DNA of 64,000 bases from Elusimicrobiota bacterium (lineage in GTDB: Bacteria > Elusimicrobiota > Elusimicrobia > UBA1565 > UBA9628): positions 43,526 to 107,525 of the forward strand of contig DAHVNA010000001.1 in the NCBI GenBank assembly GCA_027319565.1, written 5' to 3'. Position 1 is the stretch's first letter, and every line of letters begins with the position of its first letter. The notes beneath the pieces are model-generated. The model was not told the DNA's origin, made no database searches, and worked only from the letters and a program-made list of their open reading frames with translations. Shown in pieces: positions 1 to 64,000 of this stretch. Position numbers and translations under genes: made by a program.

Positions 1-344
1 ACCATGACGGTATTTTGAAAGCCCACCGCGCACCAGATGACTCCGGCTCCGTGATGTCCGGCTAAATTGTCATAGATATGGTTGACCGCGCCCTTGGGCA
101 TGGCATTGAGAATTTTGGCGACTCCGGTGGCGTCGTTTTTGACGCAGGCGGCGGTCATCAAGGCCATGTAATTTGGATATTCTCTGTTGGCGATCTTAAT
201 CCTGGTCTGCGCGTTTTTTAGATATGGGGAAGAGAGAACCGTTTTCTGGGCAGCGTTCATCTGCATCTGAAAGTCTTGAGCCCTAAGTGGAGACTGAACA
301 GCCGCGAAAATAACAGTTCCAAGCGCTAAAAATACTTTCTTCAT
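1..344 (-). CDS. Secreted protein with ankyrin-like repeats (runs off the window edge)
   Basis: Translated by hand, not in the ORF track: MKKVFLALGTVIFAAVQSPLRAQ (signal peptide)...TAACVKNDATGVAKILN...GVIWCAVGFQNTVMV. ATG overlaps the upstream TGA (ATGA at 344-341). Confidence 0.6.
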   Translation of the reverse strand, partial: MKKVFLALGTVIFAAVQSPLRAQDFQMQMNAAQKTVLSSPYLKNAQTRIKIANREYPNYMALMTAACVKNDATGVAKILNAMPKGAVNHIYDNLAGHHGAGVIWCAVGFQNTVM

Positions 345-739
345 TTTTTTGACCCCTTCTTAATGATAATGATTTGAGATCCCGTGTTATTATTAGAAGG
401 TGTGGCGGGTTTTTTCGGAGATTTTTCTTTTCTATGCTTTTTGTCCCGGCATCCGGGCATGATGACATCTACCGACCGTTCACAATGCTTTCCGTAATCA
501 TCCGAGATGGCGGGCTTTTGGGAGACGTTTTTTTTGTTTTTCTTGAAATTCTGAAGGCCGCCAGGGCCCATGCCGCCGGGAAAGCCTCCGATGGGGCCGC
601 CGCGGGCTAATACCAAATCAAACATTTTTATGGATTTTGCGGATTGAGCTTCGATACTTTCCTCAGCCCAGGAAGATGCGCTGATAAGGGTTAAACTCAG
701 AACAACAAACGCGAAAATCTTAATCGTTGACGTTTTCAT
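341..739 (-). CDS. Secreted hypothetical protein
   Basis: Signal peptide, Gly- and Lys-rich segments, GAGGA RBS. Confidence 0.6.
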   Translation of the reverse strand: MKTSTIKIFAFVVLSLTLISASSWAEESIEAQSAKSIKMFDLVLARGGPIGGFPGGMGPGGLQNFKKNKKNVSQKPAISDDYGKHCERSVDVIMPGCRDKKHRKEKSPKKPATPSNNNTGSQIIIIKKGSKK

Positions 740-778
740 ATTGGTCCTCTCTTGCCTATGATAGCATACCTGCCAGGT

Positions 779-1630
779 TTACGGTTTTTTAATCGTGGAG
801 TTTTTCTCCATGGGAAATAGCGGAGCATTGCCCCCGCCTAAACTTGTTTGGACATATTGAAGTGAGGGCGAAATTTTTCGCGCTTCCACGATCGGTAAAC
901 TCGGGCGGATGAGGGCGTTGACGGTGACATTGACGCGCAGCCCCGATATTTTCAAATCTCCTGGGCCGATAATTTTTTGAATGATGACCCTGTCCGCTCC
1001 AAAAGTAAAGGGATGTCCATTGTATTGAAAAGAGGCATAGTCTGGGTTGGTAAAATTAAAGCCGTCTTGATCCATGAAAAGGATAATCTCGCCGTTTCCA
1101 ATTAGTGCCATTTGTATGTGGAAAGGAAGGCCGTCTATACTTTGGCCGTCGGCAGGGACTAAGGCATGAAGATTGTATTTGGCCATGACTTTAGACAACG
1201 TCTCTTGCGAAAAATAATAGGAGCGGGCGGTTCTCCAAGAGGGGTTTGTAAAAAAATCCAGCGCGCTCATATGGCGTTTAATTCCTTTCGCGATCATCGT
1301 GTCGGCGGCCTTTAAAGGGACTTCGCGGATGGACGCCGTATTCCACTGAGGAAAGCTGGCCTCGATAATCTCAAGCGAGGTTTCATCCGGAGCCTTCAGA
1401 GAATGCCAGAGAGCCGCTGGAACGATTTCGTCGGATGTTCGGTTAATCTTGACCGGTACAGGCAGGGGCGAAAATTTGAGGGCTTGTGAGAATTGAGGCA
1501 GAGTGATCGCGCTTCCCAATTGGTCAAAATTAAAACCGGAAAAAGCGGCGGAATTTCCGGCGGCTTGCGAAAATAAAGACGATAAGCACAATCCCGCTGA
1601 CAGTGCGTAAACGAGTAATTTTTTCTTCAT
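779..1630 (-). CDS. Secreted hypothetical protein (start moved to MKKKLL)
   Basis: Signal peptide MKKKLLVYALSAGLCLSSLFSQA; -10-like TAGCAT 7 nt upstream of ATG 1630. Confidence 0.65.
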   Translation of the reverse strand: MKKKLLVYALSAGLCLSSLFSQAAGNSAAFSGFNFDQLGSAITLPQFSQALKFSPLPVPVKINRTSDEIVPAALWHSLKAPDETSLEIIEASFPQWNTASIREVPLKAADTMIAKGIKRHMSALDFFTNPSWRTARSYYFSQETLSKVMAKYNLHALVPADGQSIDGLPFHIQMALIGNGEIILFMDQDGFNFTNPDYASFQYNGHPFTFGADRVIIQKIIGPGDLKISGLRVNVTVNALIRPSLPIVEARKISPSLQYVQTSLGGGNAPLFPMEKNSTIKKP

Positions 1631-1666
1631 ATTGGTTATGCTAGCATGATTTCTCATCACTCGAGA

Positions 1667-1682
1667 TGGGCCAAAAGTCCTA
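1667..1682 (-). promoter_or_regulatory. Imperfect 16-bp palindrome, candidate activator site
   Basis: TGGGCCAAAAGTCCTA; near-identical copy at 5392-5407 with the same 23-nt spacing to a -10. Confidence 0.5.
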
Positions 1683-1717
1683 GATCTTAGGCGAAAAAAG
1701 ACCTAATTTTAGAAAGT

Positions 1718-3553
1718 TTACGCCGCGGCTTCTTCTTTCCCGCCTCGGCGCCGTTCCGCTTCGCTCAATGATTTTTTTCGGAGTCGGAGGTTTTGCGGAG
1801 TCACCTCGAGAAGCTCGGTCGAGTCAATAAATTCCAAGGCCTGTTCCAAGGTTAGAATCTTGGGCGGCTCAAGCTGCGATTTTTCATCGGTGGCCTTGGT
1901 TCGCATATTGCTCAAGGCTTTGGCCTTGCAGGGATTGACGACGAGATCATTCTGGCGAGAATTCGTGCCAATGATCATGCCTTCATAAACCTCAACTCCA
2001 GGGGCCGTGAAAAAAACGCCGCGGTCTTGGAGATGGTCCAAGGCATAGGCGGTCACGAGCCCTCCCTCTTTGGCGATTAAGACCCCGTTGGGTCTTGGCG
2101 CCGGATCGGGGCCTTTGGGCGCGTAGCCGTCAAAGGAATGGTGCATGAGGCCCAAGCCTTTGGTGGTCGTCAGCAATTCGCTTTTAAGGCCCATCAAAGC
2201 GCGAACCGAGATGATGTATTCAAGTCTTAGCCGCGTGTTTCCTTCCGGCTGCATATGCGTCATCTTGGCCGCGCGTTTTCCAAGAGATTCGATGATCGCG
2301 CCTTGAAATTGATTGGGAATGTCCAAAATAAGGCGCTCGTAAGGTTCAAGGACTTGCCCGTTTTCAACTTTTTCGATCACGACGGGACGAGAAACGGCAA
2401 GTTCATAACCTTCCCTGCGCATCGTCTCAATTAAAACCGCCAAATGGAGCTCTCCCCGTCCGGAAACAAGAAAACGGCCTTCTCCGCCTAGGGCTTCGAT
2501 TTTAAGCCCGACATTGGTCTCGGCTTCTTTGAGCAACCGTTCTTTGATATGCCGGCTGGTGACGAACTTTCCATCTCGTCCGGCCAAGGGGCTGGTGTTG
2601 ACCATGAACTCCATCGACATCGTGGGTTCGTCAATTTGAATGGTCGGAAGGGCGATGGGAGATTCAACTAAAGCGAGAGTGTCTCCCACGTCAATATCCT
2701 CAAAACCGGCGACGGCCACGATGTCTCCGGCCGAGGCTTGTGGAACTTCGCGGCGCTCGAGGCCAAAATATTTTTCAAGCCGCGTGAGTTTCCCATTGAG
2801 AATCTTTCCGTCGCTTTTGATGAGGGCCACCGGTTGACTCTTGGCCATTTTTCCGTTCCGAATGCGTCCGATGCCGATACGCCCGATATAAGAGCTGTAG
2901 TCGAGCATGGTAATCTGCATTTGAAGAGGTTTTGACTCATCAGCTTCCGGGGCCGGAATGTGTTTGAGGACGGCTTCAAACAGGGGGGCGAGATTTTCTC
3001 CCATCTTTTCGGAGTCATTGCTGGCCCAGCCTTGTCTTCCGCAGGCGTAAATAATGGGGAAATCTAATTGCTCTTCAGAGGCTTCCATTTCTACGAAAAG
3101 ATCGAAAACTTTATTAACCGTATCATGGGGGCGAGCGTCGGGGCGATCCATTTTATTGATGACGACGACGCATTTAAGCCCCGAGGCGAGGGCTTTTCTT
3201 AAGACAAAGCGCGTTTGGGGCATCGGGCCTTCCGCCGCGTCGGCCAAGAGAATGCAGCCGTCGACCATGTTGAGCACGCGCTCGACCTCGCTTCCGAAAT
3301 CGGCGTGGCCGGGAGTGTCGACGATGTTGATGGTAATTCCTTTGTAGACGACCGAGGTGTTCTTGGCTAAAATCGTGATTCCCTTTTCTCTTTCCAGCGG
3401 GTTTGAATCGAGCACCTGTTCTTGCGGCTGATCCATTTTGCTTGAAAAAAGCCCCGTTTCCTTGAGCATTGAATCGACTAAGGTCGTTTTCCCGTGATCG
3501 ACGTGGGCGATGATGGCGACGTTGCGCGTATCGTTTCTGCGTTGAGTGGTCAT
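1718..3553 (-). CDS. typA: Translational GTPase TypA/BipA
   Basis: IAHVDHGKTT, DTPGHADF, NKMD, GRGELHL and a BipA-type C-terminus. Confidence 0.97.
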   Translation of the reverse strand: MTTQRRNDTRNVAIIAHVDHGKTTLVDSMLKETGLFSSKMDQPQEQVLDSNPLEREKGITILAKNTSVVYKGITINIVDTPGHADFGSEVERVLNMVDGCILLADAAEGPMPQTRFVLRKALASGLKCVVVINKMDRPDARPHDTVNKVFDLFVEMEASEEQLDFPIIYACGRQGWASNDSEKMGENLAPLFEAVLKHIPAPEADESKPLQMQITMLDYSSYIGRIGIGRIRNGKMAKSQPVALIKSDGKILNGKLTRLEKYFGLERREVPQASAGDIVAVAGFEDIDVGDTLALVESPIALPTIQIDEPTMSMEFMVNTSPLAGRDGKFVTSRHIKERLLKEAETNVGLKIEALGGEGRFLVSGRGELHLAVLIETMRREGYELAVSRPVVIEKVENGQVLEPYERLILDIPNQFQGAIIESLGKRAAKMTHMQPEGNTRLRLEYIISVRALMGLKSELLTTTKGLGLMHHSFDGYAPKGPDPAPRPNGVLIAKEGGLVTAYALDHLQDRGVFFTAPGVEVYEGMIIGTNSRQNDLVVNPCKAKALSNMRTKATDEKSQLEPPKILTLEQALEFIDSTELLEVTPQNLRLRKKSLSEAERRRGGKEEAAA

Positions 3554-3593
3554 GATATCCTTTTCTCTAAATGTTCAGCGCGGACTCAATCGG

Positions 3594-5354
3594 CTACCTT
3601 TGGGGGTTTTCGGAGGCTCGCGGACTGCTGTGAATAATTAATTCGTAATATTCTAGCAAATAATAGGGGATAAGGGTGTGTTGGTTTTCCCCTGTTTTGA
3701 GAACGACATAGAAAAGCCCGATATTGGCGACTTCTCCTGTTTTTCCGGCGATCTCGATGACGTCGCCCACTCTAAAGGGGCTTTGCCAGCGAAGGGAGAC
3801 GGCTTGGGCGATATTGGCGAGAATATTGTTTGAGGCTAGGGTAAATGCAGCGGCCCCAACTCCAAGCCCGACCGCCAAACTCGTCAGATGAAGCCCCAAG
3901 GCGCCGATGGCCAAGCTGATGCCGATGATATTGGCGGCCAATTGAAGGGCGAGGCGAAACAGGGCGGTGGTTTCCTCGTCCCAATGGGCATATTTGCCGA
4001 TCAGCGGGATAAACTCTTGCAGAGAATGGGAGATCGCGCTTGAGACTAAAAGCGCAAACAGGCTTTGAGCGAAAGGGAGAATAGAGCCGATGAAATGATA
4101 CCCCGCGTGCGCCTTTAATACGGGCAGAGCTTCTCCAAATAGAAATAACCCAAAACCCCAGAGCGCCGCTTTTAAATAAGAAGAGTAAGGGAGTTCCTTT
4201 AAGGCCTTCCAAAACGGGACTATTCCCAAATTCAGCAAAACCTTAAATGAAATCTTATCATCGATATTGTAGGGCCGAAAGAGTTCCACGGCTTTATTGC
4301 TGATTTGAGAATAAGTGAAGTAAACGGTTTCAGGGCCGGGATCTCCTGGAATCAGGGCATCGGGAGCCATTTGAAGGAACTGAAGCTTGACGTATTTCGG
4401 CTTCAGATCGGCGACTTTGTAAATTTTATCGTCGATGCGTATTTTTTCGTTGAGATTGAAAGGACGATTGATGACAAATAGCGTTGCGCGCAAGAGGTTG
4501 GAAAGAGTTTTGTTAATGGCTAGGCCCAGGGCGATGCCACCCGCGGCAAATAAAACCTGATTTGAGATTCCCGCAAAGTGGAGAACCAGTCCTAATCCCA
4601 GAAGCCAATTCGAGGCCGAGGCGGCAAAGCGGACGGTGTCGGTGGTGTTAGGGTTCCAGTGAAATGCGGCAGATAACTTTGAAATCGACCATGAGAGCGC
4701 GCGATGGACTCCGTAAATCAAAAATAAAAGCCCGGAGCCAATGATATAAGGCTTGGTCAGTGTCCATCCGGCTGCCGGGTGAATGGCTTTACTGGCGGCA
4801 AGGGCTGGCGCGGGAATTAAAAAAGTTGAGGCTATCGCTGAGCTGGCGATTTTAGCTTTCTTTAGAAAAGGCGCCGAAAATAGACCTCTCTTGGGAGTTA
4901 CGGCTTCTCCATCCTTGCTCTTATCTCCGGACCAGAATCTGGTCCAACGAAGAGCGGAATGTTCATAACTTTCTTTTTGCATGGATTGATTCTCTTTGAT
5001 TGATAGGTTTTTTGCCGCCTTCAATGAGTTTTCAGAAGCGGGAGTTTGAGATTTTTTCGCCGATGTCTGGATGAGCGGTTTTAAATGGAATAAAGGCGCG
5101 ATTTGTGTTTTTTCTCTCTGGATGGCGGGGATGTTTAAAACTTCCATTTTCGGGTCGGGTAGCGTTGCTGGATAATCTAAAGAGAATTGGGATGGCGTTT
5201 CTGGATTGGCCAGGGACGAGAATTGAAGAGAAGCGGGCGCGGAAAAATGGGTTTCTGGGTTTTTCAGGCTTTCAATGGCGGCGTTGGCCAGCGCGGTTTG
5301 GAAAAATAAAATCGCGACTAAACCAATGGCGATAAACGGTCTCAGTTTATTCAA
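3594..5354 (-). CDS. Mechanosensitive channel MscS-family protein with two MscS modules and a long N-terminal leader
   Basis: Two TM3 + beta-domain units (NRPFNLNEKIRIDDKIYKV; SPFRVGDVIEIAGKTGEV); signal peptide and low-complexity leader. Confidence 0.75.
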   Translation of the reverse strand: MNKLRPFIAIGLVAILFFQTALANAAIESLKNPETHFSAPASLQFSSLANPETPSQFSLDYPATLPDPKMEVLNIPAIQREKTQIAPLFHLKPLIQTSAKKSQTPASENSLKAAKNLSIKENQSMQKESYEHSALRWTRFWSGDKSKDGEAVTPKRGLFSAPFLKKAKIASSAIASTFLIPAPALAASKAIHPAAGWTLTKPYIIGSGLLFLIYGVHRALSWSISKLSAAFHWNPNTTDTVRFAASASNWLLGLGLVLHFAGISNQVLFAAGGIALGLAINKTLSNLLRATLFVINRPFNLNEKIRIDDKIYKVADLKPKYVKLQFLQMAPDALIPGDPGPETVYFTYSQISNKAVELFRPYNIDDKISFKVLLNLGIVPFWKALKELPYSSYLKAALWGFGLFLFGEALPVLKAHAGYHFIGSILPFAQSLFALLVSSAISHSLQEFIPLIGKYAHWDEETTALFRLALQLAANIIGISLAIGALGLHLTSLAVGLGVGAAAFTLASNNILANIAQAVSLRWQSPFRVGDVIEIAGKTGEVANIGLFYVVLKTGENQHTLIPYYLLEYYELIIHSSPRASENPQR

Positions 5355-5391
5355 GATGCCTTATTTTACTTTAAAGAGATTGAGAGACAAT

Positions 5392-5407
5392 TGGGTCCAA
5401 AGTCCTA
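5392..5407 (-). promoter_or_regulatory. Imperfect 16-bp palindrome, candidate activator site
   Basis: TGGGTCCAAAGTCCTA, 23 nt upstream of TAAAAT (5368-5363). Confidence 0.5.
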
Positions 5408-5456
5408 GAAAAGCCTCGGCAAAGGGCCCAGATTTTTTGCCACAGGCTGGGCCTCA

Positions 5457-5485
5457 TTGACAGTTCTCCTTCAAACTGCTAAATT
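5457..5485 (+). promoter_or_regulatory. Sigma70 promoter of the hpf-pts operon
   Basis: TTGACA-17 nt-TAAATT with extended TG. Confidence 0.7.
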
Positions 5486-5522
5486 TTTGAAGAGAGTTCC
5501 CTTTATAAGGAGATTAAAATTT

Positions 5523-6053
5523 ATGGAAATCCATTTTACCGCTAAGCAAATCAAGATCACTCCGGCCATCCGGCAATATGTCGAAGATAAATTAGAGAGA
5601 ACGCAAAAATATTTTGACTCCATTGTCTGGGCCCAGGTTTTTTTATCCGTCGAAAAAAGATCCCATAACGCGGAATTCGTTTTGCACGCTCCAGGACAGA
5701 CTTTTCGCGCGTTGGCGACGGCGTCGGACCTCTATTCCGCTGTGGATTTGGCGGGCGACAAAATGAACGCCCAAATTAAGAAATTTAAAGAAAAACTTAA
5801 AAACAAGCATAAAATCCCGACTGGAGAGGCGGTCGCGTCTTTTCTCGCCAGCGGCCCGCGATTTGATTTTATCGATCAGGTGATGCCGCTCCTCACTCCC
5901 GAACAAGCCGTTCGCAATTTGGACTCATCCGAGAGACCATTCTTTTTGTATCAAGATAAAGACTCCCATCAAATTCATGTCGCGTACCGGACTGATGGCG
6001 AGCACTATCGCATCGTCCGTCCCATCAAGAAATCCGGCGTAGCCGGGAAGTGA
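5523..6053 (+). CDS. hpf: Ribosome hibernation promoting factor (long HPF)
   Basis: ITPAIRQYVEDKL and DLYSAVD motifs plus C-terminal domain; AAGGAG RBS before ATG 5523. Confidence 0.9.
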   Translation: MEIHFTAKQIKITPAIRQYVEDKLERTQKYFDSIVWAQVFLSVEKRSHNAEFVLHAPGQTFRALATASDLYSAVDLAGDKMNAQIKKFKEKLKNKHKIPTGEAVASFLASGPRFDFIDQVMPLLTPEQAVRNLDSSERPFFLYQDKDSHQIHVAYRTDGEHYRIVRPIKKSGVAGK

Positions 6054-7000
6054 TTACACAAGATTTAACAGTTGAGCGCTTGTTTAAAGAGCAAGCGAAA
6101 TCCCTGGGTTTGGATTTGGTCGCTGGCAAGCGCGGCCTTGGACGCTTAATTACGGTTCCCGAGATTAACCGCCCGGGCTTGGCCTTGGCCGGTTTTTTGG
6201 AGCATTTCAGTGCCGAGAGAGTCCAGGTTTTTGGCCGCGGCGAGCAGTCTTATTGCATGAAGGTCGGCTCTAAAACTCTTCAGAAATCCCTATCCTTGAT
6301 ATTGGATTCAAAAGAGATGCCGTGTGTTTTGTTTACCCATGGGCTCGATATCCCGTCCGTTCTTCGCTCCGAATGCGACAAGAGAGGCATTCCTCTTTTT
6401 CGATCGCATCTAAAAACCGCCGATTTAGTATCCGAGCTTGGAGAAAAACTGGAGTATGAACTTTCTCCCAGTTGCCTGGTCCACGGAGTTTTCGTGGATA
6501 TTTATGGAATGGGCGTTTTGATTCAAGGCGGCGCTGGAATGGGAAAATCGGAGTGCGCGCTCGAACTTCTCAAGCGCGGGCATATTTTAATCGCCGATGA
6601 CGTAGTTCGCCTGCAGCATCGGCGTGGAGGGGTTCTAAGAGGAATATGCCCTGAACCATTGAAAAATCATCTCGAGGTGCGAGGACTGGGCATCTTGGAC
6701 GTCAGCCTTTTATTTGGCATTGGGTTTATTTTGGAGCATAAGCGCGTGAGGCTCGCTGTTCAGCTTTTGCCGTGGGAAAAAGTCGAATATCCAGATCGCA
6801 CTGGCCTTTCCGACACGACAGTTTCTTTTTTAGGAATTGATATCCCTCAGGTTCGCATTCCCGTCATGCCCGGGCGCAACCTGGCCGTTTTAATCGAGGT
6901 GGCGGCCCTCAACCAAAGATTAAAAATTCATGGCTATCATGCCGCGGAAAACTTTAATCAGAAATTGATTGATCGTATGCGCGAGGCCGGCAAGAAATGA
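6050..7000 (+). CDS. hprK: HPr kinase/phosphorylase
   Basis: NRPGLAL, GxxGxGKSECALELLKRGH, ADD, EVRGLGI, PGRNLA. Confidence 0.96.
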   Translation: MITQDLTVERLFKEQAKSLGLDLVAGKRGLGRLITVPEINRPGLALAGFLEHFSAERVQVFGRGEQSYCMKVGSKTLQKSLSLILDSKEMPCVLFTHGLDIPSVLRSECDKRGIPLFRSHLKTADLVSELGEKLEYELSPSCLVHGVFVDIYGMGVLIQGGAGMGKSECALELLKRGHILIADDVVRLQHRRGGVLRGICPEPLKNHLEVRGLGILDVSLLFGIGFILEHKRVRLAVQLLPWEKVEYPDRTGLSDTTVSFLGIDIPQVRIPVMPGRNLAVLIEVAALNQRLKIHGYHAAENFNQKLIDRMREAGKK

Positions 7001-7875
7001 GTTCTGGTAAAAAAACGCGCTCAAAGCAGAAAGTTTTTATCATCACCGGCATTTCCGGCGCCGGTAAAAGCCAGGCTTTAAAGGCCTTTGAGGATTTTGG
7101 ATTTTTTTGTGTGGACAATCTCCCGCTGACCCTTCTTGGAAATTTCGCGGATTTCTTGACCAAGCGCCGAGACCGCGACAAGGTTGCCCTGGGGGTCGAT
7201 ATTCGGGAAGGAAAATATCTGGAAGGTTTGCCCCGGCTCCTCAAGAGTTTGCCGCAGAGAGGGATTGATTACCGCATTATTTTCCTGGACGCTTCAGATG
7301 ACATCGTCATTCAGCGATTTTCCGAGACCAGGCATCGGCATCCGCTGGGGCTTAAAATTTCGGAGGCGATCAAGGAAGAAAGGCGGCAGCTGGAACCGAT
7401 TAAGGAAATCGCGGATAAACTCATTGACACCAGCGGTCTTACCCTGGGCGAGTTAAAAGAGGTTCTTTCTCAAACTCTGGAACTTTCCGACGCGGAGGAA
7501 ATGAATTTGTCGGTGGTCTCTTTCGGATATAAGTACGGAATTCCCCGCGACGCCGATATCGTGCTTGATGTTCGTTTTCTTCCCAACCCCAATTATGTCG
7601 AGAGCCTTAAGAAAAAGACCGGGCTTGATTCCAAGGTGAGAAAATACGTGATGAGTCAGCCTGCGGCGACTAAATTTCTCGAGGGTTTTTGGCGTTTGGC
7701 GCGGGAGCTTTTGCCTCAGTATATTCGCGAGGGCAAGTCTTATTTGACGATCGCCATCGGATGCACCGGCGGCAAGCACCGGAGCGTGGCGATTACCCAT
7801 CTTCTCGCTCAAAAGCTTAAGTCCAGCGGTTATCCCGTTCAAGAATTCCATCGCGACATTAGAGATGACTCATGA
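6997..7875 (+). CDS. rapZ: RNase adapter RapZ/YvcJ
   Basis: TGISGAGKS, DNLP, SFGYKYG, DVRFLPNP, GCTGGKHRSV. Confidence 0.95.
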   Translation: MSSGKKTRSKQKVFIITGISGAGKSQALKAFEDFGFFCVDNLPLTLLGNFADFLTKRRDRDKVALGVDIREGKYLEGLPRLLKSLPQRGIDYRIIFLDASDDIVIQRFSETRHRHPLGLKISEAIKEERRQLEPIKEIADKLIDTSGLTLGELKEVLSQTLELSDAEEMNLSVVSFGYKYGIPRDADIVLDVRFLPNPNYVESLKKKTGLDSKVRKYVMSQPAATKFLEGFWRLARELLPQYIREGKSYLTIAIGCTGGKHRSVAITHLLAQKLKSSGYPVQEFHRDIRDDS

Positions 7876-8138
7876 CCGAGCGAGAATTTACGATTCCTAA
7901 TACCTTAGGGCTGCACGCTCGTCCGGCGGCGATTTTGGCCCAGGAAGCGGGGAAATTTAAGAGCGCTATTACCATTTTGAAAGATGGCCTTGAAGTTAAC
8001 GGGAAAAGCGTTATGGGACTTATGCTCTTGGCCGCGGAATGCGGTTCAAAACTGCGGATTCGCGCCGACGGCCCAGATGAAATTCCGGCGCTGGACGCCT
8101 TGCGCGCGCTGTTTGACAAAAAATTTGGGGAACAATAG
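7872..8138 (+). CDS. ptsH: Phosphocarrier HPr
   Basis: GLHARPA (His15) and NGKSVMGLM (Ser46). Confidence 0.95.
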   Translation: MTEREFTIPNTLGLHARPAAILAQEAGKFKSAITILKDGLEVNGKSVMGLMLLAAECGSKLRIRADGPDEIPALDALRALFDKKFGEQ

Positions 8139-8140
8139 AA

Positions 8141-9859
8141 ATGATTATCGTTAAAGGAATTGGGGCCAGCCGAGGAATTGCGATTGGAAGCGCTTTTGTC
8201 CTCGAGGATGAAGAAGTCGTCGTAACCCGCGTTGAACTGCCCAAACAGCTTTTGAGAGCCGAGGTCAAAAGGTTTAAAGAAGCGCATAAGGCCGCCCTGC
8301 GGGATTTGGACGCCGCCGAAGCCAAGGTTCTTAAGTTTTTAGGGCGAGACCACGCCAAGCTCATTCATGCCCATCGGATGATTTTAACGGATACCTTGAT
8401 TACCAAGGATGTTCCGATGCGCATTATCAAAGAGGGGGTCAATGCGGAGTTCGCCCTTTCGGAATCCGTTGAATCGGTGGCGCAACAGTTTGAAAAAATA
8501 GATGACGATTTCTTTAGGGAAAGAAAACATGATTTGATGGACGTGGCCAAACGCCTCTTGGCCCATCTTCTTAAAAAGAATAAAAAATCGATGCCGGCTC
8601 CGGCGGAAGGCTCTATTTTGGTCGCGCGAAATCTCTTGCCTTCCGAAACCTTGAGCCTTCATGACTCCAAGGTACTGGGTTTTGCGACCGATTTGGGCGG
8701 AAAGTCAAGCCATACCGCCATTTTAGCCCAGAGTCTGCGCATCCCGGCGGTCGTGGCCTTATCCGATGCCAGCCGCCGGGTTAAAACCGGAGATTTTCTC
8801 ATTATCGACGGCGAAAATGGCCTTTTATTTATCGATCCGACTCCGGATGTAGTCGCCAAATATAAGAATCTGCAAGATAAAGAAAAATTGGCGGAGAAGT
8901 CTTTGGAATCCTTGCGCGGGCTTCCGGCGGTGACCGCCGATGGGAGAAAAATCCTGCTTGAGATTAATCTCGACTCCTTGGAGGAAGTCAAGGGAATTTC
9001 CGCTTTAAATCCCGACGGGGTGGGATTATTCCGAACCGAGTATTTGTTCTTAAATCGTCCGGCCCCGCCTTCCGAAAAAGAGCAGTCGACCATTTATGCC
9101 GCGGCTCTTAAAGCCTTGGAGCCGAAATCGGTCGTTTTTCGGACCGCGGATTTGGGCGGCGATCGCGTGGCCGCTTTGGGAGTGGAAGCGGTGAGAGACG
9201 AAGCCAATCCGTTCATGGGACTTAGAGGGGTGCGCCTGTTTTTGCGCCATCAAGAAGTTTTTAAGACTCAAATCCGCGCTATTTTGCGGGCCGCCTCCAA
9301 AGGCGGACACGCCCGGATTTTAATTCCGATGGTTTCATCCCTATGGGAAATCCAAAGCGTTAAAGACATTATCTCTCAAGCCAAAACCGAGCTTGAGAAA
9401 GAATCGGTCGTGATTCCGGGAAAAATAGAATTGGGGATCATGGTTGAAATTCCATCCGCGGCTATTTTGCTTGACGTCTTTTTGCCTCATCTGGATTTTG
9501 TTTCGATTGGAACCAATGATTTGATTCAATACATACTCGCGGTCGACCGCATCAACGACCACGTCGCGCACCTCTACGACGCTTTTCACCCCGCCGTTTT
9601 AAGGTTCATCAAGATGATCGTCGATGCGGCGCAAAATCAAAAAAAACGCGTTGGCGTCTGCGGGGAAATGGCCGCGGATTTAAAAGCAGTGCCCGTTTTG
9701 GTGGGGCTTGGGATTGAAGAAATTTCCGTTCCGATGCGCATGCACTTAAGGGTCAAGGAAGTCATTCGTTCACTCAACTACAAAGCGCTGTCTGCCAGCG
9801 CTTCCAAGGCCTTGGCGGCTTCCGACGCCGAAGAAGTTCGCCGGTTGTTCGGATACTAA
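8141..9859 (+). CDS. ptsI: PTS enzyme I
   Basis: GGKSSHTAI, GLFRTE, EANPFMGLRG, SIGTNDL, CGEMA; no N-terminal GAF domain. Confidence 0.95.
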   Translation: MIIVKGIGASRGIAIGSAFVLEDEEVVVTRVELPKQLLRAEVKRFKEAHKAALRDLDAAEAKVLKFLGRDHAKLIHAHRMILTDTLITKDVPMRIIKEGVNAEFALSESVESVAQQFEKIDDDFFRERKHDLMDVAKRLLAHLLKKNKKSMPAPAEGSILVARNLLPSETLSLHDSKVLGFATDLGGKSSHTAILAQSLRIPAVVALSDASRRVKTGDFLIIDGENGLLFIDPTPDVVAKYKNLQDKEKLAEKSLESLRGLPAVTADGRKILLEINLDSLEEVKGISALNPDGVGLFRTEYLFLNRPAPPSEKEQSTIYAAALKALEPKSVVFRTADLGGDRVAALGVEAVRDEANPFMGLRGVRLFLRHQEVFKTQIRAILRAASKGGHARILIPMVSSLWEIQSVKDIISQAKTELEKESVVIPGKIELGIMVEIPSAAILLDVFLPHLDFVSIGTNDLIQYILAVDRINDHVAHLYDAFHPAVLRFIKMIVDAAQNQKKRVGVCGEMAADLKAVPVLVGLGIEEISVPMRMHLRVKEVIRSLNYKALSASASKALAASDAEEVRRLFGY

Positions 9860-9863
9860 AGCG

Positions 9864-11675
9864 ATGGATCCTAGGCATATTCGCAATTTTTCGATTATCG
9901 CCCATATCGATCACGGCAAATCCACCTTGGCGGACCGAATTCTGGAACAGACGGGGAGTTTAGACCGGAAAATGCGCCATGTCGATCAGGTGATGGATTC
10001 AATGGAGCTTGAGCGTGAGCGCGGCATTACGATTAAGGCTAAAGCCGTCCGGATGAAATATAATTTCAAGGGAGAAGAGTTCATCCTTAATTTGATTGAT
10101 ACCCCCGGGCACGTGGATTTTAGTTATGAGGTTTCCCGCGCCTTGGCGGCTTGCGAAGGGGCTTTGCTGCTAGTGGACGCGACCCAGGGGGTCGAAGCGC
10201 AGACAATCGCCCACGCGGGTTTGGCCGGCTCTTTAGGGCTTAAAATTATTCCCGTTATCAATAAAATTGATTTGCCCTCGGCCGATTTGGACGCGACTCT
10301 CGAGCAGATTTGGGAAACCTTAAAAATTGAGGAAGAAGAAATTCGAGTCAGCGCAAAAGAAGGCCGCGGGGTTTCCGAACTTTTAGAAGAAATCGTGCGC
10401 CGAATTCCGCCGCCGGATGCCAATCCCGAAAGCCCTCTTTGCGCCCTGATTTTTGATTCGACCTTTAATTCTTACCGGGGAGTCGTCTTGTTGGTTCGCC
10501 TCAAGGACGGAATCGCCAAAGCCGGAATGAAGATTCGATTCTTTTCGACGGGACATGAGGCGGTCATTGAAGAAGTCGGATTTTTGATGCCGCAACTCCG
10601 CAAGGCCGATAGTTTGTCGGCGGGAGAGGTAGGCTACGTTATTTGCGGTATTAAAGATATTCATCAGGTTCGGGTCGGAGACACGATTATGGAGTCGATG
10701 AGGCCTTTGGCGAAGCCCTTGAGCGGATATCAAGAAGCCAAGCCCGTCGTTTTTGCCGGCATTTTCCCGGTCAACGCCGCCGACTATCAATCTTTGTCGA
10801 GCGCGCTCCAAAAACTCAATTTGGAAGACAGCTCCTTTCAGTATCAGGGCGAGCAGTCCCAGGCTTTGGGGTTTGGTTTTCGTCTCGGGTTTCTCGGGCT
10901 TCTGCACATGGAAATTCTTAAAGAACGCCTTGAGCGCGAGTTCGGACTCTCTTTGATTATCACCGCTCCCAATGTCCGCTACCGCGTTCAAATTAAAGAG
11001 GGGTCTTGGAAGGTGGTTGAAAATCCCTCTCAGTGGCCGGATCGCTCCATTATCCAATCTGTCGAAGAGCCATATGTCTTGGCGACGATGATCGTTCCGG
11101 TCGAATATCAGGAAGGGGTTCTCAATTTGCTCAAGGAAAAGCGCGGCGAGTATAAAAATATTGAATATCTATCGAACAAACGACTTTTGATAGAATACCA
11201 TTTGCCGCTTTCGGAGATGGTCATTAGTTTTTATGATCGGCTAAAATCCATTTCCAAAGGCTATGCGTCCTTGGACTATCAGCCGGAGGGCTATCGCGTC
11301 TCCGATTTGGTTTTCCTGGAAATTTTAATTCATGGACAAGCGGTAGACGCCTTGAGTCAAATTGTCCACCGCGATAAGGCCTACGGGGTCGCTAAGGCTC
11401 TTTGCGAGAAGCTCAAGGAATTGATTCCGCGGCAAAATTTTGAGGTGGCGATCCAAGCTCAAATCGACGGGCGTATTATCGCGCGGGAAACCCAGTCGGC
11501 GGCGAGAAAAGACGTTCTCGCCAAATGCTATGGCGGCGACATCACTCGAAAGCGGAAGTTGTTGGAAAAGCAGAAAGAAGGAAAGAGAAAGGCGAAACTT
11601 TTAGGCAAGGTCGAGGTGCCGCAGGAGGCGTTTTTGGCCGCCTTAAGGATCGATGAACCGTCGGAAAGGGGATAA
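9864..11675 (+). CDS. lepA: Elongation factor 4 LepA
   Basis: IRNFSIIAHIDHGKSTLADR; KCYGGDITRKRKLLEKQKEGK. Confidence 0.98.
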   Translation: MDPRHIRNFSIIAHIDHGKSTLADRILEQTGSLDRKMRHVDQVMDSMELERERGITIKAKAVRMKYNFKGEEFILNLIDTPGHVDFSYEVSRALAACEGALLLVDATQGVEAQTIAHAGLAGSLGLKIIPVINKIDLPSADLDATLEQIWETLKIEEEEIRVSAKEGRGVSELLEEIVRRIPPPDANPESPLCALIFDSTFNSYRGVVLLVRLKDGIAKAGMKIRFFSTGHEAVIEEVGFLMPQLRKADSLSAGEVGYVICGIKDIHQVRVGDTIMESMRPLAKPLSGYQEAKPVVFAGIFPVNAADYQSLSSALQKLNLEDSSFQYQGEQSQALGFGFRLGFLGLLHMEILKERLEREFGLSLIITAPNVRYRVQIKEGSWKVVENPSQWPDRSIIQSVEEPYVLATMIVPVEYQEGVLNLLKEKRGEYKNIEYLSNKRLLIEYHLPLSEMVISFYDRLKSISKGYASLDYQPEGYRVSDLVFLEILIHGQAVDALSQIVHRDKAYGVAKALCEKLKELIPRQNFEVAIQAQIDGRIIARETQSAARKDVLAKCYGGDITRKRKLLEKQKEGKRKAKLLGKVEVPQEAFLAALRIDEPSERG

Positions 11676-11677
11676 AC

Positions 11678-12676
11678 ATGGAAGGACGACTTTTTTTAAT
11701 CGGAGTGGCGATGGGACTCTATACCTGGAGGAGCCGAAGCCTGAAAAAAAATGGCGGTTTGGACAGCCCTCTGAGAAGGGGGCTGTGGCACGGGCTTTTC
11801 TGTTCTCTCGCCGCGGCGGCGGCGGCCTTGGTTTTATCGGTGTCGATGGAAAAACACACGCGCTTTGTCTTTGTCGGTCCCAATGCCTTTGCGGCTTCGG
11901 AATTTTATCCCAGTATTATCGCCGCGATTGTCGGGTTCATTTACGGGTTTTTCCGCGGCAAGGCCGAGCCGGAAAGTAAGAGAGGCTATTTTTTGCTGGA
12001 AGACTCGGAATGGGCGGAAACGGTTTTTTCCGCCGTCCTTCTAGCGGCGACGATTATGTATTTCATCGTTCAAGCTTTTAAAATTCCCTCCGGGTCGATG
12101 GAGAATACGCTGTTGATCGGCGATCATCTTTTCGTCAATAAATTTATCTATGGGCTGAGGATTCCATTTACGGGAGAGCGTATTTTCAATTTTCGCGGGG
12201 TTAAAAGGGGGGACATCATGGTTTTCTCTTTTCCCGACCAAGATCCCCGCGATGTCCACTGCGGTTCCGTTCAATACCACCGAGATTTCATTAAGCGCGT
12301 GATCGGGCTTCCGGGAGATAAAATCGAGGTCAGGGCCGGGCAACTCTACATTAACGATGTTCCGATTAAAAACGAGCCATATGCTCATTTTTCCGATGGC
12401 GAGATGCGCCAGCCGGAATCGGTTCGGGCTTTTGATCTCAGTCCCAAAAAATACCAGGAATTGTGGCAGAATCACGAGCTGGACGGCATACTCCAAGACG
12501 TCCAGCGCGATTTCTTTGGGCCCGTAACCGTTCCTCCCAATTCCTATTTTATGATGGGGGACAATCGCGACCGCTCCTGCGATTCTCGCTATTGGGGTCC
12601 GGTTCCGCTCAAAGACGTGCGCGGCAAGGCTTGGTTTATCTATTGGCCGCCGTCGCGGATGGGAACGGTTCACTGA
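11678..12676 (+). CDS. lepB: Signal peptidase I
   Basis: IPSGSM (Ser), IKRVIGLPGD (Lys), GDNRDxSxDSRYWG; follows lepA. Confidence 0.93.
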   Translation: MEGRLFLIGVAMGLYTWRSRSLKKNGGLDSPLRRGLWHGLFCSLAAAAAALVLSVSMEKHTRFVFVGPNAFAASEFYPSIIAAIVGFIYGFFRGKAEPESKRGYFLLEDSEWAETVFSAVLLAATIMYFIVQAFKIPSGSMENTLLIGDHLFVNKFIYGLRIPFTGERIFNFRGVKRGDIMVFSFPDQDPRDVHCGSVQYHRDFIKRVIGLPGDKIEVRAGQLYINDVPIKNEPYAHFSDGEMRQPESVRAFDLSPKKYQELWQNHELDGILQDVQRDFFGPVTVPPNSYFMMGDNRDRSCDSRYWGPVPLKDVRGKAWFIYWPPSRMGTVH

Positions 12677-12694
12677 GGGACGTTTCCATTTTGC

Positions 12695-13096
12695 TTAAGA
12701 ATGCGTGCGCTTGGGAATGTAGCGAACCCCGTCTAAATCCTTGAAAGCGGCGTCTTGGGTCCACAAAACGGCATTTTTCATGCGGGCGGTGGCCAGAATG
12801 ACGGCATCGGCCATCGGCAGGTTGAGTCGGACGGCGAGTTGCGCGGCATTTAAAGCGACGGCGGCGTTCAATTCGACGACGTCTCCCTGTTGCATTAAGG
12901 CCGCAACCTGAAGCGCGGAGTTTTCTCCGCGTTGAACTAAGACCCGTTTAAAGACTTCATAGATAGAAATAGAGGGGACCACGAGGAGCTTGGTCTCTTC
13001 AATCGCGGGAGCGAAAAAGGCCGCATTGCGGCCATCCGCTAGATATTCCAGCCAGCCGGAGGAGTCTACGACGTTCAAGACGATATTAGCGCTCAT
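12695..13096 (-). CDS. vapC: VapC PIN-domain toxin
   Basis: VVDSSGWLEY, YEV, MADAVILATA, LWTQD; start moved to ATG 13096. Confidence 0.88.
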   Translation of the reverse strand: MSANIVLNVVDSSGWLEYLADGRNAAFFAPAIEETKLLVVPSISIYEVFKRVLVQRGENSALQVAALMQQGDVVELNAAVALNAAQLAVRLNLPMADAVILATARMKNAVLWTQDAAFKDLDGVRYIPKRTHS

Positions 13097-13112
13097 CGTT
13101 GAACCCTGGGGC

Positions 13113-13322
13113 TTAAAACCGGTCTTTTTCCCGCGGGAGGTTGGTGTCGATGCCCTTGAGAAAACCGCGCATGGCCTTGGCGGGGCGCACAAGGATAAAC
13201 TCGATGCGGTTTTCATAGCTTAGAACCTGGACCTTTTCGCCGGGGCGAATTCCCAGCGACTGCCGCACATCTAAAGGTATGACGACCTGGTATTTCGGCG
13301 AGATCGTGACCGTGTGTTGCAT
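13113..13322 (-). CDS. vapB: AbrB/MazE-type antitoxin
   Basis: VTISPKYQVVIPLDVRQSLGIRPG; directly upstream of the PIN gene. Confidence 0.88.
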   Translation of the reverse strand: MQHTVTISPKYQVVIPLDVRQSLGIRPGEKVQVLSYENRIEFILVRPAKAMRGFLKGIDTNLPREKDRF

Positions 13323-13379
13323 GGGCTTTCTCCTATCGATATCTACATTGTAATACTATAACACGATCGATTGGAATTG

Positions 13380-14270
13380 TCAATGCGCGTTTTTTGAAGG
13401 GGAGTTCTTTTCTTTCGCCGCGGATTTAAGCATGGCCGCGGCGGTGTAAACGACGACTAAAATGACAAGCCAGCGAATCAAGGTCAACGGGAGAGATTTA
13501 ACCACGTAGGCGGCGATCAAAACGGCTGGACTTCCGCCAATAGTCAGACCCAAGGCCGGACCAGCTTCATATTTCTTTTCCTTAATAAAACGCGCGGCGG
13601 CGACCGGCATTAAAAACGCGCAGGAACCCATCATGATGGGAAAAGCCGCCTTCGGATTCATTCCTAAAAGGCTAATCAAGATCATGCAGGGGGCGTAGAG
13701 CCCGATTCCCAGGGTCATTAAGGCGCCTAAAATGAAGTTGCCTAAAACGGCGATGATAAGTCTTAGCCCCCAAAGCTTTTCAGCGATTCCCCCGGCCGGA
13801 AATAGCCCGAAATTGGAAGCCAGAAAAATGCCGGCCGCGACAAAAAGGGCGATTCCCATGCCGATTTGAATTTTACGGCGAGAAAGCGAAGCGACGATTC
13901 CCGATCCCAGCCAGGCGCCGACAACGGAGGCGGCAATCATCAAGACCAAGGTCTTGGCCTCCACCGAGACAATGGCGATAAAGATTAAGGCCTCAAGCAA
14001 GGTCGGTATCGTGTGACCGACATTGAGGGTTCCGGGGATATTTTCATCGGAGACCACTTTGGCGATTTTAAAAAGGGCGGTGGTGGTGGCAAAAGAGCCG
14101 ATTCCCAAGGTGTCGAGAAAATCGGTCGCAAAACCGATGGCCGATTCCGCGAGAGTGGGCATGAGCCGGCGGGAAAAATCCTTGCTCGATAAGAGAGCCT
14201 TGATCCAAATAAAAATAAAAGCAACCCCAAAAACCCCCAGGGCGACAAACAGCGCGAATTTGAGAGACAT
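13380..14270 (-). CDS. TauE/SafE (TSUP) family permease
   Basis: Multi-TM protein with DTLGIGSFA / LGIGLYAP internal repeats. Confidence 0.75.
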   Translation of the reverse strand: MSLKFALFVALGVFGVAFIFIWIKALLSSKDFSRRLMPTLAESAIGFATDFLDTLGIGSFATTTALFKIAKVVSDENIPGTLNVGHTIPTLLEALIFIAIVSVEAKTLVLMIAASVVGAWLGSGIVASLSRRKIQIGMGIALFVAAGIFLASNFGLFPAGGIAEKLWGLRLIIAVLGNFILGALMTLGIGLYAPCMILISLLGMNPKAAFPIMMGSCAFLMPVAAARFIKEKKYEAGPALGLTIGGSPAVLIAAYVVKSLPLTLIRWLVILVVVYTAAAMLKSAAKEKNSPSKNAH

Positions 14271-14292
14271 TGAATAGAGGATAACACTTTCA

Positions 14293-14326
14293 TTAATGGA
14301 ATTTTAACGCCCGGCCCTGTTAAAAT
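14293..14326 (+). promoter_or_regulatory. Candidate KdpE box and extended -10 of kdpFABC
   Basis: TTAATG/TTAACG direct repeat with 11-bp period over the -35 zone; TGtTAAAAT at 14318-14326. Confidence 0.55.
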
Positions 14327-14334
14327 AGAGAGGT

Positions 14335-14424
14335 ATGGCGTATAGTTACATCGTCTCGGGCGTGCTGGTCATTGTGTTATTGATTTATATGCTCTTTGCC
14401 TTGTTTAAGCCGGAGTGGTTCTAG
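14335..14424 (+). CDS. kdpF: K+-transporting ATPase subunit F (29 aa)
   Basis: MAYSYIVSGVLVIVLLIYMLFALFKPEWF; typical YxxxALxxPExF end, directly before kdpA. Confidence 0.9.
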   Translation: MAYSYIVSGVLVIVLLIYMLFALFKPEWF

Positions 14425-14431
14425 GTGTTTT

Positions 14432-16114
14432 ATGACCATTAATGATTGGATTCAAATAGGGGTTTATCTTGGAGTTTTGCTTCTCTTGGTCAAGCCTTTG
14501 GGGCTTTACATGGCCAAAATTTTCGAGGGAGAATGGCCCGGTCCCCGCGTTTCTTCCCTTGTGGAGCGTCCGATCTATCGCCTATTTGGAGTTGATGACT
14601 CATCCGAGATGAATTGGAAGTCTTATGCCGTTTCCATGCTTCTCTTTAATTTTTTTGGCTTTGTCATCGTCTACGCCATTGAGAGATTGCAGTTTTATTT
14701 GCCGCTGAATCCTCAAAAATTCGCCGGAGTTCCGCCGGATTTGGCCTTTAACACCGCGGTCAGTTTTGTGACCAACACCAATTGGCAGGCTTATGGGGGC
14801 GAGACCACCATGAGTTATTTGACCCAGATGGCGGCCCTCACCACCCAGAACTTCGTTTCGGCGGCCTCCGGCATGGCGGTTTTAATCGCCTTGATTCGAG
14901 GCATTACCCGCAAACAGACGGAGTGGTTGGGAAATTTCTGGGTTGATTTAACGCGCGGCGTCCTTTATATTCTTTTGCCTCTTTCTTTCCTTTTGGCCCT
15001 GGCTTTAATTTCCCAGGGCGTCATCCAGAATTTTAGCCCTTATCGCATGGTTCAAGATAAACTAATCCCCATGGGGCCAGCCGCTTCTCAAATCGCGATT
15101 AAACAATTGGGAACCAACGGCGGGGGTTTTTTTAACGCCAATTCCGCCCATCCCTTTGAAAATCCCACTCCGCTGTCAAACTTTTTGGAGATGTTGTCCA
15201 TTCCCCTCATTGCGGCTGCTTTATGCTACACCTTTGGCGCTATGGTTAAAGACGTCAAACAAGGATGGGGGATACTGACGGCGATGGTCTTGATTTTTGT
15301 TCCGCTCCTTTTAATGGCCGTTCATTCCGAGCGGGCGGGAAACCCGGCTTTTGCGTCCTTGGGCATCGATCAATCGTCGGGCAACATGGAGGGAAAAGAA
15401 GTTCGCTTAGGCGCCGTCAATTCGGCCTTGTGGGGGGCGGTGACAACCGCGACCTCCAATGGTTCTGTCAATTCCATGCATGATTCCTTTATGCCTTTAG
15501 GCGGATTTGTCACTCTTTTCATGATGCAGTTAAGCGAAGTCGTTTTTGGCGGAGTCGGCTGCGGCCTCTATGGGATGCTCGCCTTTGTCTTCGTGGCGGT
15601 CTTTGTCGCGGGATTAATGGTGGGGCGCACTCCAGAATATTTGGGAAAAAAGATAGAGAGTTTTGAGATGCAAATGGCTTCCGTCGTCATTTTGATCATG
15701 CCGGCTATTGTCTTGGCGTCAACCGCGATTGCCGTCAGCTGTGAGATTGGAAAATCCGCCGTTTCAAATCCCGGGCCGCACGGGTTTAGCCAGATTCTCT
15801 ATGCCTTTACTTCCATGGGAAATAACAACGGAAGCGCTTTCGCCGGGCTTAATGCCGATAACCCCTTTTATAATATCCTCGGGGGCTGGGTCATGCTTTT
15901 AAGCCGCTTTTGGGTGAAAATTCCGGTCCTGGCCATGGCGGGATCTCTCGCGCGGAAAAAGATCATTCCCTCCGGCCCCGGAACTTTGCGGACTTCCTCT
16001 GTCTTATTTATCGGGCTGTTAATCGGGGTTGTTCTCATCGTCGGAGTTTTGTCGTTTGTTCCCGCCTTGGCCTTGGGGCCCATCGCGGAATATTTGGGAA
16101 TGGCCCATCTATGA
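14432..16114 (+). CDS. kdpA: K+-transporting ATPase subunit A
   Basis: [36 protein letters not shown]. Confidence 0.97.
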
Positions 16115-18174
16115 AGCCGACATCCAGAAAGAAGTCTTTGTTTGACCCGCCGCTCCTGAGAAGGGCGGCGCTCGATTCCTTTCTTAAATTATCGCCGCGC
16201 AATCAGATGAGAAATCCGGTGATGTTTTGCGTTTTTGTCGGGGCGATTTTAAGCTCGGGCTTATTTGTCCAGAGTCTTCTGGGAACGGGAGAAGCCCCTT
16301 CCGGTTTTATCTTTCAGATTTCAGCGTGGCTGTGGTTTACCCTTTTGTTCGCCAATTTCGCCGAAGCGATGGCGGAGGGGCGGGGCAAGGCTCAGGCGGA
16401 GAGTTTAAGAAAGACCCGAAAGGAGGTCAAGGCCAGAAAATTGAGTTCTGCCCAAAAAAATTCGGATTTTGTCGTCGTCTCTTCATCGGAACTCCGCTCT
16501 GGAGATATCGTTTTAGTTCAAGCCGGCGACTTTATCCCGGGAGACGGAGAAGTCATCGAGGGAATCGCTTCGGTCAATGAAAGCGCGATCACCGGCGAAA
16601 GCGCGCCGGTCATCCGGGAAAGCGGCGGGGATCGCAGCGCGGTGACCGGAGGGACCTTGGTCCTGTCCGATTGGATTATCGTTAAAATATCCGCCAATCC
16701 CGGCGAGGCCTTTTTAGATAGAATGATCGCGCTGGTTGAAGGCGCCAAACGCCAAAAAACTCCCAATGAAATCGCCCTCAATATTTTACTGGCGGCGTTG
16801 ACCATTATTTTCTTGTTGGTCTGCGCGACGCTCCTTCCTTTTTCCATTTATAGCGCGGGCGTCTCCGGCCATGGAAATCCCGTGACGATCACGGTTTTAA
16901 TCGCGCTTTTTGTCTGCTTGGCGCCGACCACGATAGGCGGTCTTTTGTCGGCTATTGGCGTGGCAGGCATGGACCGAATGATTCAAGCCAACGTCATCGC
17001 GACCTCAGGAAGAGCGGTCGAGGCGGCGGGAGACGTGGACATCCTTTTATTGGATAAGACCGGAACGATTACTCTCGGCAATCGCCAGGCTGTCGAACTC
17101 ATTGCGGCTCCCGGAGTTTCAGAGGGTGATCTGGCCGATGCGGCCCAATTGTCCTCCTTGGCGGATGAGACTCCCGAAGGGCGCAGCATTGTCGTCTTGA
17201 CCAAGGAGCGTTATGGAATTAGGGCCCGGCAGTTGCGGGAGTTGGGAGCAAGTTTCATTCCTTTTAGCGCGCGCACCCGGATGAGCGGCGTCAACATTGA
17301 AGACCGCGCCATCCGTAAAGGGGCCGCCGAGGCGATAGAGGCGTTTATCCAAGATCAAAACGGGGTGTATCCGAGGGAGATTAAAGAGTTGGTCGAAAGA
17401 GTCGCCAGACAGGGAGAAACTCCCTTGGTTTTTGCCGACGGCCCCAAGGTCTTGGGAATCGTCCGCTTAAAGGATATCGTCAAAGGCGGCATCCGCGAGA
17501 GATTCGCTGATTTAAGGAAAATGGGAATTCGGACGATCATGGTGACCGGCGACAATTCCTTGACCGCCGCGGCCATTGCCGCGGAAGCGGGGGTGGATGA
17601 TTTTCTCGCGCAAGCCTCTCCGGAAGCGAAACTCCGCTATATTCGCGATCTTCAAAAAGAAGGGCGCCTGGTCGCGATGACGGGAGACGGGACCAATGAC
17701 GCTCCGGCCTTGGCTCAAGCGGATGTGGCGGTCGCGATGAACACGGGAACGCAGGCGGCCAAGGAAGCGGGCAATATGGTGGATTTAGATTCCAATCCGA
17801 CCAAGCTCATCGAAATTGTCGAGATTGGAAAACAATTATTGATGACTCGCGGCGCCTTGACCACTTTTAGCATCGCCAATGATATCGCGAAATATTTTGC
17901 CATCATCCCAGCGGCCTTTGTCGGCGTCTATCCCTCTTTAAACGCGCTCAACGTCATGCATCTCTCAAATCCTCAAAACGCCATTCTTTCCGCCGTTATT
18001 TTTAACGCCCTTATCATCGTGTTTCTCATTCCCCTGGCCTTAAGAGGCGTTCGCTATCGCCACGTTTCTGCCGAAGAGCTTTTGCGCCGGCATGTTTTGA
18101 TTTACGGTTTAGGCGGCCTCATCGTTCCCTTTGTCGGAATCAAGATGATTGACCTTATTTTGAGGTGGATTTAA
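16111..18174 (+). CDS. kdpB: K+-transporting ATPase subunit B
   Basis: TGES, DKTGTIT, TGDN, GDGTND; ATGA overlap with kdpA. Confidence 0.97.
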
Positions 18175-18175
18175 G

Positions 18176-18781
18176 ATGACAGCCAAAGAAATCCAAAATC
18201 AAAGCGTCATTGCCCTCAAGGTCATCTGCTTTTTTACGATTTTATTGGGGCTTCTCTATCCTGCCCTTGTGACCGCGTTCGGACAGGTTTTGTTTCCCCG
18301 GCAGGCTCAAGGCAGCTTGATTGTCGATAGCGGCCAGGTCCGCGGCTCGGCTTTGATTGGTCAATCCTTTGACGGAGATAATTACTTTTGGGGGAGACCG
18401 TCGGCGACCAGTCCTGATCCTTATAATTCCGCTTCATCTTCAGGCTCTAATTGGGGGCCCAATAATCCCGCCCTTTGGGCGGCGGTGAAAGAGCGGATCG
18501 CCTTCTACAGAAAAAATAATCCCTCCTCCAAAAAAATACCCGTCGATTTAGTGACCGCCTCCGGAAGCGGCCTTGACCCCGATATTAGCCCCGAGGCCGC
18601 TTTTTTTCAGGTCAAAAGAGTCGCTCATGCGCGGGGAATTTCCGAAGCCGTCGTTCAAAAGCTGGTCCAAGACCATATTCAAACGCGGCAATGGGGGTTT
18701 TTAGGCGAACCCCGGGTCAATGTGTTACTCCTCAATCTGGCGCTAGACAGGATTTCCAAAAATACCCCGGTTTCAAGATAG
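18176..18781 (+). CDS. kdpC: K+-transporting ATPase subunit C
   Basis: [35 protein letters not shown]. Confidence 0.97.
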
Positions 18782-18800
18782 CTGTCGACTTCCTTGGGTC

Positions 18801-18829
18801 TTGCCTCAAGGGGGCCGAATCGCTACAAT
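18801..18829 (+). promoter_or_regulatory. Sigma70 promoter of kdpDE
   Basis: TTGCCT-17 nt-TACAAT, 9 nt before ATG 18839. Confidence 0.6.
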
Positions 18830-18838
18830 GGTAAAAAG

Positions 18839-21505
18839 ATGCCTGAGCGCCCAAACCCCGAAGAAATTCTATCCCAGATTCAACAAGAAGAAAATAGCGA
18901 GCTTTTTGGAAAGCTAAAAGTTTTTTTAGGGGCCGCTCCCGGAGTGGGGAAAACCTTTTCGATGCTGGAGGCCGCCCGCCTTAAACAAGAAGAGGGCCTC
19001 GATGTGGTGGTGGGCGTTGTCGAAACTCATGGGCGAGAGGAAACTCAAGAGCGGCTGGCTGGCCTTGAGGTCTTGCCCCGAAAAAAAATTCTCTATCACA
19101 ATGTCGAACTCCTTGAATTCGATCTCGATGCGGCAATCAAGCGCGCTCCGGCATTGATTTTAGTTGACGAGCTCGCTCATTCCAATGCGCCGGGCTCTCG
19201 CCATGTCAAGCGTTGGCAGGACGTTCAGGAATTACTCGCCTGCGGAATTGACGTTTATACCACGGTCAATATTGGTCATCTGGAAAGTCTCAATGACATC
19301 GTTTCCCAGATTACTGGCGTGACCATTAGGGAGACTATTCCCGATTCGATTATCGAAAAAGCCGCGTCGGTCGAATTAGTCGATTTGCCGCCGGAAGAAC
19401 TCATCGAGCGTTTAAAAGACGGCAAGGTTTATTTTAGCGATCAAGCGAGAATCGCGGAGAAGAATTTCTTTAAGATCGGAAATCTAACGGCGCTCAGGGA
19501 ATTGGCGCTGCGGATGACGGCCGAGAGAGTCAACGACCAGGTTCAAGCGCGCCGGGGACAAGAGCCGGATGGAAAAACCTGGCCTACGACCGAGAGAATT
19601 CTTGTCTGCGTGGGGCCGGGCCCGGGCGCGGCCAAGCTTGTTCGGGCGGCAAAGAGAATGGCTGCGGCTTTGCGCGCGGAATGGACGGCGGTTTTTGTCG
19701 ATTCGGCGCGAAGAATTTCTTCTTCCGCGTTTAGAGACTCGGCCATCGAAAATTTAAGGCTGGCCGAACAATTGGGCGCTGAGACGATTACGCTGACCGG
19801 CATGGATGTGGCTGAGGAAATCGTCAGTTTCGCCCGCTCTAAAAACGTCACCAAGATTATCATCGGGAAAAACGCTAAAAGAAGTTTCAAGGATTATTGG
19901 AAAGGTCCGGATCTTCTTGATGAGGTGATTCGCAAAAGCGGGGAGATCGAAGTTTGCGTGGTAATGGGAAACCCTCAAAGAGTCGTTAAAAGGACGGTCG
20001 AGGAAGCGCGGGAAAAATTATCCCTGGTTAATTATGGAATCGCCTTTGGCGTTTTTCTCTTGTGCACGCTGGTTTCTTTTTTGGTTTATGCGCATTTATC
20101 CCTGATTAACATCATCATGATCTATTTATTGGGAACGGTCGTTGTCGCCGCTCGGGGAGATCGTTGGGTCTCGATTTGGATGTCGGTCTTAAGCGTTTTG
20201 GCTTTTGATTTCTTTTTTGTCGCGCCTAGATTTAATTTCGCCGTTTCGGACAGCCAGTATGTATTGACCTTTTTGATTTTTCTCGCCGTCTCTCTTTTAA
20301 TTAGCCATTTGTCCGGCGCGATTCGCCGCCAGGCCGAGATTGCCCAGATTAACGAAAGACGGACGGCGGCCCTTCACGGCTTAAGCCGCCGCTTGGCGGT
20401 GGCCATTGGGACCGAGAATATCCTCTCCGTCGCGGCGCCCCATCTGGCGGAGGTTTTTGATGGATCGGCCGCTATTTTTCTTCCGGATTCCAAGGGGAAT
20501 CTCGCCTTAAAAGAGGCGGCTCCCAAGGAAGAAAAAGCCGACGCCAAGGAACTGACTATCGCCCAATGGGTCTATGATATCGGACAATCGGCGGGGTTTG
20601 GAACTCAAACCCTTCCATTTCTGGACGCGATCTATTTGCCTCTCAAGGGAGCCAATGCCTTGGTCGGCACCCTGAGGCTTAAGCCAAAAGATAAAAACAG
20701 GCTTTTGCTTCCGGAACAGCTTTTTCTGGTTGAAGCCTTTAGCAATCAAATTGCCTTGGCTTTGGAGGTTTATCGCCTTCAAGAGACTACCCGCCAATCC
20801 CAGATCGAGATTGAATCGGAGAAAATGAGAAATTCCCTCTTAAGTTCGGTTTCCCATGATTTAAGAACGCCCTTGGCGGCGATTATCGGCTCTGCTTCGA
20901 CACTGCTAGAAAGAGATTCCTGGGCGGATATCAAGGCGGCCAAGGATCTCATTAAAAACATCTATGATTCCGGCTTGAGTTTGAGTCGCTTGGTCGGAAA
21001 TCTGTTGCATGCGACCCGGCTTGATGCCGGAGCGATCCCTCTAAACCGCAGAAAAGTTTCTTTGGATGAAATTCTCGAATCGGCTATCCATAAGCTTGAA
21101 GCGGTCTTGGCGGGGAAAGCTTTTAACATCGATATTCCGAAAGATTTCCCGTTGATTCCAGTCGACGATGCCCTTTTTGAGCAAGTTTTTATCAATCTGT
21201 TGGATAACGCGGCTAAATACGCCCCCGCCGATTCTCCGTTAGATATCAGCGCTTCCATTGAAGGCAATCAATGCCTGATTCAAATCGCCGATCGCGGGCC
21301 GGGGCTCGATCCCCAGGAAGCGGAGCAAATTTTTGATAAGTTTTACCGCGGGTCCCAAGCAAAACAAAAAGTCGGAACGGGGCTGGGCTTGACTATTTGC
21401 CGCGCCATTGTCAAAGCTCATGGGGGAAAAATTTGGGTTGAAAATCGCGCGGGCGGAGGCTCCATTTTTAAAATCTTGATTCCTTTGACTGAATCTCATG
21501 CCTGA
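18839..21505 (+). CDS. kdpD: Sensor histidine kinase KdpD
   Basis: GAAPGVGKT, DELAH, Usp domain, 4 TM, GAF, SHDLRTPL, GTGLGL. Confidence 0.96.
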   Translation: MPERPNPEEILSQIQQEENSELFGKLKVFLGAAPGVGKTFSMLEAARLKQEEGLDVVVGVVETHGREETQERLAGLEVLPRKKILYHNVELLEFDLDAAIKRAPALILVDELAHSNAPGSRHVKRWQDVQELLACGIDVYTTVNIGHLESLNDIVSQITGVTIRETIPDSIIEKAASVELVDLPPEELIERLKDGKVYFSDQARIAEKNFFKIGNLTALRELALRMTAERVNDQVQARRGQEPDGKTWPTTERILVCVGPGPGAAKLVRAAKRMAAALRAEWTAVFVDSARRISSSAFRDSAIENLRLAEQLGAETITLTGMDVAEEIVSFARSKNVTKIIIGKNAKRSFKDYWKGPDLLDEVIRKSGEIEVCVVMGNPQRVVKRTVEEAREKLSLVNYGIAFGVFLLCTLVSFLVYAHLSLINIIMIYLLGTVVVAARGDRWVSIWMSVLSVLAFDFFFVAPRFNFAVSDSQYVLTFLIFLAVSLLISHLSGAIRRQAEIAQINERRTAALHGLSRRLAVAIGTENILSVAAPHLAEVFDGSAAIFLPDSKGNLALKEAAPKEEKADAKELTIAQWVYDIGQSAGFGTQTLPFLDAIYLPLKGANALVGTLRLKPKDKNRLLLPEQLFLVEAFSNQIALALEVYRLQETTRQSQIEIESEKMRNSLLSSVSHDLRTPLAAIIGSASTLLERDSWADIKAAKDLIKNIYDSGLSLSRLVGNLLHATRLDAGAIPLNRRKVSLDEILESAIHKLEAVLAGKAFNIDIPKDFPLIPVDDALFEQVFINLLDNAAKYAPADSPLDISASIEGNQCLIQIADRGPGLDPQEAEQIFDKFYRGSQAKQKVGTGLGLTICRAIVKAHGGKIWVENRAGGGSIFKILIPLTESHA

Positions 21506-22193
21506 ACTGATTTTGCTCATTGAAGACGACTCTTCTATTAGGCGTTTTGTGTCGGCGTCTTTGTCCGACCAAGGGTTTAAGGCGCTTGAAGCCGTCACCG
21601 GAAAAACCGGGTTGGAATATTTAGTTTCTCATAAGCCCGCTTTGGTTCTTTTGGATTTGGGGCTTCCGGACGGAAATGGAATTGAGGTTCTCAAGCGCAT
21701 TCGGGAGTGGTCCCGGGTCCCCGTCATCATCATTTCCGCGCGGGGGCAAGAAAGGGATAAGGTCGCGGGGCTTGACGCCGGCGCGGATGATTATTTGAGC
21801 AAGCCCTTCGGCGCGGCCGAGTTGTTGGCGCGGATTCGAGTCTCTCTGAGGAGATTTAAAGCCGACGGAGGCGATTTCCCGGTTTTTAAGACCGGAGATC
21901 TCAAGGTCGATCTGTCCAAACATCATGTTTGGATTGGGAAAAAAGAAATCCATCTATCTCCAATTCAATATAAGATTCTTGCCATCTTGGTTCGCCAAGC
22001 GGGTCGGGTGGTGACCAGGGAGAAATTGCTCGATGAAGTTTGGGGTCCGGATAAGGATGCCGGAATCGATTCGGTGCGAATTTACATGCATCAATTGCGG
22101 AGAAAAATAGAAAAAAATCCCTTGCGTCCGCAGTATTTAAAAACCGAACTGGGCGTGGGATACCGGATGATTACGGATGAGGAGCGGATTTAA
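21498..22193 (+). CDS. kdpE: Response regulator KdpE
   Basis: DLGLPD, GADDY and an OmpR winged helix; overlaps kdpD. Confidence 0.93.
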   Translation: MPELILLIEDDSSIRRFVSASLSDQGFKALEAVTGKTGLEYLVSHKPALVLLDLGLPDGNGIEVLKRIREWSRVPVIIISARGQERDKVAGLDAGADDYLSKPFGAAELLARIRVSLRRFKADGGDFPVFKTGDLKVDLSKHHVWIGKKEIHLSPIQYKILAILVRQAGRVVTREKLLDEVWGPDKDAGIDSVRIYMHQLRRKIEKNPLRPQYLKTELGVGYRMITDEERI

Positions 22194-22209
22194 TATCATA
22201 TACTAAAAT

Positions 22210-22545
22210 ATGTCTAAAAACGAGGAGATGGTGTTTAAAATCAAGGCGGATTTTCTCAAGTCTCTCGCGCATCCCGTGCGCCTTCAGATTATCGAATACC
22301 TCAAGGACAAGGAGTCCTCGGTGGGGGAGATGGTCAAGAATTTAAGCGTCGAGCAATCCGGGCTCTCCAAGCATTTGGCGATCTTGCGCCAATCGGGGAT
22401 ATTGAGTTCTCGGCAGGAAAAAGTGACGGTTTTTTATTCGGTCCGGGATCGCGATATTTTCAAGATTTTGCGCCCTATCGCCGAGATTTTGGCTAAAAGA
22501 CTCAAGGAAGGCCAGGAAATTTTATCCCAGCTGGGTATTTCTTGA
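22210..22545 (+). CDS. ArsR/SmtB-family regulator, Rv0081-like
   Basis: FKIKADFLKSLAHPVRLQIIEYL...LSKHLAILRQSG; no Cys. Confidence 0.88.
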   Translation: MSKNEEMVFKIKADFLKSLAHPVRLQIIEYLKDKESSVGEMVKNLSVEQSGLSKHLAILRQSGILSSRQEKVTVFYSVRDRDIFKILRPIAEILAKRLKEGQEILSQLGIS

Positions 22546-22596
22546 TGGATTTGAAATTATATGCTAAATTGGGAATATATTCATATTTTAGTCGAA
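22542..22596 (+). promoter_or_regulatory. pckG promoter with overlapping ArsR-type operator
   Basis: TTGATG-17-TAAATT (extended TG); TTATATG-N10-AATATAT at 22557-22580 followed by TATTCATAT. Confidence 0.5.
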
Positions 22597-22632
22597 GGCG
22601 TCGCGAGATAATCAATTTACAGGGAGGTTTAT

Positions 22633-24423
22633 ATGAAAACAATTAAGCACAAAGAGCTTGAAAGTTGGGTTAACGAGACGGCCAAAGTAGGCGAGCCGGA
22701 CCAAGTTTATTGGGTGGACGGGACTCCCGCAGAAAAAGATCGTCTGACCAAAAGAGCCATTGCCCGCGGTTTTATCATCCCCTTAGACCAAGAAAAATAT
22801 CCCGGTTGTTATTACAGCCGTTCCCACTCCAATGATGTCGCCCGCACCGAGCATTTGACCTATATCTGCGCCAAAAATAAGGAAGACGCGGGGCCGACCA
22901 ACAATTGGATGTCGCCGGAGGAGGGTTACGCGAAATCAAAAGAGATATTGAAAGGCTCGATGCATGGTCGGACGATGTATGTGATTCCCTTTTCGATGGG
23001 GCCCATTGGGTCTCCGTTTTCAAAAATCGGGGTTGAGATTACCGATTCTCTCTATGTCGTTTTAAACATGCTGATTATGACGAGAGTCGGAGACAAGGTC
23101 TTGGATCAATTGGGAACAGACGGAGCCTACACTAAATGCCTGCACACCCGGGCGGATCTTGATGTTCAACACCGTTTCATCCTTCATTTTCCGGAGGATA
23201 ATGCCATTGTCTCGACCGGGTCGGCCTACGGCGGAAACGCCCTTTTAGGAAAAAAATGCCTGGCCTTGCGCATCGCCTCTTGGCAGGCGAGAGAGGAGAA
23301 ATGGCTGGCCGAGCATATGCTGATCTTGGGCATTGAAAAAGACGGCAAGACCGAATATGTGGTAGCGGCTTTTCCTTCCGCTTGCGGAAAGACCAATCTC
23401 GCGATGTTGATTCCGCCAGAAGGGCTCAAGGGCAAGAATTACAAAATCTGGACCTTGGGAGATGATATCGCCTGGCTGAGAAAAGGGAAAGACGGGCGTT
23501 TATGGGCTTTAAATCCGGAATCGGGCTTTTTCGGGGTCGCTCCGGGCACCAATTCAAAAACCAATCCCAACGCGATGAAGACGATGAGTCAAAATACGAT
23601 TTTTACCAACGTCCTTTTGGGAGATGATCTCACTGTTTGGTGGGAGGATGGCGAAGGTCAGCCTCCCTCTTCGGGCGTCGCTTGGGATGGAAAACCTTGG
23701 AAGCCGGGAATGAAAGACTCTTCCGGTAAGCCCGTCTTGGGCGCTCATCCCAATAGCCGCTTTACCTCTCCGGCCGGTCAATGCCCCTCGATCGCCCCCA
23801 ATTGGGAAGACCCCCGGGGCGTGCCCATCTCGGCGGTTATTTTCGGCGGAAGGCGAGAGCGCTTGGCGCCCTTGGTTTTTGAATCCTTCGATTGGACTCA
23901 TGGAGTTTACGTCGGAGCGACGATGGCTTCCGAAAGAACCGCGGCCGCCGATGGAAAAGTCGGCGAGGTGCGCCGGGATCCGATGGCGATGATTCCATTT
24001 TGTGGATACAATATGGGCGATTATTTCGCTCATTGGCTCGAAATGGGGCGCGAGATTTCAAAACCTCCGAAGATCTTTCACGTCAATTGGTTCAGAAAAG
24101 ACGAAAACCGGAAATTTCTCTGGCCCGGCTACGGGGAGAATTTGCGCGTTCTTGAATGGATTTTGGCCCGCTGCCGAGGGGAAGGAAAAGCCCAAAAAAC
24201 TCCGATCGGCTTTGTCCCGTCTTCTGACGCCTTGGACCTGTCGGGGCTTAATATTCCAAAAGAGACGATTGATAAGCTTCTTGAGGTTCGCTCCGAAGAC
24301 TGGGTTTCCGAGCTCGATGGCGTTAAAAGCTTCTTTGAAAAATTTGGGGATAGCTTGCCCAAGGAACTTTGGAAGCAGTTTGAGGAGCTCAAAAGCCGCC
24401 TTCAATCCAAGGTCGCGGCTTAG
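22633..24423 (+). CDS. pckG: Phosphoenolpyruvate carboxykinase (GTP)
   Basis: YGGNALLGKKC, FPSACGKTNLAM, GDDIAW, NPESGFFGVAPGT. Confidence 0.96.
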   Translation: MKTIKHKELESWVNETAKVGEPDQVYWVDGTPAEKDRLTKRAIARGFIIPLDQEKYPGCYYSRSHSNDVARTEHLTYICAKNKEDAGPTNNWMSPEEGYAKSKEILKGSMHGRTMYVIPFSMGPIGSPFSKIGVEITDSLYVVLNMLIMTRVGDKVLDQLGTDGAYTKCLHTRADLDVQHRFILHFPEDNAIVSTGSAYGGNALLGKKCLALRIASWQAREEKWLAEHMLILGIEKDGKTEYVVAAFPSACGKTNLAMLIPPEGLKGKNYKIWTLGDDIAWLRKGKDGRLWALNPESGFFGVAPGTNSKTNPNAMKTMSQNTIFTNVLLGDDLTVWWEDGEGQPPSSGVAWDGKPWKPGMKDSSGKPVLGAHPNSRFTSPAGQCPSIAPNWEDPRGVPISAVIFGGRRERLAPLVFESFDWTHGVYVGATMASERTAAADGKVGEVRRDPMAMIPFCGYNMGDYFAHWLEMGREISKPPKIFHVNWFRKDENRKFLWPGYGENLRVLEWILARCRGEGKAQKTPIGFVPSSDALDLSGLNIPKETIDKLLEVRSEDWVSELDGVKSFFEKFGDSLPKELWKQFEELKSRLQSKVAA

Positions 24424-24637
24424 TGTTTGTTGCGAGCCCTAAGATCGGGGTTTTTTCCGCTATGAGCGGAATACACTTGATACCAAAACGCAGACTTGGA
24501 TCGGCGATTCGGTAGAGCACGTTCTTCGGGTTGCGCTCCGATTGGCCGAGAGGTTAATTATCCTTGTCAAGGATAATCCAGACAAAGGATAACATGAATC
24601 TAAAAGTAACTGCTCAGGCCAAGGGAAATCTATCGCG

Positions 24638-24732
24638 TTCTCCCTCTCCCTTGACGGGAGAGGGAGGGGTGAGGGTGAGCGAAGCTCATCGTCACCCCCC
24701 ATCCTAACCTTCCCCCGCAGGGGGGGAAGGAA
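24638..24732. repeat. REP-like palindromic doublet (inverted pair of ~38-bp units)
   Basis: CCCTCTCCC-ttgac-GGGAGAGGG...GGGTGA, central TGAGC-GAA-GCTCA, then an inverted related unit TCACCCCCC...CCTTCCCCC-gca-GGGGGGGAAGG. Confidence 0.75.
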
Positions 24733-24763
24733 ATTAACAAAGAGCCTGAGCAGCTATGAGAAT

Positions 24764-24814
24764 TTACCCCAAGAGGGCGACGAGCTTGCTGGGAGACGCG
24801 GCGCCGCGGACGAT
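24764..24814 (-). repeat. Displaced 3' end of the DUF167 gene (att-like direct repeat)
   Basis: Encodes IVRGAASPSKLVALLG*; 43/51 nt identical to 29247-29297. Confidence 0.85.
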
Positions 24815-24903
24815 CTATGTTTGGCACAATAAACAACTTCTCGGAGTTTTAGCGATCGCCAGAATATTTTTCGAGATTTTATTGGGATTTTACTGCTTCG
24901 TTA

Positions 24904-25431
24904 TTACTCGGGACAGTCTAACAATGCCTTTTCAAATTCTTCCACAAATTTTACAGCTCTTTGATAAAGCTCATATACTTCTTGTCCTGTTTGTTCTATG
25001 TGGTAGGCGGCGAAGTTTTTATGTGCCAATTCGTTCCTTAACCCCCCAATTTGGATAAATGAACGGATGGCTTCCTCTAATTCCTGCTCATTCTTAATCT
25101 TGACTTGAAAGCTTGTTGAAAAATTGTCGCCAAATAGTTTTAAAAATTTATTTGCGTTTTGCGCTTCCCAGTCGAAATATGTGTGATATTGTCTGGAAAT
25201 CGCTTTTGCTTCCATCAGCGCCTTAATTTTTGAATTATCCTGAGAAGCTTGTAATACAAAATTTCGAATAATCTCCTGAATACGCGTCTCAAAATAGCTT
25301 GCGGCTGACATGATCAAAATTTTCTTGAGTTTATTGTCAGCATCAATAAATAGTGAAATCTCGTTTTTAGATTTAAGAAACTCCAATATCCCTGAATTTT
25401 CCTCATACAAGTTGTCAATTGGTGTCGACAC
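24904..25431 (-). CDS. HEPN-domain putative RNase (RiboL-PSP/MAE_28990-like)
   Basis: Rx4H motif RNELAH; N-terminal ASYFE helix; all-alpha appearance; subfamily tentative. Confidence 0.75.
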   Translation of the reverse strand: MSTPIDNLYEENSGILEFLKSKNEISLFIDADNKLKKILIMSAASYFETRIQEIIRNFVLQASQDNSKIKALMEAKAISRQYHTYFDWEAQNANKFLKLFGDNFSTSFQVKIKNEQELEEAIRSFIQIGGLRNELAHKNFAAYHIEQTGQEVYELYQRAVKFVEEFEKALLDCPE

Positions 25432-25438
25432 TTTTGAG

Positions 25439-26611
25439 TTAATAAGATGGGAGAAGCTCTTTTGCTCGTTTGAGCCTCAAATTGACTTTTGCCTTGTTCG
25501 TGGTTTGTGATTTTATTGCGCTAAGAAAGTCGTCATCTTTCTTTAGAGCCGCTAGTTGGTCGGTAGTAAAGTCCTTTTTTACCAGTTCTTTCTTTTGGAA
25601 CGCTGGCGAGCATATTGCGTAAAAAACCGCCTCATAAATCGTGATATTGAATCTCCCGGGTTTCAGCGTAAACACAGCAGGATCGACAGAAGCGATGGAT
25701 TTTAGGAACGAGGCAAACATTTTTCGTCTGTAGCTGATGTCTGCGTCGCTTAAAGATTTACATTGTTTTGAAAACTCGTTTAGAAAGATTGTCATGGAGG
25801 AAGAGTATTTTTCGCTATTTTCCAACATGGCGAATCCCCTTAACAAAACCTCGATATCCTTCATTCGGATATCCAGCTGGGGAGATGCAAGTAGCTTTCT
25901 CCACTGGGAATCTCTATTTAGCTCGGCCAGAAGCTCATAAAACTTAGAGTGATAAAGACTTGCGCGAATTTCTTGCGCCGCTAGGTTAACTCCACCAGAA
26001 TTCAGTCTGCTGAATATCTCGTAAATTGAAGAGTCTCCTTCCGGGGAGCTTTGCTTCAAGATTATATTCCTAATGGTCCTCAGATCGAATGTTGATCTAG
26101 TTTCCTCTGTAAGCGTTTTGTAATTGAGGCCATCCAGTGGTCGCCGTTTATCCGGGTCGATTTTTTTTAGCCGGAGATTAAAGTTGCCAAAGTAATTGTC
26201 ATTGGCAAGTATTTCATCCGGAATGATCCCGTCTTTGTTGTATATCTGCCGCATCTCTATGCGCTTTTCGTCTTTGGGAAAGCGACCTATCACAAAAAAA
26301 TAAATACTTAGCAGGCGTTGCTGCCCATCTACTACAAGAAATTTATTCTTAATTCTAACTTCCTCGAAAAGAAATATCTGTGGTATTGGCAATCCTAGAA
26401 TGATCGATTCGATAAGCTTAGATGCGCGTTTTATGTCCCACACGTAATGTCTTTGAAAAGGAGGGAGCTTAAATGTTCCCTTTTGTATGAAATCAAATAT
26501 GGTTTTAATGTTGAAATCATTTGGAGCGGAGATAATGTCGTATTCATTAATTCCAATGCCTTCTTCCTGATCCGCCTCGTCCTTATCAAGCCATCCATTG
26601 TCTTCTTCCAT
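25439..26611 (-). CDS. DUF262 (GmrS/ParB-like) domain protein
   Basis: PPFQRHYVW, LIESIILGLPIP, VDGQQRL, IFSRLNSGG; GGAGG RBS before ATG 26611. Confidence 0.88.
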   Translation of the reverse strand: MEEDNGWLDKDEADQEEGIGINEYDIISAPNDFNIKTIFDFIQKGTFKLPPFQRHYVWDIKRASKLIESIILGLPIPQIFLFEEVRIKNKFLVVDGQQRLLSIYFFVIGRFPKDEKRIEMRQIYNKDGIIPDEILANDNYFGNFNLRLKKIDPDKRRPLDGLNYKTLTEETRSTFDLRTIRNIILKQSSPEGDSSIYEIFSRLNSGGVNLAAQEIRASLYHSKFYELLAELNRDSQWRKLLASPQLDIRMKDIEVLLRGFAMLENSEKYSSSMTIFLNEFSKQCKSLSDADISYRRKMFASFLKSIASVDPAVFTLKPGRFNITIYEAVFYAICSPAFQKKELVKKDFTTDQLAALKKDDDFLSAIKSQTTNKAKVNLRLKRAKELLPSY

Positions 26612-26628
26612 TTCAATCCTCCAAAAAA

Positions 26629-27045
26629 TTATTTCTGTATTTTCCTTAACATGCGCGTTTGGCATGACTTGGGCATTAGGCGCACGTCATGCTCCCAGAT
26701 GCGCGCGATTTCCCAGCCATGCTTTTTGAGTTCGCGATTCTGTTTCTGATCGCGTCGCATATTGCCAGCGATTTTCTTCTCCCAATATTTTTTGTTGGAC
26801 TGGGGACGTAGATTGCGCGTACAATGGGCGCAGCCATGCCAAAAGCAACCGTCCACGAAAATGGCGAGCTTTTTCTTTGGAAAAACGATATCCGGAGCGC
26901 CGGGCAAGCCCCGCCCATTCGTCGTCCAGCCTCGAATCCCTTTGGAAATAAGCCAGCCTCGTAGTCGCAATTCGGTCGAGCGCGTTCCAGTCGATTTAAT
27001 GGCGGACATGATCTTTGACCGCTTCGCGCGAGAGACGGTGTCCAT
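26629..27045 (-). CDS. vsr: Very short patch repair endonuclease
   Basis: MDTVSRAKRSKIMSAIKS, LPGAPDIV, FVDGCFWHG, IWEH. Confidence 0.93.
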   Translation of the reverse strand: MDTVSRAKRSKIMSAIKSTGTRSTELRLRGWLISKGIRGWTTNGRGLPGAPDIVFPKKKLAIFVDGCFWHGCAHCTRNLRPQSNKKYWEKKIAGNMRRDQKQNRELKKHGWEIARIWEHDVRLMPKSCQTRMLRKIQK

Positions 27046-27049
27046 CCCA

Positions 27050-27826
27050 TTATTCGCCGCGGTGAACCCTAATCCATGAAGGATCGAAGCTCATTTCTTT
27101 CAATACCGCGGCCGCGGATAAATGCGGCGGTCTACGGACGCTAAATCGCAAGCGATTGGTCGGGACGTTCTCTATTATGGTGAATTGAGAGCCGGTAAAT
27201 TGCCATGTGAATCGATGTTGGTTTGTTTGGCGGTCGTATCCTTCCAGATTTTTACGCTTATTCATTTTCCACTGGAATTGGTCTGGCGGGTACATGATAG
27301 TTTCCGTTTCGAACGCGGTGAATTCGGAAAGGTCCGGCCCTTTGATGAGGACGACTGTTCGCATATGAGCGTATCGCGCTCGGAGATTCCCGACTCGCTC
27401 GTTCCATATTTTTAAGACGTCAGAGCCGATGCTCTGCGGATCTCTTTGCATATCGCGTTCATCAAAAGAATATGCGGGAGAGTTTCTTCCGGAAATAAGG
27501 CGAATCTTTGTTATCTCGAAGGGTTTGTTCCCTTTGACCGTTTTCGCGCCCCACGCGCAATTGCCCATGATGACGTCATCCAGTCCGACGTTCGACGGCT
27601 TCCATTCGGCCCCAATCGCGACGGCGAATATTCGTTCCCAAACGCGGCCTTCTATATCTGGTTGCCTGCCGGGGAGACCGCAGAGGGGGTCGGTCGCTAG
27701 GATATAGACTATTTCCCGTCCAACATTTAGGGCGAAGTCGCGGGGGAAAACGTTCAAAGGATAGGGCGGCGGGACTCTCTCGACCGTTCGGACGCGCGGA
27801 CGTTTTTCGGGCGTGGGCTCGGGCAT
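27050..27826 (-). CDS. Putative type II restriction endonuclease
   Basis: Lies between a C5 MTase and vsr; PD-(D/E)xK-like stretch E...GLDDVIMGNCAWGAKT. Confidence 0.65.
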   Translation of the reverse strand: MPEPTPEKRPRVRTVERVPPPYPLNVFPRDFALNVGREIVYILATDPLCGLPGRQPDIEGRVWERIFAVAIGAEWKPSNVGLDDVIMGNCAWGAKTVKGNKPFEITKIRLISGRNSPAYSFDERDMQRDPQSIGSDVLKIWNERVGNLRARYAHMRTVVLIKGPDLSEFTAFETETIMYPPDQFQWKMNKRKNLEGYDRQTNQHRFTWQFTGSQFTIIENVPTNRLRFSVRRPPHLSAAAVLKEMSFDPSWIRVHRGE

Positions 27827-27832
27827 TCTTTT

Positions 27833-28927
27833 CTACGCTAGAGCCATATCTCTAGAGTTTATGGTTTTTTTAGATTGGGACTTGACAGGGGTTAGAGCCT
27901 TATCCAGCCGCTCAAGAACGGCGCGGATAACGGGAACGGCCACGGAATTTCCCGCTTGTTTTCTTGTTTGGGAATCGTTCGAGACAATCTCATATGAGTC
28001 GGGGAAACCCTGGAGTCGCAACATTTCTCGGGGGGTGAGCCGCCTTTTGCCGTCGACTAAAAGGTAGTTGTATGAGGCTCCGGCGCGGAGAGCGCAAGAA
28101 AATGGATAGGAGCTAACGTGTCCGCCCTTGTTCTCGTGCCATATGGCGGGGCTAAACTTGCTCTTGTGGGCCGCCATGCGGCTTTTGACGATTCTCTCCG
28201 AGGTGAAATGTTTGGAGTCGACATTTTTTTCAAGTATCTCGGCCAAGGGTTTCATTGGCGCTCCGCCTGACGGCCATTCAAACTTGATGTCCTCCAAGGA
28301 GCCTACGATGAGTATTCGTTCTCTTTTCTGGGGCAATCCGAAGTCTAAAGCGTTAAGGACGCGCCAAGAGGTTTTGTAGCCCAGTTCCGTCAAGGTTTTT
28401 AGTATGGCGGAGAGCGTTTTGCCGTTATTGTGGCTGACAAGCCTGCGGACGTTTTCAAGGACGAAAGCGCGCGGTTTTTTTTCCTTAATGATGCGCGCGA
28501 TTTCAAAGAAAAGCGTTCCCCTTGCGTCGTCAAAGCCTTTCCCCTCGCCGATGATGCTGAAGGGTTGGCAGGGGAAACCCGCGAGAAGAACGTCATGGTC
28601 GGGGATGCTGGAAGCCGGTATCTGGTGGATGTCTCCGAGAGGCTTTAGTCCAAAGTTTCGCTCGTATGTCCTTCTCGCTTCATCATCGATGTCGGACGCC
28701 ATTTCGCATTGCCAACCGAGCGAATTCGCGGCTAAATGGAATCCGCCGATGCCACAGAATAAGTCAATGAACCGTAGGGGGACCGAGCGAGTCTCATAGT
28801 TCCCCTTGCTTTCACGCAACTGATTCTCTCTTGAGTTCCAGTGATGATTCTTCATCTTAACCTTCCCAATTATATCAAGTCTGCCGCGCGTTCGCGCTTC
28901 CTGATGCCTTTTGCGCGATTCAGTCAA
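27833..28927 (-). CDS. DNA (cytosine-5)-methyltransferase (true start may be downstream)
   Basis: FIDLFCGIGG, GFPCQPFS, ENV, QKRER, RRLTPRE, QAGNSV. Confidence 0.95.
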   Translation of the reverse strand: MTESRKRHQEARTRGRLDIIGKVKMKNHHWNSRENQLRESKGNYETRSVPLRFIDLFCGIGGFHLAANSLGWQCEMASDIDDEARRTYERNFGLKPLGDIHQIPASSIPDHDVLLAGFPCQPFSIIGEGKGFDDARGTLFFEIARIIKEKKPRAFVLENVRRLVSHNNGKTLSAILKTLTELGYKTSWRVLNALDFGLPQKRERILIVGSLEDIKFEWPSGGAPMKPLAEILEKNVDSKHFTSERIVKSRMAAHKSKFSPAIWHENKGGHVSSYPFSCALRAGASYNYLLVDGKRRLTPREMLRLQGFPDSYEIVSNDSQTRKQAGNSVAVPVIRAVLERLDKALTPVKSQSKKTINSRDMALA

Positions 28928-28945
28928 CTGGAGTGGCGCTAGATT

Positions 28946-29158
28946 TCAAAGTCGCTCGCAATTCGCGTATTTGATGCCCATCCTGTACGCTTTGTCTGCC
29001 GTTAAACGCTTTCCTTTCGACAGAATCGCGATCGTAGTAGAGACGATGCTCATCGCTCTTGAAACGGATTCGTCCGTGCCGCGTTCATCCAGTTTTGCCA
29101 GAGCGGACATCAACACGCTTTCCAATTCCATCGCATTGATTTTTCTCAGTTTTTTCAT
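28946..29158 (-). CDS. Small hypothetical protein, first gene of the island
   Basis: 70-aa ORF with a strong GGAGG RBS. Confidence 0.5.
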   Translation of the reverse strand: MKKLRKINAMELESVLMSALAKLDERGTDESVSRAMSIVSTTIAILSKGKRLTADKAYRMGIKYANCERL

Positions 29159-29246
29159 TTACCCGCCTCCTTCCTCATCCTTATTACGGGTTAGGGGGCA
29201 TATTTGTTCCCCGAACGTTTAGGTTTCGCGGCTTTGTTAGGAAAAA

Positions 29247-29471
29247 TTACCCAAGCAGGGCGACGAGCTTGCTGGGGGAACTCGCGCCGCGGACGATTTT
29301 AAGGCGCTTGGCTTTAACGCCGAGATGCTGGGCGAGAAGGGAGAGAACCGCGGCGTTGGCGCGGCCGTTTTCAGGTTTAGCCTTCACATCGATGGCGAAA
29401 GAATGCGGGGCCGTTGAAATTATGAAATTGCGGCGGGCTTCGGCGCGGACTTTAACCTTAAAGAGAGTCAT
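29247..29471 (-). CDS. DUF167/YggU (UPF0235) protein
   Basis: VKAKPENGRANAAV...IVRGASSPSK; overlaps the last ehr gene (ATGA). Confidence 0.85.
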   Translation of the reverse strand: MTLFKVKVRAEARRNFIISTAPHSFAIDVKAKPENGRANAAVLSLLAQHLGVKAKRLKIVRGASSPSKLVALLG

Positions 29472-30400
29472 GAGTTAATTGACCCCTCACCCTTGCCCTC
29501 TGCCTTCACTCGCGAAGCGAGAGCGTGCCGGAGCATCTTTGGGAAAGACGTTATGCTCCGGCCTCCCGCAAGGGGAGAGGGAGAAATAATGGTTTCTATT
29601 TTTTCTTCCAGTCGCCCGAGAAGCCTTAAAAGCCCGTCCAGGATTGTGAGGGGGTGGGGCGGGCATCCCGGAATGAAGAGATCCACTGGAACAAGCGCGG
29701 CCGCTCCTCCCAGATGCTCTTTAGAATCCATAAACGGCCCGCCGCTGATCGCGCAGGCGCCGATGGCGATGACGATTTTGGGCGCCGGAACCGCTTGATA
29801 GGCCAATTGAAGGGCCTCTTTCATATGATTGGTGACGGGCCCCGTGATGATAAGGCCGTCGGCGTGCCGGGGAGAAGCGACAAATTGAATGCCAAAGCGG
29901 CCCAAATCAAAGACGACATTGTTTAAGGCCGTTAATTCCGCCTCGCAGGCGCTGCAGCCCCCGGCGCTGACCTGCCTTAGTTTAAGGGAACGCCCAAAAA
30001 GGCGGCGCATTTCTTCTTTTAATGACGTGGCTAATTTCGCCTCTTGAGACTGGATGAGTAGATCTTCCCTTTGATTGGCGGCCAAGCGGTGATTGCAGGT
30101 AAAGACGATCGCGCCCTCCGGGCAACTTTTCGCGCACTCCCCGCAAAAAAGGCAGCGGCCCATATCCAAGGACAGGGTTTTTTTCTCGGGGTTATGTCCT
30201 TCTTGAAGGGCCTGGGTCGGGCATACGCTCAAACAATCGGCGCAGCCCGAGGCGCATAAATCTTGGTTGACTTCGGGGCGTCCGCGAAAACGTTCCGGAA
30301 ACTCCGGGTTTTCCTTTGGAAAATTCGAGGTTCGGTATCCCTGTTTGAAGCGGTTTTTGATGATTTCAATCATAGCGGTCTCATAAATCATGTCCGGCAT
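29468..30400 (-). CDS. Ehr/Hyf small subunit: 2[4Fe-4S] ferredoxin fused to NuoB-like domain (true start probably ~30373)
   Basis: CxxxCxxCxxxCP, CLFCGECAKSCP, AGGCSACEAE, SPRHAD, GACA, PGCPP. Confidence 0.88.
   Translation of the reverse strand: MPDMIYETAMIEIIKNRFKQGYRTSNFPKENPEFPERFRGRPEVNQDLCASGCADCLSVCPTQALQEGHNPEKKTLSLDMGRCLFCGECAKSCPEGAIVFTCNHRLAANQREDLLIQSQEAKLATSLKEEMRRLFGRSLKLRQVSAGGCSACEAELTALNNVVFDLGRFGIQFVASPRHADGLIITGPVTNHMKEALQLAYQAVPAPKIVIAIGACAISGGPFMDSKEHLGGAAALVPVDLFIPGCPPHPLTILDGLLRLLGRLEEKIETIISPSPLAGGRSITSFPKMLRHALASRVKAEGKGEGSINS
29483..29585. repeat. REP-like unit interrupted by a 63-bp hairpin insert, inside a CDS tail
   Basis: CCCCTCACCCTTGCCCTC + [63 bp] + TCCCGCAAGGGGAGAGGGAGAA, the reverse complement of the unit at 24638. 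Confidence 0.7.
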
Positions 30401-31850
30401 AGGAGAGATTAAAACTCTTATTGCACAGGGGAAAATCGGAGATTTCTCCTTGTCTGACCGAGAGCGCCACCGCCATCCAATTATGAAAAGAAGGATCGAT
30501 GATCTTATACCCGCTTAGTTTTCCCTCTGAGTCGCTGATCGCGATATGGCACACTTCTCCTCTCCAGCCTTCGATCAGCGAGACAGACAAACGCTCTTCC
30601 AAAAATTTTCCGCCGGGAACCGCCAAATCTCCCTCCGGCAAGGAATCTAAAACCGCGCTTAGAAAATCAAGAGACCTTTGGGATTCTAAAAATCGAATCA
30701 TCGCCCGCGCAAAGACGTCTCCTGTTGTCAATTTAACGGTCGGAATGTAGCGAAAGCGAAAAAGCCCGTGTGGGTGATCTTGCCGAACATCGATGTCTTT
30801 TCCGCTGGCCCGGGCCGCGAGTCCGACCAAGCCCAGATCGGCGCAAACTTTTTGCGAGATAACTCCCGTTTCTTCCAGGCGCGAAATGACCGAGGGCTCG
30901 CCAAAAAACATCTCTCCAATTTCCTTAAGATGCCGCTTGGCGCGCCCAAGGGTTTCAAGCGTTTGAGAGCGCATTTGGGGCGGGATGTCAAAAGCCGCTC
31001 CGCCCAATTTGAGAAATCCCTTGCCGTAGCGATTTCCGGAAATCAGCATCAAGATATTGAGAAAGTCTCCGCGAAGACGCCCGAAATAGGCGGAGGCGGG
31101 CAAATATCCGATGTCATTGCTGATGGCGCCAAGGTCTCCGATATGATTGGCCAATCTCTCGGTTTCAAGAAGAATCGCCCTTAAGGCCTCCGCTTTTAAG
31201 GAGGGGTTCATTCTTTGAAGGGCTTCCAAGGCTCGGCAATGCGCCCAGCCGTGGGCGATGGCAGAATCTCCGCAAATAGATTCCGCGATTGACAAGGAAA
31301 AGCGAGTGGAGTCGCGCAAAAGTTTCTCCGCCCCGCGATATTGGTATCCCAGTTGTATTTCCAGATGGTGAATCGTTTCTCCGTGGCACTGAAACCGGAA
31401 ATGGCCGGGTTCGATGATGCCAGCGTGAATGGGGCCGACGGCGACTTCATGGATTTCTTCGCCTTCCTCTTTAAAGAAAACGGTTTCATCGGCGGGTTTT
31501 TGGCGCACGGGCTTTAGCCAGGGATGTTCCTCGGGAGTGATCCCCGAATTTTCATAGATCTCGCGCTCAAAGAGATGGGCTTGGGGCAGATCAAGAGTCA
31601 GAGCCTGATAAGATGAAACCGGCTCTGAAGAGTTTAGGTATAATTTTCCCGCCGCGTCGTCGGCCAAGACGCTCAAAAGTCCGGCGGGCTTTTTTCCGTT
31701 TCCATTTAAAATCAGCGCGCAAAGCCTTTTTCCGGATGAAGCCATTTTGAGAATATCGGATCTGAAATCCGAAATAGGGACTTCGGGAATCTGGGAAACT
31801 TTGAGAGATTCTCCGTTGCGAATTAAGGCGAAACGAGAAAGAGAGCTCAT
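30381..31850 (-). CDS. Ehr large subunit (HyfG/NuoCD-like) lacking NiFe motifs
   Basis: VGPIHAGIIEPGHFRF; ESICGDSAIAH and DFPLCNKSFNLSYAGHDL in place of the two CxxC motifs. Confidence 0.9.
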   Translation of the reverse strand: MSSLSRFALIRNGESLKVSQIPEVPISDFRSDILKMASSGKRLCALILNGNGKKPAGLLSVLADDAAGKLYLNSSEPVSSYQALTLDLPQAHLFEREIYENSGITPEEHPWLKPVRQKPADETVFFKEEGEEIHEVAVGPIHAGIIEPGHFRFQCHGETIHHLEIQLGYQYRGAEKLLRDSTRFSLSIAESICGDSAIAHGWAHCRALEALQRMNPSLKAEALRAILLETERLANHIGDLGAISNDIGYLPASAYFGRLRGDFLNILMLISGNRYGKGFLKLGGAAFDIPPQMRSQTLETLGRAKRHLKEIGEMFFGEPSVISRLEETGVISQKVCADLGLVGLAARASGKDIDVRQDHPHGLFRFRYIPTVKLTTGDVFARAMIRFLESQRSLDFLSAVLDSLPEGDLAVPGGKFLEERLSVSLIEGWRGEVCHIAISDSEGKLSGYKIIDPSFHNWMAVALSVRQGEISDFPLCNKSFNLSYAGHDL

Positions 31851-33286
31851 AAAACTCCGTTGAGCGCGTTGGCCGATCGCTTTAACGCGTGAGTCAGCCA
31901 ATGCGGCAGCCATAAACCCAGAAAAAGAACCGCCGACATTAAAATGATGGGCGGCAAAACCATGAAGGGGGAGTCTCCTTGGGCGGCCTTGTCCGATTTT
32001 TCTTGAGGCGTTCCATAAACGACCGATAAAACCGTCGTCGCCATGCCGATAAAAACCGCGGCCAGAAAAATGACAAAGCCAAAAGCCGCCCCAAAATGCC
32101 CGCTATCCAGCGCGGAGCGCAAAATTCCAAATTCGCTGACAAAAGAGGCGAAGGGCGGGGAACCCGTAATCGCGATAAATCCCAACAAGAAAAGAGCCGC
32201 CGAGATGGGCACGCGGCCTAAGGCCCCGCGGGCGTGATCCATGGTTTTTCCGCCAAAGGCGCGGTGGATATTTCCCGCCGATAGAAAGAGGGCTCCCTTG
32301 GTCAGTCCGTTGTTGATAAGATGCAACAGCGCGAAAAAAGTTCCCATGGGGCCCAGCCCCACGCCCAAGACGAGAATTCCCATATTCTCGACGCTCGAAT
32401 AGGCGAGCATCCTTTTAAAGTCGCGTTGCCCGATCACGAATACGGCGGCCGTCGCCATGGACAAAAGGCCGATTAGGATTAAAAGTCCCTGGGCAAATTC
32501 CAGAAGTCCGGCGGACGAGCAGATTTGAAATATCCGAAGGATTCCTAAAAAGGGGCAACTGGTCATGACTCCCGCCAAAACTCCTCCGGCGACTCCCGGT
32601 GCCTCGCCGTAAGCGTCGGGCTTCCAGGAGTGAAGCGGGGAAAGCCCCATTTTGGTTCCGTAGCCGACTAGTAGAAAGATAAACGCGCCCTTAAGCCAGG
32701 GAAGAGACAAGATGCGCGCGTGGAGAATCAAAGAATCAATGACGAGAGGATCAGATTTAACGGCGTTAGCGGGCGTGGCTAAAGCCAGAAAAAAAGTTCC
32801 CAGTAGCGCAAGCCCGATGCCGAGAGAACCCATCATCAAATATTTCCACGTAGCCTCTAAAGATCTCTGATTATGGTTAAAGTAAATCAGGGGAGCCGAG
32901 GCCAGTGTCAGCGCTTCCATTCCGACCCACAAAAGCCCCATCTGCCGACTGACGCAGACAAGGCTTGCGGCGGATAAAATAAAAGCGAGAGAAGCCGTAA
33001 AAAGGCGATTGGGGCGCTCTTTTCTTAAGCGCAGATACTCAAGGCAGTAAATCGAAAAAACCAAAAGCATCGCGCTGGACAAACTCAAAACGATGAGCCC
33101 CGCTTCATCCAAGCCAAACCAGCCCAAGGGGGAAGGCGTTGGAATCGTCTTCCAGCAGGCGATGACCAAGGACAGGTGAATTGAAAATCCCAACGGCAAA
33201 ATCCAAGGGCGCCAATCGTCGTTTTTGACGAGAAGAGACGAAAGACCCATCAAGGCGGGGATTCCCACTAAGCAAAGATAAATCAT
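31847..33286 (-). CDS. hyfF: HyfF-like antiporter-type membrane subunit
   Basis: LEATWKY, GYGTKMGLSPLHSWKPDAYGEAP, KRMLAYSSVENMG. Confidence 0.85.
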   Translation of the reverse strand: MIYLCLVGIPALMGLSSLLVKNDDWRPWILPLGFSIHLSLVIACWKTIPTPSPLGWFGLDEAGLIVLSLSSAMLLVFSIYCLEYLRLRKERPNRLFTASLAFILSAASLVCVSRQMGLLWVGMEALTLASAPLIYFNHNQRSLEATWKYLMMGSLGIGLALLGTFFLALATPANAVKSDPLVIDSLILHARILSLPWLKGAFIFLLVGYGTKMGLSPLHSWKPDAYGEAPGVAGGVLAGVMTSCPFLGILRIFQICSSAGLLEFAQGLLILIGLLSMATAAVFVIGQRDFKRMLAYSSVENMGILVLGVGLGPMGTFFALLHLINNGLTKGALFLSAGNIHRAFGGKTMDHARGALGRVPISAALFLLGFIAITGSPPFASFVSEFGILRSALDSGHFGAAFGFVIFLAAVFIGMATTVLSVVYGTPQEKSDKAAQGDSPFMVLPPIILMSAVLFLGLWLPHWLTHALKRSANALNGVL

Positions 33287-33302
33287 GATATTTTCGAGTT
33301 TC

Positions 33303-33947
33303 TTAATCTCCCAAATTCGTCAAATTTTCCGTGTTAATCGAATCAAAGGCGCGGGCGATATGGTTGATGACAATCCCCATGACAAAGACGGCGACAAAAA
33401 CGTCTAAAAGGACCCCCATCTCGATGAGCCAGGGCGCTTGATAAGAAATAGCCAGGCCGAAAAGGTAGATTCCGTTTTCAAACATCAAGTATCCAATGAC
33501 CTGGGTCACCGCCTTGACGCGGACGATCATCATCAGCATTCCCATCATCAAGACCGACAAGGAAACCGGAACCAAAAGGCTGGTCCTGATATTGTCCGGA
33601 AGCGGCAGGCGAGCGGCGAGAAGAAAAGAAATGCCAATCAGAAAAGCGCCGATAAGAAGAGAAGAGTTATACCCAATCAACGGCTCCATTTCCCTGCGGA
33701 TTTTGACCTCGCGAATGGCGTAGGATAAAACGCGCGGAATCAAGAAGCCCTTGAGGATAAACATGCCGGAGGCGATCAAAAGAATCTGTATTCCAAAGCC
33801 TTGCCTGTCGATGAGCAAGGGCAAAATCCCCAGACACATTCCCTGAAGCGCGATGATTCTGATGCAGCCGATCAGCGAAGAATTTCCCAGAGCGTAAAAA
33901 CTAAAAAGAGCGATCAAAACCAGGAGGATTTGAGAGAACGCTTGCAT
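33303..33947 (-). CDS. hyfE: HyfE-like membrane subunit
   Basis: QVIGYLMFENG, EMGVLLDV; operon position. Confidence 0.85.
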   Translation of the reverse strand: MQAFSQILLVLIALFSFYALGNSSLIGCIRIIALQGMCLGILPLLIDRQGFGIQILLIASGMFILKGFLIPRVLSYAIREVKIRREMEPLIGYNSSLLIGAFLIGISFLLAARLPLPDNIRTSLLVPVSLSVLMMGMLMMIVRVKAVTQVIGYLMFENGIYLFGLAISYQAPWLIEMGVLLDVFVAVFVMGIVINHIARAFDSINTENLTNLGD

Positions 33948-33948
33948 A

Positions 33949-34842
33949 TTATCTCGCCGCCAAAATAAGCCCAAAGGCCGCAAGACAAACGGCGGCAATC
34001 AGAAGCTGCGGCACGCGAATGAGGCGCAAGCGGGCCATGCTCGATTCGATGACTCCGATAAAAATAGCCAAGCCGCACAAGCTGAGAGTCAAGAAAAATG
34101 CGTTTGAGGCGAGGCGCGGCGACAGGAGTCGAATCCATAAAACGCCCATCAACATGAGTTTGAGCTGGGCTCCATATAAAATAAAGGCGAGATCGGGGCC
34201 GGAGTGATCTAGAACCATCACCTCATGGATCATCGTCAATTCAAGGTGGGTGTTGGGGTCGTCCACCGGAATTCGAGAATTTTCCGCCAAGAGAACGATC
34301 AAAAGCCCGCTTCCGGCCAAAAGAACGCTCGGCGCGGGGAAAGATCTTTGGCCGGGTGAGAACATTTGCTTAAGCGACAGGTTTCCGCAATGAACGGCGA
34401 GGCTCGCGAAAATCAGGATGAGCGCCGGTTCGGCGTAGCTGGAAAAAGCCGCTTCGCGGCTGGCCCCCATGCCCTCAAAGCTCGATCCGGTATCTAAGGC
34501 CGCGAGAATTGTGACAAAGCGTGCGAGCGCGAATAAGTAGATGAATAAAATCGCGTCTCCGTTAAAGGAGATGAGCGGCGCGCCAAATAAAGGGACAAGA
34601 GAGGCCGCCATTAACACCGCGGAAAGAGAGAGGACCGGCCCCAGGCGGAACACCCAGCCGCTGGTCTCGCTATAAACGACTCCTTTCCCGAGAAGTTTGA
34701 TCGTGTCATGGAGCGGTTGAAAAACCGGAGCTCCGCGCCGCCCAGCAACAAAGGCCTTGGTCTTGGCGATGAGCCCCAACATCATAGGCGGCATGAACAG
34801 AATCAAAAACAAAATTTTAGGCGCGAAAATTAAAGTTTCCAT
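33949..34842 (-). CDS. hyfC: HyfC/NuoH-like membrane subunit
   Basis: GRRGAPVFQP, SSFEGMGASRE, ENSRIPVDDPNTHLELTMIHE. Confidence 0.88.
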   Translation of the reverse strand: METLIFAPKILFLILFMPPMMLGLIAKTKAFVAGRRGAPVFQPLHDTIKLLGKGVVYSETSGWVFRLGPVLSLSAVLMAASLVPLFGAPLISFNGDAILFIYLFALARFVTILAALDTGSSFEGMGASREAAFSSYAEPALILIFASLAVHCGNLSLKQMFSPGQRSFPAPSVLLAGSGLLIVLLAENSRIPVDDPNTHLELTMIHEVMVLDHSGPDLAFILYGAQLKLMLMGVLWIRLLSPRLASNAFFLTLSLCGLAIFIGVIESSMARLRLIRVPQLLIAAVCLAAFGLILAAR

Positions 34843-36629
34843 ATTAAAATTGCGATGAGAAAGGCCGCGGCGTAAAGGAGATAAAACTGAAGTTTTCCGC
34901 GTTGAATTTTCTTGGGCCAGGCGATCAGACCCTCAAACGGACTTAACAGCTTGGGAAGCCAGGTCTCAAGAGCGGGATCGGGAACTCTGGAGTGGAAAGA
35001 AGACGATTTCGGCCAATAGCCATTGGGCGCGCGCGATTCTTTTTGTATCAGAAAACCGTCAAAGGTTCTTGTCGCCGGCATGGAATAAGAGGAACCCGTA
35101 TATTGCATGCGCGGAGTTGGAGAGGTAAAACCGCAGGCCCAGGTCGCTCCGGCTTCGGTCGGGCGTTTTTTGAGGGAGGTTTTCTTGATGGCCCAGAAAA
35201 TGGCGATTAGAATCCACAGCAGCGCGCCCATAAGCCCGACTAAGTCCAACAAGGCCGACCATTTTTGAAGATCGGCGGAAAAGAGTAAGGGCGTTGGATG
35301 AGAAATGTTGGAGGCCGCGAAAAAAGCCGCTTTGAGCGCCCAACCCGGGAATAGCCCGATCAATAAGCAAAGAGCCGCCAAAATTCCCATGGGGATCAGC
35401 ATGAGAGAGGAGGGCTCTTTCGCTTTTTGGGCGGATTTTGAGTGCGGTTTTCCCAGGAAAATCAGGCCGTAAAATTTTGTAAATGTTATTACTGCAAATC
35501 CCCCAATCAGAGATAACATCGCGGCGGCTAAAGAGAAAAAAATGATTTCGCGCCGATAATCCATCTGAAGAAAACCGCAATAGAGAAGCCACTCTCCGGT
35601 AAACCCGTTTAAGGGGGGAAGGCCGCAAATAGCCAGGCTTCCAACGGCCGTCAAAGCGGCGACGCGGGGCATTATTTTTTGGAGTCCGCCGCAGGATTCG
35701 ATATCTCTTGTTCCAGTGGCCAGGTAGACGGCTCCCGCCGACAAAAACATCAGCGATTTAAAAAAACCGTGGTTTAAAGTGTGGAGAATCGCGGCGGAAA
35801 AGCCGAGGAGAGACAAAGAGAAATCGCCGCGGGCAAGCCCGTAACAGCCGAGCCCCGCGGCCGCGAGGATAATTCCGATATTTTCAATGCTGCTGTAGGC
35901 CAACAGCCTTTTAAAATCTCTCTGCATGGCCGCGAAGGCGATTCCAAAAAGCGCCGTGAAAAGCCCCAGGACCATCAAAAAAACCGAGGTCGAAATGGAA
36001 ACGGGGCCTAAAATCGAAAAAAATCTCAACAGGCCGTAGAGACCCATTTCAATCATGATGCCGGACATTGCGGCGGAGGCGTGGCTGGGAGCGGCCGGGT
36101 GAGCTTCTTGAAGCCAAATATGGAGCGGCCAAAATCCCGCCTTCATCCCAAAGCCGATTAGAAACAGCCAGAAGACCGACACCCGCTCGAACATGGAAAG
36201 CGGTTTTGCCGCCAAAAGCGCGCCAAACTCAAATGAACCGGCGTTTTTCCATAAAAAAGCGAAGCCCGTTAAGAGGCAGAGAGAACCCGTGTGCGTGCAC
36301 AATAAATATAATTTTCCGGCCTTGCGGACATCCTCTTTTTGATGTTCTAAGGAGACTAATCCAAAGGCGGATAAAGCCATGATTTCCCAACAGACTAGAA
36401 AAAGAACCGCGTTTCGGGCGCAAACTAGAAAAGCCATCGAGACAATGAGAGCCGCGAAAAAAAATCTCGCGGGGGCTTTCGCGATGTGATTAGAGGACGC
36501 GGAAAGATATCCTTCTCCATAGATTCCGGCGCAAAAACCGACGACTAAGACCAAAAAGAGAAACGCCGCCGACAGAGAGTCGATTCCGAGATGAAACACG
36601 GCGCCGGGAAGAGACCAAGGATAAATCAT
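34830..36629 (-). CDS. hyfB: HyfB-like antiporter-type membrane subunit
   Basis: WEIM, KAGFWPLHIWLQEAHPAAPS, KRLLAYSSIENIG, GLPPLNGF. Confidence 0.87.
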   Translation of the reverse strand: MIYPWSLPGAVFHLGIDSLSAAFLFLVLVVGFCAGIYGEGYLSASSNHIAKAPARFFFAALIVSMAFLVCARNAVLFLVCWEIMALSAFGLVSLEHQKEDVRKAGKLYLLCTHTGSLCLLTGFAFLWKNAGSFEFGALLAAKPLSMFERVSVFWLFLIGFGMKAGFWPLHIWLQEAHPAAPSHASAAMSGIMIEMGLYGLLRFFSILGPVSISTSVFLMVLGLFTALFGIAFAAMQRDFKRLLAYSSIENIGIILAAAGLGCYGLARGDFSLSLLGFSAAILHTLNHGFFKSLMFLSAGAVYLATGTRDIESCGGLQKIMPRVAALTAVGSLAICGLPPLNGFTGEWLLYCGFLQMDYRREIIFFSLAAAMLSLIGGFAVITFTKFYGLIFLGKPHSKSAQKAKEPSSLMLIPMGILAALCLLIGLFPGWALKAAFFAASNISHPTPLLFSADLQKWSALLDLVGLMGALLWILIAIFWAIKKTSLKKRPTEAGATWACGFTSPTPRMQYTGSSYSMPATRTFDGFLIQKESRAPNGYWPKSSSFHSRVPDPALETWLPKLLSPFEGLIAWPKKIQRGKLQFYLLYAAAFLIAILIWKL

Positions 36630-37291
36630 GGGCGCGGGTTAAAACTCCTTAGGATCAGAAGAATTTCCTCGGCGCTTGAGCGTCGGTCAAGCCTCTTGAG
36701 AAAATCAGGACGATGAAGGGCCTGCGCGATTTGAGAAAGAATCAAGAGATGAGCGCGGATAGTCGGGCTGAGCAAGACAAAAACGACTTTAGATAGAATC
36801 AATTCGCCGCCGGGGCTCTTTTTAAACGGAATCATCTCTTTTAAAAAACAGAGAGTTAAAACGGGTTTTTCGATTCCAAAAATAAGCGGGCTGCGCGCGT
36901 GCGGGAGAGCGATTCCATTGAGGACGGTCATCTGCTTGTTTTGTTCCAGGAGAACCTTAAGCGCCAGGGCCCGGTCTTGGGAATTGGACAAGGGCAGAAG
37001 CTCGCAAATATGGGTCAAGACCGCCTTTGAGTCCTCGCCCGCGATGTCGTAATGGATATTTCCCTCTAAAAGGGAATCTAACGAGCCAGCGAAGGTCTCT
37101 TCCCCCGGAATTGAGTAAAGAGTCTTCGCCGGAATGTTGTGATGATTGGCCCACTCCAACAAATCCACCCGATTAATTCGGTATCGGCCGTTGATCATGA
37201 TCGCCGGCAGGCGACGGTCTTTGATAAAACGCGAAATTTCCGATTCGGGAATATCGAGAATTTTCGCGGCTTCTCCCAAACTTAAATCCAT
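36626..37291 (-). CDS. Excisionase-like HTH fused to PTS EIIA (PtsN-like) domain
   Basis: LSLGEAAKILD...LPAIMINGRYRI HTH; GIALPHAR phospho-His motif; HLLILSQIA. Confidence 0.82.
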   Translation of the reverse strand: MDLSLGEAAKILDIPESEISRFIKDRRLPAIMINGRYRINRVDLLEWANHHNIPAKTLYSIPGEETFAGSLDSLLEGNIHYDIAGEDSKAVLTHICELLPLSNSQDRALALKVLLEQNKQMTVLNGIALPHARSPLIFGIEKPVLTLCFLKEMIPFKKSPGGELILSKVVFVLLSPTIRAHLLILSQIAQALHRPDFLKRLDRRSSAEEILLILRSFNPRP

Positions 37292-37396
37292 CGGGCTTCA
37301 GCGTTGGAAGCGGGTGTAAAACCAGGAGACCAAAAATTGATCGGCTTTAGGGCTGACTTTTCCAAGACCTTTTTTCATCGCAGGGTGACAATTTTT

Positions 37397-37452
37397 ATTT
37401 TAACATTAATTGTTTTTAGAATCAATGCATATATGGTGATTTATTCATATAT
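37397..37452 (-). promoter_or_regulatory. ehr operon promoter plus perfect ATATATG-N10-CATATAT palindrome
   Basis: Minus strand TTGATT(37425-37420)-17-TAAAAT(37402-37397) with extended TG; palindrome at 37429-37452. Confidence 0.6.
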
Positions 37453-37505
37453 AGTCGAAATACGCGCCTCTAAGCGCTAACTGCTAGGCCGCGGCCAGGA
37501 TCACG

Positions 37506-39392
37506 CTACAGGCATTTTTCATGCCAGAGTTCGAGCATTAAAAGAGCCCACAGGCGATATCCATGATCGCGCCTTGCGCTCTGATGCTCTTCCCACAGCT
37601 TGAGGAGGGCTTTTTCCGCGAAATATCCGCGCGCAAGAGCTTGCGGACTAAGAACATGGGCTTCCCAGAAATTTTTGAGCGGTCCCCTAAACCATGTTCC
37701 CAGCGGAATCCCAAAGCCCATTTTTTTTCGGTTCAAGATGGAAGGGGGAAGCTTGTCTTTAAAGGCTTCTTTTAAAATCCATTTATGGCCGCGCAGTCCC
37801 TTGAGTTTCCAGTTTCCGGGCAGGCCAAAGACGAGCTCCACGAACTCATGATCCAGAAAGGGCGAGCGCGCCTCGAGAGAATTAGCCATAGAAGCGATGT
37901 CAACCTTGGTCATCAGACACTCCGGAAGGTAGGTCTTAAAATCAACGTAGAGCATCTGATTGACGAAATCTTCTTTCTTTGAGCGTTCAAAATAATCGGC
38001 GAAATAGCGCGCGGCTTGATCTTGGGTCCCAAGGCGCTTTAGAAACTCCGGCTGATAAAGGCCGGTTTTGTCTTCCTCGGAAAAAAATCCGATCATCTTA
38101 AGATGGCGGTGGGAAATATCGCTAAACACGGCGGAGCGGAAAAACCGCTTGAGCCTCCAGAAAAAACCGTAAGGCGCGTCGTATTCCGGAAGATTTTCGG
38201 CGGCGGCTTTAAGCGCGCTTAGGGCGGAAGGCGGCAGATGATCGAAAATTTTTCCCAGTTTCATCGCGAAATAGCGGATGTAACCCGCGAAATTCTCGTC
38301 TCCCCCGTCTCCGTTTAAGGCGACGGTGACATGTTTTCGGGTTTCTTGGGAGACGTAATAAGAAGGAAGAGCGGAGGGATCGGCATAAGGCTCTCCGTAA
38401 TGCCAGGCGAGTTTGGGCAGAATTTCTGCCATCTGGGGCTTGACGATAAATTCGGCGTGTTCGCAGGCGTATTTTTCGGCGATTTGGCGCGCGAAAGGCA
38501 GTTCCGAAAATTCTTTTTCGTCAAAGCCGATGGAAAATGTCTTGACCGGACGGGAAGACAATTCGCTCATCAGGGCGACGACAATTGAAGAATCAATCCC
38601 GCCGGATAAAAACGCGCCAAGAGGGACATCCGCAATCATCCGGAGGCGGACCGATTCTTTGAGTTTTTCTCGGATCTGAATTTGGGCCTCTTGCCAGTCA
38701 ATTTTAAGCGGCGGTTTTCCAAGAGGCAGTTCCCAATACGGTTCGACGCTCGTTTGTCCATTTTGATAAACGAGTTTGTGCCCGGGCGGCAGTTTTTTTA
38801 CCCGCGCATAAATGGTTTGGGGCGAGGGGATATACTGCAGGGATAGAAAAAGATCAATGGCCCCGGGGTTAATTTCTTTCGAGATATTCTCAAGAGCGAA
38901 CAGGCAGCGGAGTTCGGAGGCAAAAGCGATAAAACCGCTGTTTTGGTGGTAGACCAAGGGCTTTTTCCCGATTCGGTCTCTCGCGAGAAGAAGGCGTTTT
39001 TTGGGTTTATCCCAAAGGGCGAAGGCGAACATTCCTCTCAGGCGGGAGAGGCACTCATCCCCCATTTTTTTATAGAGGGCCAAGATGACTTCGGTATCGC
39101 TGTGGGTCTTAAATTGAAAGCCCTCGGCCTCAAGCTCCTGTTTGAGCTCCTGAAAATTATAAATCTCGCCGTTAAAGACAATCCAAAGAGACTCATTGTC
39201 GTAAGACAGAGGCTGATGTCCGGTTTTAAGATCGATGACCGACAAACGCCGCATCGCCAGGCCCAAGCCGCTTTCCAGGTGAAAGCCTTCGTCGTCGGGG
39301 CCGCGATGGGAGATTAAATCGTTGGCGGCTTTAAGGCGGCCGGCGTCGACTATGCGTCCGTCTTGGTAGGCTATTCCACAGATTCCACACAT
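37506..39392 (-). CDS. asnB: Asparagine synthase (glutamine-hydrolysing) family amidotransferase
   Basis: MCGICG, HRGPD, FNGEIYN, LSGGIDSS, EARSPFLD; in a glycan operon, so likely a sugar amidotransferase. Confidence 0.92.
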   Translation of the reverse strand: MCGICGIAYQDGRIVDAGRLKAANDLISHRGPDDEGFHLESGLGLAMRRLSVIDLKTGHQPLSYDNESLWIVFNGEIYNFQELKQELEAEGFQFKTHSDTEVILALYKKMGDECLSRLRGMFAFALWDKPKKRLLLARDRIGKKPLVYHQNSGFIAFASELRCLFALENISKEINPGAIDLFLSLQYIPSPQTIYARVKKLPPGHKLVYQNGQTSVEPYWELPLGKPPLKIDWQEAQIQIREKLKESVRLRMIADVPLGAFLSGGIDSSIVVALMSELSSRPVKTFSIGFDEKEFSELPFARQIAEKYACEHAEFIVKPQMAEILPKLAWHYGEPYADPSALPSYYVSQETRKHVTVALNGDGGDENFAGYIRYFAMKLGKIFDHLPPSALSALKAAAENLPEYDAPYGFFWRLKRFFRSAVFSDISHRHLKMIGFFSEEDKTGLYQPEFLKRLGTQDQAARYFADYFERSKKEDFVNQMLYVDFKTYLPECLMTKVDIASMANSLEARSPFLDHEFVELVFGLPGNWKLKGLRGHKWILKEAFKDKLPPSILNRKKMGFGIPLGTWFRGPLKNFWEAHVLSPQALARGYFAEKALLKLWEEHQSARRDHGYRLWALLMLELWHEKCL

Positions 39393-39393
39393 A

Positions 39394-40551
39394 TTAATGA
39401 GTTAAAGAGAGTCTATATATTGTCTCATAACGTTCGGCGGTTTTATCTATTGAATAAAATTCTTCAACCCGTTTACGGGCAGCTCTTCCCATTTCTTCCG
39501 CTAAGTGCGGATGGGTCAGAAATTTCGATGTTTGAGCTTGAATCTCTTCCTCGCTGTCGGGGCGAAACAAAAAACCGGTCGTTCCGTCGATGACGGCTTC
39601 GGCGTTTCCGCCCACCCGGCTGGCTAAGGCCGCCAGGCCACAGGCCATCGCTTCTAAAAGCGAATTAGACAAGCCTTCCGCCAATGAGGGGAGAACAAAA
39701 ACATCGGCGGCGGGATAAACGGCGGCTAAATTAGTTTGAGGGGGATAAAAATGAACGCGATCTAAGATGCCGGCTTGCTCGGCGGTTTTCCTGATGGCCT
39801 TTTCCTCAAAGCCTTCTCCAAAGAGAGCCAAAGAGGCTGGAATTTTAGCCTTCTTGATCGCTTCCGCCCAGGCGTCGATAAAAAAAGGAAGATGCTTTTG
39901 CGGGGCGAATCTGCCGGTGTAGAGAAAAACGATATCTTCAAGCGGCAATCTCCATTTCGTGCGCAAAACCTTTTTTGCCGTAGATGAGGGGCGAAATTTT
40001 CGTAGGTCCACCCCATTGGGAATTCTCTGAATGGAAACTTCGCCCAGGTATTTTTTTGCTTCCATTTCTTGTTCGAGAGTCAGCGCGATAAAAGACGGTC
40101 GAAGCAGTTTTAATAGCAGAATTTTTATTTTGCCCAGGAGAGTTTGAGAGGACATTTTCAATTCTCCGAATTCTCCGGCGGCGCCCAGTTTGATAAAGAC
40201 CGGCTTTCGAAAAATTTTTCCTAAAAACGCCGCGGCCAGAGCCGGAGAACTCGCCAGATGGGCGTGAAAAATATCGTAAGAGCGCGCGTTCAAAATTAAG
40301 CGCCAAGAAAGAGAAATCATAAAGCTTAACGAATTTAAAAGTCCGGAGCCAAAACAGCGCAACCGATAAACGGAAATCCCGTTGATTTCCTCAAAACTCT
40401 TAAGTCCTTTCTTTCTTTGAGTGAAAACCGAAACCTTAATTCCCCGATTTTTAAGCGAACTTGCCAATGTCAGCGCTTGCCTTTCGGCTCCGCCAATATG
40501 AGGGTAGAAGTTGGCGCTGATCATTAAAATCGAAAAAGAGGTCTCGGCCAT
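39394..40551 (-). CDS. Glycosyltransferase family 4
   Basis: GGAERQ, IPNGVD, EGLSNSLLEAMACG. Confidence 0.9.
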   Translation of the reverse strand: MAETSFSILMISANFYPHIGGAERQALTLASSLKNRGIKVSVFTQRKKGLKSFEEINGISVYRLRCFGSGLLNSLSFMISLSWRLILNARSYDIFHAHLASSPALAAAFLGKIFRKPVFIKLGAAGEFGELKMSSQTLLGKIKILLLKLLRPSFIALTLEQEMEAKKYLGEVSIQRIPNGVDLRKFRPSSTAKKVLRTKWRLPLEDIVFLYTGRFAPQKHLPFFIDAWAEAIKKAKIPASLALFGEGFEEKAIRKTAEQAGILDRVHFYPPQTNLAAVYPAADVFVLPSLAEGLSNSLLEAMACGLAALASRVGGNAEAVIDGTTGFLFRPDSEEEIQAQTSKFLTHPHLAEEMGRAARKRVEEFYSIDKTAERYETIYRLSLTH

Positions 40552-41543
40552 TAATTTTTTTCCTTGAGGACGCTGGTTTGAGCGGAGATGTCGGCCAGCG
40601 AAAATCCTATTTGTGAAAGACAAAAAAGACCGAAGAAAGTCACCGTTAAATACATGGCCGCATGGGTCAAGAGGGCGAAAGCCAGCGAAGAATCGAGGGG
40701 AGTTTTGAGCTTGAGCATGATATTTTCAACCAGGACCTCAAAAGCGCCGAAACTTCCCGGAGCGGCGGGCAAGGCCGAGGCAGCGGCGGCCCAGGACAAA
40801 ACCAAGATAGAACCCGGATATCCGAGAGAAATTCCTAGGGCCTTGGCCCCGGTCCAGTAGGTCAATGCGTCGGCGCACCACAGGGCAAGGCTTAAGGCAA
40901 CGCAGATCGAGGCGGTTTTTATATTTTTAAGCGCGGCGGCTCCGTTAAAGAGACCTTCAAACATCTCGGAAACCTTGGGCCATCGGGAAAAATAACGGTT
41001 GACTAGCGAGATTAAAAAATTCTTTTTTTCCTCGGCAAAGATTAAAAAAATCAGTCCGCCAATGGTGAGAAAAAGAAAGAAGAGGACGGAGTGGCGCAGC
41101 GTTTGCGGGACTAGCTTGGGATAAAAAGGCGCGACCATGGTAAAAAGAAAAAGCAAGGAGGCTAAATCGAGAACTCGTTCGATGGCGACGCTAGACAGGC
41201 TTGCGCTTAAGGGAATTTCTAATTCCCGGCCGGCTAAAACCGCGCGCGCAAGTTCCCCTAAACGCATGAAAAGGACATTATTGACGGCAAGTCCCGCGGC
41301 CTCCAAACAGAGAAGCTTGGCCGGAGACGCTTGCGGACTGACAAAGAAAAGAAGGGCTTTCCATCTCAACGCGCGGATAAAGAGATCGAGAAATATGATA
41401 GATAACATGGCTAATATCCATTGCGGGCGGGCGCGGGCGAGAATTTCTAAAAGAGCGGGCAGCGGCACATGCCGAAACGCCAGCCAAATAAACAGGGCGC
41501 TCAAGGAAATCGAGAGAACCACGAATAGATGCCGGCGATTCAT
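40551..41543 (-). CDS. LPG-synthase TM / UPF0104 flippase-like protein
   Basis: RALRWK, RLGELAR, ERVLD, PAAPGSFGAFE. Confidence 0.85.
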   Translation of the reverse strand: MNRRHLFVVLSISLSALFIWLAFRHVPLPALLEILARARPQWILAMLSIIFLDLFIRALRWKALLFFVSPQASPAKLLCLEAAGLAVNNVLFMRLGELARAVLAGRELEIPLSASLSSVAIERVLDLASLLFLFTMVAPFYPKLVPQTLRHSVLFFLFLTIGGLIFLIFAEEKKNFLISLVNRYFSRWPKVSEMFEGLFNGAAALKNIKTASICVALSLALWCADALTYWTGAKALGISLGYPGSILVLSWAAAASALPAAPGSFGAFEVLVENIMLKLKTPLDSSLAFALLTHAAMYLTVTFFGLFCLSQIGFSLADISAQTSVLKEKN

Positions 41544-43372
41544 GGGATTTTTAATACGAGAGAAAACCAAATGAGCCAGGCGGCCATTGAAATCAGAATT
41601 AAGATGGTCCAATAGTTGGGACAATAGATAAAGTCGACGCTGAAAGCGCCTGAGGCTTTTGCGGGTTTAACAACCAGGGAGAGAAATCCATTCCAGGAAA
41701 CAATGGAAGTTTTTTTGCCGTTCCAATAAGCTTGCCAATTGCGATAAAAAGGTTCGGAAACAACCAGGGCTTTGGCCGTTTCATTCACCTCCCCGGAAAT
41801 CCGCCAATGGTTTTCATTGAGGATGTTGAGCGCGGGATTTCCCGGAAGACGTTGTTTTTCTTGATTGACAAAATAGGCGAGAGAATTGGGAGGCGAGACG
41901 GAGATAATCGAATCTGGTTTGAGAAAAACCCAATTGACTCCCAAATCCTTCATTTCCGGGGTGTCCCACTTTTGCAGATAACTTCGGCTGGCATCCGCGG
42001 CGGGACGGCCTTCGCTTCTAAAAGCGTAATCCGGAAATCCTTTAAGATAAAAGGCCTCATAACCATTGACGTTCATTACATGATACATCATCGCCTTGTC
42101 GGGGTTTCCAATAGCGGGGGAGATTAAAACCCTTCCTGGTTTCCCCGATAACGTTTGCGCGAAAAAATGGTGAGGCCGAAGATAAGGTGCGGCGTCTTGG
42201 GCCTTAACCAAGTCGCGGTTTAAGATTAAAAGCTGAAAGAAAGACAGCGCGGCTAAAATAGCGAGCGGAACTTGAGCGGATTTTTTGAAAGATTTTAAAG
42301 CGCTTCCAGCGGCACAAAAAAATCCCCAGAGGCACAGAAAAGAAAAGCGAGAAGGCGTTCTTAAAAAGTGAAGCGGCGTATGCGATAAAAGCCATGGATA
42401 GGCCGGGTTGTGTCGCCCAAGGGCCAAGAAAATTCCAGTGGCGATGAGAAGAGAAAAAAAACTAAACGGTTTTTTTAAGACTCCAAGTCCGGCCAGCAAA
42501 AGGACAATGAGCCCGGGAAAAGCGGAAGAGTTTTCCAAAATGACCGACACCGGCGTTGTCGCGTTCATGAGTCCTTTAAGCCCAAGTCCTGGCCATATCC
42601 AAGAGAGAAATTCTTTTTTGTCCACCGAATACCCGAGAGAATAAAGAAGCGTCCAATTCTCGCGAATGGAATGAAAGAGAAATTGTGCGGTCATCACCCA
42701 TTGGATGGAAGCTAAAAAGGCCGCAAAGGCGGAAGAGAGAAGAAATGTTTTGAGTAGCTCTTTGTGAAACTTGGAAAAACACGCCCATAAAAGCATCGCA
42801 AAGGCGTTGATGATCATGAATTGGGGATGGCCTGAAAAAAATTGAAGAGCCCAAATTCCGGACAGGAGAATTTTATTCTGAAAGAGAAAAGCGGTCCAAG
42901 CCCACGGCACCCAAGCGAGAGAAGCGAGAATGGTCGGAATGCCTTCGGCGATTCGACCGGTTAAAAACGGGCAGAGCCCGTAGGAAATTCCCAGAATCCA
43001 AGCGGCTTCGGACTTGAGTCCTTGGGATTTTCCTAAAAGAGCCATTCCGAGTCCCGCCCACCATAGATGAAAAAGATTTTCAAAAGAGAAGGAAAAAAGA
43101 AGCGGAAAAATTTTACCGACGACGGCCAGGGGATAAAAAAGGGCGGCTTGCGAATTAGCCGCCAAGGGAACTCCGCCAAAAATATAAGGATTCCAAAAAG
43201 GGAATTGCCCTTTTTGAAGGCAGTTGAGAGCGGTTTCCCGGAGGGGATAATGGTAAAAATAGAGGTCTCCGAAATTGAAAAGCCCGGTATGCGGAGTCCA
43301 CCAGGAAAATCCCGGTAGAAATAAGATTAAAAGAGACCAGAGAAATAAAAAAACAAAATCTTTCTTTGTCAT
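41540..43372 (-). CDS. YfhO-like multi-TM (GT-C) protein
   Basis: DLYFYHYP, PFWNPYIFGGVP, GHPQ, C-terminal EPFYRNWQAY. Confidence 0.75.
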   Translation of the reverse strand: MTKKDFVFLFLWSLLILFLPGFSWWTPHTGLFNFGDLYFYHYPLRETALNCLQKGQFPFWNPYIFGGVPLAANSQAALFYPLAVVGKIFPLLFSFSFENLFHLWWAGLGMALLGKSQGLKSEAAWILGISYGLCPFLTGRIAEGIPTILASLAWVPWAWTAFLFQNKILLSGIWALQFFSGHPQFMIINAFAMLLWACFSKFHKELLKTFLLSSAFAAFLASIQWVMTAQFLFHSIRENWTLLYSLGYSVDKKEFLSWIWPGLGLKGLMNATTPVSVILENSSAFPGLIVLLLAGLGVLKKPFSFFSLLIATGIFLALGRHNPAYPWLLSHTPLHFLRTPSRFSFLCLWGFFCAAGSALKSFKKSAQVPLAILAALSFFQLLILNRDLVKAQDAAPYLRPHHFFAQTLSGKPGRVLISPAIGNPDKAMMYHVMNVNGYEAFYLKGFPDYAFRSEGRPAADASRSYLQKWDTPEMKDLGVNWVFLKPDSIISVSPPNSLAYFVNQEKQRLPGNPALNILNENHWRISGEVNETAKALVVSEPFYRNWQAYWNGKKTSIVSWNGFLSLVVKPAKASGAFSVDFIYCPNYWTILILISMAAWLIWFSLVLKIP

Positions 43373-44079
43373 TTTCCTAGAACGGCCAAACGCAAAATCC
43401 AGAAATACCCATAGGCCAATTTCCCCAGATTAAGTTTTGAAAATCCCATCTTTCGATCGACAAAGCGAATCGGTATCTCTTGTATCTTGATTTTTTTGCG
43501 CGCGGCTCTAAAGAGAGCTTCGTGGACGATGGCAGGGCCGCGGGCGCGCAGGCTTTGAGGCTCTATCGCTTGAAGGGCCTTTCGGCTCCAGGCACGGTAT
43601 CCGGAATTGGCGTCTTTAACGTTAATTCTAAGAAGAGAGCGGGCATAGAAATTAGCCCAACGGGTTAAAATCTGCCGCCCCTTAGGGCGTTCAGTGTCGG
43701 AGCCGCCTTGAATAAAACGAGAACCGATGACCAGTTCTGAATTTTCAAGGGCCTTGAGCATTTGCGGGATGGACTTGGGATCGTGGGAAAAATCCGCGTC
43801 CATTTCGATGGCGGCGTCAAAATTTTTTTCTAGCGCGTAGAGAAAAAGATCCCGTCCCGCGGCTCCGCGACCATAGGGCGGCTTTCGCTTTAATATCGAA
43901 ATTAAAGGATAGCGATTTCGGAGATTTTCGGCGATTTTGGCGGTATTGTCCGGGCTTGCGTCGTCGGCAATCAATATTTCAAGTCCGGGAATTTGGAGAG
44001 AAAAAATTTCTTCTATTAAATGCGCGATATTTTCCGATTCGCAATAAGTGGGAATGCAAACGAGAACCCGGGAATTCAT
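43369..44079 (-). CDS. GT2 polyprenol-phosphate glycosyltransferase (DPM1-like)
   Basis: IPTYCE, DDASPDNT, EMDADFSHDP, GSRF, DANSGYR. Confidence 0.88.
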   Translation of the reverse strand: MNSRVLVCIPTYCESENIAHLIEEIFSLQIPGLEILIADDASPDNTAKIAENLRNRYPLISILKRKPPYGRGAAGRDLFLYALEKNFDAAIEMDADFSHDPKSIPQMLKALENSELVIGSRFIQGGSDTERPKGRQILTRWANFYARSLLRINVKDANSGYRAWSRKALQAIEPQSLRARGPAIVHEALFRAARKKIKIQEIPIRFVDRKMGFSKLNLGKLAYGYFWILRLAVLGK

Positions 44080-45086
44080 ATGAGACGCTTGACAGCAGAG
44101 AATACCCGGGACTCTGAAATCGTGTTGAGGCAGCTGTTCTCTCTTGAGCAGTGAGGGCGGTAAAAGCAATCGCAGGGCTGGGCGACTATTTTTTCTCCTT
44201 GGCCGAAGACATCGAGTTCGGATGAAGAGGTCGGCCCAATGAGAACCAGGACCTTTTTTTTAAGAGCCGTCGCTATATGAAAGGCGAGACTGTCGGTGGT
44301 AATCAGGATTTCGCAAAAGTCGATCAAGGCGGCAAAGGCTTTAATGGGCATGGGGGGCGGCACTATGACGCCACTCAAGCCTTTTGAGATCGTCTTATTC
44401 CGTTTCTTTTCTTCCCGGCCTCCCAAGAGAAGAATTGGTTTTTTAAGCGCGGATAATTTTTTTAAAATCTCCCGCGATTTTGCCACAGACAATTCTTTGG
44501 AAGGCCATCGGCTTCCTGCTCCGGGGTTAAACCCGATGGCGCCGCCGCTAAGAGAATGTTTCCTCGCGAAATTGAAGGCGGTTTTTCGCTCGGATTCCGT
44601 TAGAAAAATTTGCGGGCGAGCGATTTCGCTTTTTTTAAACCGCGACAGGCCTAAAATGGAGAGCCACAGATCGAAAAAGGTTTTCCGGTTGAGCCGTTTA
44701 AGATTATCGGCTTTCTTTTTGTCGGGGTTTAAAAGGCTCATTTGATAATAGGGGGCGCTGTCATCGGTATAGGATAATTTTCCATCTTTAACGATTACCC
44801 CGGTGATTTTTGGGGAAAAGGATTCTTGGGCGGTTTGGGCGAGGGCTTTGTCTTCTTCAAGGCTGAGCGTCCAGTCAAATTTTTGCGCGATCTGTCTTGG
44901 AGCGGTGAAAATCTTTTCAATCAAGGGGTTTTGCGCGAGAAGGAACTTTGCTTCTTTTGAAGTCAACCAGAAAATTCTCGCGCGATAAGCGCAAGACAAG
45001 GGCCGAAGTAGAGCCGTTGTCCGCAATACGTCGCCCAAGGCTCCGGTTTTAACGATCAAAATCGTGATTTGTTTTTTTCTTCTCAA
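44076..45086 (-). CDS. Glycosyltransferase family 9 (heptosyltransferase-like)
   Basis: GALGDVLRT, NPGAG..WPSK, TDSLAFHIATA, GPTS; TTG start overlapping the upstream stop inferred. Confidence 0.85.
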   Translation of the reverse strand: MRRKKQITILIVKTGALGDVLRTTALLRPLSCAYRARIFWLTSKEAKFLLAQNPLIEKIFTAPRQIAQKFDWTLSLEEDKALAQTAQESFSPKITGVIVKDGKLSYTDDSAPYYQMSLLNPDKKKADNLKRLNRKTFFDLWLSILGLSRFKKSEIARPQIFLTESERKTAFNFARKHSLSGGAIGFNPGAGSRWPSKELSVAKSREILKKLSALKKPILLLGGREEKKRNKTISKGLSGVIVPPPMPIKAFAALIDFCEILITTDSLAFHIATALKKKVLVLIGPTSSSELDVFGQGEKIVAQPCDCFYRPHCSRENSCLNTISESRVFSAVKRLI

Positions 45087-47038
45087 TGCCTTAATTCTCT
45101 CATTTTGCTGGCGGCGTAGAAAAATAAAAAGATGAACGAAAAAACGGTAATGAGAATTCCCCGCCAAACGGCGTCGGAATCATAAACCAGAAACAGAGCG
45201 GACCAGCCTTGGGGAACTTCTATTTTTTGAAACGCCTTTAAGGCCGGCTGGCTGGCAATGGGCCTGGTCGCCCCAGAAGCTTTTAAATATCCCTTCCATC
45301 CTGGATAGCGGGCTTCGGAGAGAAATACCCAGCCCGGGCGACCGTTGCCCGATATTTGATACCCATTTGCGTTTTTTAAATTCTCGACCTTGAGAGGCTC
45401 AAGCGCGATATCAGGCTTTGGAATGGCCAGTCCCGCGGGAAAAAAGTTCCCGGCTTGAGGGGAAAGAAAATAGGCGCGGCTTAAATTTTTTGATGAGACA
45501 ATTTCATACCTTTGCCAGACCAAGAGACCTTGATATTGGAGGCTTCGGGTTTGGGGAATTTTTGACGGGCTCAGCAGATATCGGATATCGGCCCAGGGCA
45601 TGATTTTTTGGGCGTGATGAAGGCCGTTTGAGCCGTAGAGAAAATCCATCAGGGCGTAGTTGTCCGCCGGAACGAGCGGTTGACCGAAATTTCCCGCCGC
45701 GGATAACTCAAAGGGGGAATTGGTCAGCCCGTAGAGGCGGCTTTTCCAATCGTAGATTCCTTGTCCCGATGTTTTTTCAAGAGCGAGCGGAGAGAGAAGG
45801 TAGCGGTTTGAACCTAAATTATTTTGCAGAAATTCCACCAGAGGACCTTTGTAGGGAAAAAATGAGAAAGGCTCAAGCGGGAAGGCCTTAAAAGCGTAGA
45901 AGGAAAGTTCCGCGGCCAGCAACACAGCCGGAAGGCAAGGAGAAACCTTAGGGATATCAATGATTCGCTGGGCGCCCAGAGCGGCGGCGAGAGCGGCCGG
46001 AACCAAGATGAGATAAGAAATGTTTCCGGGATAACGAATGAATCTTAGAAAAGGGATATGAATCCAAAGATAAGAAGAAAAAGCGTTGGCGCCAGCCAGG
46101 CTAAGAATGAGAATCAAGGATATCCATAAAAGCCAAAAGATTTTCTTTTTTAAAGGCATTTGGCTCAAACCCAGCAGGACTAAAAAAAATCCGCTGAAGC
46201 CGGCGTAAAGGCATGTCCACCAATTGACGGCGGGATTAAAACGGCTGAGCCCGCTTAAAGCCGGACTAATCCACTGAAGAAGATCAAGCGCTCGCAAATG
46301 AAATTGAAAGGCTTCCGCTTGAGTGATCCCCAAAGCTCTAACGGAATTTTGAAAGAGTTCGCTCGCGGGCACAAGAAGCGCGGCGGAAAAGCCAAGGGAG
46401 AAAACGCAGCCCGCTAAAAGCCGCAGCGAGGTCTCCAAGAATTTTCGTCGTGTCGTTAAGACAAGCAAAATGCTTGAAAAAACAGCTCCGGCCAAAAAAG
46501 GAGGATAGCCCGCGAAAAAAACGGCGCTAAGAGTCAAAGCGAAAAAAATTGGAATATCCAAAAATAAAAATAAGCCTGGAAACAATGAAAAAGAAGAAAG
46601 GTGATTGAGAAAGGGTTCGCGGCTGATGGCGATTCCGCTGAATCCCCAAATGAGTCCGGCGCAGAGGCTTGCGGGATGGGAAAAACCCAGCGAGCGAATC
46701 CATAAGTAACATAAAAAACAGGCGAGCCAGTAATGCAGGATATGAAACAGAAAAAGAGCCGCCGGAAATTTAAAGAAATCAAAAATAATGGAGGCGGGAT
46801 AGTAGAGACCGTCCTGCATGGCGGCGGCTTGCGGCATCCCGAAATAAAGATAGGGATTCCAAAGAGGCAAGCGCCCAGTCATTAATTCTTGACTGTCAAA
46901 GATTCTCCACGGATGCTGAAGATAGGTCAAATCTCCCCAAAAAGGGGATAGTCCCCTTATAAAGGGAAACAAGAATGGGGGCAAACATATAAAGGCAAAA
47001 AAAATCGCGGCCCGCGCGTAAGAGTTGTTTCGATTCAT
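45083..47038 (-). CDS. YfhO-like multi-TM (GT-C) protein
   Basis: GDLTYLQHP, PLWNPYLYFGMP, SEARYPGWK; paralogous to 41540-43372. Confidence 0.75.
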   Translation of the reverse strand: MNRNNSYARAAIFFAFICLPPFLFPFIRGLSPFWGDLTYLQHPWRIFDSQELMTGRLPLWNPYLYFGMPQAAAMQDGLYYPASIIFDFFKFPAALFLFHILHYWLACFLCYLWIRSLGFSHPASLCAGLIWGFSGIAISREPFLNHLSSFSLFPGLFLFLDIPIFFALTLSAVFFAGYPPFLAGAVFSSILLVLTTRRKFLETSLRLLAGCVFSLGFSAALLVPASELFQNSVRALGITQAEAFQFHLRALDLLQWISPALSGLSRFNPAVNWWTCLYAGFSGFFLVLLGLSQMPLKKKIFWLLWISLILILSLAGANAFSSYLWIHIPFLRFIRYPGNISYLILVPAALAAALGAQRIIDIPKVSPCLPAVLLAAELSFYAFKAFPLEPFSFFPYKGPLVEFLQNNLGSNRYLLSPLALEKTSGQGIYDWKSRLYGLTNSPFELSAAGNFGQPLVPADNYALMDFLYGSNGLHHAQKIMPWADIRYLLSPSKIPQTRSLQYQGLLVWQRYEIVSSKNLSRAYFLSPQAGNFFPAGLAIPKPDIALEPLKVENLKNANGYQISGNGRPGWVFLSEARYPGWKGYLKASGATRPIASQPALKAFQKIEVPQGWSALFLVYDSDAVWRGILITVFSFIFLFFYAASKMRELRH

Positions 47039-48477
47039 GGGCAGGGAAGATGAAGGGCTTTAAGAGAGTCGCTTTGGGCTTCTGTGGGGTTGCCGCTAAT
47101 CTGCTCAAGGCTAGAGAGTGCCTTCCAATTGGAGGCGCGGCAGGGATTTTCTTGGGCGGCTTTTTTCCAATGGCGAATGGCGCTTAAGAGTTCCAGTTGA
47201 GAATGCGGGGATTTCTCTTGGGAGGAGCGAAAATCAATTTCGGCGACCAGTCTTTCAACGTCGGCATCCGGAGCCCAAAGAAGAGATTTTAGAAATTCTT
47301 GGCGGACCTCCGCTATTGGCGCATGACGGTTGAAAAGGGAGATTCCTTCCACCTTAAGTCTTTCTTCATTCCAGCGTGCCCAGGCCGGCTTAACCAAAAT
47401 TGCGGTTAGGATTAAGATAAATATTGCCAGAGGAAATCTAAAATTGCCGAGCGGATTTAATTCTGGAGGTTGAGAAACTTCGGAAGCGGCCAAATAGCAG
47501 AAAATAAAAAAGATAGCGGGAACAGAAAGAGAATAGTCCCAAAATCCAAGGATCAAAGCGGCAACAATAGCCAGGCGCTTCATGGGGGCCTTAGGGAGGA
47601 TGAGAAAAATTCCTGCCAGAAAAACAATCAGATAGGGCATTCCGCATTCCGCCGCCGTTTGGAGATAAAACTGATGGGCGTAGATTGAGCGCAGTAAATG
47701 CCCTGAGAGTTCAACGGGAATTATATAGGTTAAAACCCCGGGGCCGACTCCGAGCCAAGGCCTTTGGGCGATAGCGCGCAAGGCCGCCTGCCACCACATC
47801 CAGCGATTTTGAAAATCAAAAGCGGGTTTTTTTGCGATTAACACGAGACAGAGAGTGAAGATAAAAAAAGCGAGCAATTTTATCTTCCGGGGCATTTGCT
47901 TTTGAAAAATGAGCGCGGCGGTGGCGAGGCTAAACCATGCCCCGACGCTTTTGGTCGCCAGCAGCATCAGAGTTAAACACGCGGCTAAAAATACGCGCTT
48001 TTGTTCCCAAGCCAAAGGCAGCAAAAGAACGATAAAGGAAGCAAAGATATTGGCGTTTGGAAAAAAAGAGGCGACTTCTAAATGCCTAAAAATGAAAATT
48101 TGAACGGCGGCGTAGGCGCAGAGAATGTAGACGCTAAAAAAAATCGCTTGGTCAATTTTAGCGCGTGCACTTGGGGAAAGCGGCGACAAAAGGGGAATAA
48201 TCCATAGCCCCAAAACAAGAGATCTCCACGCGATTAAAGCTTGCACCGGAATTGGGGAAAGGAAAGCTGAAACAAAAGAGATTAGGCTTAGAAATATCGC
48301 CCATAGCAATAATGGAATTGGGGGCATTTGAGCAGCATCATTCCAGACGCGCCTTGAAATTTCAATTCCCAGGATTAGAACAGCCAAGAAAAAAACAAGA
48401 GACGCTTCTTGTTGCGTGATCAGACCGCCGAGAATAGGGCTAAGAGAAAGTAAACCCGCTAGCCAAAGAACAAGCAC
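47035..48477 (-). CDS. O-antigen ligase / O-oligosaccharyltransferase family (Wzy_C) protein
   Basis: FPNANIFA, R..WWQAAL....PWLGVGPG, AHQFYLQ..AECG; helical C-terminal tail. Confidence 0.75.
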   Translation of the reverse strand: MLVLWLAGLLSLSPILGGLITQQEASLVFFLAVLILGIEISRRVWNDAAQMPPIPLLLWAIFLSLISFVSAFLSPIPVQALIAWRSLVLGLWIIPLLSPLSPSARAKIDQAIFFSVYILCAYAAVQIFIFRHLEVASFFPNANIFASFIVLLLPLAWEQKRVFLAACLTLMLLATKSVGAWFSLATAALIFQKQMPRKIKLLAFFIFTLCLVLIAKKPAFDFQNRWMWWQAALRAIAQRPWLGVGPGVLTYIIPVELSGHLLRSIYAHQFYLQTAAECGMPYLIVFLAGIFLILPKAPMKRLAIVAALILGFWDYSLSVPAIFFIFCYLAASEVSQPPELNPLGNFRFPLAIFILILTAILVKPAWARWNEERLKVEGISLFNRHAPIAEVRQEFLKSLLWAPDADVERLVAEIDFRSSQEKSPHSQLELLSAIRHWKKAAQENPCRASNWKALSSLEQISGNPTEAQSDSLKALHLPCP

Positions 48478-48480
48478 CGA

Positions 48481-50427
48481 TTAATCAGCCAGAATTTTAG
48501 GCGTGACAAAAATTAAGAGCTCATCGCGAGTGCGGACGACGTTTTTGCTCTTAAAGAGCCATCCGAGTATCGGAATATCTCCCAAGATCGGAACCTTGGC
48601 GATTTGATTGGTGACGGAATCGTGAATAAGTCCGCCGATGACGATGGTCTCTCCGTCGCGCACGAGAACGGTTGTTTGGGCGATGCGAGAGTCAATGGCC
48701 GGGGCTCCGGTCGCGGCGTTTCCAGCGACGGTGACGGAGGGTTGGCTGACATTGGGGTTGATAATCAAGGTGATTCTTCCGTCCGCGTTGATGGTTGGAG
48801 TGACCGAGAGCTGAATTCCGGTCGTGACATATGTCACGGTTTGGGTTTGGGTGCCAAGACCTCCGGCGATCACGTTAGCTGTCACGTAAGGGATTTGGGT
48901 TGTGACATTGATGTTGGCGGCTTGATTGTTTAAAGTCGCGATTTTAGGATCGGATAACACTTTAAGTTTTCCTTCTGCGGCGGCGGCAGAGAGTGTGGCG
49001 CTTAAAAACATGCTGTTGGTAATGCGGCCCAAGGTCAATTCCCCAAAAATAGTCGAGGCGGGAAGATTGACTCCTGTTCCTCTGGCGATGGCGTTGGTGA
49101 CAGTGGTCATCGCTCCGGAAGTCGGCATGGGCATCACTCCGGTCGCGCCCGCGCCGTTGGTGAGATTGGGGTTGGTGAGAAAAGGAGTTTGGGTGGTTGA
49201 GTTTAAAGAATTGGGCGGGGTAATCGTTCCAATTAAATTCTGTCCGTTTGTGCCTCCAATATTGCTGTTATTGACGCCCTGATAATCCCATTGGACGCCG
49301 AGGTTTAAATTGTTGTTGAGACTCACTTCGACGAGTTTAGTTTCAATGAGGACTTGTTTGGGACGGACGTCTAATTCTTTAACAAGCCTTTCAGTCGAGG
49401 CGACGGCCTCAAGAGGAGCGGTGACGATGAGGGAATTAGTTTTAGCGTCGGCTAACGTCGTGCCTTTAACTCCTTGAGCCTTGTTGACCGCATTAATTTC
49501 CGGAAGAATATCAGAAGCCTTTGTATAGTTGAGCGTCAAAACCTTGGTGACCGTCGCGGCGGTCGCCTGGGATTTTGTCAAAGCCGAGGGAGTGAGAATC
49601 CGCAGAATATCGTTTCCAACCTGCATCGTGGATAAATTCATCATAGCCAGCACGGTTCGAAAGGCTTCGTTAAACGGAACATGAGAGAGGTGAAGAGTGA
49701 GGTTGCCGCTGACATCCGGGCCGTAGACGATATTAATTTTAGATTTCGCAGCTAACAGCCGCAATACATCTCGGATATCGGTGTTGTCGAAATCAAGAGA
49801 GATGGGTTCCCGTGGCAGATGGCTGAGAATATCGATTCCCACGTCCGAACCGTGATGGATATGTTTTTTCTTTAAGGCGCTTCCAACTGCTTCTGGAACC
49901 GCGAGCTTGGGAAGAGAAGAGGCCGCGGGATCTAAGGGTAAAGTAGCGGGCGTTCCGGCCACGGGTTCGGTGGCTAAAGATAGGCTGACGCTGTCTATCT
50001 GCGCCTTGTCTTCTCCAATTAAAACCACGAGTTCTGAACCGTGATTGGTAACGCGGTAGGGCTCTAAATCTTTGAGATCAAAAACCACCCTGGCGACAGG
50101 CATCGGGTGATCTTTAAATTGGGCGATGCGCACGCTTTTGAGATAGCGGCCTTTGCCTTTGAGCCTTTTTTTAGGAGCCGGATAGCGCGAATTTTGTATT
50201 TCGACAACGAGTCTCGGGGGGCTTTTGAGGAGAAAGCTGTCATAAGTTTCCTGATGATTGAGCTTGATTTTAACTTCATCGGGAGAGAGTCGAACCGATT
50301 GAATCGTCGCGATTTCCGCCGCCATGATGATCGTAGGAGAAACAACTTGAAAAATGAGCAGCGTGATCATTAAAACGCGCTTAATATCGACAGTCCGAGG
50401 AAGGGCCATAATTTTTTCTCCATTCAT
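48481..50427 (-). CDS. pilQ: Type IV pilus secretin
   Basis: AMIN domain, ISLDFDNTDIRDVL, QVLIETKLVE, DGETIVIGGL, KVPILGDIPILGWLF. Confidence 0.9.
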   Translation of the reverse strand: MNGEKIMALPRTVDIKRVLMITLLIFQVVSPTIIMAAEIATIQSVRLSPDEVKIKLNHQETYDSFLLKSPPRLVVEIQNSRYPAPKKRLKGKGRYLKSVRIAQFKDHPMPVARVVFDLKDLEPYRVTNHGSELVVLIGEDKAQIDSVSLSLATEPVAGTPATLPLDPAASSLPKLAVPEAVGSALKKKHIHHGSDVGIDILSHLPREPISLDFDNTDIRDVLRLLAAKSKINIVYGPDVSGNLTLHLSHVPFNEAFRTVLAMMNLSTMQVGNDILRILTPSALTKSQATAATVTKVLTLNYTKASDILPEINAVNKAQGVKGTTLADAKTNSLIVTAPLEAVASTERLVKELDVRPKQVLIETKLVEVSLNNNLNLGVQWDYQGVNNSNIGGTNGQNLIGTITPPNSLNSTTQTPFLTNPNLTNGAGATGVMPMPTSGAMTTVTNAIARGTGVNLPASTIFGELTLGRITNSMFLSATLSAAAAEGKLKVLSDPKIATLNNQAANINVTTQIPYVTANVIAGGLGTQTQTVTYVTTGIQLSVTPTINADGRITLIINPNVSQPSVTVAGNAATGAPAIDSRIAQTTVLVRDGETIVIGGLIHDSVTNQIAKVPILGDIPILGWLFKSKNVVRTRDELLIFVTPKILAD

Positions 50428-50428
50428 T

Positions 50429-50941
50429 TTAGCGTTTTTCTCCCTTCATGCGAAGGACTTGCACGTCTCCGTCTCGAGCTTTTAAATAAACAGTTTTTCG
50501 CCGCGGGTCAATATGCCCGGTGACCCCCGGAATCGCTTTTCCCTTGGAATTATAAATTTTGTTTCCTTTTAAAATAAACCCGGCGCCGTAATTGGCGTCG
50601 ATGAGAAGGGCAAAACCGGTTTTTTTGCCGACCATGAGCCCTTGGAGGATGAGATTATGAATATTAAAGTCCGCCAGTTTAAAGGGCCTTTGTGGAGAAG
50701 AAGAGCTTCCGGAAGAGGCCTTTCTAAACGGATCTCGGAGACTGGAAGCGGTATAAATCATTGACGGCGTCAGCGTTGGTTTTGCGGCAACCTGGGTTTT
50801 CGGGGCGGGCGGTGGAAGTTTTCCCGCAGTGGCGGATTGAGCCTGGGAAGATTGCTTATTTTGAGCCGGAATTGGAATAGCTGAGCCTTTCGCATTTCCG
50901 ATAAAAATTAAGGATAAGGCGAGGGCGATAAAATTTTTCAT
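50429..50941 (-). CDS. pilP: PilP-like protein
   Basis: RDPF motif and position between pilO and pilQ; no clear lipobox. Confidence 0.6.
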   Translation of the reverse strand: MKNFIALALSLIFIGNAKGSAIPIPAQNKQSSQAQSATAGKLPPPAPKTQVAAKPTLTPSMIYTASSLRDPFRKASSGSSSSPQRPFKLADFNIHNLILQGLMVGKKTGFALLIDANYGAGFILKGNKIYNSKGKAIPGVTGHIDPRRKTVYLKARDGDVQVLRMKGEKR

Positions 50942-51492
50942 GTCTTGTATTGATAAGCTAGTAAAATAAAATTGACATGCATAAGGCCGGTTTCCGCGTT
51001 CGCGGGGCCAAAAGAGACGTCTTGAATATTGAAAATTCTCTTTTTGAGCGCCAGCGCCGCGAAGAATTTGCCGATATCATGAAATTGCCCTTCGATTGTA
51101 ATCGGGTATTGAAGTTCGAAAAAATAAGGTTTAGAGATTTGTTTGCCGGGAGAAAAACTAACGACTGAAATATTATATTGCTGGGCTAGCCCGCTGAGAG
51201 TCACAAGAGTGTCGCCCACGCTTTTCGAATTGGGTATTTGTTTAGAGACTTCGTTTGTTTGTTTGTTGAGCTCATTAAGCTGGACTTTTAGATGAGGCAT
51301 CATCATGGATTGCCGCGTTGCGGTCGTAATTTTTGAATTAAGATCGGAGATCTGTTTTTGAAGGTCGGCTTCTTTCTTAGAAATAGGAACCCAAAAAAAA
51401 GCGGTGTAGAGATATCCCAAAGAAGCGACGCACAAGACGGCGGCCAAGAGCATCTTCTGCTGGTTTTGAGACAGCTTGATTTTAAGCGTCAT
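50938..51492 (-). CDS. pilO: Type IV pilus assembly protein PilO
   Basis: TM, coiled coil, GQFHDIGKFF. Confidence 0.85.
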   Translation of the reverse strand: MTLKIKLSQNQQKMLLAAVLCVASLGYLYTAFFWVPISKKEADLQKQISDLNSKITTATRQSMMMPHLKVQLNELNKQTNEVSKQIPNSKSVGDTLVTLSGLAQQYNISVVSFSPGKQISKPYFFELQYPITIEGQFHDIGKFFAALALKKRIFNIQDVSFGPANAETGLMHVNFILLAYQYKT

Positions 51493-52052
51493 TGGGTATT
51501 GTTAGTGTAGAGCGCGGTCAATGTAAAATTATAGGTTTTTTGTTCGGAATCCACCCTTGTAATCGCTCCAAGATCGATATTGGAAAATCGCCCGGAGTTT
51601 TTAAGGCGGAGCATCCATTCCGCGATATCGTCTTGGGCCGCGGCTTCTGCCGAGATGTTTAATTTAAGAGGAGACATCTGGCTTCCGCCGCCGGTCGTGC
51701 TGAGATTTTTAACCTGGATGTCGAAGGGCACGCTTCTGACAAAGTCAGACATAAAATAAGGGTAAAACGTTCTTCCTTTGATCAAGGTCGAGATGACGCT
51801 TAAACGCTGTCGAATGGCCTTGGCCTCCGATTCAAGTTTGTCGACTTCAGAGACAATGACTTCGAGCTTTTTAAGTTTCGCTTGGGCTTCGGATAGGCTC
51901 TTTTCCTCTTTAGTCATTTGTGAGTAATGGAACCAAGAGAGAAATAACAGAAACATGCAGGTGGCGGCCGCGGCCAAGGCCGCGCGGAAAAGAAGTTCCT
52001 TTTCTTTGGCCTTTGCCAGTATCTCCGCCGGAACGAGGTTGATTCTAATCAT
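51489..52052 (-). CDS. pilN: Type IV pilus assembly protein PilN
   Basis: MIRINLVP N-terminus, TM, coiled coil. Confidence 0.85.
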   Translation of the reverse strand: MIRINLVPAEILAKAKEKELLFRAALAAAATCMFLLFLSWFHYSQMTKEEKSLSEAQAKLKKLEVIVSEVDKLESEAKAIRQRLSVISTLIKGRTFYPYFMSDFVRSVPFDIQVKNLSTTGGGSQMSPLKLNISAEAAAQDDIAEWMLRLKNSGRFSNIDLGAITRVDSEQKTYNFTLTALYTNNTQ

Positions 52053-52067
52053 GAGATTTCATAAAGC

Positions 52068-53267
52068 TCATATCCAATCATTGGGTTTGCGCAACGCAAG
52101 CCCGATGGCCACGGCAAAAGCCGGGGTGATTTCTTTTGGAATAGACTGGAAATTTTCTATCGCGGCCAGAGGATTGAGAACAGAAACAGGGGTTTTAAAT
52201 TCCAAGCTCAAATAGCGGTCTAAATTTTTAAGGGCGGCGGAGCCCCCCATCAAGACGATGCGGCTGATGACGCGGTCTGAGCCCTGGGAGAGAAAAAAGT
52301 CGACGGAGCGGTGGACCTCGATGGTTAAATCTTTCAAAACGCCCATCAAGGCGTCGGAAATCGCGACGTCTTCTTTGCGGCCTTCCGCGATGGCCGCGTC
52401 TTTCTGCTCGGCATCGAAAAGAAGGGCGTGGGCTCTCTTGAGAGACTCGGCTTGGGCTAGCTCGCAATTAAGGGCCTTCATGATGGCCCGCGTAAAGGTT
52501 TGTCCCGCGGTGAAAATATCGCGGACAACGCGGGTATTTCCCGCGTCAATAATGGAGAGATTGGTTACGGAATGGCCGATGTTTAAGTAGAGGGTCCCGC
52601 CGGGTTCCGCGGCGGAGGGATCGAATTGGGTAAAGAGGTTTTCAAGGGCGAAGGAATCGACATCAATGATGCTGGGGTTGAGGCCGGCCTCCTGGAGAAT
52701 CTCGACTCGGGATGAAATGATTTCTCTTTTTGCCGCGACTAAAACGGTCTCCATTTTCTTTTGGCCTTCTTCGGCGGCTTCGCCCAGAATGTGAAAGCCG
52801 AATTGGACGTCATTGACGTCAAAGGGAATGAATGGCTCGGCTTCAGTGGTGATAGTGGCCGAAAGTTCCGACTTGGTCAGAAGCGGGAACTTGACATAGC
52901 GGACAATCATCGAGTTTCCGGAGACTGAAGTCGCGGCATATTTATTTTTGATTCCGCTTTGGATTAAAAAAGCGCGCAGGGCGTTTAGTGTCCCCAGTTT
53001 TTTCTCTTCGGGAGATTCCTCGGGTTTATTCTCCAGTGGCAAATACCCCCAGGAGCGCAACATAAACCCCGTTTTGGTGGGCGATAAAAGGGCGATTTTA
53101 ACGGCGTAGCTTCCCAGATCGATTGCGAGGAGGCTTTTCCTCGCTTCTATCAAAGATTTGACGCGTTTAATTTGGCTGGATGCGGCCGCCGCGATTTTCG
53201 CAAATTTTTCTTTAAGGTTCCCTTTTATAGCCGTCTCCTTAATATGAAATAAAAAGCCATACTCCAT
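52068..53267 (-). CDS. pilM: Type IV pilus assembly protein PilM
   Basis: AIDLGSYAVK, IPFD, LVAAK, DVDSFAL, MGGSA, AVAIGLALR. Confidence 0.9.
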   Translation of the reverse strand: MEYGFLFHIKETAIKGNLKEKFAKIAAAASSQIKRVKSLIEARKSLLAIDLGSYAVKIALLSPTKTGFMLRSWGYLPLENKPEESPEEKKLGTLNALRAFLIQSGIKNKYAATSVSGNSMIVRYVKFPLLTKSELSATITTEAEPFIPFDVNDVQFGFHILGEAAEEGQKKMETVLVAAKREIISSRVEILQEAGLNPSIIDVDSFALENLFTQFDPSAAEPGGTLYLNIGHSVTNLSIIDAGNTRVVRDIFTAGQTFTRAIMKALNCELAQAESLKRAHALLFDAEQKDAAIAEGRKEDVAISDALMGVLKDLTIEVHRSVDFFLSQGSDRVISRIVLMGGSAALKNLDRYLSLEFKTPVSVLNPLAAIENFQSIPKEITPAFAVAIGLALRKPNDWI

Positions 53268-53294
53268 CTAATAAAATTAAAACCGTATAGACAA

Positions 53295-53323
53295 TTAATA
53301 ACAGGAATAAAGCGGACTGTCAA
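53295..53323 (-). promoter_or_regulatory. Sigma70 promoter of the pil-glycosylation operon
   Basis: TTGACA-17-TATTAA with extended TG. Confidence 0.5.
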
Positions 53324-53385
53324 GACTCTGAGCTTTAAAAAAAATTTGCCGGGGCTTGCCAGCTTTTGCTAAGTTATAAGCGGAT

Positions 53386-54417
53386 ATGGCACAAGACGCT
53401 TTAGCGGTTCAAGGTAGCTACGAAGTCCTCGGCAAAGAATTGTTGCGCCGCATCCATTCCCTGATGGTTGGCGCTCGGGTAATGGAAGAACGCCTAATCA
53501 AGATGTCCAAAAGCGGGGATGGCTTTTTTTGGATTGGAGGCCCGGGGGAAGAGGCCTTTAACGTTCCCTTGGGGCTTCAGGTCAAAAAGGGAAACGGGCT
53601 TGAATTTGATTATCTCCATCTCCACTACCGCTCCAGCGCGATTCTTCTGGCGATGGGAGCAAAGCCCATTGATTCGATACGCCAAATGCGTTCGGTTGCG
53701 ACAGACCCTTATTCCAAGGGCCGCAATTTCGTCAATCACGCCGCGATTCCCGAATGGAACGTTGTTCCGATGTCTCCGACCATTGAAACCCAATACTCGA
53801 CCGTCATCGGGACCGGCATCGCCCAAGCTAGAATTAAAACTGATGCTATTTCTATCGTCAACGGCGGCGATGGGGGAACGGCTGAGGGAGATTTTCATTC
53901 TTGTTTAGTATGGAGTAATCGTCCGGCGCTTCCGCTTCCGATTCTCATCATCGTGGTCAATAACGGCTACGCGATTTCAACCGCAGAATCAACCCAGCAC
54001 GGCGAACGCCAAATTTCCGATTGGGGCCGCGTTTTTAATATGGCGGCAAAAACGATTAACGGTAATGACCCGGTCGAATCTTACCTGGCCATTAAAGAGG
54101 CGATGGCCTATTGCCGCAAGGAGCGCAAACCCTATTTGTTAGAGGCGAAAACCAGTCGCTTAAACGGGCATTCCTCTTCTTCCGGAGCCAATCGCGTTCA
54201 AGAGCCGGATTGCATCGCTCTTTTTGAGGCGGAGCTTAAAAAACGCGGTTTAATGACGCAGGAAGAAATTGCCCGCGTGTGGGATGAGGCCGTTAAGGCC
54301 ATTGATCGCGATCAGCAGCAGGTCAAAACCGAGCCCTTTCCCAAGCCGGAAACGATTTGGGAAGACGTCTTTGCCGAGGGCCTGCCCGAATCTTATCCGA
54401 CCAAGGGGGGAAGCTGA
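53386..54417 (+). CDS. 2-oxoacid dehydrogenase E1 alpha (branched-chain type likely)
   Basis: TPP motif GDGGTAEGDFH...NNGYAIS; RLNGHSSS. Confidence 0.88.
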   Translation: MAQDALAVQGSYEVLGKELLRRIHSLMVGARVMEERLIKMSKSGDGFFWIGGPGEEAFNVPLGLQVKKGNGLEFDYLHLHYRSSAILLAMGAKPIDSIRQMRSVATDPYSKGRNFVNHAAIPEWNVVPMSPTIETQYSTVIGTGIAQARIKTDAISIVNGGDGGTAEGDFHSCLVWSNRPALPLPILIIVVNNGYAISTAESTQHGERQISDWGRVFNMAAKTINGNDPVESYLAIKEAMAYCRKERKPYLLEAKTSRLNGHSSSSGANRVQEPDCIALFEAELKKRGLMTQEEIARVWDEAVKAIDRDQQQVKTEPFPKPETIWEDVFAEGLPESYPTKGGS

Positions 54418-55475
54418 TGGCCAATATGGCTCAGGCCATTCGTCTGGCCCTTCACTACGGCGAGGAAAATCTCGGGGTCAAGGAGATTTTTGGCGAAGAT
54501 GTCGGCGCGCCTTTGGGCGGTGTTTTTACCGCGACCCAAGGGCTTAAAAACGCTTGGAATTCTCCGTTGGATGAGCGCGGCATCGTCGGCGCGGCTCTGG
54601 GGCTTGCATGGGCGGGTTCTCGCCCGGTCGCTGAAATCCAATTTGTCGATTATATCTTCAATGTCATTGATTTGTTAAAACTCTGCGGGAATGCCCACTG
54701 GACTTCCGCTGGCAGATATAAAACTCCGATGGTCTTGATGACTCCCACGGGATCGGGCATTCACGGCTCGGTCTACCACTCCCACTCTTTCGATTCCATT
54801 GCCTCGAAAATCCACGGCATGAAGGTGGTTTGTCCCTCAACTCCTATAGACGCATATGGTCTTATGATTGCTTCTATCAAAGATGATAATCCGGTTTTGT
54901 TCCTGAAGCCGAAGGCTCTCTTGCGCACCAAGGGGGAAGAGTTAATTCCCGGCGAACCTGCCGATGAGAAAGAGCTTAAGGCCGCTATTGACGCTCCAAT
55001 TGGCGACCGCAGCCAGTGGAAGCCGAATTGGCCCAAGGTTCAGGAATACACGGTTCCCATTGGAAAAGCCAAAATTTCTAAGCCCGGCAAGGATGCGACC
55101 GTTGTCACGCATGGCCGCCTGGCCCCCATCGCTCTTGAGGCCGCCAAGGAGATGTTGTCTGCTGGAGAAGGCGATGTCGAAGTCATCGACATGCGTTCCC
55201 TGATTCCGTATGACTGGGCCGCCATTCGCGATTCAATTCGCAAGACCGGGCGAGTTTTGTTTTTGAATGAAGAGACGGAGATTTCTAATTTTGGCGAGCA
55301 TTTGTTTCGCCGGACTGTTGACGAATTGTTTTACGAATTAAAAACCCGCCCGCGTCTTCTCTGCGGGAAAGCGACCCCGGGAATCAGCTTGTCTCCCAAT
55401 CTCGAATATTTCACCGTCCCTCAGAAAGCGGATGTTTTGCGCGGCATTCGAGAGCTTCTCTCCGAAGAAGCGTAA
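54417..55475 (+). CDS. 2-oxoacid dehydrogenase E1 beta
   Basis: FGEDV..GGVF, PLDERGI, EIQFVDY, YHSHS, EVIDMRSLIPYD. Confidence 0.9.
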   Translation: MANMAQAIRLALHYGEENLGVKEIFGEDVGAPLGGVFTATQGLKNAWNSPLDERGIVGAALGLAWAGSRPVAEIQFVDYIFNVIDLLKLCGNAHWTSAGRYKTPMVLMTPTGSGIHGSVYHSHSFDSIASKIHGMKVVCPSTPIDAYGLMIASIKDDNPVLFLKPKALLRTKGEELIPGEPADEKELKAAIDAPIGDRSQWKPNWPKVQEYTVPIGKAKISKPGKDATVVTHGRLAPIALEAAKEMLSAGEGDVEVIDMRSLIPYDWAAIRDSIRKTGRVLFLNEETEISNFGEHLFRRTVDELFYELKTRPRLLCGKATPGISLSPNLEYFTVPQKADVLRGIRELLSEEA

Positions 55476-55497
55476 TAAAAATTCTCGCCGCCGGGCG

Positions 55498-55902
55498 CTA
55501 CGCCACGCGCCAAGGCCTATAGGAGTCGGCGTTTCCGGTGGCGCCGTCAATTCCCATAATTTTTGCGATCTCGCCGCGAAGCTTCGGCCCATCAAAGGGT
55601 TTTGTGATATAGGCGCGGGCACCGATTTCTAGCGCGCTTTTGGCGATTTCAATATCGTATTCGCCGGTGAGCATTAAGACGATCACGCTGGGATCGGCCT
55701 TAAGGGCAGCCTGAAGGACGGCGATTCCGCTTATTTCCGGCATCGCGATATCTAATAAAATCAACTTGGGTTTTTGGGTTTCAATCCTAAGCAGGGCTTC
55801 TTTCCCGTTGGAGGCTTCTGAAATTTCGCCGAGTCCCGAAAGAAGAATGCGCAAGGTTTCCCGAATCTCGGCGTTGTCGTCGACAATTAGAATGGAGCCC
55901 AT
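55498..55902 (-). CDS. Single-domain response regulator
   Basis: IVDD, LDIAMP, LT, KPF. Confidence 0.9.
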   Translation of the reverse strand: MGSILIVDDNAEIRETLRILLSGLGEISEASNGKEALLRIETQKPKLILLDIAMPEISGIAVLQAALKADPSVIVLMLTGEYDIEIAKSALEIGARAYITKPFDGPKLRGEIAKIMGIDGATGNADSYRPWRVA

Positions 55903-55980
55903 GTAAGGTTTCAGCCTCCAAGAAAAGTATAGCAGTATCCAGTCAAGCCGTCCACCGCGAAAGTCCTGTCAGATGCGCCA

Positions 55981-56352
55981 TTATTCCCCGAGAATGTTGA
56001 TATCAACGGAATCGACGGGCTTGCAGGCTTTTGAGCAGGTATAAAGCTGGACATGGGATGTACACTCCGCTCCGGTTAGAAAATTCTGAAATTCCCAGAG
56101 AAAGGCTCGGAGGGTGAAAGCGTAATATCCCTTGGAATCGGTCGCGACGGTTTTTTCATCCTCGATTTTTTCGCTGATTCTGTCTGTTCGGTCGCATTCC
56201 TTGATGATTTGTCCCTTAATGGTTAACGGTTGACCGTTTTTGAGCGTCGCTTGTCCACTTTCCTTTTGCCAATAAAGGCGCGGGTAGACGATGCACCCTG
56301 AAAAAACCAGGCACAGAAAAACGGGCCAAGGCCTCAGATTTTTCCGTTCCAT
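55981..56352 (-). CDS. Putative Cys-rich lipoprotein
   Basis: Lipobox-like VFSGC. Confidence 0.55.
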   Translation of the reverse strand: MERKNLRPWPVFLCLVFSGCIVYPRLYWQKESGQATLKNGQPLTIKGQIIKECDRTDRISEKIEDEKTVATDSKGYYAFTLRAFLWEFQNFLTGAECTSHVQLYTCSKACKPVDSVDINILGE

Positions 56353-56648
56353 CCTTCTTCCTTTAACAAGGCCGCTTTTTTCTTGACTCCGCCCGGCGCG
56401 GAAAACCCCGTCAATTTTCCGGTGGCGCTGATAACGCGGTGGCAGGGAATGATCGGCGAAAACGGATTTTTAGCCAAGGCTTGGCCAACGGCCCTGGCCG
56501 CGCGCGGTTTTTTTATCTTTTTTGCGATCCAGCCGTAGCTGCGCGCTTGTCCCTTGGGAATCTCGGCGCAAGCTTTCCAGACGGACTGGTAAAAAAGAGG
56601 GTAGCTTGCCATTTTTTTTAGAATCGCCTTGGGTATTTTGGGTTTCAT
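56334..56648 (-). CDS. ogt: Methylated-DNA-protein-cysteine methyltransferase (short)
   Basis: RAVGQAL, IPCHRV. Confidence 0.88.
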   Translation of the reverse strand: MKPKIPKAILKKMASYPLFYQSVWKACAEIPKGQARSYGWIAKKIKKPRAARAVGQALAKNPFSPIIPCHRVISATGKLTGFSAPGGVKKKAALLKEEGWNGKI

Positions 56649-57745
56649 TTTGGCGGATAGATGATTTTTCCAAGAATTCTAGACCCCCGTGCTCCGGTGG
56701 CCGCAGGACAATTATTGGGAAGCCGCTTAAAAGCGCGATAAGCCAGCCAGGCAAAGCAAGCCGCTTCCTTGGCCATGACCGGCATTCCGCGCTCTTGGGC
56801 GCTTATGACTGGGATGGTCTTTAAAGCCAGTGACAATCTCCGCATGAGAAAATGGTTTAAGGCTCCCCCGCCGCTGACAATGACCTCGGAGACTTTTTGA
56901 GGCGCGAAATCTTGAATAGCTCTTGAGATGGACTCGGCCGTCAAATCAGCTAATGTCGCGAGAACATCGGGCAGATTTTCCCGGCTTAGTTCGCCAAAAC
57001 CGTCGTTTAAAAATTTTTCCCCGAATTCATTTCTGTCCAGGGATTTCGGCGGAGATTTCTTGAAGTAAGAAATCTTAAGCCATTCTTTTATTTTTTCCGG
57101 GTTTGATTTTCCCTGCGCGGCCAAAGCTCCGTTTCGGTCCAGCGATTTTTTGCCGGAACTTAGAACTCTCACCGCCAAATCCATCAGGCAATTGCCGGGG
57201 CCGGTGTCAAAAGAACTCCAGAGCTTGTTTTTGCCCACGAAGCTGAGATTGGCGATGCCGCCGATATTGAGAACGGCGCGAAGCGGGCCCGATCCGTATA
57301 AAAATTGGTCGAAGGCCGCGATTAAAGGCGCTCCTTGTCCGCCGGATGCGATATCCTGGGGCCTAAAATCGGCGATGACGGGGCAGCGCATTTCTTCCGA
57401 GATAAAGGCGGGTTCCCCGATTTGAAAGGTGTTGGGCGGATTGTCCCCGGGGCCGTGCCAAAGCGTTTGGCCGTGGGAGCCGACAAGATCGATTGGGCGC
57501 CCTTTCGATATTTCCCGCGCGGCCTTGGAAAATAGAATTCCAAGAGCGGCGTTGAGGCGAGAGATTTCTTTGATATTGAGGGTCGATGCGTTGAGGATTT
57601 TTTCCCGCAATTCCTTTTTAAACGGAAATGTCTTAAAACGGAGGACTTGAAGGGATTTTTCCGAAATTAAAGTCAGCGCCGCCGTGATTCCATCGGCGGA
57701 AGTGCCGGACATAAGCCCTATGACCTTCATTTTTTTCTGTAACAT
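56645..57745 (-). CDS. anmK: Anhydro-N-acetylmuramic acid kinase
   Basis: GLMSGTSADG, GSHGQT, GGQGAPL, NIGGIAN, DTGPGN, KEA. Confidence 0.94.
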   Translation of the reverse strand: MLQKKMKVIGLMSGTSADGITAALTLISEKSLQVLRFKTFPFKKELREKILNASTLNIKEISRLNAALGILFSKAAREISKGRPIDLVGSHGQTLWHGPGDNPPNTFQIGEPAFISEEMRCPVIADFRPQDIASGGQGAPLIAAFDQFLYGSGPLRAVLNIGGIANLSFVGKNKLWSSFDTGPGNCLMDLAVRVLSSGKKSLDRNGALAAQGKSNPEKIKEWLKISYFKKSPPKSLDRNEFGEKFLNDGFGELSRENLPDVLATLADLTAESISRAIQDFAPQKVSEVIVSGGGALNHFLMRRLSLALKTIPVISAQERGMPVMAKEAACFAWLAYRAFKRLPNNCPAATGARGSRILGKIIYPPK

Positions 57746-57794
57746 TTTTTTTACAAACTTGAAATCTTTTTGTGACGCGCTTCTGTTAACCTAA

Positions 57795-57886
57795 ATAGTG
57801 ACGGAACACAACGGTACGACACCACGATGACAACAGCTCACACGCTCCTAAATCTTGGCGCCTCTTCAAGAGGCGCCTTTTCTTTT
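57795..57886 (+). ncRNA. Candidate small RNA (unverified)
   Basis: Extended -10 TGtTAACCT at 57784-57792, A/C-rich body, plus-strand terminator although both neighbours are on the minus strand. Confidence 0.3.
57857..57886 (+). terminator. Intrinsic terminator-like hairpin
   Basis: GGCGCCTCTT-C-AAGAGGCGCC followed by TTTTCTTTT. Confidence 0.6.
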
Positions 57887-59425
57887 CATTAAAGGAATCA
57901 ACAAGGTGACCGTCGTTCCTATCCCAATCTGGCTTTGAATCTTGATATTCCCGCCGTGATTTTGGGCCACTCTTTTGACATAGGGAAGCCCAAGCCCGAG
58001 CCCCTCGACTTGCCCGGTAAAATAAGCCTCGATTTGGTGAAAACGGTCAAAAACCTTGTCGAGGTCTTCCGGAGGAATTCCGGGGCCGGAATCGGCGACC
58101 GAAAAAAGAGCTTGAGAGGAATCTTCTTTTAATTCAACGGCGATTGATTTTGCTTGAGGCGCGGAAAATTTTACGGCGTTTTCAATGAGGTTGACCATCG
58201 CATTTTTGATTTGAGAAGAATTGGCCAAAACCGAGGGAGAGGCGGTTTTTTGAATGGAGACAGAAAAGTGATTTGTTTTGATCAGGGGTTCTGTTTCTTT
58301 CAAAGCTTCATCCAAGACTTTTTCGAGAAGAGTCGGTTCAAACTGGACCGTGTCTTCCGGGCTTTCCAGCGAGACATAGCGCAGAAGTTTGTCGATGAGA
58401 TTGGCTAATTTTCGTCCTTGTTGCCGGAGTGAATCGAGAAGCGAGGCGGTCGCGGGCCGGGCGTTTTCTTTGAGCTCTTCCGTCAAAAGATCGGTAAATC
58501 CCAGGATCGAAGACAGGGGGGTTCTGAGTTTGTGAGAGATAAAGGAAAGAAATGTTCTTTTGATGGATTCTTGACGCCTTAGTTCGGTCTCATCTCGAAA
58601 TACGTAGAGAAAGACCGGCTTTTCTTTGGCGTCAGAGTTTTTATTTTTAATGGGGGTTGCCAGTCCGCCTAGAATGAGGGGCTTGATTTCTTTTCTTTCG
58701 GCGGTGAAGTGGACCGGCCCGGTCTCTAGGCGCCTTGAAATTTCAGGCCAGGATGGAAACAATGTCCATTGGCTAAAGAGTTCGTTTAAATCGGAGCGTC
58801 CGCCCAAAAATTTCTTGGCGGCGCGGTTGGCAATCAAAATGCGGCTTTTCTCATCGGTTAGAATCGCTCCATCGGACATCTCGACAAAGACGATATCCAA
58901 TTTTTGGCGTTCGTCTTCAAGCGAGGCGAAAAGCCGGGCGTTTTCAAGGGCGACGGCGGCTTGAGCGGCGAGGGCTTCCAGAAGTTCGGCGTCATTGGAA
59001 GTAAAGGCTCCGGTTTTTTTGTTAATCGCTTCAATAACCCCCAGAATACGCTCTTGACGCATCATTGGAACGGCTAGAATGGAACGGGTAGAAAATCCGG
59101 AGAGGTGGTCCATTTTGGGAGACCAGCGGGAATCTAAATGGACATCGGTAATGAGAAGCGGTTTTTTGTCGGCGGCGACCGCGCCCGCGATTCCCTGTCC
59201 TATTTTAAGCCTTATTTTTTTCGCTTCTTCTCCCAGGCCCAAGCCGATGTCAAAATAGAGCTCTTGGGTTTCGGAATCAAGCAAAAGTAAAGACGCGCTC
59301 TCGGCGTTAGCCACTTCCGCGGAAAGTTTGGTGATTGCGCGCAAAAGATTGCCGATATCTAAATTGGAAGCGAGAAGCCGTCCCGCTTCCAGGACTTTTT
59401 TCCAAGACTCTTTATCTTCCATCAA
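57866..59425 (-). CDS. GAF-PAS sensor histidine kinase
   Basis: GQGIAG...SILAVPM GAF, PAS, SHKLRTPL, NAVKF, DSGPG, GLGLGL. Confidence 0.92.
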   Translation of the reverse strand: MMEDKESWKKVLEAGRLLASNLDIGNLLRAITKLSAEVANAESASLLLLDSETQELYFDIGLGLGEEAKKIRLKIGQGIAGAVAADKKPLLITDVHLDSRWSPKMDHLSGFSTRSILAVPMMRQERILGVIEAINKKTGAFTSNDAELLEALAAQAAVALENARLFASLEDERQKLDIVFVEMSDGAILTDEKSRILIANRAAKKFLGGRSDLNELFSQWTLFPSWPEISRRLETGPVHFTAERKEIKPLILGGLATPIKNKNSDAKEKPVFLYVFRDETELRRQESIKRTFLSFISHKLRTPLSSILGFTDLLTEELKENARPATASLLDSLRQQGRKLANLIDKLLRYVSLESPEDTVQFEPTLLEKVLDEALKETEPLIKTNHFSVSIQKTASPSVLANSSQIKNAMVNLIENAVKFSAPQAKSIAVELKEDSSQALFSVADSGPGIPPEDLDKVFDRFHQIEAYFTGQVEGLGLGLPYVKRVAQNHGGNIKIQSQIGIGTTVTLLIPLMKRKGAS

Positions 59426-59477
59426 AGGCTATTATGATACTTTCCAAAGACTTAGTAAAATGAAAAAGGCTTAAGAC

Positions 59478-60686
59478 ATGGAAAAAACAAATCGGTTTTT
59501 GCTTTGGGTCTTTTTAGTGGGGATTAGTTCCGCCGTCTGCGGCGCGGCCTATCTCGCCGTTCTCAAAAAACTTTTTTCGTGGATTGGCCCGGACGCCTGG
59601 GCCTCTAGTCGGATCGTCCATGGCCTTCTTTTGATTGGGGCCGGAATCGCGATTGCGTCTTTGGAGCGCTGGGCGGGGCCTTCCGGAAACGTCGAGATGC
59701 TGGTCGACAATATCCATGAGATGGGAGGAAACCGGGACCGAAAAAATCTTTTGTCTCTGATCCCATCCTCTTTGATTTCAATCGCGGTGGGGGGCGCGAT
59801 GGGGCCGGAGGCGCCCTTGGTTCAAACGACCGGTTCCTTGGGAAGCTGGTTCGCGGACATGAAAGGCCTGAGCGTCTCCGAAAAAAGGACGTTAACGATC
59901 ACCGGCATGGCCGCCGGCTTTACCGTTTTATTTGGCGTCCCTTTGGGAGCGAGCCTTTTCGCTCTTGAGATTTTGCATCGCCGCGGCATGGAGTATTACG
60001 AGTCTCTTCTCCCCGCGATTTGGGGATCTTTGTGCGGGTACTGCGCCTATGCCGCGCTGACAAGATTGGATTTAAGCCCTGTCTGGTCTTTTTCGTATCC
60101 CATTGACGCGCTTCATTTGCGCGATTTGGTTTTTTCCGTCTTGTGCGGAATTCTCGCCGCCTTGGCGGCTGTGGCCTTTATCTTTTCCAACCGCGTTTTA
60201 AGCCGATTTTTCAAAGCCCTGCCTCTGTTTGTCCGAGGAGCTTTAGGCGGACTGATTCTCGCCCTTTTGGCTTTTTTATCTCCTTACGCGTTGACCTTTG
60301 GAGAATATCAAATGAACGGCCTGGCCGTCGCCGCGCCGGCGGCGTCTTTTTTCGTTCTCGCTTTCGCCGCTAAATTCATGGGGACATCGACGACATTTTC
60401 CGCGGGCTGGAAGGGGGGCTTTATCATTCCGCTTTTTTTTATGGGCGCGGCGTTGGGGAGATTATTGCATCTGGGTTTTCCAGCGACCCAGGAGGTTCTG
60501 CTGGTCGCGTCCTTGATGGCGGCCTTAAACGCCGCGGTGACCAAGACGCCCTTGGGATCGGTCTTGGTGGTCACCGAAATGACGGGGATCCGGATTTTCC
60601 CTACGACCGTTCTCTCGGTCATGCTGGCGATGCTTTTAACGAGCCGTATAGGGCTTATTGAAAGTCAGCGCCCGCGAGAAAATTAG
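59478..60686 (+). CDS. ClC-family chloride channel/transporter
   Basis: GPEAP, GMAAGF...FGVPLG..LFALE, GGFIIP. Confidence 0.85.
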   Translation: MEKTNRFLLWVFLVGISSAVCGAAYLAVLKKLFSWIGPDAWASSRIVHGLLLIGAGIAIASLERWAGPSGNVEMLVDNIHEMGGNRDRKNLLSLIPSSLISIAVGGAMGPEAPLVQTTGSLGSWFADMKGLSVSEKRTLTITGMAAGFTVLFGVPLGASLFALEILHRRGMEYYESLLPAIWGSLCGYCAYAALTRLDLSPVWSFSYPIDALHLRDLVFSVLCGILAALAAVAFIFSNRVLSRFFKALPLFVRGALGGLILALLAFLSPYALTFGEYQMNGLAVAAPAASFFVLAFAAKFMGTSTTFSAGWKGGFIIPLFFMGAALGRLLHLGFPATQEVLLVASLMAALNAAVTKTPLGSVLVVTEMTGIRIFPTTVLSVMLAMLLTSRIGLIESQRPREN

Positions 60687-60692
60687 GTGGTT

Positions 60693-61283
60693 TTATAGCA
60701 CGCTTTCGATTTTTTGGATGAGTTCCTTGGACAAAGGTTCTACTTGTGGGCCGAAGCGATCGGCGACATTCCCTTTGCGGTCCACCAAAAATTTCGTGAA
60801 ATTCCAGGGGATCTCGCCGTTGTGTCCGGATTCCGTGGTTAAAAATTCATACAAGGGGTGAATTCCTTCGCCCTTGACCTTAATTTTGGCGAACAAATCG
60901 AAGCTGACGGAATATTTGGTTCGGCAGAAATGGGCGATTTCTTGATTGCTTCCGGGTTCTTGTTGCCCAAACTCATTGGCGGGGAAAGCTAAAATTTTAA
61001 ATCCCCGGTTTGAGAATTGTCGGTAGAGTTTTTCAAGGCCTTCATATTGTGGAGTGTATCCACAGAGGGAAGCGACATTGACGATCAAAAGCGCTTTTCC
61101 CTCATAGTCGGACAAGGATTTTTTTTGCCCGTCAATCGTGTCAACAGTAAAATGATAAATTTTTCCCGCTTCCGCCGTTTTTTCGCCCATAAGTTTTCCC
61201 CTGATTTTTCTGATTTTCTCTTTTGTTCCAAAAACGAGATTGCCGATTATAAGAGCGGCGCGCGTTCCGGCATTATTTTCCAT
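60693..61283 (-). CDS. Glutathione peroxidase family, Cys type (start may be 61190)
   Basis: VNVASLCGYTPQY, FPANEFGQQEPG, WNFTKFLV. Confidence 0.92.
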   Translation of the reverse strand: MENNAGTRAALIIGNLVFGTKEKIRKIRGKLMGEKTAEAGKIYHFTVDTIDGQKKSLSDYEGKALLIVNVASLCGYTPQYEGLEKLYRQFSNRGFKILAFPANEFGQQEPGSNQEIAHFCRTKYSVSFDLFAKIKVKGEGIHPLYEFLTTESGHNGEIPWNFTKFLVDRKGNVADRFGPQVEPLSKELIQKIESVL

Positions 61284-61352
61284 ATCTCAACCGCGTCAAC
61301 TAGAGACGAACGCCTCTATTTTATATAATGAGAGAGTCCTTTGGATAATTTC

Positions 61353-61426
61353 GCGGGCGTGGTTCAATGGTAGAACGGGTCCTTGCCAAGGATCAGACGA
61401 GGGTTCGATTCCCTTCGCCCGCTCCA
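61353..61426 (+). tRNA. tRNA-Gly(GCC)
   Basis: GCGGGCG acceptor stem, anticodon loop TTGCCAA, GGTTCGATTCC T-arm, encoded CCA. Confidence 0.95.
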
Positions 61427-61540
61427 GATTTTAAGTTCCGTAATTTCCTATCTTAAGAAAGATTGCCGTGCATCAACTGCGTCACTCGATGCCTTCAAGC
61501 GGGATCCAGGTTCCTGACGCACGGGGTTTGGCGGTCTAAT

Positions 61541-61852
61541 CTAGGTGCGCTCAACCTCGATTCCGAATTCGCCGTCTTCCTCATGGACGTGAAGCGTCAG
61601 CGCCCGGCAACAGACTTGACAGTCCTCGTAGAGAACTTGCCCCGCGTCGTCTGAGGAAACCTTAATTTCAAAACTTTCATCGCAATAGGGACATTCAACC
61701 AGAACATCTTGTTCCAAGACCTCGTCCCCGGATTGAGTGGATATTTCTTCAAGGACCGATTCGAGAACCTGTCCATTAGGGGGAAAGGCCTCCGGCTTGG
61801 ATTTTTGTTTTTCTTTTTTCGCGCGGCTTGCGGTTTTAGTTTTGCTTTTCAT
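61541..61852 (-). CDS. CPXCG-motif cysteine-rich zinc-ribbon protein
   Basis: CPYCDE...YEDCQVCCR; basic N-terminus; GAGG RBS. Confidence 0.75.
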   Translation of the reverse strand: MKSKTKTASRAKKEKQKSKPEAFPPNGQVLESVLEEISTQSGDEVLEQDVLVECPYCDESFEIKVSSDDAGQVLYEDCQVCCRALTLHVHEEDGEFGIEVERT

Positions 61853-61967
61853 CTCGTCACCTCTTTTTCGCCTCTTTTGAAATATAATGCAGGAACTGAT
61901 TTCGCGCAAGACCCAGAAAGGACCTAGTCTCAATAAAATGGTAATATCGAAAAATAAGGAGAAAATC

Positions 61968-64000
61968 ATGGCCCCGATATCGAAAGACAGTTTTAAAGCG
62001 GCTTCAATTCTAAAGGTAGGCGGCAAAAAATATCGCTACTATTCCTTGGAGGCTTTGTCGGAAAAAGGCTTTGACTTGTCTAGCCTGCCTTTTTCGCTTA
62101 AAATTTTCCTTGAGAATCTTTTGCGTCGGGAAGATGGGCAAAGCGTCACGGCTTTGGATATCGAAGCCTTGGCGGGATGGAAGAAAAAATCTCCGGTCGG
62201 GCGCGAGGCCTTTTTCATGCCGGCCCGCGTTTTGATGCAGGATTTTACCGGAGTTCCCGCGATTGTCGATCTGGCCGCGATGCGGGACGCCGTTAAATCC
62301 CGCGGCGGAGATCCGCGCGCGATCAACCCCTTGATTCCGGTTGATTTGGTCATCGATCATTCCGTCCAGGTCGATTTTTTTGGAACCAAAGACGCGCTTT
62401 TAAAAAATTCCGAGATGGAGTTTAATCGCAATCAAGAGCGTTATTCTTTCTTAAAGTGGGGGCAAAAAGCATTCCGGGATTTTCGCGTCGTTCCGCCGGA
62501 GACCGGAATATGCCATCAGGTCAATCTTGAGTATTTGGCGAAAGTCGTTTGGACAGGTAAAACGGAAGGCGGAGAAACTCTCGCCTATCCCGATTCCTTG
62601 ATCGGCACCGATTCTCACACGACGATGATTAACGGGCTTGGCGTTTTGGGTTGGGGAGTGGGCGGAATAGAGGCTGAAGCCGCGATGCTGGGACAATCCT
62701 TGTCCATGCTGATTCCGGAAGTGATCGGCTTTAAACTCACGGGGCGGCTTTCTGCCGGGGCCACCGCCACCGACGCGGTTTTGACCGCGACCGAGATGCT
62801 GCGTAAAAAAGGAGTGGTCGGAAAATTCGTCGAGTTTTACGGGCCGGGCCTGTCGAATCTTTCCGTCGCCGATCGCGCGACCTTGGCCAATATGGCTCCG
62901 GAATACGGCGCGACCGTGGGCTTTTTCCCGGTTGATGATCAGACCCTCAAATATCTCCATTTGACCGGGAGAACAGATGAGGAAATCGCCTTGATTGAAG
63001 CCTATTGCCGCAAGCAAGGGATGTTTAGAACCGACGAAAGCCCCGAGCCCCATTTCTCAAGCGTTCTTTCCTTGGATTTGGGAACGGTCGAGGCCTGCTT
63101 GGCCGGCCCCAAAAGGCCGCAGGACCGGGTTTTATTGTCCGAGGTCAAAAAATCATGGAACGCGGCCCTGTCTTCCCTTATAAAGGAAAAAGACAAGAAG
63201 GGAAATCTCCCGGCGCCGCTGGGAACGGAAGTTGAAATTAGTCTTGATGGGCGTCCCGCCAAGATCGCCCACGGAACGGTTTCCATCGCGGCCATTACCT
63301 CTTGCACGAATACCTCAAACCCTGCGGTTCTGATCGCCGCCGGGCTTCTCGCCCAAAAAGCCGTTCAAAAAGGGCTTAAGACCAAGCCCTGGGTTAAAAC
63401 CAGCCTCGCCCCGGGCTCAAAAGCGGTCGCGGAATATTTGCGCGCTTCCGGGCTTTCAAAATATTTGGATGAACTCGGATTTCAATTGGTGGGATATGGC
63501 TGCACGACCTGCATTGGAAATTCCGGCCCCTTGCCCGATGCGGTGGCAAAGGCGGTGTCGGAGAAAAATTTAATCGTCGCCGCGGTTTTATCCGGAAACC
63601 GCAATTTCGAAGGACGCGTCAACGCCTTGGTCAAGGCCAATTATTTGGCTTCTCCGCCCTTGGTCGTGGCCTATGCCCTGGCGGGAAGTATTGACATCAA
63701 TTTAAGAGCCGAGCCCCTGGGCCAGGATAAAAACGGGGCTCCGGTTTATCTCAAGGATATTTGGCCGACCCATGAGGAAATCACGGCCTTGTCCGAGGAA
63801 CATGTCAAAAGAGAGCTTTTCACGAAAGCCTATGCCGATGTTTTTTCCGGAGGGAAAAACTGGCGGGCGATTTCCGTTCCTCAAAGCGAGCTTTACGATT
63901 GGCAGGAAAACTCAACCTATATCCGCCGCGCCCCTTATTTCGAGCAGTCCAAAACGGTTCAGGCCGATATCGCCGGCGCGCGCGTCTTGGCGGTTTTTGG
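61968..64000 (+). CDS. acnA: Aconitate hydratase A (runs off the window edge)
   Basis: Translated by hand: LPFSLKIFLENLLRRED, RVLMQDFTGVP, DHSVQVD, GTDSHT, AAITSCTNTSNP, GYGCTTCIGNSG; AAGGAG RBS. Confidence 0.96.
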   Translation, partial: MAPISKDSFKAASILKVGGKKYRYYSLEALSEKGFDLSSLPFSLKIFLENLLRREDGQSVTALDIEALAGWKKKSPVGREAFFMPARVLMQDFTGVPAIVDLAAMRDAVKSRGGDPRAINPLIPVDLVIDHSVQVDFFGTKDALLKNSEMEFNRNQERYSFLKWGQKAFRDFRVVPPETGICHQVNLEYLAKVVWTGKTEGGETLAYPDSLIGTDSHTTMINGLGVLGWGVGGIEAEAAMLGQSLSMLIPEVIGFKLTGRLSAGATATDAVLTATEMLRKKGVVGKFVEFYGPGLSNLSVADRATLANMAPEYGATVGFFPVDDQTLKYLHLTGRTDEEIALIEAYCRKQGMFRTDESPEPHFSSVLSLDLGTVEACLAGPKRPQDRVLLSEVKKSWNAALSSLIKEKDKKGNLPAPLGTEVEISLDGRPAKIAHGTVSIAAITSCTNTSNPAVLIAAGLLAQKAVQKGLKTKPWVKTSLAPGSKAVAEYLRASGLSKYLDELGFQLVGYGCTTCIGNSGPLPDAVAKAVSEKNLIVAAVLSGNRNFEGRVNALVKANYLASPPLVVAYALAGSIDINLRAEPLGQDKNGAPVYLKDIWPTHEEITALSEEHVKRELFTKAYADVFSGGKNWRAISVPQSELYDWQENSTYIRRAPYFEQSKTVQADIAGARVLAVF

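Follow-up and report, generated by a model that had tools for sequence, protein, structure and literature searches.

The window analysed here, a 64,000-nt stretch of a 2.03-Mb Elusimicrobiota genome (G000), carries behind a DUF167/YggU-family gene a block of about 4.4 kb that separates the gene from a stranded second copy of its own 3' end. We consider it moderately probable that this block is a recombinase-free defence islet from a sister lineage, joined by homologous recombination at one end and by an illegitimate joint at the other, with the resident tail left stranded. Five further genes of the genome, unrelated to one another, bear such a scar, so the block likely arose by ordinary recombination with sister-species DNA rather than at a dedicated docking site.

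Table 1. Features of the islet and its flanks, in window coordinates
Feature	Position	Strand	Basis and remarks
PEP carboxykinase (PEPCK), convergent conserved flank	22633..24423	+	PF00821/PF17297; in 4/5 congeners
Dispersed GC-rich hairpin repeat	24639..24756	.	Starts about 7 nt beyond displaced stop; copies on C37, C25, C97
Displaced DUF167 3' end, type B allele	24764..24814	-	43/51 to working tail, 45/51 to G005 working tail
RiboL-PSP HEPN protein, second of PD-T4-2-like pair	24904..25431	-	PF18735 E 7e-21; PADLOC PD-T4-2_B E 0.001
DUF262/GmrSD_N protein, first of PD-T4-2-like pair	25439..26665	-	PF03235 E 3e-32; PADLOC NsnA E 3e-58, PD-T4-2_A E 1e-41
Vsr mismatch endonuclease	26629..27045	-	PF03852; TIGR00632
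258-aa ORF, putative restriction endonuclease	27050..27826	-	Sits between methylase and Vsr
C5 cytosine DNA methyltransferase	27833..28927	-	PF00145 E 4e-88; PADLOC MTase_II E 1e-109; longest ORF, true start probably later
70-aa ORF, no family	28946..29158	-	Accompanies restriction-modification cargo
GGAAC-N17-CGTAA motif	29184..29211	-	28 nt; same arms at head of defence cassettes in G001, G003, G004
Working DUF167 3' end, type A allele	29247..29297	-	44/51 to G003, 42/51 to G005; left-end sequence after it same as G003
DUF167/YggU-family gene, 74 aa	29247..29471	-	PF02594 E 2e-16; TIGR00251
Fe-S subunit, end of hydrogenase-like operon, other conserved flank	29468..30400	-	PF01058 + Fer4

The last 17 codons of the gene and the downstream copy agree at 43 of 51 nt, and five codons differ, four of them synonymously and one as Ser/Ala; these figures had been given in a sequence-only reading of the stretch and were exact on recomputation. 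A search within the window extends the repeat to 60 nt at 82% identity (E 4e-11), and the displaced copy is the sole second copy of the tail in the genome. Its similarity ends sharply on the upstream side, where an in-frame TAG stands just before the copy, and the two tails share an identical 14-nt block that is unique in the genome. Against the four synonymous changes and one non-synonymous change, neutral decay predicts 5.1 non-synonymous changes (P 0.0007), indicating that both tails evolved as coding alleles. The gene, which closes a hydrogenase-like operon, is an accessory second paralogue, 31% identical to the other DUF167 paralogue of the genome on contig C16.

Congeners carry the two alleles singly. 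The only tail of G005, which has no cargo, is closest to the displaced copy (45/51), and that of G003 is closest to the upstream copy (44/51) and is followed by about 120 nt matching the left end of the island, a cargo stub. The type A tail would thus have come with the island and the type B tail would be the resident one. Four tail sites group the upstream copy with G003 and the downstream copy with G005, one site does the reverse, and three are private to the two G000 copies. As the tails of G003 and G005 agree at 41/51, the window copies are no more divergent than those of congeners; the working 3' end had been called recoded, but the presence of a B-type single tail in G005 and an A-type one in G003 speaks for two lineage alleles rather than an engineered recoding. 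These single-tail sites bear out the underlying proposal that the block was inserted, bringing a DUF167 end of its own and pushing the resident end aside. That reading had named cargo-less relatives with both copies as evidence against it, and neither G003 nor G005 has both. G005 also provides the empty site that had been looked for in relatives, though its single type B tail precedes a toxin-antitoxin-like pair that G000 does not have. A decayed type B tail after the G003 stub was not significant (shuffle P 0.20).

G004 has no DUF167 at this site. In G001 an orphan DUF167 tail lies next to PEPCK, and its homology stops no more than a few codons away from the joint seen in G000; because the foreign block lacks the matching DUF167 head at its other side, the G001 event was a replacement and not an att-type insertion. 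The interval between the hydrogenase-like operon and PEPCK takes five different states in five genomes, as the gcvP-lplA interval likewise does in three, and at gcvP in G004 the methylase-nuclease-Vsr block and a HEPN remnant occur with no flanking repeats. Such variability recalls hotspots without mobile elements, which change by recombination in flanking genes (excerpts of PMC5635113), but plain flank-to-flank replacement of that kind leaves no duplicated tail.

The arrangement of tail, cargo, and orphan tail recurs at five more G000 genes (C15, C30, C50, C22, and C56) with unrelated cargo and tails of about 70 to 630 nt (51 to 634 nt over all six scars), each having a single-tail site in at least one of five congeners. 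A single gene at C56 combines tail lengths of 634 and about 85 nt, with three tails stacked. No recombinase was found at these five unrelated genes, and the 12 repeat-bounded inserts of G000 share no terminal repeats except IS1634's own. Synonymous changes predominate over non-synonymous ones at C56 (29/8, 0 of 20,000 simulations), C50 (3/0, P 0.017), and C30 (3/1, P 0.057); this bias is absent at C15 (2/6, P 0.65). With both of its copies, the C50 locus is shared with G005 at 98% identity, versus 86-90% for the other compared flanks, implying recent cross-species transfer, and the C22 repeat copies agree at 67/70 and 68/70 within a genome versus 64/70 between positional orthologues. The scan of G000 for tails and heads gave 38 pairs, five of them labelled tail-downstream; C89 was dropped (a 70-aa ORF of doubtful reality), C30 (removed by a filter) and C22 (cut by a contig end) were added, and C78 (an intergenic repeat), C26 (a tRNA half), C60 (an IS), and C66 were left out of the count. 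The result was six tail scars of protein genes and no orphan heads of protein genes.

Under the proposed recombination with sister-lineage DNA, the donor would have carried DUF167 with tail A, the promoter, and the cargo; one crossover would have passed through homology in the operon or in the 5' part of DUF167, and the far end of the cargo would have been linked to recipient DNA at a point 51 nt ahead of the stop. A joint no later than the stop leaves everything downstream in place, so that such joints would tend to survive. Sequence exchange between the repeats would then be possible, as would spread of the unit via recombination in its flanks. The lack of a common sequence at the cassette ends of the scars and the varied tail lengths support a recombination origin, and a ComEC-family gene is present in G000. 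The three sites private to the G000 copies add either later homogenization or an unsampled donor to the model. Against this origin, the nearness of the G001 break to the G000 joint hints that one break point is preferred; six tail scars with no protein-gene head are not what a symmetric mechanism would predict; and the C15 scar, which lacks synonymous bias, fits poorly.

The same model, homology-facilitated illegitimate recombination, has been proposed for "orphan" 3' ends found displaced at the T6SS effector-immunity and Rhs loci of Vibrio and is described as rare in the excerpts of PMC5361080 used here. In both settings a module anchored by 5' homology pushes the resident 3' end downstream, the copies come from different lineages, no integrase is known, and stacking is possible, as with the three tails at C56. 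The Vibrio process swaps a toxin domain inside a specialized locus, whereas the G000 scars restore near-identical tails of ordinary genes and bring unrelated cargo, at six genes (PMC5361080, in part). Our best reading of the G000 scars is that they would reflect the same process.

It is common to infer an integrase attachment site from a restored gene with a displaced tail, and the six scars of this one 2-Mb genome, which lack a recombinase and share neither ends nor a fixed length, correct that inference. Nothing in this singles out DUF167. The islet suggests a route by which an uncultured, gene-dense bacterium may gain defence genes of sister species without a mobile-element enzyme, and filled and empty sites across five congeners offer a ready comparative test. 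Should larger samples uphold the 3'-only bias, it would suggest a mechanism or rule of selection for which we have found no description.

It is possible, although we think it unlikely, that tail and cargo move as a repeat-bounded circle, which host functions loop out and then insert into an orthologous tail by one crossover, as in the E. coli microcin H47 island; this would leave the same end product as recombination with an illegitimate joint. The greater likeness of the C22 copies within a genome than between positional orthologues, together with the private DUF167 sites, suggests exchange between repeats. Stretches of 51 nt at 84% identity are, however, a poor substrate for recombination, the circle leaves the origin of the first repeat unexplained, the cargo is also found elsewhere without repeats, and neither a circle junction nor an empty site was present among the contigs of four runs, contigs being prone to drop rare forms. 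H47 excises and integrates without a recombinase of its own (PMC5426353, in part), and both it and the small variable segments described in excerpts of PMC2884548 resemble the islet in small size, imperfect direct repeats, lack of an own recombinase, and empty sites. Excision was shown for H47 and is hypothetical for the islet, and most repeats of the variable segments are below 30 bp, whereas those of G000 measure 51-634 nt and are coding.

The sequence-only reading had instead taken DUF167 as the attB of a site-specific integrase since deleted or acting in trans. We regard such an origin, in which crossover would fall within the identical 14 nt, as quite unlikely. The sharp upstream edge, the genome-unique core, the second break near the same codons in G001, and the presence of seven tyrosine-recombinase genes and one serine-recombinase gene elsewhere in G000 all fit it. 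The cargo lacks an integrase, as had been noted, and the whole 224-kb island contig likewise yielded no recombinase of the tyrosine or serine type. The suggested examination of DUF167 3' ends for duplicates with recombinases went against attB: none of 32 related DUF167 loci (25 with at least 5 kb downstream) matched the seven G000 recombinases, and a same-strand copy of the tail was absent from all 31 loci that could be tested. An orphan tail occurs in 2 of 78 family genomes, where the tail search also gave a weak C-terminal match (G008:C71, E 0.47) inside a 444-aa frame; the tail pattern yielded two single-tail records among genome contigs and none among the viral contigs scanned, in collections that may omit near-identical records, and a metagenome scan with the window DUF167 confirmed nothing. 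Moreover, the G001 event was a replacement, G004 has no DUF167 at the site but carries the cargo at a repeat-less one, and the five other target genes, with recombinase-free scars of very different tail lengths, would each need a lost integrase of their own. The islet resembles dusA-associated integrase islands in its intact target gene, displaced fragment at the far end, and variable cargo; in those islands an integrase is universal and the site is common to more than 200 bacteria, whereas the G000 islet has no integrase that we found and its site does not recur in the family (PMC4482086, in part). We found no report of DUF167/yggU as an integration site in the literature searched, mostly open-access main texts, and DUF167 as a dedicated attB is not supported.

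We think it very unlikely that an as yet unrecognized host pathway of this lineage, rather than a site-bound tyrosine or serine integrase, inserts cassettes specifically after the 3' ends of many diverse genes and regenerates their tails from the incoming allele. Such a pathway, if real, would explain the tail-only scars, the reuse of genes (three C56 tails, two breaks near one DUF167 codon), and the exchange of filled loci between species. Highly improbable, in our view, is an origin of the repeat as a long IS1634-family target-site duplication, with cargo later taking the place of the IS and a sister allele that of one copy: G000 does carry an IS1634 transposase (NCBIfam E 6e-100) between 99%-identical direct repeats of at least 112 nt, and IS1634/IS1549 make 8-514-bp repeats (PMC2266710, in part), but the island contig has no IS1634-like inverted repeat at up to two mismatches and a target duplication would decay neutrally, not synonymously.

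The assembly comprises 111 contigs, and no public contig covers the whole island. In public run X4 one contig covers positions 24393-27182 and a second covers 29076-29523, each without a single difference, and both island junctions have an even depth of about 16-17; X4 derives from the study that also produced the possible source samples and thus speaks against a mis-join without being independent. With both junctions bridged in this way, sister scars found elsewhere with their two copies (G005 at C50, G003 at C22), and tail alleles that fit different congeners, an assembly chimera joining two strains, or a simple local tandem duplication, is barely credible.

The cargo, a C5-methylase, putative nuclease, and Vsr block followed by a PD-T4-2-like DUF262 and HEPN pair, is likely anti-phage, judged from its predicted proteins. 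Its layout of methylase, nuclease, and Vsr is that of type II C5 restriction-modification systems with Vsr, except that the island nuclease belongs to no family and is putative. This 258-aa ORF had no match in Pfam, PADLOC, or NCBIfam; it holds the same methylase-Vsr position in G004 (73%) and in the metagenomic locus L088, its nearest named Atlas clusters are RE_MamI/SmaI/ThaI (0.85-0.87, a lead only), and it is likely the cognate restriction endonuclease of the methylase. The 70-aa ORF matched no Pfam, PADLOC, or NCBIfam family and had no usable match in the Atlas search. It has one other homologue at 86% and a 53% homologue in a different G001 defence cassette, and a metagenome scan with a homologue found one distant locus, L088, where it adjoins the same nuclease and Vsr. 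The adjacent DUF262 and PF18735 HEPN domains are both listed for PD-T4-2 (PMC10952713, in part), although the DUF262 protein scores higher to Menshen NsnA and the HEPN match to PD-T4-2_B is weak. The pair has 39% GC versus 52% in the flanks.

The GGAAC-N17-CGTAA motif is likely the promoter of the cassette, presumably of the ECF-sigma type, and not a recombination site; G000 has 15 instances of a looser form, most of them ahead of genes. A role as a dif-like or att arm was rejected, since the motif heads the repeat-less gcvP cassettes of G001 and G004 and its looser form precedes many ordinary genes. The Fe-S subunit flank is syntenic in G003, G005, and G004, and at the opposite end the hairpin repeat stands where G003 and G005 carry a HigB/HigA-like pair, the HigA match being weak and below cut-off.

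The last 17 codons of the window's DUF167 gene recur at the far end of a ~4.4-kb defence island, and direct comparison bears out the repeat described in the sequence-only reading: the displaced tail matches the working one at 43/51 nt, with four of the five changed codons synonymous and the fifth a Ser/Ala exchange. The match extends 9 nt beyond the stop codon and has a sharp upstream edge; no third copy was found in the 2.03-Mb genome holding the window, G000 (111 contigs searched). Eight random substitutions gave 5.1 amino-acid changes on average in a neutral simulation, and one or none in 0.07% of 20,000 simulations; the changes seen here are too few for this expectation, which indicates that the displaced tail was coding until recently. 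One contig assembled from public run X4 spans PEP carboxykinase (PEPCK), the displaced tail and the HEPN, DUF262 and Vsr genes with 0 differences, and another spans the working tail and small ORF. This speaks against a mis-join, although X4 is not independent evidence, since it comes from the study that may be the source. Separate contigs of run X6, from a different study, together cover the greater part of the cargo, with identities of about 91-93%. One X6 contig fuses window position 28898 directly to 29195, a variant in which no 70-aa ORF separates promoter from methylase. Two distinct families of dispersed hairpin repeats, each with several further copies in G000, lie just beyond the island ends (table).

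Most relatives, like G000, have two DUF167 paralogues, that of the window being the variable one. PEPCK was found in four of five congeners (G001-G005), and the interval between it and the hydrogenase-like operon ending in DUF167 is in a different state in each of the five genomes with PEPCK. G005 has a single tail, 45/51 identical to the displaced copy, followed by a gene pair that we take to be HigB/HigA-like (the HigA match is below the cut-off). G003 likewise has a single tail, 44/51 identical to the working copy; behind it come about 120 nt matching the island's left end (promoter motif and first small-ORF codons included) and the same presumed HigB/HigA-like pair. The check for cargo-free relatives with both tails thus found only single tails in these two genomes, and their resemblances agree with the proposal that the island displaced the resident tail. 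The G003 and G005 tails are further apart (41/51) than the two G000 copies, and the supposedly recoded 3' end is therefore a sister-lineage allele. Four allele sites pair the upstream copy with G003 and the downstream copy with G005, one does the opposite, and three are shared by the two G000 copies alone. DUF167 is absent from this site in G004. In G001, an orphan tail (an extra 3'-end copy), 32-34/51 identical to the working-type and congener tails, adjoins PEPCK, and the operon is present as an inverted 63%-GC copy with its own DUF167; no matching DUF167 head was found on the far side of this block. The inverted copy replaces the hydrogenase-like operon and DUF167 (locus L130, G001 C4:220400-230800), and a second ArsR-like gene adjoins.

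Self-comparison of G000 identified the arrangement at five further genes, each with a small insert behind it and an orphan duplicate of its tail beyond that (table). The LOG-family site is single-tailed in G001, G002, G004 and G005, and G003 has the cargo without a detectable repeat. The DUF3108 site is single-tailed in G001, G003, G004 and G005; a 91%-identical homologue of its ATPase lies elsewhere in G003 without repeats. The ArsC-SBF site is single-tailed in G003 and filled in G005, where a 3.7-kb region comprising the insert and its two repeats (L108) is 98% identical to that of G000 against 86-90% for other compared flanks, pointing to recent cross-species transfer. Both C22 copies are also present in G003, being closer within a genome than to positional orthologues, and the cargo was not found in the other four congeners. 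The C56 site is single-tailed in G005; in G000, cargo between two orphan tails forms a stacked array. The counts of synonymous/nonsynonymous changes show a synonymous bias at C56 (29/8) and C50 (3/0), a marginal one at C30 (3/1) and none at C15 (2/6). No terminal sequence is common to the inserts, and none of 38 repeat pairs in G000 includes an orphan head of a protein gene. A restored gene with a displaced tail is an already known architecture; this locus adds a six-gene series in one small genome, a set of congeners in which sites are either filled or empty, and an allele-level test.

Locations of tails, motif sites, defence intervals and repeat-associated inserts (C, contig; L, fetched locus record)
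Feature	Location	Repeat	Cargo
Displaced DUF167 tail	window 24764-24814, minus strand		
Working DUF167 tail	window 29247-29297, minus strand		
Hairpin repeats	window 24639-24756; 29500-29565		
GGAAC-N16/17-CGTA(A/T) sites	window 29184-29211; G000 C19, C25, C26, C30, C31, C38, C46, C56, others		
gcvP-ligase interval	L083 7800-11283 (G001); L086 10842-13209 (G004); G000 C67:46963-47006		
LOG-family gene	G000 C15	78 nt	302-aa unknown
DUF3108 gene	G000 C30	76 nt	AAA_16 ATPase
ArsC-SBF gene	L091 (G000 C50:900-4600)	71 nt	DUF4143 ATPase
Presumed ABC ATPase-like gene	G000 C22	about 170 nt	TPR
Presumed CusA-like gene, three tails	L097 (G000 C56:54131-62996)	orphans 634 and about 85 nt	
tRNA-Met	L094 (G000 C26:9976-13524)	80 nt	Fic
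Intergenic site	L093 (G000 C78:15889-18307)	51 nt	BrnT/CopG-like pair, 448-aa transposase-like ORF
IS1634-family element	L095 (G000 C60:113-1983)	at least 112 nt	

At the DUF167 locus two alleles enclose the cargo and relatives have single tails; scars of this kind occur at many targets and with varied lengths, without a recombinase or shared ends. We lean slightly towards a sister-lineage donor whose DNA would have entered by homologous recombination on the operon side, its other end being joined illegitimately 51 nt before the resident stop. The same model has been put forward for T6SS and Rhs loci with displaced 3' ends (PMC5361080, in excerpt), where the process is also reported as rare; this counts against the preferred reading, as do the bias to 3' ends alone, the G001 break at almost the same point and the private shared sites. 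A circle bounded by the repeats that integrates through a single crossover, modelled on the H47 island (PMC5426353, in excerpt), would leave an identical end product and is a distinctly less probable route. Integrase attack on DUF167 as an attB site, as the sequence-only reading supposed, is improbable, though the G001 break point leaves it some weight. As that reading noted, no integrase lies inside the island. None of the eight G000 recombinase genes (seven tyrosine, one serine) is on the window's 224-kb contig, where tblastn with seven of the eight returned only a tRNA-overlap artefact. Nor is DUF167 detectably a recurrent target: among 32 loci of the window's paralogue fetched from the order, 0/31 testable ones had a same-strand tail copy and no recombinase match was found at any of the 32 (for 25, the downstream sequence reached at least 5 kb). 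In 78 family genomes, a profile search (E up to 0.5), of limited sensitivity with at most 75 candidates per genome scored, found orphan tails in G000, the positive control, and G001. No viral contigs had the tail pattern. Open-access main texts yielded no description of integration at DUF167/yggU, and the present data do not establish it as such a site. Long duplication by an IS1634-type element (PMC2266710, in excerpt) is conceivable because one with a long repeat exists in G000, but IS ends are missing from the island and we consider this very improbable.

The cargo runs from a GGAAC-N17-CGTAA motif through a 70-aa ORF, C5 methylase, 258-aa ORF and Vsr to a DUF262 protein and a RiboL-PSP HEPN protein. 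The 258-aa ORF matches no family in Pfam, PADLOC or NCBIfam, and is likely a nuclease, given where it sits in three loci and a weak lead from Atlas. The DUF262-HEPN pair has 39% GC, unlike the methylase block (52%, equal to the flanks), and the island is thus a mosaic in its own right. This pair has both domains listed for PD-T4-2, DUF262 and PF18735 HEPN (PMC10952713, in excerpt), but in PADLOC the DUF262 protein scores best to Menshen NsnA. The motif is likewise found at the head of defence cassettes in G001, G003 and G004. Its relaxed form occurs 15 times in G000, mostly immediately 5' of genes (two integrases and a tRNA among them), and these sites look like a putative ECF-sigma regulon.

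A second defence hotspot lies between gcvP and a lipoate-ligase-like gene: G004 has the window's methylase-nuclease-Vsr block and a HEPN remnant there, G001 a different restriction block, the small ORF and a SIR2 gene, and G000 is empty. Flanking repeats were found in neither G004 nor G001. The G001 block comprises an N4/N6 methylase and an unknown gene, and the ligase N-terminus differs among G000, G001 and G004.

Among the 38 repeat pairs is a half-copy of tRNA-Met that lies upstream of the gene itself (C26), in which the 5' half and upstream DNA are repeated (100%) 1.75 kb 5' of the intact tRNA; the repeat surrounds the Fic gene, and a large serine recombinase lies to the other side. The C78 repeat flanks its cargo and is single-copy in G003 and G005. 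The IS1634-family element ends in 16-nt inverted repeats; its direct repeat, 99% identical, is cut by the contig start.
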